A stretch of 64,000 nt of DNA from Chrysomallon squamiferum (taxonomy: Eukaryota; Animalia; Mollusca): assembly GCA_012295275.1 (NCBI GenBank), contig CM022679.1:31558001-31622000 (forward strand). Direction: 5' to 3'. The notes beneath the pieces are model-generated. The model did not search any database and had not been told where the DNA came from. It worked only from the letters and a program-made list of their open reading frames with translations. Positions within the stretch are counted from its first letter, which is position 1; each line of letters begins with the position of its first letter. Below, one piece after another: positions 1 through 64,000 of this stretch. The position numbers were made by a program, and so were the translations under genes.

Positions 1-879
1 CTGAAACTAAAACATATCTATACACAATATAAAAATAGTATAGCAGTTAGACTCAATATATCGGTAAATGATATTTCTCACTTTTTAAAATATAATTTTG
101 TAAAATGTTTAACGAGATTATACTTATTTCCGAGAAAGTAACAATGCCGTTGACGAGATTTTAACGTATATATGTGCATGTATGTATGTATGTATGTATG
201 TATTTATGTATTTGTGAGATTAACTACGTACTGAGCCTATAGAAAAAACAACTGTCTAACAAAAAAAATGTTTTTTACAAGAAACCAAATATTATATAAA
301 CCAAAGATAAAAGAAATACAGATTTATTCTGAATATTCATTTGATTTTTATGCTCTATACTGAGAAAATATATGATTTGTTCTTTTTTGTGTTTTATTTT
401 TTATTTATTTTTGTAATATATACCATTACCACTATTAAAACATTTGATAAGACTAAAAACGCTTCTAATATTTGAAACATGAATATTAATACTGTCACAA
501 TTTTAATAACAGTAAAAATGTCTTCGTTATTATGGCACCATAAAAATATGAAATTACCAAACATGACTAATTATTAAATAAGTGAATAAACTTTAATGAC
601 TTATGTCCTCAAAAATAAAATAAAGTAAAATTAACAATTTCTCTACATGTTGCAGGTCAGTTGAGGCTCACAACAAATCACAGTCATCATCAGGGCTCAT
701 AATGGTCATAAACCATATCAGCATTTTCCCTACACCTGTCAGATTTATAGTTCTGTACATTTCTATTTCTGACATTTACTGAATAATCCCCTTCCCTTGA
801 CATGCTGAATTTTCTTTCTTTATATCATTTCTACCTGTTTTTATTATTATTATTATTATTAATTTAGAGATCAATGTCA

Positions 880-1295
880 AGAAGTGCACACACATATCTA
901 TATACATATCTATACATACATACATATGACATAGATATATGAGAAACATATATGATTACACCTATACAAACATATATACACACAGACACACATGCATATA
1001 TACACATGTACATTCAAATATATATATGTGTTTATATATATATACAGACAGATGTACATACATAGATACATATACATACATACAAACATATATACATACA
1101 CTTTGTCAAGAAATGCACACTCATACACACACATCTATATACATATCTATACATAAATACATACATGCTTACACCAATACAAACATATATATATACACAC
1201 ATACATATACAAACATGTGCATACATATATGTATATCTATGCACACACATGTACATACATATATACATATACATACATACATACATATATACACT
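880..1295. repeat. Degenerate (TA)/(CA)/(TACA)n low-complexity tract; similar tracts at about 18600-18840, 26810-27040, 29180-29290, 32180-32345
   Basis: Direct inspection; source of the Y/I/H/T-rich ORFs. Confidence 0.9.
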
Positions 1296-2182
1296 TTTAT
1301 GTTCTTTTTTTCTAATAAGCTATAGGTAGTAAGATAGATAACTGTTCATGCATTTACAGTTCAATTATTTTACGTAATCTTCTTAGTAGCTGTTAAAATA
1401 GAGGCAGACAGACAGAGTTTGTATGACAGATGTACAGATTAAAATATGTCAGTTTTCTTTTTAAGCTGTAACAATTTTAATATTTTTGACTGATTTATAC
1501 TTTTCTGTCGTAGTACAGAATAATATAATATTCAAATCTTTGATACAAAATATTTTATTACATTCGTACATGATTTTAAAAAGCTCGTGTTATCGATATC
1601 ATAGATATTCTTCCAGGAAGGTTGTTGAATAACACAACTGTTTTTGATATTTTCGCATAATATATATACATTTTATCATTAAAGTATCCCGACATTAAAG
1701 AAATTTAAAGGACCGAAAGACCGTGTGACAGATATAGAGATTAAAATATGTCAGTTATCTTTCTCAGCTGTCATAATTTGAACATTTACTGCCAGATTTG
1801 TAATTTTTTGTCGTTGTAAAGACTAATATAATATTCAAATGTCTGATACAAAATATGTTATTACATTAGTACATGATTATTTTAAAAGGCTCGTGCATTC
1901 GATATAGTACACTTTCTTCCTGCTAGTTTGTTGAATAACACTACTGTTTTTCGGTAAGATGTTTTCAATTTTATATATATTTTTTTCCATAAATTTCATG
2001 AAAATATTTACAATCATTTAATAAAGAATGTGTTGGATTTGATAAATAATCATCCTATAGTAGATATTTCATATATTATAATAGTTTATTAATCAGCGTA
2101 AAAAAAAAAAAATGTATAGTAATCACTAAAAAATAAATTTATTTCACTAAAAATCTCCATGTTTCAGTTGACCTGGTTTGCA

Positions 2183-4502
2183 ATGTCTGTACTGAAACTG
2201 AAAATGTTTCTCGTCTTGCTAATTTTGGGATCAGTGGTGGCCGTGTCAGCTCATAAATCGGAACCTCGCAGACCACCGTAAGATTCATTTTAGCTGTCTT
2301 CTTATGTGAATCCAAATGTAAATTATTTTATTTTGTAAGATTTATTTCTGTTCTTCTTACTCATTAAATATCTGACGAGGTTGGAAAATTGAAGACGAAG
2401 GATTCCAGATTCAGACTATTTAAATGTATCTTTGTATATCCTATCCTCGCTGTTATTTACAAGTAAATGTTATAGAGAAAGAACTAATTCCATTCATATT
2501 TTGTGTAAAACGCTTTATTATATTATTATATGTATTTCTTTTTTGCACATTTTTCAGAACACCGTCAGTGTAATTTATCATTACATGACATTCACACAAT
2601 ATTTCTGTCCTGTATAAAGAAACATACTGTATCAAGTAAACTAATAGCATACAAATTAAAATTAGGAAAAACAATCTGTGAAATAGTGTTTCCTTCTAAT
2701 CCAATAATAAAAAAGAATTAGAATTATTAAGAGTTGAGAATCAGTTTATGTTTCTCCTTCTTTTTCTGTCTTTCTTTGTTTTCTTCCACAACTACAGCAA
2801 CTTCGACCCACGTAGTTATTTTACTAAATTGTACTCATATCAGTGTTCACTTTTCAAAAACAGAAGTAGGGCTTATCTGTGTGTATCAATTTATCTCCAC
2901 ACAGAAGGGTGTGTGTGAGAGAGAGTGGCAAACAGCAGCAAAAACAACAAAAATAATGATGATGATAATACTAAATTGTACTAATATCAGTGTTCACTTT
3001 TACAGATTCAAAAGGAGTATTCGTAGGTGAGTACAGCCAAACCACCTACACCACAACTGCAACCGCCAACACAAAAAACAACATAATCAACAACAACAAC
3101 AACAACAATAATAATAATAATAATAATTCATGATTCCTATGAATATTATATGTGTTGATGAATAGTATGTGTACAGCGGTGAATGGTAATAGTAAGAAAT
3201 GTGATAATTATTTCATTATTATGTCTGCTGAAAAATTGATTTTTATTTTTATTTATGTGTTCCCTTGAGAGAATGGTATGTGTCAATTATCAGTAGGGAT
3301 CTTAACTGTATTTACAACAGTACCAAACAAATTCTTACATCAAAATTGAAGTAACAAATACACATCTGACCTGTTGTAATTTTATGCATTTTAATATAAA
3401 TATTTTTAAATGAATTTTGAGAAGACTAACCATGAGATGGATCCAAATTTATTTTTAAGTTCCGATACTTATTATTTGGTTGATAATTGTTGTTTCTCTT
3501 CAAAATATTAAACAAACAAACAGCCTGGCAAGTCTCATTGTAAGACAATTTAATTCAGCAGAAATATTATATATTGGGTCTTAGTTTTGTAAAACGTATC
3601 GGAAACCATTAAAACAAGTCTCTTTGATATATTCGTAAGTAAATAGAGAGCACCCCACCTGGAAAAAGAACTGAATGGGGATTTCATGCAGTATGAACAT
3701 AATGGCATTAAAACAGACGACAGTGATAAAAAATAAATTGTTAAAAAGGACCTCATTATATATGACAATGCTGATAATGCTGAATTCATTTTCTAACAAA
3801 TGGACACTCAATCAGTTTATGCTTTTTAAACATTCACACTTCTTTTGCTGTAAATTTATAATGTTTTCAATCCCTGTCTAAGTGATGTCCATTATCCTTA
3901 CTATTGTACTAATTCAGCACTTTTTTCCTTACTTTTATTTTACTATTTCTATCAGGATTACATAAAATAATAATAGTAAAATAAAACGAAAAACGTAGTT
4001 TCCATGATTATTTATCTTTATAAAACAGGTACAGAGCTGGCTTGTAAGTCTCATTCTCTTAAACTGTAAGACAAATTACATCAGCTGAAATATTATACTG
4101 TGTTTTAGTTTTCGTAATACACATAGAAACTATTAAATATAACTGTCACTGAATTGCACTGGTTCGGAATAACATTATATTTTTTAATGTTGACAGGAGG
4201 CAATTTCACCATTTAGAAATACAAGAATTCAGTTTCAGAAGACCGTACAAATGTCAAAGCTTATGATTTAAAAATCTCAAAAAATAAGTGAAACATTTCA
4301 CATTACTGTCTAGCACATTGTAAATTCATACCACAAAGGTGAAGATATAATCACGTTTGTGACAAAATCATACTCACATTAAATTTACTAATTTATCTTT
4401 GAGACAGTATATATATTTTTTTTACTTTAACAAAAGACAATAATGTATATTACAGTTTATCTAATGCTGACTATAACAAAATACATTATAAGAAAAAAAA
4501 TG

Positions 4503-4566
<64 letters not shown>

Positions 4567-4687
4567 TAATAATAGTTAATTTAAATTAGCGTTTTTAAAA
4601 AAATGATATTTAAATTTCTAGAAGCTATACTGAATTTAAATTCAAAGCGTTTTTCTCCAAATCTTAAGAATATCATGTGTACAGTTA

Positions 4688-4734
<47 letters not shown>

Positions 4735-5374
4735 CAACAACAACAACAACAACAATAATAATAATAATGATAATACTCTTACACAGCAGTTCAGATAAAC
4801 TTTGTATTTTAAAGACGATGTCAAAATGAAGAGAAAAGATCGAAACAGTTCGTTATCAATAGCTGTATAGTGGTCATCTCAAGTAAAATAAAACAAACAT
4901 GTCTCCGAAATGAGAAAATATGTAATTTGTATTTTCAGGAGAGGCGCCCTACCTGTTATCTCTGATTTGCTTCACATCAGAAGTTGTAAGTGTAGTAGTT
5001 TTTGTCTAAACTAATACAAGAAAGAAAATGTATATTTTTGTGGATACTTATGTACGTAACTAAGCATATATCACTCAGTGAATGTATGTATGTATGTATG
5101 TATGTATTTATGATTGTATGATTGTATGTATGTATGTAGATGTATGCATAAACGTGTGTATCTATGTATGTAGGTATGTCATACATGTGCATCTACGTTT
5201 GCATAGATAGATAGGGACTGAAGAATGAATGGATATTGATAAAAATAATGTCTGATTTAAATTTCTAAATTCTTTAATTATTGCCGGCAGAGAGCTGATA
5301 TTATGTATTTATTTACTGTTTTTCTCGTTTCAGTGTCAGGAAACGAGCGAGAAAGCAAGATGAGCTCACGATAA
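2183..5374 (+). CDS. Family A secreted peptide precursor, copy A1; exons 2183-2277, 3006-3026, 4939-4985, 5334-5374; 67 aa MSVLKLKMFLVLLILGSVVAVSAHKSEPRRPPFKRSIRRRGALPVISDLLHIRSLSGNERESKMSSR
   Basis: Canonical donors (GTAAGA, GTGAGT, GTAAGT) and acceptors (TTTTACAG, TTTTCAG, GTTTCAG). Phases 2/2/1 join into one open frame. Hydrophobic N-terminus, KR and RRR sites, AATAAA at 5373. Same structure in paralogs. Confidence 0.8.
2858..2878 (+). other. Degenerate or alternative micro-exon, paralog of the 21-nt exon at 3006-3026 (would encode NRSRAYL; 15-nt SRAYL from CAG at 2861-2863)
   Basis: Shares the upstream intron sequence ACTAAATTGTACT.ATATCAGTGTTCACTTTT with the 3006 exon. Acceptor is CAA here but CAG in copy A4 (34191-34193). 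Donor is GTGTGT here but TTGTGT in A4. Confidence 0.45.
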
Positions 5375-5481
5375 TAAAATATTGTGTGATGAAAACACTT
5401 AAGTGTCTATTATGAATCTGTTTAACCTATTTCTATCATTCTATTTAGATAAAATGTCATAAAATCATTAACGATTTAACT

Positions 5482-5602
<121 letters not shown>

Positions 5603-6679
5603 CATGCATTTTCTGTAAGCATTATCAGTATTTTATTTTTATAAATGTGAAATAATATATATTTAAAAGACCAAATTTTCACTGAATAACTTTGACTCAT
5701 CTTATTTATAGTGGACTTAAATGTTCTTCTGTTCTTTTTTCGAAATTGAATGTCCTCCAAATCAAGAAAAGTGATAACAATTAATTTTATACTTACTTTT
5801 TCTTTCCCGAATCAAACTGGTCTGCACTTTGTAATTACAAACACAATGTCTATACATTGGAATGCAATGAAACATCACATTTGTTAAACAGATTCCTAGC
5901 GGTGCATCAATACTGTCTAAAACTAAAGCATATCTATATAATATAACAATAGTGCAGCAGTTCGATGAATACATCGGTGAATGATACTTCTCACTTTTTA
6001 AAATATAATTTGTAAAATATTTAACGAGATTATTCTTATTTCCGAGAAAGTAACAATGCCGTTGACGAGACATGAACGTATGACACCCACATATGTATGT
6101 GTATGTGGATGTATATATGTATGTGTGTATATATGTATATATGTATGTATGTATATGTGAGATTAACTGCATACTGAGCCAATAAAAATAACAACTGTCG
6201 AACAAAAAATATTTTCTTTTATAATTGGGAATAAGATGCATCATATTTATACTAAAACAAATTACATACAACATAGCTACTTTCTTCGTATTAATTACAG
6301 TATTCGAGTAAATGTCACAAATAGTGTTTACATAGCACTGAAACTGACAATTATTCTTAAAATGAGTCATCAACACTTTAAAAAAAAATCACTGAATTAA
6401 TAATAATCATCAAAAATAAGAACTCACTAAAACTGATGTTCAATGACGTTACAGAACTGGTTTCTGTAACATATATAAAGTGATAAGTAGATATGTCCTT
6501 AAAATCATGTCCTTCGATTGTACTATTGTTACTGTAATTACTAGCATGAATGTGAATGCATATTCTTACTTCACATAAGGCAATATTGAATTAAACACTG
6601 TTTCCTCTGTTACATTAAAAACATTCCAATTTTGAAAAGAATATGTTCTCTTTCTTAGAAACAGTTTCCAGTTAAAAAT

Positions 6680-7630
6680 ATTTTGTCGAATAGAAACATT
6701 AAAGAGGTACAATTTATACTTTACCTCAGTTTGACAATGTCTGCAATATAGACACATTGTCTCTAGACCAACATTGTGTGAAGTTTAATTGATATGATTG
6801 TGACTCGAATACTGGCACCATCCGTCAGTTTATGTTCAGTTAGATACATCTGATCTAAGATAAGTTAACGTTAACTTACTGGACATATTCCAATTTTATT
6901 ACACCATGAAAAAATGGAGAGATTATAAATTATTGTCGTATTATAAACAATAATACACTTTAATTTAACAGCTATTTGTGGATATTATTGTTGTTATTGC
7001 GCTTGTTGTTTTTAATTACTGTTATTATCATGATCGCCATTATCATTATTATAATCATTTATTCATTTATTTGTTTATTTATTTTAAATAGTATAACATT
7101 TGGTGTTACCATATTTGATGGACCATAATCTACATTACTATTGTTAAAATGGTGTTTAGTCTATTAGTGATCAAGGCTATGTTAAGAAAGAAAACAGACA
7201 CACATATACACACAAAAACTCAGAGATCAACAACAGAAGCGTGATATTAAGAAGTAAAAAAAATTACACCTTAAAAAATAAAAAGTTGTTATTGATATAT
7301 GTACTTTGCAGTTCGTAATAGGTGTTTCAAAAAAAGAGACAAAAGCTGATCTAATAGTACTGACTTATTGGTGACGTCATTTATGTTAGGGATAAAAAGA
7401 TTGATACTCACAGGTAGTAGGGTAATCTGTACAAAGAAGATAAACACTCAGGTGAATAATTTCAAAAATATCTGTGTTTCTATGTGTGTTTGTATTTGTG
7501 AGTGGCTGTGTGTCCACGTGGGAGAAAAAACGTATATATTTGTGAGGAAAGAAGTGTTGGTTATTTCTGGATTGTATGTAAAGGGCATAAAAATCTAGAG
7601 ATACAGAGAGTCATACACACAGAGAGGGAG

Positions 7631-7707
<77 letters not shown>

Positions 7708-8285
7708 TTAACAGTTGCCTATAACTAAAATATTTGGAAATTTTAATATAGTCATTCTCCTGGACATCTAGCTCAGTCCCTGTGTCAGACATATATTTAT
7801 CTTTGTTTCTTCATATTAAAGTGGACTTGAAATATAGTTCACTTACTCCTCAGATCTTATTGATCACCCAAACCGGCTCAGAATAGAAAATAAATTTATT
7901 TTACTGAGTGGAACTTTTCGCTGAATAGAAACTTTAACTAGCTACATGTTACCTCAGCCTGACATTGTCTGTAATAGCTCAGACATAAAGTGTCTGTAGT
8001 CGATCGTTCAGGGATATTTACTTTATGTGATTATGCCTCGTATAGTGGCACTATCCGTCATTTTAAGTTGAGCTACATATATCTTATGTAGGATAAATTA
8101 ATGTGAACTTAATGGACGAATTCTATATGTTTATTATTACATTATGAAGACATCAAAGATATAATAAATGATTCTGTTATTATAAACAATAACAAAATTT
8201 AATTTCACAGCCTTTATGGATGTTGTTATTACTGTTATTGATATTGTTGTTATTATTACAATATTATAATCATGGTTATTATTAA

Positions 8286-8366
<81 letters not shown>

Positions 8367-10179
8367 TTCACATATTTATTTATTTTATATGACATAATTT
8401 TTCCTGTTGCCATATTTGATGAACTGTGATCTACACGATTATTGTTAAAATGGTATTTAATCTAATATTCATCAACATTCAGTTAAGAAAGAGAACGCAC
8501 ACACATATACACATATACCCCTAAACAAACACTCCACTGGATTCGGCCTGAGATACCTCTGAATTATTACTCAGTGTGTACGAATGTAATGCGGAAACTT
8601 TATTTATTTAATAATAATTTAATTATTTGTGAGAACATTTAAAACGTTTCCGGAGATAAAGAAAAGAATAGTGATATTAAAAAATTCACAAAATATCATG
8701 TTGTCCTTTTTTCTCTTTAGAAAAAGAAAAAAAAAAAAACCATTCAAATTACTACTGAGATATATATATTGTACTTCTTAATAGGTGTTCCAAAACAAAG
8801 ACACAAAGTGACATAATAGTGCTCTGTAACTGGTGATGTCATTTATATTAGATTTTAATAGAATGATACTCACTCATCCTCGTCAATATGGCGGGACCTG
8901 TTAAAAAAGAAAAAAGAATCAGGCGAATAATTTAGCAGTTCAAAAATTTGAATTCATATTTTTCCAGTTACTTCACTAGTCAATGTACTAGAAAAAAGTA
9001 AAATAAAAGTGAAAACAATGTAGTAAATATATATATATAAAGATTTGCCTATTACAAAAATGTTTTGAACTTTTAATCATAGATTATTGTTTATCATTAC
9101 AGTCATTCTTTTGCATACCCATGTTTCCCACTGTGTCAAATATATTTATCATAGATTCTTCCTATTAATGTGGACTTAAAATACACTTGACTTACTTGCG
9201 ACTTGGAGTGGATCGCCCCCACCCGCTGAAAATAAAAAATAAAAATATTTCATCGAATAGAAACATTAACCAGGTACAATTTACACTTTACATCCGTTTG
9301 ACAATATCTGCAATATACACACATTGTCTCTAGACCAACATTGTGTGATGTTTAATTTATATGATTATGACTCGAATACTGGCATCATCAGTCAGTTTAT
9401 TTTCAGTTGGATCCATCTTATCCAGAATAAATTAACATTAACTCACTGGACATATTCCAATTTTATTCTAAAAAATAGAGAGATTATAAATTATTCTCGT
9501 ATTATAAACAGTAATACACTTTAATTTAACAGCTATTTGTGGATATTATTGTTGTTATTGCGCTTGTTGTTTTTAATTACTGTTATTATCATGATCGCCA
9601 TTATCATTATTATAATCATTTATTAATTTATTTGTTTATTTATTTTAAATAGTATAACATTTGCTGTTACTATGTTTGATGGACCCTAATCTACATTATT
9701 ATTGTTAAAATGGTATTTAGTCTATTATTTATCAAGGCTCTGTTAAGAAAGAAAACAGACACACATAATCACACAAAAAACACAGAGATGAACAACAGAA
9801 GAGTGATATTAACAAGTAAAAAAAATAACACGTTAAAAAATAAAAGTTGTTATTGATATATGTACTGTGCAGTTCGTAATAGGTGTGGGAAGAAAAGAGA
9901 CAAAAGCTGATCTAATAGTTCTGATTTATTGGTGACGTGATTTATGTTAGGGATTAAAAGATTGATACTCGCAGGAATGGGCTGCTGTACAAAGAAGATA
10001 AACACTCAGGTGAATAATTCCAAAAATATCTGTGTTTCAATAGGTGTGTGTATTTGTGAGTGTCTGTGAAAAAATTGTATATATTTGTGAGGAGAGAAGT
10101 GTTGGTTATTTCTGGATTTTATGTAAAGGGCATAAAAAGCTATAGATACAGAGAGTCATCCACACAGAGAAGGAGAAGC

Positions 10180-10250
<71 letters not shown>
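6680..10250. repeat. Three tandem diverged copies of a ~1.0-1.4 kb unit (about 6680-7705, 7770-8940, 9120-10250) carrying the gene C module
   Basis: Shared blocks such as GAATAGAAAC at about 6688, 7923 and 9255, and TGGTGA(C/T)GT at about 7368, 8831 and 9930. The first and third copies are closely similar. Confidence 0.85.
6725..9984 (-). CDS. Gene C: partial micro-exon peptide precursor, possibly a pseudogene; exons 9984-9973, 9690-9671, 9307-9292, 9225-9196, 8897-8874, 8430-8411, 7968-7953, 7876-7847, 7426-7412, 7129-7110, 6740-6725; reads xSPFLLGSIKHNIVKRIGWGRSTPSRKSRHIDEDESQFIKYDNVRLSRFG*SIRSEELPYYLLWSIKYDIVKL
   Basis: Three repeats of a four-exon module with splice sites at homologous positions. 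Lengths are 12/24/15, 20, 16 and 30 nt, so each module keeps frame. One reading frame runs through with a single stop. Caveats: two GC donors, one GAG acceptor, no start exon found. Confidence 0.55.
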
Positions 10251-10254
<4 letters not shown>

Positions 10255-11869
10255 GTAATTCTTATGGATATGCGTATTAAAAGAAAGACAAAGGGTATAA
10301 ACGTTAGTAAAAATAGCTTTTTTTATTTGATATGATATTATACCTTCAAAATGACAGCCTAGAGTGAAACTATCTTGCTTTGTTTTTTAATACCGAATGT
10401 ATGCAAAAACAAAATGTCAAATATATTGCATTACTAACCTAATTAATGTTCATTCTAATGCGGAACCTTCCGTTTATTACTAACATAAATTCTTAATATA
10501 TTTAATGATTCCAGTACTCGATTATCGATAATGTTGCATTGTATTATATATATTTTTTTCTGTAACGTTATCAATAAATTTCTAATGACTAGTTTGGGTC
10601 CCTAAAAGTATGACTATTAATATGAACACTTTGAGGGATATTATCAAGGATGGTCTCTGAATTTGTATTGCTAAATGATGAACTAACGACAGCTAGAAAA
10701 TCATCAAAAACTTTGTAACTCCGAGTTTAAATAATTCATTTGGCAGAAAACAGTATTCAGTTTTACGATTGATCTTACATAGTTTCATTTTACATCTTCA
10801 TAGTTTTCTTAACATGAATATATTCCTTTAATTAGAATTACATTATATTTGTTTTATTCTTACGAACAATTTTAAGTAAAAAACTCTCATAGTGACGTAG
10901 AGTAAGTCAGACGCAAATGAAATAGCAAAAAAGTGACTAGTGATACAAAACAATTAATAATAATAATAACAAATATAGGAAAGTAGTAGTAGTAATAATA
11001 ATAATATTAAAAAATACTATTAAAATTACATATATAATTAAAGCCATATATTTAGATGAAAGGTTTTATTTCTTATAATTCCATATACGTATTTGTATTG
11101 GAATAGATTAAGATTATTACAAATATATTTAATTACACCTAAAATCCAGAGCACTAAAGAAAGTATTTTATTTTGCACTCATTCACCCGTCTCACATTCA
11201 ACACGGAAAGTTTCCAGTCCTTTATTGTAAAAACAAATGTTACGAAATTAATAAAAACAAAACCTCGTCAAATCTGTTTTGATTTCCTAAAAGAATAAAT
11301 TGAATAAAAACATTTTACTCTTCCCTCTTTAATCGGTATGATTGAAAATTATTATTGATTTCGACAAATATGAAATGTTTTTAATGACAACGTTCTAGTT
11401 TCGATCTGAGTACACTGAAATTTCTTTAAGCCCACCAACTTCATCTCATCTGACTTTTATTTGCACCCACACCGACTTCACAGGTTGCCAACTTTCTTGT
11501 AATTCTGAAACATGGTAAGACGGTCAAGTTCGATGCAGTGGGGGTTTGTGGGTTAAAATGATAATGTTACAAATTTACACTACAGAGTTATAATTCTAAA
11601 GTGGTCTATTAAATACGAACTGACTTTATCAATGCCAAAACCATCGCTTTGAACACCACATGTTCGCACACATACACACACCCGCACGCACACACGTTAT
11701 AGACAGTTTGCAATTAGAATGATTTCATCTTGTTTTACTATTTTCAAAATTTACAACAAGAACAAAAAATAAAATAAAGAAAAGAAACCAGATATTATCA
11801 TGATGTTGGTGATGATAATGACAATAATAATAACAACATCCACAATGAGTAATAACTTATTCTGTTTCA

Positions 11870-14650
<2,781 letters not shown>

Positions 14651-14710
14651 ACTGTTCTCTAAATAATTATTACATGAGTTGTACACTAAATGCTTAAACG
14701 TGTCTCGAAA

Positions 14711-18017
<3,307 letters not shown>

Positions 18018-18692
18018 TCTGCAGTTAAACTACACTGAATTTTGCTATTTGAAATCAGTGAAGCTACAGGAAGCAAAAGAAAGACATAGTAACAAACACA
18101 CAGGTCAGACTGAGAAAATGACTGACACGATAGGAAATAGACTCTGTGAGATTATAGATGTTAGAAAGAACGATAGATAAATAAATAAATAGACAGATAG
18201 ATAGAGAGATAGAAAGACAGATAAATATTTAGATAGATAGGAAGATAGATCGATACATAGACTGATGTATTAGACAGACAGACGTTGAGAACAGGGTACT
18301 GACAAATGGATCGATAGATGGATCGATAGAGACACACACATTCAGAGAGTGAGAGTCAGACATGGAGATTAAAATAAACCAAAATTCTGTGATAATGAAA
18401 TAAAGATTTATTCTGAATATTCATGCTCTAGAGTGAGAAAATGTACAAGATGTTTGCTTTTTTGTGTTTTTTTTCTTTCTTCTTTGTCTTTTTCTTTTTT
18501 AAATTATTATCACTGCTTCCGAAAACAGCTACTGTTATTTAATTGAATCTTTATTATTAATATTATCATCATCATCAATTGCAAACGTCACAAAAGTCAA
18601 GAAGTGCACACACATACACACACATCTATATACATATCCAGACATACATATATACATATATACATATCTGTTATATACATGCTTACATCTGT

Positions 18693-18732
<40 letters not shown>

Positions 18733-20010
18733 CACAGATACACATACTGATATTCACATGTACATACATACATACATATATCTATATACACATGTACATA
18801 CATAGATAATATACACACATGCATATGTACATACATACACTTTTAAGTTCTTTTTTCTAATAAGCTATAGGTAGTAAGAGTGTGACAGATAGAGAGATAA
18901 TTGTTCATGCATTTACAGTTCAATTATTTTACGTAATCTTCTTAGTAGCTGTTAAAATAGAGACAGACAGAGTGTATGACAGATGTACAGATTAAAATAT
19001 GTCAGTTTTCTTTTTAAGCTGTAACAATTTTAATATTTTTGACTGATTTATACTTTTCTGTCGTAGCACAGAATAATATAATATTCAAATTGTTTATACA
19101 AAATATTTTATTACATTCGAACATGATTATTTTTAAAACCTCGTGTTATCAATATCGTAGATAGTCTTCAAGTAAGACTGTTGAATAAAGCAACTGTTTT
19201 TGATAAGATATTTTCACATCATTTATATACATTTTATCATTAAAGTATCCCGACATTAAAGAAATTTAAAGAACAGATGTAGAGATTAAAATATGTCAGT
19301 TATCTTACTGCAAGATTTATAATTTTTTGTCATATCAAAGACTAATATAATATTCAAATGTCTGTTACAAAATATGTTATTACATTAGTACTTGATTATT
19401 TTAAAACGCTCGTGCATTCGATATAGTACACTTTCTTCTTGCAAGTTTGTTGAATAACACTACTGTTTTCGGTAAGATGTTTTTCACGTTATAACTATTT
19501 TTTAATATTAATATTTATCTTGAAACAAGTATTAGATTTAAACACAATAAACATTTCATAATATTAGGTTATTACATACGTACAAACCTCATGAGAGAAC
19601 TGCGTTCATAATCATGATAGAGAGTGACACGGACATTTTCGTTTTTGAAATTTTCAAAGTCAGTGTGAAATAAAGACAGAGATTGAACTTGAATAGTTAT
19701 TTTCCATTAATTCATCAAGCTAAAATTTATATATTTTTGCAATTAAAATGCTATACATTTGCCGACATCGATAATAAATTTCATTAATACTGCCTGAATT
19801 TAAAGGAAAGAATTTTTACCACTAGAAGCTTATTACTAAAATATGCCGAATGTGATAGTAAATTTCATAAAACAGTTTTGGCAATCATTTAATAGGAAAA
19901 CACGTTGGATTTGATAAATAATCATCCTATAGTCGATATTATAAAGGACATTAAGCTAAACGTATTTTAACAACAAAAAAATCTACATATTACAGTTGAT
20001 CTTGCTCGCA

Positions 20011-20037
20011 ATGTCTGTATTGAAACTGCAAATCTGT
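20011..20037 (+). pseudogene. Family A signal-exon stub (MSVLKLQIC) cut by an inversion junction
   Basis: Upstream region and first 9 codons match other copies. The sequence then switches to the reverse complement of the family A 3' flank. Confidence 0.8.
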
Positions 20038-20338
20038 TTAACAAATATGATGCTTCATTGCATTCCAATGTATATACATTGTGTTTGTAATTACAAAGTG
20101 CAGACCAGTTTGATTCGGGAAAGAAAAAGAAAGTATAAAATTAATTGTTATCACTTTTCTTGGTTTGGAGGACATTCAATTTCGACAAAAGAACAGAAGA
20201 ACAATTAAGTCCACTATAAATGCGATGACGCAAAGTTATTGTTAATGATTTTATGATTTTTTATGTTAATAGAATGATAGAAATAGGTTAAAGAGATTCA
20301 TAATAGACACTTAAGTGTTTTCATCACACAATATTTTA

Positions 20339-20960
20339 TTATCGTGAACTCATCTTGCTTTCTCCCTCTTTTCCTGACACTGAAACGAGAAAAACAGTAA
20401 ATAAATACATAATATCAGCTCTCTGTCGCCAATAATTAAAGAATTTAGAAATTTAAATGAGACATTATTTTTCATCAATATCCATTCATTCTTCAGTCCC
20501 TATCTATCTATGCATACGTAGATGCACATACACACATGGATGACATACCTACATACATAGATAGAAACGTTTATGCATACATCCACATACATATATGCAT
20601 GCATACGATCATACATACATACATACTTACATATATACATATATTCATTCAGTGATATATGCTTAATTTCGTACATAAGTATCCACAAAAATATACATTT
20701 TCTTTCTTGTATTAGTTTAGACGAAAAGTACTACACTTACAACTTCTGAGGTGAGGCGATTCAGTGGTTCTAGGTTCGGCGCCTCTCCTGGAAATACAAA
20801 TTATATTTTTTCTCATTTCGGAGACATGTTTGTTCTATTTTACTTGAGATCACCTCTATACAGCTATTGATAACGAACTGTTCCCATTTTTCTCTCTTCA
20901 TTTTGACATCGTCTTTAAAATACTAAGTTTATCTGAACTGCTGTATAAATATTATTATTG

Positions 20961-20992
<32 letters not shown>

Positions 20993-22946
20993 GATGTTAT
21001 TATTATAATTATTATTATTATTTTTTTTTTTTTCTTATAATGTATTTTGTTATAGTCCGTATTAGATAAACTGTAATATACATTATTGTCTTTTGTTAAA
21101 GTAAAAAAAAAATATATACTGTCTGAAGGATCAATTAGGAAATTTAATGTGAGTATGATTTTGTCGTGGGTTTGTTCACAAACGTGGTTATATCTTCACC
21201 TTTGTAGATATGAATTTAGAAAGTGCTAGACAGTAATGTGAAATGTTTCACTTATTTTTAGAGATTTTAAATCATAAGCTTGGACATTTGTACGGTCTTC
21301 TGAAACTGAATTCTTGTATTTCTAATTGGTGAAATTGCCTCCTGTCAATATTACAAAATATGTTTTTATTCCGAACCGGTGAAAGTCACTGACAGTTATA
21401 TTTAATAGTTTCTAATGCTTATTACGAAAACTAAAACCCAGTATAATATTTCAGCTGATGTAATTTGTCTTACAGTTTAAGAGAATGTAACTTACAAGAC
21501 TGTTCTATACATGTTTTATAAAGATAAATAATCATGGAAACTACGTTTTTCGTTTGTTTAACTTTCATTTTTTTATGCAAGCCTGATGGAAAAAGTAAAA
21601 TAAAAGTAAAGGAAAAAAGTGCTTAATTAGTACAATAGTAAGGATAATAGACTTCACTTAGACAGGGATTGAAAACATTATATATTTACAGCAATATAAG
21701 TGTCAATGGATAAAAATTATCTACTGATAGAATGTGTATTCGTTAGGCAAATGAATTCAGCATTATCAATATTGCGATACACAATGAAGATCATTTGAAC
21801 AGTTTATTTTTAATTAATGCCATAAAGACCATAGGTGCATGAAGTCCTCTTACAATTATTTTTTCGAAGGCAAAATGTATTGGTAGCTATTACTTTAAGA
21901 ATACATCAGTGAGACTTGTACATAACAGTTTCTAATACCTATTAAAAAACTAATACCGAATATAATATTTCCGCTGATGTAATTTGTCTTACTGTTTAAG
22001 AGAATAAAACTCACCAGAAATAATCCCACCTGTTTATAGAAGATAAAAAAAAAAAAAAAAAAAAAAAAAAAACTGTTATAAGAATTGAGTTATTCGGTTA
22101 TTTTGCTTTTATTTTCACCTCTTATCAGATGAGAAAATTTAGAATAAAAGTGAGTCTAATAAGGATAAATATACTTCACAAATACAGAGAAGGAAAAAGT
22201 ATACATTTGCAGCAAAAGAAGTGTGTATGTTTAAAAAGCATAAACTGATAGAGTTTCCGTTTGTTAGAAAAATTAATTCAGCATTATCAACATTGTCATA
22301 TACAATGAAATTTTTTTTAATAATTTATTTTTTAATCAATGTCGTCTGTTTTAAGGCTCTTATGATCATACAGTATGAAATCTCCATTCAAATTTTGTTC
22401 CAAGATCGGGTGCTATCTATTACTTTACGAAGGCATCATTGAGACTTGTTTTTAAAAGTGTCTAGTGTCTATTACAAGACTAAAACCCAATATAATATTT
22501 GTGCTGAAGACATTTGTCTTACAGTTTAAAGAATGAAACTTACCAGGTTCTTTGTGTGTTTGAAATTTTGAACAGAAATAGCCGCTTCTGATCAGTTATC
22601 AAATATTTCAACTAAAAATATATATTTGTATCCATCTAACGGTTAGTCTGCTCAAAATTCACTTCAAAATATTTATATTAAAGCATATATAATTACAACA
22701 GGTCAGATGTGTATTTTCTTCTTCAATTTTGATGTAAGAATTTGTTTCGTACTACTGTAAATACATTTAAAATACTTACTGATAATGATACGTACCATTG
22801 TCTGAAGGGCAAACGTAAATTAAAATAAAAATGAAATTTTCAGCAGAGATAATAATGAAATAATTATCACATTTCTTATTATTACCATTCATCGATATGC
22901 ACATAATATTTATCAGAACCATAAAATTATTATTATTATTATTATT

Positions 22947-22979
<33 letters not shown>

Positions 22980-23819
22980 ATTGAGGATGTTGTTTTGTAT
23001 GATGGCGGTTGCAGTTGTGGTGTAGGTGGTTCGGCTGTACTGTTAGTATCATCATCATCATTATTATTGTTTACCACTCTCTCTCACACACACACTTCTG
23101 TGTGGAGATAAATTGATACACAGAAATAAGCCCTACTTCTGGTTTTGAAAACTGAACACTGATATGAGTACAATTTAGTAAAATAACAACGTGGGTCTAA
23201 GTTGCTGTAGTTGTGGAAAAAAACAAAACAAATAAAGACAGAAAAAGAAAGAGAAACATAAACTGATTCTCAACTCTTAATAATGCTAATTTTTTTTTTA
23301 TTATTGGATTAGAAGGAAACACTATTTCTCAGATTGTGTTTCCTAATTTTAATTTGTATGCCATTAGTTTACTTCATACAGTATGTTTCTTTATACAGGA
23401 CAGAAATATTGTGTGAATGTCATGTAATGATAAATTATACTCACAGTCCGCTGAAATATGTGCAAAAAAGAAATATATATAATAATATAATAAAGTGTTT
23501 TACTCAAGAAGTGAATCGAATCAGTTATTTCTCTATACCATATTAGTGTTAATAAGAGCGAGTATAGGATATGCAAAGACACATTTAAATAGTCTGAATC
23601 TGGAATCCTTCGTCTTCAATTTTCCAACCTCGTCTGATATTTATTGAGTAAGAAGAACAGAAATAAATCTTACAAAATAATATAATTTACATTTGGATTC
23701 ACTCAGTATGAGAGTTAAAATGAATCTTACTTGTTGTGATTCTGAGTGGGTTGTGTCTGGGCAACAACTGATCCCAAAATAAGTAAGACGAGACAGATTT
23801 GCAGTTTCAATACAGACAT
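20339..23819 (-). CDS. Family A copy A3 (inverted); exons 23819-23731, 20787-20741, 20379-20339; 58 aa MSVLKLQICLVLLILGSVVAQTQPTQNHNKRGAEPRTTESPHLRSLSGKEGESKMSSR
   Basis: Canonical GT-AG sites; 89+47+41 nt give an open frame; signal-like N-terminus; KR site formed across the splice junction. Confidence 0.82.
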
Positions 23820-26699
23820 TGCGAGCAAGGTCAACTGTAATATGTAGATTTTTTTTGTTGTTAAAATACGTTTACCTTAAAGTCCTTTATAATATCTACT
23901 ATAGGATGATTATTTATCAAATCCAACGAGTTTTCCTATTAAATGATTGCCAAAATTGTTTCATGAAATTTACTATCACATTCGGCATATTTTAGTAATA
24001 AGCTTCTAGTGGTAAAAATTCTTTCCTTTAAATTCAGGCAGTATTATCGATGTCGGCAAATGTATAGCATTTTAATTGCAAAAATATATAAATTTTATGA
24101 ATTAATGGAAAATAACTATTCAAGTTCAATCTCTGTCTTTGTTTCGTATTAACTTTTAAAATTTAAGAAACGAAAATGTCCGTGTCACTCTCTCTATCAT
24201 GTTTATGAACGTATTTCTCTCATGAAGTTTTTACGTATGTAATAATCTAATATTCTGAAATGTTTTTTTGTGTTTAATTCTAATACTTCTTTCAAGATAA
24301 ATATGAATAATATGAAAAAATAGTTATAATGTGAAAACATCTTACCAAAAACAGTAGTGTTCTTCAACAATCTAGCTGTAAGAATGTCTATGATATCAAC
24401 AGCACAAGCTTGTTTAATATAATCGTGAACGAATGTAATAAAATATTTTGTATCAGATATTTAAATATTATATTACTCTATACTGTGACAGAAAACTATA
24501 AATCAGTAAATAAATGTTAAAATTTCGATACCGTAAAAAGATAATGGACGTATTTTTATATTTATATCTATCAAATGTTTCTGCCCACGAACATTTTGAC
24601 AGCTGCTAGGAGTATTATTTATATGCGTAAACTGAAACAGTTAAACAATCTAAAACATGATCTCTCCATGATGATGCCCGTCTTGTTAAAAAGAGCATCT
24701 ATATATGTATATATATATATGTGTGAGTGTTTGTGCGTGCGGGTGTTTTGTGATGACCTAAATTAATAATAATACTAATAAAAAAAAAAACCCAGCTAGA
24801 AATGATGGAACTCAGAACGTCAAGGGAAGGGGATTATTCAGTAGATGTGAGAAATAGAAACGTATGATGGACAGGTGTAGGGAAAATGCTAATATGGTGT
24901 TTACCATTTGATGATGCCTGTGATTTGTAATGACCTTCAATGGACCCGCATGATGGACAGACATTTTTAATTTAATTTTATTTTATTTTTGAGGAGACGA
25001 GTCATTAAAGTTTATTCACTTATTTAATAAATGGTGATGTTTGGTAATTTCATGTTTTTTTAAATGTTTGATAAAAGTAATGGAATATCTTATAATGTTT
25101 TTTTTTTTTCTTTTGCTTTTCACATTCATTATATATACCGACTGTTGTTCATAACGTAATGCATATAATATTTTTTTAACAGTTATTCCTTAATTACATT
25201 AAAGTTATTATAACTGCTACACCATCATCAGCAACAACTGCTACAGCCACTACTGCAATCGCTACTGCAGCTACTTTTACTACATCTGCAAATGATAATG
25301 ATGATAATAGTTATAATGAAGTTACAACTAAATAACAGTAGCTGTGTTTGTCAAGTAGTCATGTCCATTTTGAAAAAAAAAATTGTTTATTTTCTCGATC
25401 TGGAGCATAGTATAATGAATGAAGATTCAGAATAAATCTTTATTTCTTTTTTGGTTCATTCTGAGTTCCCTCTCTGACTCTCACTCTGACGTTCAGTCTT
25501 TCTGTGTGTCTGTCTTTGTTTCCATCCATCCATCTATCGATCCATTCATCACTACTCTCTTTTCTCTGTATATGTATGTATGTACGTATGTTTGACTGTC
25601 CAACTATTTATCTATCTGTCTGTCTGTCAGTCCAATCTGTCTATTTATCTATTTACCTATGTATCTAAATTGAGGTCTATCTTTCTGTCTCTCTTACTGT
25701 ATGTCTCTCTGCATCACATCTATCTATATCTATCTATCTATCTATCTATCTATCTGCCTGTCTGTCTGTCTATCTATCTATCTATACCTATATATTTGTC
25801 TATCTATCTATCTATCTATCTATCAGCTCACTCTGACACCATGTATCTGATTTGTCAGTCGTTTTGTCAGTCTGACCTCTGTATGTTTGTTACTACGTCT
25901 TTCTTTTGCTCACTCTAGCTTTACCAATTTCAAATTACAAAACTCCGTGAAGTTTATCTAAAGATAATTAGAAATTGTTACATAAACAGAGAACAGGCGA
26001 CAGTGTTTAATTAAATATAAAATATTCCATTGTGTGAAATGTGAATATTTATTCAGTTAGTTTTTAGATAACAACAGCTGGGTTTCCCCTCTCTCTCCAG
26101 TACAGTCATTATACTGACGCGCAAGAGAAAAGCACGTCACAGTATATTGGATTTTTTTAATCCACTGACATGTTCCGACATGACTATTAAGGCTCCGTGT
26201 GCTTTAAAAATTATCTATCTATCTATCTATCTGTATGTGTGTGTGTATATATTTAATGAATGGGTTCACTATGTCTCACAATTAATCTTGTAATGATGTA
26301 TCCACATTGAATCGTTTTTTGCTTTTTGTTTTTTATCTTGTTTTTTTTTTTTTGTGTGTGTTTTTTTTCTTTGTTTCTTTGTTTCTTGTTTTTTTTCGTC
26401 AATATTAAAGGGCGGATGTGATTTGATGTAACAGTTAAAGTAACGCAATCTGAATTCCATCGCTTAGAAATAAAAGGAACGGATCTGATTAAGGTAACAA
26501 ATTTGGTTCCGTGACAATGGGTCCTGTTTATTTAGCACTTTATACATGTTATTGAAACCAGTTTTTTTACGTCACAGAACACAAGATTTAGTGAGTTCTT
26601 ATTTTTGATGATTATTATTAACTCAACGATTTTTGACGAAAAAAACAAGAAACAAAGAAACAAAGAAAAAAAACACACACAAAAAAACAAAACAAGATA

Positions 26700-26780
26700 C
26701 GACGCTCACTTCTCTATTGAAAGAAAGCGACAGTCCAAGAGACTAAAACTTTGACTAACAAACAGACCAATTTCATCACA
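26700..26780 (+). other. Probable 5' UTR exon of gene B (start approximate)
   Basis: Perfect GTAAGT donor at 26781; the next acceptor TTTTCAG ends at 27070, directly before the ATG. Confidence 0.5.
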
Positions 26781-27070
26781 GTAAGTATTTCTTCTTTGCT
26801 TAAATATTTACATGCATAGAAACAAACATAATACACTCATACGTACGAACATACATGCACATATGCATATATACACATACGTACATACACACATACATGC
26901 ACACACACACATATACACATATATACACATACATACATATTCCCATACCCAAACGTATATACTCACATATACACACATATACCTACCTACATATATAAAT
27001 ACGTGCATACATACATGCACATACACAGAAACACACATATATGTAGCTAAGTATTTATTTACATTTTCAG

Positions 27071-28898
<1,828 letters not shown>

Positions 28899-29183
28899 AG
28901 GTGATATGGAGATAAGGTGAGTTTAACGAGAAAGAATAAAATGTAATAGATGTCTCCTGGTTTGATAGGCTTGGATTTTGCCACAGTGTATGATAGAGAT
29001 GTTTTAAAATGTGTTACGGTTCTCAGTGATATAATTAAACTTCACCTCTTCGCAGTGTTAGACTACAGGTTGTGTACTTCCAAATAACTTGCTCGGTCAT
29101 TTATACAGATTTGGAAGAAGCCATTATGTACAGATACGTAGATGTCGAGACATGTACAGATGCATAGATAGATACAACTATAA

Positions 29184-29217
<34 letters not shown>

Positions 29218-30382
29218 CATACATGCATACATGCATACATACATACATACATACATACATACATACATACATACATACATACATACATACACAAACACAG
29301 ATACTTAAGCTGAGAGACCCACGGTTAGGTGCGTATGTGGAAAGACAGAAAAACTGAAAAATAACGAGAGAATTAATATTTAACGTCTTGGTAAAATGTT
29401 ACTTTCAAAATGTGCGTATGCCCGCGCGAGTATGTGTTTATATATTCTATTCGTGGAGTCACAGTAAAACTTATAACACAACAACAAAAACAACAACAGC
29501 AGCGAAATGGGATTTTTAGAAGCATTCAAATTAATCGCTATGTATCATCATAAGAAGATTTAGCTGGAGTGTTCCATTCTGGCCGAAAGTCTTAGCATAT
29601 CATTCCCATAACTTTCTGTTTCACGCTGTCCTCTGTCATATTATCAAGTCAGCAGAAATAAAACCCGTTCACTTAGGAAAAAGAATGAATAGAGTCGGAA
29701 GGAAATTGTTTAATTTTTACACATGACCTTCATTTACACTTACTTAAATTTGATTAAGATTTCATTTCAAAATCTAGCTTCTGTATTACCAGTTTTCTTT
29801 CATTTGTTTGCATGTGCGTTTGTCCACGTGTCTCGCTGACTGAAATGTTTCCAGTGAGTTCATAAAAATACAAAATACGTACAAAATAGGTCAGAGTTTA
29901 TTTATAGGTTATCCTGCAGTTTTTCTTCTCTCTCGCCTTTCTTCCAAGTTGTGAGAAACAAATCACGTCTTTTTTTTATGGAATATTCTTGTCATGATCT
30001 TATGATGAGCCAACATAGCAGGTTCAACCTAAAAAACACATTTACCACAGATCTCAAATCCCAACAGGATGGCCAACGTAATAATGAGTATAATGTCAGA
30101 TGTTTGTTTCAAGTACGTGTGCCCCATACATGAATTCAAATATGTTCTGAAAATCAAATGTCAAACAAACTGATTGAACAAGAAAATAAGTGAAAAGAGA
30201 TAAGGATTTATTTGCCAAACATAACATTAATTAGTTTACAACGATAGTTTGTTGGTGGTGTTTTTATTTTTTAAAATTTGTTTTTAATTTTTTTTTTTAG
30301 TCGATGTTAATATTTTTTCTTCCAGCACTACGACGGCCTATTTCTGAAATATAGGAAAATGTAAAATTAAGCATTCTTAACA

Positions 30383-33531
<3,149 letters not shown>

Positions 33532-33558
<27 letters not shown>

Positions 33559-36500
33559 CTCGTCTTACTTATTTTGGGATCAGTGGTGGCCCAGACACCA
33601 CCCACTCACAATCACAAAAAGTAAGATTCATTTTAACTCTCATACTGAGTGAATCCAAATGTGAATTATCTTATTTTGTAAGATTTATTTCTGTTCTTCT
33701 TACCGAATAAATATCAGACGAGGTTGGAAAATTGAAGACGAAGGATTCCAGATTCAGACTGTTTAAATGTGTCTTTGTAAATCTTATGCTCGCTTTTATT
33801 TACACGAATATGTTATAGAGAAAGATCTAATTCCATTCACTTCTTGAGTGAAACGCTTTATTATATTATTATATGTATTTCTTTTTTGCACATGCTTCAG
33901 TCCACCGTGAGTATAATTTATCATTACATGACATTCACACAATATTTCGGTCCTGTATAAGAAAACATACTGCATCAAGTAAACTAATGGCATACAAATT
34001 AAAATTAGGAAAAACAATCTGAAATAATCTTTCCTTCTAATCCAACAATAAAAAAGAATTAGAATTATTAAGAGTTGAGAATCAGTTTATGTTTCTCTTT
34101 CTTTTTCTGTCTTTATTATTACCACAACTACAGCAACTTCGACCCACGTTGTTATTTTACTAAATAGTACTCATATCAGTGTTCACTTTTCAGAAACAGA
34201 AGTAGGGCTTATTTTTGTGTATCAATTTATCTCCACACAGAAGTGTGTGTGTGAGAGAGAGAGTGGTAAACAATAATAATGATGATGATGATACTAACAG
34301 TACAGCCGAACCACCTACACCACAGCTGCAACCGCCATCATACAAAACAACATCCTCAATAACAACAACAACAACAACAATAAAAAAAAAAAAAAAAATT
34401 ATGATTCTGATGAATATTATATGTATATCGATGAATGGTAATAATAAGAAATGTGATAATTATTTCATTATTATCTCTGCTGAAGATTTTATTTTTATTT
34501 TAATTTACGTGTGCCCTTCAGAGAATGGTACGTATCAATTATCAGTAAGTATTTTAGATGTATTTACATCAAAATTGAAGAAGAAAATACACATCTGACC
34601 TGTTGTAATTTTATATGCTTTAATATAAATATTTTGAAGTGAATTTTTAGTAGACTAACCGTTAGATGGATACAAATATATATTTTCAGTTGAAATATTT
34701 GATAACTGATCAGAAGTGGCTATTTCTGTTCAAAATTTCAAACACACAAAGAACCTGGTAATTTTCATTCTTTAAACTGTAAGACAAATGACTTCAGCAC
34801 AAATATTATATTGGGTTTTAGTCTTGTAATAGACACTAGACACTTTTAAAAATAAGTCTCAGTGAAATTATTAAAAATTACTTCATTGTATATGACAATG
34901 TTGATAATGCTGAATGAATTTTTCTAACAAACGGACACTCAATCAGTTTATGCTTTTTAAACATAAACACTTCTTTTGCTGCAAATGTATACTTTTTCCT
35001 TCTCTGTATTTATGAAGTATATTTATCTTATTAGACTCACTTTTATTTTAAATTTTATCATCTGATAAGACATGAAAATAAAAGCAATATAACCGAAACA
35101 CTCAATTCTTATGACTGTTTTCTTTGTTTGTTTTTTTATCTTTTATTAACAGGTGGGATTATTTCTGGTGAGTTTTATTCTCTTAAACAGTAAGACAAAT
35201 TATATCAGCAGAAATATTATATTCGGTATTAGTTTTTTAATAGGTATTAGAAACTGTTATGTACAAGTCTCACTGATGTATTCATAAAGTAATAGCTACC
35301 AATACATTTTGCCTTCGAAAAAATAATTGTAAGAGGACTTCATGCACTATGGTCTTTATGGCATTAATTAAAAATAAACTGTTCAAATGATCTTCATTGG
35401 GTATGGCAATATTGATAATGCTGAATTCATTTTTCTAACGAATAGACATTCTATCAGTAGATAATTTTTAACCATTCACACTTCTTTTGCTGTAAATTTA
35501 TAATGTTTTCAATCCCTGTCTAAGTGAAGTCTATTATCCTTACTTTTGTACTAATTAAGCACTTTTTTCCTTTAATTTTATTTTACTTTTTCCGTCAGGC
35601 TTGCATAAAAAAATGAAAGTTAAACAAACGAAAAACGTAGTTTCTATGATTATTTATCTTTATAAAACATGTATAGAACAGGCTTGTAAGTTACATTCTC
35701 TTAAACTGTAAGACAAATTACATCAGCAGAAATATTATACTGGGTTTTAGTTTTCGTAATACGCATTAGAAACTATTAAATATAACTGTCACTGAATTGC
35801 ACCGGTTCGGAATAAAATTATATTTTTTAATGCTGACAGGAGGCAATTTCACCATTTAGAAATACAAGAATTCAGTTTCAGAAGACCGTACAAATGTCCA
35901 AGCTTATGATTTAAAAATCTAAAAAAATAAGTGAAACTTTTCACATTACTGTCTAACACTTTCTACATTCATACCACAAAGGTGAAGATAGAATCACGAT
36001 TGTGAACAAATCCAAGACAAAAATCATACAGACATTTTTCTGACTCAGCAGTTGAGATAAACTTTGTATTTTAAAGACGATGTCTAAATGAAGGGGACAA
36101 ATCTGAACACTTCGTTATAAATATCGGTGTAAAGGTCATCTCAAGTAAAATAAAATAAACATGTCTATGAAAAGAGAATAAAATGTAATTTGTATTTTCA
36201 GGATATTCGGCAAGCGATCTGTTACCTCTGATTCGCCTCACATCAGAAGTTGTAAGTGAAGTACTTTTTGTCTAAACTAACAGAAGAAAGAAAATGTATA
36301 TTTTGTGTGGATACTTATGTACGTAACTAAGCATATATCACTGAATGAATATATGTATATATGTCTGTATGTATGTATGTATGTATGCATGTATGTATGT
36401 GGATGTATGCATAAACGTGTGTATCTATGTATGTAGGTATGTCATGTATGTGTGTACGTGTATCTTCGTATGCATAGATAGATAGGGACTGAAGAATGAA

Positions 36501-36645
36501 TTGATATTGATAAAAAATAATGACTGATTGAATTTCTAAATTCTTTAATTATTGGCGACAGAGAGCTGATATTATGTATTTATTAACTATTTTTCTCGTT
36601 TCAGTGTCAGGAAAAGAGGGAGAAAGCAAGATGAGTTCACGATAA
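33532..36645 (+). CDS. Family A copy A4; exons 33532-33620, 36202-36251, 36605-36645; 59 aa MSVLKQQICLVLLILGSVVAQTPPTHNHKKIFGKRSVTSDSPHIRSLSGKEGESKMSSR
   Basis: Canonical splice sites, open frame (89+50+41 nt), signal-like N-terminus, G-K-R amidation/cleavage motif. Confidence 0.85.
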
Positions 36646-36752
36646 TAAAATATTGTATGATGAAAACACTTAAGTGTCTATTATGAATTTCTTTACCCTA
36701 TTTCTATCATTCTATTTAGATAAAATGTCATAAAATCATTAACAATTTAACT

Positions 36753-36838
<86 letters not shown>

Positions 36839-36873
36839 TTTTCTGTAAGCATTATCAGTATTTTATTTTCATA

Positions 36874-37360
36874 AATGTAAAATGTGAAGGAAATGAAACA
36901 TCTGTCGAACAGTGTAGTTTTCCTGGTTTCAGAAATAATTACTGTACTCACAGCGAGGATCTTGGTATTCGCTATCAAGGTTCGCTAAATAAAAACTATG
37001 AAAAATATTGTATTTTTTTATTGTAACAGTATGCAGAATTTGAATGAGACGAAACATTACCAAAAACAGTTAGAAAAATATCAAAGCTTAATTAATAATA
37101 AATATTCATGATGATTAAAACCACCGATTTAGATGGTCTGCAATGTTGTTAATACAATTTTATATTTTACGTTTCAAAATGTACTAAAAATATTAAGGAA
37201 ATATTTTTATTGAGTTTTCTGTCAACTCAGATTCGTAAGCAGTAAGACAATAAATATTAAATTAGAGATACATCTTCTGTCTAAAAATCAACAGACATGT
37301 TTTAATTACATAATTTACAGATCTCCGTTAGAGACAGTCATTTCATTTCATTTCATTATG

Positions 37361-37394
<34 letters not shown>

Positions 37395-38182
37395 GTTCAT
37401 TTTAGAGAAATGCTTCACATCAATACCTTAAAGAGAAAAATAAAATAAAAAAGAATAAAGAAAAGATAAGGCTGTAATTAAGAAAAAGAAAAAAGATGAC
37501 GAAAATAAATCAATTTCAAAATGGCAGAACAAATATATTGAAGTAAAAGACGACAATCCTCTCGATATGAATGTAAAATTTATCGTTCTGAAGGAATAAT
37601 TTTTTAGTCGTAGTAGTAGAAGTAGTAGTAGTAGTAGTATTTTCTAGACAATAAAATCAGCCGTTTTTCGCATTATTTCAGTGTCTGTCAGACTAGCCAA
37701 CGGAGGAGGTATTCCAACACAGAGTCGAGTTGAGATCAATCTTAACGATACATGGGGAACTGTCTGTGGTGACAAATTTGACGACAAAAACTCAGGCTTT
37801 ATCTGTACACTTTTAGAATTCAGTCAGTAAGAGTGTTTTGCCTTAATTAAACTTATTAATTTATCAAATATCTTAACATTTGTATTTTCGCCATACAAAG
37901 TAAATTAAAATTGGAATTTAAGATTGGTGTTTGAAATTGCCCCGTAGTACAACTTGACTAATATTCTACTAACAAAGTTCAGACAACTCAGTTTTATAAA
38001 TCCTAGATTCAACGTAGAGACGTATAAGCATGCTCACTTTGGAGAAGGAACAGGATCAGTATGGACTGATGATGTTAACTGTGTTAAAGATGAATATGGA
38101 GTGAATCACTGTTCTTTCTATGACTGGGTTGAAAAATATTGTAGTCATAAACAGGATTTGGGAATCAGCAATTTGCCACAGA
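36874..38182 (+). pseudogene. Fragment of a multi-domain scavenger receptor cysteine-rich (SRCR) gene; partial exon 36874-36979, exons 37682-37826 and 38007-38182
   Basis: Translations NVKCEGNETSVEQCSFPGFRNNYCTHSEDLGIRY, VRLANGGGIPTQSRVEINLNDTWGTVCGDKFDDKNSGFICTLLEF and AHFGEGTGSVWTDDVNC...C...YCSHKQDLGISN match the SRCR consensus (VRL..G..GRVE..WGTVC; FG.G.G.IW.D.V.C; C.H.ED.GV.C). The last Cys is lost in both domains and the first exon is truncated. Confidence 0.88.
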
Positions 38183-38299
38183 GTATGGTATTTTTGTTTT
38201 TATTTTATGGTTCTTTCATTTTTTAAACTTCTTGGATTATTTTGAAGTTTACTTTAATGAAAAACACAACATCTTTCAGTGAATAATGCCCCGTTATAC

Positions 38300-39080
38300 T
38301 GTTGAATAACGCAACTGTTTTTGATAAGATCTTTTCACATAGTTTATAAACATTTGATCGTTATAGTATCCCGACATTAAAGAAATTTAAAGAACAGAAA
38401 GACGGTATGACAGATGTAGAGATTAAAATATGTCAGTTACCTTACTGCCAGATTTATAATTTTTTTGTCATATCAAAGACTAATATAATATTCAAATGTC
38501 TGTTACAGAATATGTTCCTACATTAGTACAGAGTGTATGACAGATGTACAGATTAGAATATGTCAGTTTTCTTTTTAAGCTGTAACAATTTTAATATGTT
38601 AGACTGATTTATACTTTTCTGTCGTAGTACAGAATAATATAATATTCAAATCTTTGATACAAAATATTTTATTACATTCGTACATGATTTTAAAAAGCTC
38701 GTGTTATCGATATCATAGATATTCTTCCAGGAAGGCTGTTGAATAACACAACTGTTTTTGATATTTTCGCATGATATATATACATTTTATCATTAAAGTA
38801 TCCCGACATTAAAGAAATTTAAAGGACCGAAAGACAGTGTGACAGATATAGATATTAAAATATGTCAGTTATCTTTCTCAGCTGTCATAATTTGAACATT
38901 TACTGACAGATTTGTAATTTTTTGTCGTTGGAAAGACTAATATAATATTCAAATGTCTGTTACAAAATATGTTCCTACATTAGTACTTGATTATTTTAAA
39001 AGGCTCGTGCATTCGATATAGTACACTTTCTTCCTGCTAGTTTGTTGAACAACACTACTGTTTTCGGTAAGATGTTTTCA
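38300..39080 (+). repeat. Tandem ~300 bp upstream unit, present twice before each plus-strand family A start (1420-1960, 18970-19480, 32480-33010) and further amplified here
   Basis: GACAGAT(G/A)TA(C/G)AGATTAAAATATGTCAGTT at about 1426, 1726, 38409, 38539 and 38841. Confidence 0.75.
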
Positions 39081-39581
39081 AATTATAACTATTTTTCCAT
39101 ATTAATATTTATCTTGAAAGAAGTATTAGAATTAAACACTATAAACATTTCATAATATTAGGTTATTACATATGTAAAAACTTCATGAGAGAAATACGTT
39201 CATAATCATGATAGAGACATTTTCGTTTTTTTAATTTTCAAATTCAATGTGAAATAAGGACAGTAATAGAACTTGAATAGTTATTTTCAATTAATTCATC
39301 AAGCTAAAATTTATATATTTTTGCAATTAAAATGCTATACATTTGCCGACATCGATAATACTGTCTGAATTTAAAGGAAAGAAATTTTACCACTAGAAGC
39401 TTATTACTAAAATATGCCGAATGTGATAGTAAATTTTATGAAACAATTTTGGCAAAATTTTAATAGGAAAACACGTTGGATTTGATAAATAATCATCCTA
39501 TAGTAGATATTATAAAGGACTTTAAGGTAAACGTATTTTAACAACAAAAAAATCTACATATTACAGTTGACCTTGCTCGCA

Positions 39582-42371
39582 ATGTCTGTATTGAAACTGC
39601 AAATCTGTCTCGTCTTACTTATTCTGGGATCAGTGGTTGCCCAGACACAACCCATTCAGAATCACAAAAAGTAAGATTCATTTTAACTCTCATACTGAGT
39701 GAATCCAAATGTAAATTATCTTATTTTGTAAGATTTATTTCTGTCCTTCTTACTTAATAAATATCAGACGAGGTTGGAAAATTGAAGACGAAGGATTCCA
39801 GATTCAGACTATTTAAATTTTTCTTTGTATATCCTATCCTCGCTCTTATTTACAAGTATATGTTATAGAGAAATAACTAATTTCATTCACATTTTGTGTA
39901 AAAGGCTTTATTATATTATTATATATATTTCTTTTTTGCACATCCTTCAGTCCACCGTGAGTATAATTTATCATTACATGACATTCACACAATATTTCTG
40001 TCCTGTATAAAGAAACATACTGCATCAAGTAAACTAATGGCATACAAATTAAAATTAGGAAAAACAATCTGAGAAATAGTGTTTCCTTCTAATCCAATAA
40101 TAAAAAAGAATTAGAATTATTAAGAGCTGATAATTAGTTTATGTTTCTCTTTCTTTTTCTGTCTTTCTTTGTTTTGTTTTTTTCCACAACTACAGCAACT
40201 TAGACCCACGTTGTTATTTGAAACATCATCAACAACAACAACAACAACAACAATAATAATAATAATAATAAATAATAATAATAATAATAAATAATAATAA
40301 TAATAATTGATGATTCTGATGAATATTATATGTGATGATGAATAGTATATGTACAACGATGGATGGTAATAATAAGAAATGTTATAATTATTTCATTATT
40401 ATGTCTGCTGAAAAAATTATTTTTATTTTTATTTATGTGTGCCCTTCAGACAATGGTATGTATCAATTACCAGTAGGTATCTTAAATGTGTTTACAGCAG
40501 TACCAAACAAATTCTTACATCAAAATTGAAGAAACAAATACACATCTGACCTGTTGTAATTTTATGCACTTTAATATAAATATTTTTAAATGAATTTTGA
40601 GATGACTAACCATGAGATGGATTCAAATTTATTTTTAAGTTCCGATACTTATTATTTGATTGATAATTGTTTCTCTTCAAAATATCAAACAAACAAACAG
40701 CCTGGTAAGTCTCATTCTCTTAAATTGTAAGACAATTTAATTCAGCAGAAGTATTATATATTGGGTCTTAGTTTTGTAAAACGTATCAGAAACCATTAAA
40801 ACAAGTCTCTTTGATATATTCGTAAGTTAATAGAGAGCACCCCACCTGGAAAAAGAACTGAATGGGGATTTCATGCAGTATGAACATAAGGGCATTAAAA
40901 CAGACGACATTGATAAAAAATAAATTGTTAAAAAGGACCTCATTATATATGACAATGCTGATAATGCTGAATTCATTTTCTAACAAATGGACACTCAATC
41001 AGTTTATGCTTTTTAAACATTCACACTTCTTTTCCTGCAAATATATACTTTTTACTTCCCTGTATATGTGAAGCATATTTATCCTTATTAGTGTATTGAT
41101 TAAGGACTTTTTTCTTTGATTGTTTGTCACTTTTATTCTTTGTTTTGCTATCTGATAATATATCAAAATAAAAGTAACACAATCAAAACATCTTTTTTTT
41201 TATCTTTTTAAAACAGGTCGAGAAGACATTCGTGAGTCCTATTCTCTTAAACTCTAAGACAAATTACATCAGCAGAAATATTATATTGGGTCTTAGTATT
41301 AGAAATATAAAGTACAAGTCTCACTGATATATTTATAAAGTAATAGGTACCCTTAAATTTTGCCTTCGAAAAACATTAGAATGAGGACTTCATGCACTAT
41401 GTTCATCATGACCATAAAACAGGACTTTTTGTGTGTGACAATGTTCATAATGCTGAATTCATTTTTCTAACGAGTAGACGTTCCATCAGTTTGTAATATA
41501 AACATTGAACTGCTTTTGCAGCAAATGTATACTTTTTCCTTAACTGTATATCTGAAGTATATTTATCCTTATTTCTGTCACTCGTATTTTTAATTTTGTC
41601 AACTCATAATACATCAAACTAAAAGTAATACAACCGAAACACTCAATTCTTATGACTGGATTTTTTTTTTTTTTAATCTTTTAGAAACAGATGGACAAAT
41701 ACCGGGTGAATTTTATGCTCTTAAACATTAAGACAAATTACATCAGAGGAAATATTATATTGGGTTTTATTTTTCTAATATGTATTAGAAATGTTAAGTA
41801 CAAGTCTCACTGATATATTTATAAAGTAATAGGTACCCTTAAATTTTGCCTTCGAAACAAATTAGAATGATGACTTCATGCACTATGTTCATCATAGCCT
41901 TAAAGCAGATGACATTCATTAAAAATAGTTTTCGTAATACGCATTCGAAACTAATAAATATAACTGTCACTGAATTGCACCGGTTCGGAATAAAATTATA
42001 TTGTTCAATGTTGACAGGAGGCAATTTCACCATTTACAAATAAAAGAATTCAGTTTGAGAAGACCGTACAAATGTCCAACCTTATGATTTAAAATCTCTA
42101 AAAATAAGTGAAACATTTCACATTACTGTCTAGCACTTTGTAAATTCATATCTACAAAGGTGAAGATATAATCACGTTTGTGAACAAACCCACGACAAAA
42201 TCATACTCACATTAAATTTCCTAATTGATCCTTCAGACAGTATATATATATTTTTTTGCTAATAATAATAATTTAAAAAAATGGTAATTAAATTTCTAGA
42301 AGATATACTGAATTTAAAATCAAAGCGTTTTTCTCCAAATCTTAAGAATATCATGTGTACAGTTAAATAAA

Positions 42372-42425
<54 letters not shown>

Positions 42426-42645
42426 GACAACAACAATAATAATAATGATAATACTCTTACACAGCAGTTCAGATAAACTTAGTATTTTAAAGACGATGTC
42501 AAAATGAAGAGAAAAGATCGGAACAGTTCGTTATCAAAAAACTGTATAGAGGTTATCTCAAGTAAAATAAAATAAAATGTAATTTGTATTTTCAGGATAA
42601 TCGGCAAGCGATCTGTTATCTCTGATCTGCCTCACATCAGAAGTT
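39582..42645 (+). CDS. Family A copy A5, 3'-partial (last exon falls in the gap); exons 39582-39670, 42596-42645; MSVLKLQICLVLLILGSVVAQTQPIQNHKKIIGKRSVISDLPHIRS...
   Basis: Canonical splice sites, open frame, GKR motif; the following intron is colinear with the paralogs up to the N run. Confidence 0.8.
40700..41990 (+). repeat. Intronic tandem repeat of a ~0.4-0.5 kb unit, three full copies here and two to four in other family A introns
   Basis: Motif TCTCTTAAA..TAAGACAAATTACATCAGC.GAAATATTATA.TGGG at about 40717, 41243 and 41718; also about 3540, 4055, 34770, 35180, 35698 and reversed at 21440-22530. Confidence 0.75.
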
Positions 42646-42860
42646 GTAAGTGTAGTACTTTTTGTCTAAACTAATACAAGAAAGAAAATGTATATTTTTG
42701 TGGATACTTATGTACGTAATTAAGCATATATCACTGAATGAATATATGTATATATGTTTGTATGTATGTATGTCTGTATGTATGTATGTATGCATACATG
42801 TATGTATGTATGATCGTATGCATGCATATATATGCATGTGGATGTGCATAAACGTGTGTA

Positions 42861-43060
42861 NNNNNNNNNNNNNNNNNNNNNNNNNNNNNNNNNNNNNNNN
42901 NNNNNNNNNNNNNNNNNNNNNNNNNNNNNNNNNNNNNNNNNNNNNNNNNNNNNNNNNNNNNNNNNNNNNNNNNNNNNNNNNNNNNNNNNNNNNNNNNNNN
43001 NNNNNNNNNNNNNNNNNNNNNNNNNNNNNNNNNNNNNNNNNNNNNNNNNNNNNNNNNNNN
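42861..43060. other. Scaffold gap, 200 N
   Basis: Run of N with a round placeholder length. Confidence 0.98.
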
Positions 43061-46000
43061 TTAGTATTATGGCTAGATTTAGTTATCTGTTTACCTTATG
43101 ACTAGGGTTAAAGTTAGTATTATGGTTAGATTTAGTTATCTGTTTACCTTATGACTAGGGTTAAAGTTAGTATTATGGTTAGATTTAGTTATCTGTTTAC
43201 CTTATGACTAGGGTTAAAGTTAGTATTATGGTTAGATTTAGTTATCTGTTTTACCTTATGACTAGGGGGTTAAAGTTAGTATTATGGTTAGATTTAGTTA
43301 TCTGTTTACCTTATGACTAGGGTTAAGTTTAGTATTATGGTTAGATTTAGTTATTGTTTTACCTTATGACTAGGGTTAAGTATTATTATGGTTAGATTTA
43401 GTTATCTGTTTTACCTTATGACTAGGGTTAAAGTTAGTATTATGGTTAGATTTAGTTATCTGTTTACCTTATGACTAGGGTTAAAGTTAGTATTATGGTT
43501 AGATTTAGTTATCTGTTTACCTTATGACTAGGGTTAAAGTTAGTATTATGGTTAGATTTAGTTATCTGTTTACCTTATGACTAGGGTTAAAGTTAGTATT
43601 ATGGTTAGATTTAGTTATCTGTTTACCTTATGACTAGGGTTAAAGTTAGTATTATGGTTAGATTTAGTTATCTGTTTACCTTATGACTAGGGTTAAAGTT
43701 AGTATTATGGTTAGATTTAGTTATCTGTTTACCTTATGACTAGGGTAAAAAGTTATTATTATGGTTAGATTTAGTTTATCTGTTTACCTTTTATGACTAG
43801 GGTTAAAGTTAGTATTATGGTTAGATTTAGTTATCTGTTTACCTTATGACTAGGGTTAAAGTTAGTATTATGGTTAGATTTAGTTATCTGTTTACCTTAT
43901 GACTAGGGTTAAAGTTAGTATTATGGTTAATCTGTTTTTACCTTATGACTAGGGTTAAAGTTAGTATTATGGTTAGATTTAGTTATCTGTTTACCTTATG
44001 ACTAGGGTTAAAGTTAGTATTATGGTTAGATTTTAGTTATCTGTTTACCTTATGACTAGGGTTAAAGTTAGTATTATGGTTAGATTTAGTTATCTGTTTT
44101 ACCTTATGACTAGGGTTAAAAAGTTAGTATTATGGTTAGATTTAGTTATCTGTTTACCTTATGACTAGGGTTAAAGTTAGTATTATATTTAGATTTAGTT
44201 ATCCTTTTACCTTTATGACTAGGGTTAAGTATTATGGTTATTATGGTTATTTTTTAGTTATCTGTTTACCTTATGACTAGGGTTAAAGTTAGTATTATGG
44301 TTAGATTTAGTTATCTGTTTTTACCTTATGACTAGGGTTAAAGTTAGTATTATGGTTAGATTTAGTTATCTTTTACCTTATGACTAGGGTTAAAGTTAGT
44401 ATTATGGTTAGATTTAGTTATCTGTTTACCTTTATGACTAGGGTTAAAGTTAGTATATTATGGATTTAGATTTAGTTATCTGTTTTACCTTATGACTAGG
44501 GTTAAAGTTAGTATTATGGTTAGATTTAGTTATCTGTTTACCTTATGACTAGGGTTAAAAAGTTTATTATTATGGTTAGATTTAGTTATCTGTTTACCTT
44601 ATGACTAGGGTTAAAGTTAGTATTATGGTTAGGGTTAAAGTTTTAGTATTATGGTTAGATTTAGTTATCTGTTTTACCTTATGACTAGGGTTAAAGTTAG
44701 TATTATGGTTAGATTTAGTTATCTGTTTACCTTTATGACTAGGGTTAAAGTTAGTATTATGGTTAGATTTAGTTATCTGTTTACCTTATGACTAGGGTTA
44801 AATTTAGTATTATGGTTAGATTTAGTTATCTTTTTTACCTTATGACTAGGGTTAAAGTTAGTATTATGGTTAGATTTAGTTATCTTTTTACCTTATGACT
44901 AGGGTTAAAAGTTAGTATTATGGTTAGATTTAGTTATCTGTTTTTTACCTTATTATGACTAGGGTTAAAGTTAGTATTATGGTTAGATTTAGTTATCTGT
45001 TTACCTTATATTACTAGGTTTAAAGTTAGTATTATGGTTAGATTTAGTTATCTGTTTACCTTATGATTAGGGTTAAAGTTAGTTATTATGGTTGGATTTA
45101 GTTATCTGTTTAGTTATGACTAGGGTTTTAGTATTATGGTTAGATTTAGTAGGGTTACCTTTTATTATTATTTGGTTAGATTTAGTTTATTTGTTTTACC
45201 TTTTTATTAGGGTTAATTTTAGTATTATGGTTAGATTTAGTTATCTGTTTTACCTTATTACTAGGGTTAAAGTTATTTATTATGGTTAGATTTAGTTATC
45301 TGTTTACCTTTATGACTAGGGTTAAAAGTTAGTATTATGGTTAGATTTAGTTATCTACCTTTTTATGAGGTTAGGGTTAAAGTTAGTATTATGGTTAGAT
45401 TTAGTTATCTGTTTACCTTATGACTAGGGTTAAAGTTAGTATTATGGTTAGATTTAGTTATCTGTTTTACCTTATGACTAGGGTTAAAGTTAGTATTATA
45501 TGGTTAGATTTAGTTATCTTTTTACCTTATGACTAGGGTTAAAGTTAGTATTATGGTTAGATTTTAGTTATCTGTTTTACCTTATGACTAGGGTTAAAGT
45601 TAGTATTATGGTTAGATTTAGATTTATATCTTTTACCTTATGACTAAGTTAAAGTTAGTAGATATTATGGTTAGATTTGTTTATCTGTTTACCTTTATGA
45701 CTAGGGTTAAAGTTATTATTATTATTTGGTTAGATTTAGTTATCTGTTTACCTTATGACTAGGGTTAAAGTTAGTATTATGGTTAGATTTAGTTATCTGT
45801 TTACCTTATGACTAGGGTTAAAGTTAGTATTATGGTTAGATTTAGTTATCTGTTTACCTTATGACTAGGGTTAAAGTTAGTATTATGGTTAGATTTAGTT
45901 ATCTGTTTTTATTTTTATGACTAGGGTTAAAGTTAGTATTATGGATTGGTTAGATTTAGTTATCTTTTTACCTTATGACTAGGGTTAAAGTTAGTATTAT

Positions 46001-49000
46001 GGTTAGATTTAGTTATCTGTTTACCTTTTTACTAGGGTTAGGGTAAAGTTAGTTAGTTATAGATTTAGATTTAGTTATCTGTTTACCTTATGACTAGGGT
46101 TAAAGTTATTATTATGATTTTAGATTTAGTTTATCTGTTTTACCTTATGACTAGGGTTAAAGTTAGTATTATGGTTAGATTTAGTTATCTGTTTACCTTA
46201 TGACTAGGGTTAAATTTGGTTTTATTATGATTTAGATTTATTTATCTTTTTACCTTATGACTAGGGTTAAATTATTATTATTATAGATTTAGTTATCTGT
46301 TTTTGACTAGGGTTAAAGTTTATTATTATGGTTAGATTTAGTTATCTGTAGTTTTATTATTAGGGTTAAGTTTAGTATTATTATGGTTAGATTTAGTTAT
46401 GTTTTTATTATGACTAGGGTTAAAGTTTTATTATGGTTAGATTTAGTTATCTGTTTTACCTTATGACTAGGGTTAAAGTTAGTATTATGGTTAGATTTAG
46501 TTATTTTTACCTTATGACTAGGGTTAAAGTTAGTATTATGGTTAGATTTAGTTATCTGTTTACCTTATGACTAGGGTTAAAGTTAGTATTATGGTTAGAT
46601 TATTTAGTTATTATGTTTTTTTATTTAGTTATTTGTTTTAAGTTAGTATGTTTATTAGGTTATTTATCTTTACCTTATTTAGGGGTTAATTTAGTTTATC
46701 TATAGATTTTGTTTTTTTACTAGGGTTAAAGTTAGTATTATGGTTAGATTTAGTTTATCTTTTTACCTTATTATTTAGGGTTAAATTTAGTATTATGGTT
46801 AGATTTAGTTATCTGTTTACTTTATGACTAGGGTTAAAGTTAGTATTATGGTTAGATTTAGTTTATCTTTTACCTTATGACTAGGGTTAAAGTTAGTATT
46901 ATGGTTAGATTTAGTTATCTGTTTACCTTATGACTAGGGTTAAAGTTAGTATTATTATGGTTAGATTTAGTTATCTTTTTTACCTTATTACTAGGGTTAA
47001 AGTTATTATTATGATTTAGATTTAGTTATCTGTTTACCTTATGACTAGGGTTAAAGTTAGTATTATGGTTAGATTTAGTTATCTGTTTACCTTATGACTA
47101 GGGTTAAAGTTAGTATTATGGTTAGATTTAGTTATCTGTTTACCTTATGACTAGGGTTAAAGTTAGTATTATGGTTAGATTTAGTTATCTGTTTACCTTA
47201 TGGTTAAGGGTTAAAGTTAGTATTATGGATTTAGATTTAGTTATCTGTTTACCTTTTATGGTTAGGGTTAAAGTTAGTATTATTATTTAGATTTTAGTTA
47301 TTTTTTTTACCTTATTGACTAGGGTTAAAGTTAGTATTTATGGTTAGATTTAGTTATCTGTTTACTTTTATGACTAGGGTTAAAGTTAGTATTATGGTTA
47401 GATTTATTTATTTGTTTTTTACCTTATGACTAGGGTTAAAGTTAGTATTTGGTTTAGATTTAGTTATCTGTTTACCTTATGACTAGGGTTAAAGTTATTA
47501 TTATGGTTAGATTTAGTTATTTTTGTTTTGACTTTATTTTATTATGGTTAGATTTATTTTTTATTATGGTTAGTTTATTTAGTTATCTGTTTACCTTATG
47601 ACTAGGGGTTAAATTTATTATTATGGTTAGATTTAGTTTATCTTTTACCTTATGACTAGGGTTAAAGTTAGTATTATGGTTAGATTTAAGTTATCTGTTG
47701 TTTTACCTTATGACTAGGGTTAAAGTTAGTATTATGGTTAGATTTTTTATTTATTTACCTTTTACCTTATGACTTAAAGTTAAAGTTAGTTAGTATATGG
47801 ATTTAGATTTTTAGTTATTTGTTTACCTTATGACTAGGGTTAAAGTTAGTATTATGGTTAGATATTAGTTATCTTACCTTTTACTTAGTTAAAGTTTATT
47901 ATGGTTAGTTATCTGTTTACCTTTATATTAGGGTTGGTTATTTATTATTAGATTTAGTTATCTGTTTACCTTATTACTAGGGTTAAAGTTAGTATTATGG
48001 TTAGATTTAGTTATCTGTTTACCTTATGACTAGGGTTAAAGTTAGTATTATGGTTAGATTTAGTTATCTGTTTACCTTATGACTAGGGTTAAAGTTAGTA
48101 TTATGGTTAGATTTAGTTATCTGTTTACCTTTTTTTAGGGTTAAAGTTATTATTATTATGGTTAGATTTAGTTATCTGTTTACCTTTATTAGGGTTAAAT
48201 TTAGTATTATGGTTAGATTTAGTTATCTGTTTTACCTTATGACTAGGGTTAAAGTTAGTATTATGGTTAGATTTAGTTATCTATTTGTTTTTACCTTATG
48301 ACTAGGGTTAAAAGTTAGTATTATTATGGATTTAGATTTTAGTTATCTGTTTTATTTATGACTAGGTTAAAAAGTTATTATTATGGTTAGATTTAGTTAT
48401 CTGTTTACCTTTTTTTAGGTTTAGGGTTAAAGTTAGTATTATGGTTAGATTTAGTTTTATCTGTTTTACCTTATGGTTAGGGTTAAATTTAGTTATATTA
48501 TGGTTTTATTTTAGTTATCTTTTTTTACCTTATTTTAGGTTTTTTTATTATTATGGTTAGATTTAGTTATCTGTTTACCTTATTACTAGGGTTAAAGTTA
48601 GTATTATGGTTAGATTTAGTTATCTGTTTACCTTATGACTAGGGTTAAAGTTATTATTTTGGTTAGATTTAGTTATCTGTTTACCTTATGACTAGGGTTA
48701 AAGTTAGTATTATGGTTAGATTTAGTTATCTGTTTACCTTATGACTAGGGTTAAAGTTAGTATTATGGTTAGATTTAGTTATATCTTTTTACCTTATGAC
48801 TAGGGTTAAAGTTAGTATTATGGTTAGATTTAGTTATCTGTTTACCTTATGACTAGGGTTAAAGTTTATTATATTATGGTTAGATTTAGTTATCTCTTTA
48901 CCTTATGACTAGGGTTAAAGTTAGTATTATGGTTAGATTTAGTTATCTGTTTACCTTTATGACTAGGGTTAAAGTTAGTATTATGGTTAGATTTAGTTAT

Positions 49001-52000
49001 CTGTTTACCTTATGACTAGGGTTAAAGTTAGTATTATGGTTAGATTTAGTTATCTGTTTACCTTATGACTAGGGTTAAAGTTAGTATTATGGATTTAGAT
49101 TTATTTATCTGTTTTATTATGACTAAGGGTTAAAGTTAGTATTATGTTTTAGATTTAGTTATCTTTTTACCTTATTGATTAGGGTTAAGTTAGTTAGTAT
49201 TATGGTTAGATTTAGTTATCTGTTTACCTTATGACTAGGGTTAAAGTTAGTATTATGGTTAGATTTAGTTATCTGTTTACCTTATCACTAGGGTTAAAGT
49301 TAGTATTATGGTTAGATTTAGTTATCTGTTTACCTTTTGACTAGGGTTAAAGTTAGTATTATGGTTAGATTTAGTTATCTGTTTACCTTATGACTAGGGT
49401 TAGGGTTAAAGTTAGTATTTGGATTTAGATTTAGTTATCTGTTTACCTTATGACTAGGGTTAAAGTTAGTATTATGGATTTAGTTTTTTTATTTGTTTTA
49501 TGACTAGGGTTAAAGTTAGTATTATGGTTAGATTTAGTTATCTGTTTACCTTTGACTAGGGTTAAAGTTAGTTATTATGTTTAGTTATTTAGTTATATTT
49601 GTTTTACCTTATTACTAGGGTTAAATTTAGTATTATGGTTAGATTTAGTTATCTGTTTACCTTATGACTAGGGTTAAAGTTATTATTATGGTTAGATTTA
49701 GTTATCTGTTTACCTTATGCTAGGGTTAAAGTTATTATTATGGTTAGATTTAGTTATCTGTTTTTACCTTTAGGGTTAGGTTTAAAGTTAGTATTATGGT
49801 TTATTTAGTTATCTAGTTAGGGTTAAAGTTAGTATTATGGTTAGATTTAGTTATCTGTTTACCTTATGACTAGGGTTAAAGTTAGTATTATGGTTAGATT
49901 TAGTTATCTGTTTACCTTATGACTAGGGTTAAAGTTAGTATTATGGTTAGATTAGTTTTAGTTATCTTTTACCTTACTAGGTTAAGGGTTAAATTTAGTA
50001 TTATGGTTAGATTTAGTTATCTGTTTACCTTATGACTATGGGTTAAAGTTTATTATTATGATTTAGATTTAGTTATCTTTTTTATTATGAGGGTTAGGGT
50101 TAAAGTTAGTATTATTATGATTTATTTTAGTTTTTGTTTACCTTATTTTAGGGTTAAATTTAGTATTATGGTTAGATTTTAGTTATCTGTTTTACCTTAT
50201 GACTAGGGTTAAAGTTAGTTATTATTATGGTTTAGATTTTTAGTTATCTGTTTACCTTATTACTAGGGTTAAATTTAGTATTATGGTTAGTTTTATTTAT
50301 TTTTTTACTTTTATAAAGTTAGGGTTAAAGTTTTATTATTATTATTTATTTAGTTATTTGTTTACCTTATGTTAGGGTTAAAGTTAGTATTATGGTTAGA
50401 TTTAGTTATCTGTTTTACCTTATGACTAGGGTTAAAGTTAGTATTATGGTTAGATTTAGTTATCTGTTTACCTTATTTATATTAGGGTTAGGGTAGTATT
50501 ATGGTTATTATTATGGATTTAGATTTAGTTATCTGTTTTACCTTATTATGGTTAGGGTTAAAGTTATTATTATGGATTTTATTTAGTTTATTGTTTACCT
50601 TTATGTTAGGGTTAAAGTTAGTATTATGGTTAGATTTAGTTTATCTGTTTACCTTATTACTAGGGTTAAAGTTAGTATTATGGTTAGATTTAGTTATCTG
50701 TTTTTATTATGGTTAGGGTTAAAGTTTTATTATGGTTATTTTTTACCTTATGGTTAGGGTTAAAGTTAGTATTATGGATTTAGATTTAGTTTATTTGTTT
50801 TTTTTTTATGACTAGGGTTAAAGTTAGTATTATGGTTAGATTTAGTTATCTGTTTACCTTATGACTAGGGTTAAATTTTATTATTATGGTTAGATTTAGT
50901 TATTTGTTTACCTTATTATTTAGGGTTTAAAGTTAGGGTTAAAGTTAGTATTTATGGTTAGATTTAGTTATCTGTTTTTTTATGACTAGGGGTAAAGTTT
51001 ATTATTATTATGGTTAGATTTTAGTTTGTTTTTGTTTATTAAATTACCTTATGGTTTAGGGTTAAATTAGGTTTAGTATTATGGTTAGATTTAGTTTATC
51101 TTGTTTACCTTATGACTAGGGTTAAAGTTATTATTTATTAGATTTTTCTGTTTACCTTATTTTAGGGTTAAAGTTATTATTATGGTTAGATTTTTTATTG
51201 TTTACCTTATGACTAGGTTAGTTAGTATTGGTTAGATTTAGTTATCTGTTTTACCTTATTATTAGGGTTAAAGTTAGTATTATGGTTAGATTTAGTTATC
51301 TGTTTACCTTATGACTAGGGTTAAAGTTAATTATTATGGTTAGATTTAGTTATCTGTTTACCTTATGACTAGGGTTAAAGTTAGTATTATGGTTAGATTT
51401 AGTTATCTGTTTACCTTATGACTAGTGTTAAAGTTAGTATTATGGTTAGATTTAGTTATCTGTTTACCTTATGTTTAGGGTTAAAGTTATTATTATGATT
51501 TAGATTTAGTTATCTTTTTACCTTATGACTAGGGTTAAAGTTAGTATTATTATTATTTAGTTATTTAGTTATCTGTTTTATGACTAGGGTTAAAGTTAGT
51601 ATTATTAGATTTAGTTTATTTATTTATCTATTTTTATTATATTAGGGTTATTAGTTATTATATTATGTTTATTTAGTTTATCTGTTTTATTTTTTATGGT
51701 TAGGGTTAAAGTTAGTATTATGGTTAGTTTTATTTTATCTTTTACCTTATTATTACTAGGGTTAAAGTTATTATTATTATTTAGATTTTTATTTATCTGT
51801 TTACTTTATGACTAGGGTTAAAGTTAGTATTATGGTTAGATTTTTATTTATCTTTTACCTTATTTACTAGGGTTAAAGTTAGTATTATATTTAGATTTTT
51901 TATCTATTTTACCTTATTAGGGTTAGGGTTAATTATTTTTATTATGGTTAGATTTGTTTATCTTTTACCTTATTTTAGGGTTAAAAATTTATTTATTATG

Positions 52001-55000
52001 GATTTAGATTTAGTTATCTGTTTTTTATTTTATGAGTTAGGTTAAATTTATTATTATTTTAGATTTAGTTATCTGTTTACCCTTATTACTAGGGTTAAAT
52101 TTAGTATTATTTAGTTATTTAGTTATCTTTTTACCTTATGACTAGGGTTAAAGTAGTATTATTATTATATTTTAGATTTAGTTATCTGTTTTACCTTATG
52201 ACTAGGGGGTAAATTTAGGGTTATTTAGTTATCTGTTTTTTATTTTAGGTTTTATTTTATTTATTAGTTTTACCTTATGTATTAGGGTTAAAGTTTAGTA
52301 TTATGGTTAGATTTATTTATCTGTTTACCTTATGACTAGGGTTAAAGTTAGTATTATGGTTAGATTTATTTATCTGTTTACCTTATGACTAGGGTTAAAG
52401 TTAGTATTATGGTTAGATTTAGTTATCTGTTTACCTTATGACTAGGGTTAAAGTTAGTATTATGGTTAGATTTAGTTATCTGTTTACCTTTATAGGGTTA
52501 AAGTTAGTATTATTATTTAGTTATCTGTTTACCTTATTACTAGGGTTAAAGTTAGTATTATGGTTAGATTTAGTTATCTGTTTTACCTTTGACTAGGGTT
52601 AAAGTTAGTATTATGATTTTTATTGTTTTTATTTATTATTTTATTTAGTTATCTGTTTTATGACTAGGGTTAAAGTTAGTATTATGGTTAGATTTAGTTA
52701 TCTGTTTACCTTATGACTAGGGTTAAAGTTAGTATTATGGTTAGATTTAGTTATCTGTTTACCTTATGACTAGGGTTAAAGTTAGTATTATGGTTAGATT
52801 TAGTTATCTGTTTACCTTATGACTAGGGTTAAAGTTAGTATTATGGTTAGATTTAGTTATCTGTTTACCTTATTATGACTAGGGTTAATTTTAGTATTTT
52901 GTTTTAGATTTAGTTATCTGTTTTATTATTACTAGGTTAAAGTTTATTATGGTTAGATTTATTATCTGTTTAGTTTTAGGGTTTAGTTTTATTTAGATTT
53001 TTACCTTTTATGACTAGGGTTAAAGTTTTATTATGGTTAGATTTTAGTTTATCTTTTACCTTATTACTAGGGTTAAAGTTATTATTATTAGATTTAGTTT
53101 TCTGTTTACCTTATGACTAGGGTTAAAGTTAGTATTATGATTTTAGATTTATTTTTGTTTTTGTTAGGGTTATGTTATTAGGGTTAATTTAGTTATCTGT
53201 TATTATGGTTAGATTTAGTTATCTTTTTATCTGTTTATGACTAGGGTTAAAGTTAATTATGGTTAGATTTTAGATTTTTGTTTATCTTTTTAGGGTTAAA
53301 GTTAGATTATGGTTAGTTAAAGTTAGTATTTATTATTTAGATTTAGTTATCTGTTTTACCTTATGTTTAGGGTTAAATTTAGTATTTTTTTTTTTAGTTA
53401 TCTTTTTACCTTATGACTAGGGTTAGTTATTTTAGTATTTTGGATTTAGATTTAGTTATCTGTTTACTAGGGTTTATGGTTAGGGTTAATTATGTTATTT
53501 ATTATTTTTTAGATTTAGTTATCTGTTTTAGTTAGTATTATGGTTAGATTTAGTGTTTATTTAGTTATTATGGTTATTTGGTTTATTTGTTTTTACCTTA
53601 TTACTAGGGTTAAAGTTAGTATTATGGTTAGATTTAGTTATCTGTTTACCTTATGACTAGGGTTAAAGTTAGTATTATGGTTAGATTTAGTTATCTGTTT
53701 ACCTTATGACTAGGGTTAAAGTTAGTATTATGGTTAGATTTAGTTATCTGTTTACCTTATGACTAGGGTTAAAGTTAGTATTATGGTTATATTTATTTAT
53801 TTGTTTACCTTATGACTAGGGTTAAAGTTAGTATTATGGTTAGATTTAGTTATTTGTTTTACCTTATGACTAGGTTAAAAGTATTTTAGTTTTGGTTAGA
53901 TTTATCTGTTTACCTTATGATTAGGGTTAAAGTTAGTATTATGGTTAGATTTAGTTATCTGTTTACCTTATTACTAGGTTTAAGTTTATTATTATGATTT
54001 TTATTTTTTTTTTTTATCTAGGGTTTACCTTATGGTTATGGTTATTTAGTTTATCTGTTTACCTTATTTGGTTTTTAGTATTATTTAGATTTATTTTATC
54101 TGTTTCTGTTTTATTACTAGGTTTTATTTTATTATGTTTTAGATTTAGTTATCTGTTTACTTTATGATTTAGGGTTAAAGTTTTTAGTATTATGGTTAGA
54201 TTTAGTTATCTGTTTACCTTATGACTAGGGTTAAAGTTAGTATTATGGTTAGATTTAGTTATCTGTTTACCTTATGACTAGGGTTAAAGTTAGTATTATG
54301 GTTAGATTTAGTTATCTGTTTACCTTATGACTAGGGTTAAAGTTAGTATTATGGTTAGATTTATTTTTGTTATTTTACCTTATGACTAGGGTTATGAGTT
54401 AGGGTTAATTTTATTATTATGTTTTAGATTTAGTTATCTTTTACCTTTTACCTTATGACTAGGGTTAAAGTTAGTATTATGGATTTAGATTGTTTATCTG
54501 TTTACTTTTATTAGGGTTAAAGTTAGTATTATGGTTATTTAGTTATCTGTTTACTTTATGACTAGGTTAAAGTTAGTATTATGGTTAGATTTAGTTATTG
54601 TTTTTACCTTATGACTAGGGTTAAAGTTAGTATTATGGTTAGATTTAGTTATCTGTTTACCTTTTTATGACTAGGGTTAAAAGTTATTATTATGGTTTTA
54701 TTTGTTTCTTTTACCTTATGACTAGGGTTAAAGTTAGTTATTATGGTTAGATTTAGTTATCTTTTTACCTTATGACTAGGGTTAAAGTTAGTATTATGGT
54801 TAGATTTAGTTATCTGTTTTTTTATTATGACTAGGGTTAAAGTTAGTATTATGGTTAGATTTAGTTATCTGTTTACCTTATGACTAGGGTTAAAGTTAGT
54901 ATTATATTTAGATTAGTTTATCTTTTTTATGACTAGGGTTAAAGTTAGTATTATGGTTATGATTTAGTTATTTAGTTATCTGTTTTACCTTATGGTTAAA

Positions 55001-58000
55001 GGGTTAAAAGTTAGTATTATGGTTAGATTTTTTTTCTTTTTACCTTATGAGTTAGGGTTAAAGTTATTATTATGGTTAGATTTAGTTATCTGTTTTATTA
55101 TTATTAAAGTTAGGGTTAAGATTTTAGTGTTTATTTATTTATTGTTTTAGTATTTAGATTTTAGTTTTTGTTTACCTTATGACTAGGGTTAAAGTTATTA
55201 TTATGTTTTAGATTTAGTTTATCTGTTTACCTTATGACTAGGGTTAAAGTTTTTATGGTTAAAGTTATTTTTATATGTTAGGTTAATTTTTAGTTATTTG
55301 TTTTATTTAGTTATCTGTTTAGGGTTAAAGTTTATTATGGTTAGATTTAGTTATTTGTTTACCTTATGACTAGGGTTAAAGTTAGTATTATGGATTTAGA
55401 TTTAGTTATCTGTTTTACCTTATGACTAGGGTTAAAGTTAGTATTATGGTTAGATTTAGTTATCTGTTTACCTTATGACTAGGGTTAAAGTTAGATTATT
55501 TTAGATTTAGTTTATCTACCTTTTACCTTATGTTAAAGGGTTAAAGTTAGTATTATGGTTAGATTTAGTTATCTTTTTTACTTTTATGACTAGGGTTAAA
55601 AGTTAGTATTATTATTTAGATTTAGTTATCTGTTTACCTTATGACTAGGGTTAAAGTTAGTATTATGGTTAGATTTAGTTATCTGTTTACCTTATGACTA
55701 GGGTTAAAGTTAGTATTATGGTTAGATTTAGTTATCTGTTTTACCTTTATTTAGGGTTAAAGTTATTTATTATTGGTTAGATTTAGTTATCTTTTACTTT
55801 TATGATTAGGGTTAAAGTTATTATTATGGTTAGATTTTATTTATCTGTTTTTTACCTTATTTTAGGGTTGTTTATTTATTTGGATTTAGATTTAGTTATC
55901 TGTTTACCTTATGAGTTAGGGTTAAAGTTTATTATGGTTAGATTTAGTTTATTGTTTTACCTTTTATGACTAGGGTTTAAAGTTAGTATTATGGTTAGAT
56001 TTAGTTATCTGTTTACCTTATGACTAGGGTTAAAGTTAGTATTATGGTTAGTTTTTAGTTTATTTGTTTTTTATTTTAGGGTTAAAGTTATATTACTAGG
56101 GTTAATCTGTTTAGTATTTATTTAGATTTAGTTTATTTGTTTACCTTATGACTAGGGTTAAATTTAGTTATTATATTAGATTTAGATTTTAGTTATCTGT
56201 TTACTTTTATGACTAGGGTTAAATTTAGTATTATGGATTTAGATTTAGTTATCTGTTTTACCTTATGACTAGGGTTAAAGTTATTATTTTGGATTTAGTT
56301 ATTTTATTTTCTGTTTTTTTATGACTAGGGTTTAGTATTATGGTTAGATTTAGTTTTACCTTTTATTGTTTTATTATGTTATTTTTATGGTAGTTATTTA
56401 GTTTTATCTTTTTTATTTTACTAGGGTTAAAGTTGTTATTATTTGGTTAGATTTATTTATCTGTTTTAGTTTATTACTAGGGTTAAATTTATTTATTATG
56501 GATTTAGATTTATTTATCTGTTTGTTTACCTTATGACTAGGGTTAAAGTTTAGTATTATGATTTAGATTTAGTTATCTGTTTACCTTATGACTAGGGTTA
56601 AAGTTAGTAATTGGTTATGATTTAGTTATTTGTTTATTTGTTTTTACCTTATGACTAGGGTTAAAGTTAGTATTTGGTTAGATTTATTTATTTGTTTACC
56701 TTATGACTAGGGTTAAAGTTAGTATTATGGTTAGATTTAGTTATCTGTTTATTATTATGGTTAATTTAGTTTATCTGTTTAGTTATGACTAGGGTTAATT
56801 TTATTATTATGTATTATTTAGATTTAGTTATCTTTTTACCTTATTACTAGGGTTAAAGTTAGTATTATGGTTAGATTTTTTTATCTGTTTTACCTTATGA
56901 CTAGGGTTAAAGTTAGTATTATGGTTGGTTAGATTTAGTTATCTGTTTTACCTTATTACTAGGGTTAAATTTATTATTATGGTTTTATTTAGTTTTATCT
57001 TTTTACCTTATGACTAGGGTTAAAGTTAGTATTATTTAGATTTAGATTTTTTTTATATCTTTTACCTTATGACTAGGGTTAAAGTTAGTATTATGGTTAG
57101 ATTTAGTTATCTGTTTTACCTTATGACTAGGGTTAAAAGTTAGTATTATGGTTAGATTTTTAGTTATTTACCTTTTACCTTATGACTAGGGTTAAAGTTA
57201 TTATTATGGTTAGATTTAGTTATCTGTTTTACCTTTTGGTTAGGGTTAAATTTAGTTATCTGTTTTTGTTGTTATTATGTTTAGGGTTAAAGTTAGTATT
57301 ATGGTTAGATTTAGTTATCTGTTTACTTTTATGGGTTAGGGTTAAAGTTAGTATTATGGTTAGATTTAGTTATCTGTTTACCTTATTAGGGTTAAAGTTA
57401 GTATTATGGTTAGATTTAGTTATCTGTTTACCTTAGTTTTAGGGTTAAAGTTATTATTATGGTTTTATTTATTTTATTTTATTACTAGGGTTTTTAGTAT
57501 TATTTAGATTTGGTTTATCTTTTACCTTATGGTTAGGGTTAAAGTTTTATTATGGTTAGATTTTAGTTATCTTTTTTACCCTTATGAGTTAGGGTTAAAG
57601 TTAGTATTATGGTTAGATTTAGTTATCTGTTTACCTTATGACTAGGGTTAAAGTTAGTATTATGGTTAGATTTAGTTATCTGTTTACCTTATGACTAGGG
57701 TTAAAGTTAGTATTATGGTTAGATTTAGTTATCTTTTTTACCTTATGACTAGGGTTAAAGTTTAGTTATTAAATTTTTAGTATTATTTTTAGATTTAGTT
57801 ATTTATCTGTTTACCTTATGACTAGGGTTAAAGTTTATATTTTATTTAGATTTAGTTGTTTTTTTTCTTTTTTATTAGTTAGGGTTAAATTTAGTTTTAT
57901 TTAGATTCTGTTTCTATGACTAGGGTTTATGGTTATTAGGGTTAGTTATCTGTTTATTATTATTATTTAGATTTAGTTATCTTTTAGTTATTTTATGACT

Positions 58001-61000
58001 AGGGTTAAAGTTATTATTTGGTTAGATTTAGTTATCTGTTTACCTTATGACTAGGGTTAAAGTTTTATTATGGTTTTATTTTTATCTGTTTACCTTTATG
58101 ACTAGGGTTAAAGTTATTATTATTTGGTTAGATTTAGTTATCTTTTTTACCTTATGACTAGGGTTAAAGTTAGTATTATGGATTTAGATTTAGTTATCTG
58201 TTTACCTTATGACTAGGGTTAAAGTTATTATTATGGTTAGATTTAGTTATCTTTTTACCTTATGACTAGGGTTAAAGTTAGTATTATGGTTAGATTTAGA
58301 TTTAGTTTTATCTGTTTTACTATTAGTTAGGGTTAGTAGTTAGTATTTTAGATTTATTTATTATTGTTTACCTTATGACTACTATTTAAAGTTAGTATTA
58401 TGGTTAGATTTAGTTATCTGTTTACTTATGACTAGGGTTAAAGTTAGTTTAGTATTATGGTTAGATTTAGTTTTCTGTTTTACCTTATGACTAGGGTTAA
58501 AGTTAGTATTATGGTTTTAGATTTAGTTTATCTGTTTTACCTTATTTTAGGGTTAAAGTTAGTATTTATGGTTAGATTTGTTTATCTTTTTACCTTATGA
58601 CTAGGGTTAAAGTTAGTATTATGGTTAGATTTAGTTATCTGTTTTACCTTATGACTTTAGGGTTAAAGTTTAGTATTATGATTTAGATTTAGTTATCTGT
58701 TTGTTTACCTTATTAGGTTAAAGTTAGTATTATGGATTTAGATTTATTTCTGTTATTATGACTAGGGTTAAAGTTTATTTATGGTTAGATTTTTATCTGT
58801 TTACCTTATGACTAGGGTTAAAGTTAGTATTATTATGGTTAGATTTAGTTATCTGTTTCCCTTATGACTAGGGTTAAAGTTAGTATTATGGATTTAGATT
58901 TAGTTTATCTTTTTTTACTAGGGTTAAAGTTAGTATTATGGTTAGTTATTTAGTTTATCTGTTTTACCTTATGACTAGGGTTAAAGTTATTATTATTTTA
59001 GATTAGTTTATCTGTTTACCTTATGACTAGGGTTAAAGTTAGTATTATTATGGATTTAGATTTAGTTATCTGTTTTTACCTTATGACTAGGGTTAAGTTT
59101 ATTATTATGGTTAGATTTAGTTATCTTTTTACCTTATGACTAGGGTTAAAGTTAGTATTAGTTATTTAGATTTATTTATCTGTTTACCTTATGACTAAAG
59201 GTTAAAGTTAGTATTATGGTTAGATTTTTAGTTATTGTTTTTTACTTTATGACTAGGGTTAAAGTTTATTATGGTTAGATTTAGTTATCTGTTTTATTTA
59301 TGATTAGGGTTTAAGTTTATTTATTTTATTTAGTTATCTGTTTACCTTATTATTAGGGTTAAAGTTATATTTTATTTTTATTCTGTTTCTGTTTTATGAC
59401 TAGGGTTAAAGTTAGTATTATGGTTTTTTATTTATTTATTTTTATTTTACTAGGGTTTAGTATTATGGTTAGATTTAGTTATCTTTTTTTAGTATTAAAG
59501 TTTATATTTAGATTATGGTTATTGTTTACCTTATGATTTAGGGTTAAAGTTAGTATTATGGTTAGATTTAGTTATCTATTTTACTTATGTTAGGGTTAAA
59601 GTTAGTATTATGGTTAGATTTAGTTATCTGTTTTTACCTTATGACTAGGGTTAAAGTTAGTATTATGGATTTAGATTTATTTATCTGTTTTTACCTTATG
59701 ACTAGGGTTTAAAGTTAGTTATTATGGTTAGATTTAGTTATCTGTTTTACCTTATGACTAGGGTTAAAGTTAGTATTATGGTTAGATTTAGATTTAGTTA
59801 TCTGTTTTACCTTATGACTAGGGTTAAAGTTTAGTATTATGGTTAGATTTAGTTATCTGTTTTTACCCTTATGACTAGGGTTAAAGTTTATTATTATGGT
59901 TAGATTTAGTTATCTTTTTACCTTATGACTAGGGTTAAAGTTAGTATTATGGTTAGATTTAGTTATCTGTTTACCTTATGACTAGGGTTAAAGTTAAATT
60001 TAGTATTATGGTTAGATTTAGTTATCTGTTTACTTATTATGTTAGGGTTTAAAATTATGGTTAGTATTAGATTTAGATTTGTTTATCTTTTTACCTTTTG
60101 TTTAGGGTTAAATTAGTTAGTTATTTTGGTTAGATTTAGTTATCTGTTTTTTACCTTATGAGTTAGGGTTTAAAGTTAGTATTATGGTTAGATTTAGTTA
60201 TCTCTGTTTACCTTATGACTAGGGTTAAAGTTAGTATTATGGTTAGATTTTTAGTTATCTGTTTTTACCTTATGACTAGGGTTAAAGTTATTATTATGGT
60301 TAGATTTAGTTATCTGTTTTTTATGACTAGGGTTTATATTATGGTTTTATTTATTTATTGTTTACCTTTTTTTATTATGGTTAGATTTAGTTATCTGTTT
60401 TACCTTATGACTAGGGTTAAAGTTAGTATTATGGTTAGATTTATTTTATCTGTTTTACCTTATGACTAGGGTTAAAGTTAGTATTATGGTTAGATTTAGT
60501 TATCTGTTTTTTACTAGGGGTAAAGTTAGGGTTAAAGTTAGTATTATGGTTAGATTTTTAGTTATCTGTTTACCTTTATCTGTTTTAGGGTTAAAGTTAT
60601 TATTATATTTAGATTTTAGTTTTATCTGTTTTACCTTATGACTAGGGTTAAAGTTAGTTATTATGGTTTAGATTTAGTTATTTGTTTACCCTTATATGGT
60701 TAGGGTTAAAGTTAGTATTATGGTTAGATTTAGTTATCTGTTTACCTTATGACTAGGGTTAAAGTTATTATTATGGTTAGATTTAGTTATCTGTTTACCT
60801 TTTATGACTAGGGTTAAAAGTTAGTATTATGGTTAGATTTAGTTATCTGTTTACCTTATGACTAGGGTTAAAGTTAGTATTATGGTTAGATTTACTTATT
60901 TATTTGGTTATTTTTATTTATTAGATTTTTTACCTTATGACTAGGGTTAAAGTTAGTATTATGGTTAGATTTAGTTATCTGTTTACCTTATGACTAGGGT

Positions 61001-62909
61001 TAAAGTTAGTATTATGGTTAGATTTAGTTTATCTTTTTACCTTATGACTAGGGTTAAAGTTAGTATTATAGATTTAGATTTAGTTATCTGTTTTTACCTT
61101 ATGACTAGGGTTTAAAGTTAGTATTATGGTTAGATTTAGTTATCTGTTTTACCTTATGACTAGGGTTAAAGTTAGTATTATTATGGTTAGATTTAGTTAT
61201 CTGTTTACCTTATGACTAGGGTTAAAGTTAGTATTATGGTTAGATTTAGTTTGTTTATTTATTAGGGTTTAGTATTATGGTTTAGATTTTTTATCTTATT
61301 ATTAGGGTTAACTTAGGGTTTAGTATTATGGTTAGATTTAGTTATCTGTTTACCTTATGACTAGGGTTAAAGTTAGTATTATGGTTAGATTTAGTTATCT
61401 GTTTTACCTTATGACTAGGGTTAAAGTTAGTATTATGGTTAGATTTAGTTATATCTTTTTACCTTATGACTAGGGTTAAAGTTAGTATTATGGATTTAGA
61501 TTTAGTTATCTGTTTACCTTATGACTAGGGTTAAAGTTAGTATTATGGTTAGATTTAGTTATCTGTTTACCTTATGACTAGGGTTAAAGTTAGTATTATG
61601 GTTAGATTTAGTTATCTGTTTTTACCTTATGACTAGGGTTAAAGTTAGTATTATTTAGATTTTTTATCTTTTTTATCTGTTTACCTTATACTAGGGTTAA
61701 AGTTTATTATGGTTAGATTTAGTTTCTGTTTTACCTTATGACTAGGGTTAAAGTTAGTATTATGGTTAGATTTAGTTATCTTTTTATGACTTATTACTAG
61801 GGTTAAATTTAGTTATTATGGTTAGATTTAGATTTAGTTATCTATTTTTACTGTTTTATGACTAGGGTTAAAAGTTAGTATTATGGTTAGATTTAGTTAT
61901 CTGTTTTACCTTATGACTAGGGTTAAAGTTTAGTATTATGGTTAGATTTAGTTATCTGTTTACCTTATGACTAGGGTTAAAGTTAGTATTATGGTTAGAT
62001 TTAGTTATCTGTTTACCTTATGACTAGGGTTAAAGTTAGTATTATGGTTAGATTTAGTTATCTGTTTACCTTATGACTAGGGTTAAAGTTAGTATTATTA
62101 TATGATTTAGATTTTTAGTTATCTGTTTACCTTATGACTAGGGTTAAAGTTATTATTATGGATTTAGATTTTTATCTGTTTACCTTATGACTAGGGTTAA
62201 AGTTAGTATTATGGATTTAGATTTTAGTTATCTGTTTACCTTATGACTAGGGTTAAAGTTAGTATTATATTTAGATTTAGTTATCTTTTTTTTACCTTAT
62301 GACTAGGGTTAGGGTTAAAGTTAGTATTATGGTTAGATTTAGTTATCTGTTTTTACCTTATGACTAGGGTTAAAAGTTATTATTATGGATTTAGATTTAG
62401 TTATCTGTTTACCTTATGACTAGGGGGTTAAAGTTGGTTATTATGGTTAGATTTAGTTATCTGTTTACCTTATGACTAGGGTTAAAGTTAGTATTATGGT
62501 TAGATTTAGTTATCTGTTTACCTTATGACTAGGGTTAAAGTTAGTATTATGGTTAGATTTAGTTATCTGTTTACCTTATGACTAGGGTTAAAGTTAGTAT
62601 TATGGTTAGATTTAGTTATCTGTTTACCTTATGACTAGGGTTAAAGTTAGTATTATGGTTAGATTTAGTTATCTGTTTACCTTATGACTAGGGTTAAAGT
62701 TAGTATTATGGTTAGATTTAGTTATCTGTTTACCTTATGACTAGGGTTAAAGTTAGTATTATGGCTAGATTTAGTTATCTGTTTACCTTATGACTAGGGT
62801 TAAAGTTAGTATTATGGTTAGATTTAGTTATCTGTTTACCTTATGACTAGCGTTAAAGTTAGTATTATGGTTAGATTTAGTTATCTGTTTACCTTATCAC
62901 TAGCTTGTG
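43061..62909 (+). repeat. 53-bp satellite, consensus TTAGTATTATGGTTAGATTTAGTTATCTGTTTACCTTATGACTAGGGTTAAAG, roughly 370 copies by length
   Basis: Period counted directly (43061 to 43114). Clean at both ends, noisy in the middle. Confidence 0.97.
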
Positions 62910-63109
62910 NNNNNNNNNNNNNNNNNNNNNNNNNNNNNNNNNNNNNNNNNNNNNNNNNNNNNNNNNNNNNNNNNNNNNNNNNNNNNNNNNNNNNNNNNNN
63001 NNNNNNNNNNNNNNNNNNNNNNNNNNNNNNNNNNNNNNNNNNNNNNNNNNNNNNNNNNNNNNNNNNNNNNNNNNNNNNNNNNNNNNNNNNNNNNNNNNNN
63101 NNNNNNNNN
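62910..63109. other. Scaffold gap, 200 N
   Basis: Run of N. Confidence 0.98.
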
Positions 63110-63140
63110 TTGGTATACTTCAGTTCAGTTACGTATTGCT
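63110..63140 (+). other. Untrimmed Oxford Nanopore ligation adapter (artefact)
   Basis: TATACTTCAGTTCAGTTACGTATTGCT versus adapter AATGTACTTCGTTCAGTTACGTATTGCT; the last 18 nt are identical; it sits at the very start of a contig. Confidence 0.93.
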
Positions 63141-64000
63141 AGTTATGGTTTTTACCTTATGACTAGGGTTAAAGTTAGTATTATGGCTAGATTTAGTTAT
63201 CTGTTTACCTTATGACTAGGGTTAAAGTTAGTATTATGGTTAGATTTAGTTATCTGTTTACCTTATGACTAGGGTTAAAGTTAGTATTATGGCTAGATTT
63301 AGTTATCTGTTTACCTTTGACTAGGGTTAAAGTTAGTATTATGGCTAGATTTAGTTATCTGTTTACCTTATGACTAGGGTTAAAGTTAGTATTATGGTTA
63401 GATTTAGTTATCTGTTTACCTTATGACTAGGGTTAAAGTTAGTATTATGGTTAGATTTAGTTATCTGTTTACCTTATGACTAGGGTTAAAGTTAGTATTA
63501 TGGCTAGATTTAGTTATCTGTTTACCTTTTGACTAGGGTTAAAGTTAGTTATGGTTAGATTTAGTTATCTGTTTTTTATTTTGACTAGGGTTAAAGTTAG
63601 TTATTATGGTTAGATTTAGTTATCTGTTTTACCTTTTTTACTAGGGTTAAAGTTAGTTATTATGGTTAGATTTAGTTATCTGTTTACCTTATGACTAGGG
63701 TTAAAGTTAGTATTATGGTTAGATTTAGTTATCTGTTTACCTTATGACTAGGGTTAAAGTTAGTATTATGGCTAGATTTAGTTATCTGTTTACCTTATGA
63801 CTAGGGTTAAAGTTAGTATTATGGTTAGATTTAGTTATCTGTTTACCTTATGACTAGGGTTAAAGTTATGGTTATTTAGTTATTATGTTTATGGTTACTA
63901 GATTTAAAGTTAGTTATGGCTGATTTAGTTTTATTTTTTATGACTAGGTTAAAAGTTTAGTATTATGGTTAGATTTAGTTATCTGTTTACCTTATTTACT
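63141..64000 (+). repeat. Continuation of the 53-bp satellite, same orientation
   Basis: Same consensus; the GGCTAG variant is more frequent here. Confidence 0.95.

Follow-up and report, generated by a model that had tools for sequence, protein, structure and literature searches.

Candidate micro-exon modules in Chrysomallon squamiferum are probably orphaned copies of the 3' half of a neighboring predicted secreted-peptide gene family

Three consecutive modules of candidate micro-exons (U1, U2, and U3), located on the minus strand of a 64,000-nucleotide window of the Chrysomallon squamiferum genome (contig CM022679.1), appear to be tandemly duplicated, diverged copies of the 3' half of a gene family found in the same window (family A), and with a probability of roughly 60% we regard them as an orphaned fragment without a start exon. 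The duplicated micro-exon module as such is confirmed: a preliminary description of this DNA had proposed eleven candidate exons in three minus-strand modules, and all 11 are present at the lengths proposed, with single-exon translations that we reproduced in the same frame (Table 1). That description overlooked family A, an intact-looking neighbor with a predicted signal peptide, as well as the truncation of U3 at position 6673.

Table 1. Modules, candidate exons, and neighboring features in the window (position 1 is the first letter of the window)
Feature	Positions	Strand	Description
Module U1	9010-10250 (approximate)	-	Starts in a (TC)n tract at 10180-10250
U1a	9984-9973	-	Variable exon of 12 nt; donor GC; X-SPF-X when read in phase 2; homologous to the 15-nt exon module of family A
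U1b	9690-9671	-	20-nt candidate; poor acceptor (15th percentile); X-LGSIKH-X
21-nt candidate	9447-9467	-	Splice sites strong in U1 but not in U2 or U3; symmetric; reads X-IKLEYV-X, without a stop, in phase 2
U1c	9307-9292	-	16-nt candidate; phase 1, X-IVKR-X
U1d	9225-9196	-	30-nt exon; X-GWGRSTPSR-X; aligned with the family A amidation exon
Extra U1 candidate	8972-8987	-	After a strong acceptor at 8988; phase 2 X-TLTSEVTGKI-stop (10 codons)
Module U2	7710-9010 (approximate)	-	Older duplicate; ~23% intron divergence
U2a	8897-8874	-	24-nt variable exon; X-SRHIDED-X
U2b	8430-8411	-	20-nt candidate; weak acceptor; GC donor; X-SQFIKY-X
U2c	7968-7953	-	16-nt candidate; X-NVRL-X
U2d	7876-7847	-	30-nt exon; GAG acceptor; X-RFG, then in-frame stop
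Module U3	6673-7705	-	Recent copy of U1; a (TC)n tract at its start, as in U1; truncated at 6673, ahead of the d exon
U3a	7426-7412	-	15-nt variable exon; X-LPYY-X
U3b	7129-7110	-	20-nt candidate; poor acceptor; X-LWSIKY-X
U3c	6740-6725	-	16-nt candidate; X-IVKL-X
A1	2183-5374	+	Signal exon 2183-2277; candidates of 6, 21, 6, 15, 12, and 47 nt; terminal exon 41 nt
A2	14711-16715	+	3' half only; within segmental duplicate 14711-18017 of 3383-6674 (96% identical)
A3	20339-23819	-	Nearest same-strand signal exon upstream of the U modules
A4	33532-36645	+	Penultimate exon X-IFGKRSVTSDSPHIRS-X
A5	39582-42645	+	Penultimate exon X-IIGKRSVISDLPHIRS-X; N gap reached before the terminal exon
53-bp satellite	43061-63995 (to window end)		~387 copies; strong strand skew; TTAGGG in some units

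RESULTS

Setting of the cluster

The DNA of the window is AT-rich (GC of 0.23 to 0.34), abounds in microsatellites, and contains two 200-base gaps. Positions 1 to 43000 form a mosaic of recently duplicated pieces, in which Rfam gave 0 matches, and are followed by a long satellite array; the cluster may be located subtelomerically. Four copies of an element of about 500 bp, 70 to 76% alike and present in both orientations, lie at 11871-14598 and possibly represent a small transposon. On the plus strand, opposite the U modules, a 31-nt exon-like stretch at 11484-11514 ends in ATG, is followed by a strong donor, and is possibly the first exon of another gene. A separate family (family C, 27071-28900, plus strand) comprises a signal-like exon, MTFLRTATLVMLITVSLC, in phase 1, four tandem 39-nt exons that read X-KR-DDDTPFHSVE-X or variants thereof, each with an (AG)n tract beside it, and a terminal exon that reads X-RKRDES-stop; the third repeat exon (28129-28167) has a stop in frame. 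Family C looks like a multicopy precursor of acidic peptides in which each exon would be one peptide.

Family A

Family A is represented by five copies in the window, four with a predicted signal-peptide exon and one consisting of the 3' half only. The four signal exons read MSVLK...LVLLILGSVVA and all end in phase 2; they are putative signal peptides by a hydropathy scan, which predicts a hydrophobic N terminus. Candidate exons of 6, 6, and 15 nt, and sometimes also of 21, 15, or 12 nt, follow the signal exon, and the 3' end is made up of an exon of 47 or 50 nt and a terminal exon of 41 nt that has a stop codon and AATAAA. Micro-exons account for about 13 to 25% of the predicted coding length (27/207 nt in A4 and 60/243 nt in A1). 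About 200 to 550 nt 5' of each family A signal exon, a conserved plus-strand donor (1927-1953, 19446-19471, 32973-32998, and 39041-39066) is likely the end of a noncoding 5' exon. A family A signal exon truncated to its first 10 codons and fused to inverted duplicate sequence lies at 20011-20040 (plus strand), and three pieces matching the Pfam family SRCR (PF00530; 36880-36980, 37681-37830, and 38020-38170, plus strand; E values of 1e-6 to 2.5e-7) sit immediately 3' of copy A4.

Searches of protein collections with the family A signal exon did not reveal a homologue. An alignment of the signal exons gave three matches with E values of 1.1 to 6.2 among 7335 protein candidates of 23 to 91 amino acids, three with E values of 1.1 to 8.3 among 7993 longer candidates, and three with E ≤ 0.001 in a set of 1.84 billion representatives; the last three are repetitive, unrelated proteins. 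Pfam returned 0 families for the signal exons of families A and C (two of the five queries), and metagenome contigs contained 0 matches to two exact DNA patterns.

The U modules align with the 3' half of family A

Judged by profiles and pairwise alignment, U1, U2, and U3 are homologous to the 3' half of family A, from which they have diverged while remaining collinear over introns as well as exons. Profiles of family A matched the a-exon module on the minus strand with E values of 3e-10 (U2), 1.7e-7 (U3), and 7.3e-7 (U1), whereas the best match in a reversed-sequence control had an E value of 6.3e-4 and involved only AAT-rich columns. The intron following U1d aligns to the last intron of family A in three of the four copies (z of 5.6 to 6.2, 0/100 shuffles; A5 is cut by the gap), and this alignment stops just before the terminal acceptor. 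U1d with its flank fell on the 47/50-nt amidation exon in three of four copies (z of 2.1 to 3.3); the acceptor and the donor were both in register, and G-R-S faced the G-K-R-S of family A; a longer U1 query from c to d reached that exon in only one of the four. For U2d with its flank, the alignment reached the amidation exon in all four copies at nonsignificant z values of 0.1 to 1.4 (0.3 to 4.2 with the c region added). Because the alignment scores differ in this way, we consider the a module and the last intron to be firmly homologous, whereas for the d exon itself the homology is moderate.

The family A profiles did not match a terminal exon in the U modules, and neither profiles nor alignment detected homology to the 5' part or the terminal exon of family A within 6674-14710. 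Segment 8898-9020 aligns to an intron preceding a 15-nt exon with a z of 4.3, versus 1.8 to 3.1 for the terminal exon, and this switch to homology with the pre-15-nt intron likely marks the junction of the duplication.

Exons change faster than introns

Measured as raw differences rather than dN/dS, exon divergence appears to be about twice the intron rate or more, the p values given here being only indicative because several tests were made without correction and the family A exons were chosen from the alignment. Between U1 and U2, the d exons differ at 15/30 positions versus 202/858 in the aligned introns (p = 0.002), and between U1 and U3, exons a, b, and c together differ at 10/48 versus 65/856 (p = 0.004); for b and c alone, three pairwise tests were nonsignificant (p = 0.06, 0.19, and 0.76). 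For the same two exons, a branch test of the changes after the U1/U3 split gave 5/36 versus 22/708 for U1 (p = 0.007) and 0/36 for U3. All six pairs within family A show exon differences of 0.17 to 0.34 versus intron differences of 0.06 to 0.15 (p = 1e-11 to 6.5e-3), with the qualification that these exons were hand-picked from the alignment, which favors variable spots, and that paralogous 15-nt modules are possibly mispaired. The signal codons of family A differ at 2 to 8 of 60 positions.

Splice sites and the composition of the U1 chain

All 11 candidates have an AG acceptor and nine have a GT donor, the other two (U1a and U2b) having GC; five are symmetric and six asymmetric. Splice sites were scored with a generic matrix that is not specific to this species, and acceptors were ranked among 151 AG sites. 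On this scale, the acceptors of the a exons reach percentiles of 97 to 99, those of the c exons 87 to 91, U1d 95, and U2d 78, but those of the three b exons only 15 to 50. Thresholds of at least 5 bits for the acceptor and at least 3 bits for the donor are passed by seven of the 11 candidates and failed by the three b exons and U2d; the b acceptors look like background. Family A has no AG at the place homologous to the 20-nt exons, and these b exons are weakly supported.

The sites of the 21-nt candidate in U1 (96th and 98th percentiles) are the strongest of that module after those of d. Its inclusion had been described as introducing an in-frame stop; this happens only if it is entered from the 20-nt exon, and by itself the candidate is symmetric and open in phase 2. 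Because of this open phase, its use would alter upstream residues only and would not refute the G-W-G-R ending. It is conceivable, although we hold the idea tentatively, that the U1 chain consists of a, the 21-nt exon, and d, all symmetric as in family A, rather than of a, b, c, and d, an arrangement that fits either fate of the gene discussed below. Besides its strong sites and open frame, such a chain would accord with the b and c donors scoring lower in U1 than in U3, but the acceptor AG is missing in U3, the donor GT is missing in U2, and, in contrast to the hypervariable exons, the candidate is unchanged between U1 and U3 (0/21 differences). Its acceptor in U1 looks newly arisen, since the longer upstream state is common to U2 and U3.

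Orphaned fragment or live gene

For the U modules, a scan that recovered all four family A signal exons found no phase-2 signal exon upstream of the cassettes, where family A has one, as far as position 20240 on the minus strand; in that interval, it gave only microsatellite-derived or unconvincing open reading frames. The preliminary description had not located a start exon either, and profiles and local alignment detected none within 6674-14710. Two candidates were rejected. A putative decayed start exon near 11505 (minus strand) shares an 11-nt match with the acceptor of the A1 signal exon, but its local alignment has a z of 0.6 and a better hit exists elsewhere; an open reading frame at 12725, obtained in a loose scan, runs for 12 codons to a weak donor in phase 2 and does not resemble a signal exon. 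At the other end of the array, the junction at 6673/6674 is sharp: U3 stops before its d exon, and the 96%-identical segmental duplicate resumes. Because no start exon was detected at the locus, an orphaned fragment is likely, and the simplest reading would be a once-functional paralogue that was copied or stranded without its start. A strongly diverged start exon could escape the scan.

Alternatively, U1 and U2 might belong to a live gene whose start exon is far away or has escaped detection; the A3 signal exon, which lies about 13.7 kb upstream on the same strand, would be an example. The precursor encoded by such a gene would release a GW-amide peptide and, if the U1d/U2a junction forms a dibasic site, as it may, also an RF-amide peptide ending in Gly-stop; otherwise, it would terminate via the 8988 acceptor after U1d, and the candidate behind that acceptor may be how U1 ends. 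The phases are compatible, the A3 signal exon also ending in phase 2; the last residue of U1d is Arg, followed by a split codon for which the next exon determines whether Lys or Asn results; and a lone C-terminal Gly is known to serve as an amidation substrate. Moreover, the a and d exons retain strong splice sites, and exon change is accelerated on the U1 branch. The splice sites of U1 and U2, most of which are intact, together with exon divergence after the U1/U3 split, would fit a gene that is alive or was so until recently. Against this stand the failure to detect a start exon nearby, the fact that A3 carries its own terminal exon with a stop (AATAAA lies behind the homologous stop), the GC donors of U1a and U2b, the GAG acceptor of U2d, and the poor b acceptors. 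We consider a live gene unlikely.

Chance pairs

Micro-exon-like pairs of 6 to 36 nt number 10 on the minus strand, versus a mean of 2.5 and a maximum of 7 in 200 dinucleotide shuffles (0/200 reach 10), but the pair count alone is weak evidence, since ten control stretches of the same length within the window gave counts of 1 to 9 and the three modules are related to one another rather than independent. Exon homology to family A and the faster divergence of the exons appear to be the stronger evidence. That there are no exons, and that the AG...GT pairs are chance matches within a duplicated AT-rich intron or repeat, is thus highly improbable, despite controls with up to nine pairs and background-level scores of the b exons, because the modules match exons of a signal-peptide gene family in register and the exons change faster than their flanks.

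Amidation signal and neuropeptide-like endings

The phase 2 frame of the earlier reading is given independently by the signal exons of all four family A copies that have one. Read alone in this phase, the homologous exon of family A gives I-F-G-K-R-S in A4, I-I-G-K-R-S in A5, and R-G-A in A1, A2, and A3, and the same exon gives G-W-G-R-S in U1 and R-F-G-stop in U2. A glycine with basic residues or a stop directly after it is the standard context for amidation. Because the paralogues read in this manner, the amidation signal would be a trait of the family and the two residues preceding it would vary freely; at least four different endings (IF, II, GW, and RF) appear to be sampled. The proposal that a duplicated module had diverged into two amidated C termini is upheld insofar as U1 and U2 carry a homologous signal with different preceding residues. 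Its assignment of these termini to the RFamide and Wamide families is not, since the match is limited to two residues, the paralogues end differently, and the published motifs are absent. The GW and RF endings are likely chance variants rather than inherited signatures of neuropeptide families.

The motif of APGWamide is x-P-G-W-amide in repeated copies; in U1 there is a single copy, and the split codon formed with U1c or with the 21-nt exon cannot give Pro. NPF requires a C-terminal R-x-R-F-amide and short NPF an M/T/L/F-R-F-amide (PMC6389622), and allatostatin-B/MIP combines an N-terminal W with a C-terminal W-amide (PMC6425005). The a-b-c-d chain has L at residue -4, which does not fit R-x-R-F, and S at residue -3 (a split codon dependent on the upstream exon), which does not fit short NPF, FMRFa, or LFRFa; a second W is absent from U1a, U1b, U1c, and the 21-nt exon. 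What U1 and U2 have in common with NPF, short NPF, allatostatin-B, and APGWamide is a C-terminal RF or W followed by Gly; they differ in that the peptide is spread over several micro-exons and has a hypervariable C terminus. Genuine RFamide (NPF, sNPF, and FMRFa/LFRFa) and Wamide (AstB/MIP and APGWa) neuropeptide genes are therefore scarcely credible here: R-F-G and G-W-G-R do occur in the supported frame, but both lack the motifs just listed, both are encoded by one homologous exon that gives IF or II in paralogues, and that exon changes fastest (15/30), the opposite of neuropeptide C termini.

DISCUSSION

In the scheme that we propose for the family, a signal-peptide exon ending in phase 2 would open the product, a run of symmetric cassettes of 6 to 24 nt would encode a hypervariable mature peptide, and an exon of 30 to 50 nt would supply the last two residues together with the amidation and cleavage signal. 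The predicted products would be secreted, of short length, and terminated by an amidation signal of the form Gly-(Lys)-Arg. Divergence values suggest an order of events for the U modules, in which the U1/U2 duplication would have come first (~23%), a second block duplication between (TC)n tracts would have produced U3 (7.6%), and a younger segmental duplication (~4%) would then have cut U3 at 6673. Exon change above the intron rate would resemble that of venom, defense, or host-interaction peptides, and a function of the family in venom, defense, or reproductive signaling is suggested solely by this evolutionary pattern.

Genes built from exons of 6 to 30 nt escape annotation based on open reading frames, and family A is a better experimental target than the U-module fragment. 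If expressed, the cluster would join a cassette architecture like that of micro-exon genes (MEGs) with prohormone-type amidation, a combination by which peptides could diversify fast, and would allow a direct test of the de novo origin of neuropeptide-like C termini. It is tempting to speculate further that the cluster is a peptide library outside the known MEG families, in which symmetric cassettes and a hypervariable amidation exon would yield many amidated peptides, and that live U modules would mimic, with a GW-amide and an RF-amide, two unrelated neuropeptide families by convergence, the families imitated being those of prey, predators, or mates; we regard this as quite improbable. A micro-exon family of amidated peptides was not found described in the literature searched, which covered few subscription journals.

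The closest architectural parallel in the sources considered is with the MEGs of schistosomes, which, as described in PMC4350168 and PMC4015677, combine a signal peptide with very small symmetric internal exons and occur in tandem copies, their mature part outpacing the signal part in evolution; skipping of exons generates pools of isoforms, up to 75% of the coding sequence lies in micro-exons, and these genes are apparently restricted to flatworms. Measured against that description, family A shares the tiny symmetric exons and the tandem copies, its hydrophobic N terminus would be a signal peptide, and its mature part likewise changes faster than its signal part (six of six pairs, in raw differences). 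In contrast to MEGs as described there, coding sequence lying mostly in very small symmetric exons is found neither in family A, where micro-exons are a minority (~13 to 25% versus up to 75%), nor in the U modules, where six of the 11 candidates are asymmetric, and the products end at a predicted amidation signal. A second parallel is offered by the SF1 doppelganger toxins of octopus, one of 44 superfamilies in a preprint (bioRxiv 10.64898/2026.02.02.703354), which describes tandem-arrayed, small secreted precursors within a single family that diverged to different neuropeptide-like C termini without descent from those neuropeptides. SF1 open reading frames mostly occupy two exons according to the same preprint, whereas at least six coding exons are predicted here. 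The likeness lies in the drift of tandem secreted precursors through neuropeptide-like endings.
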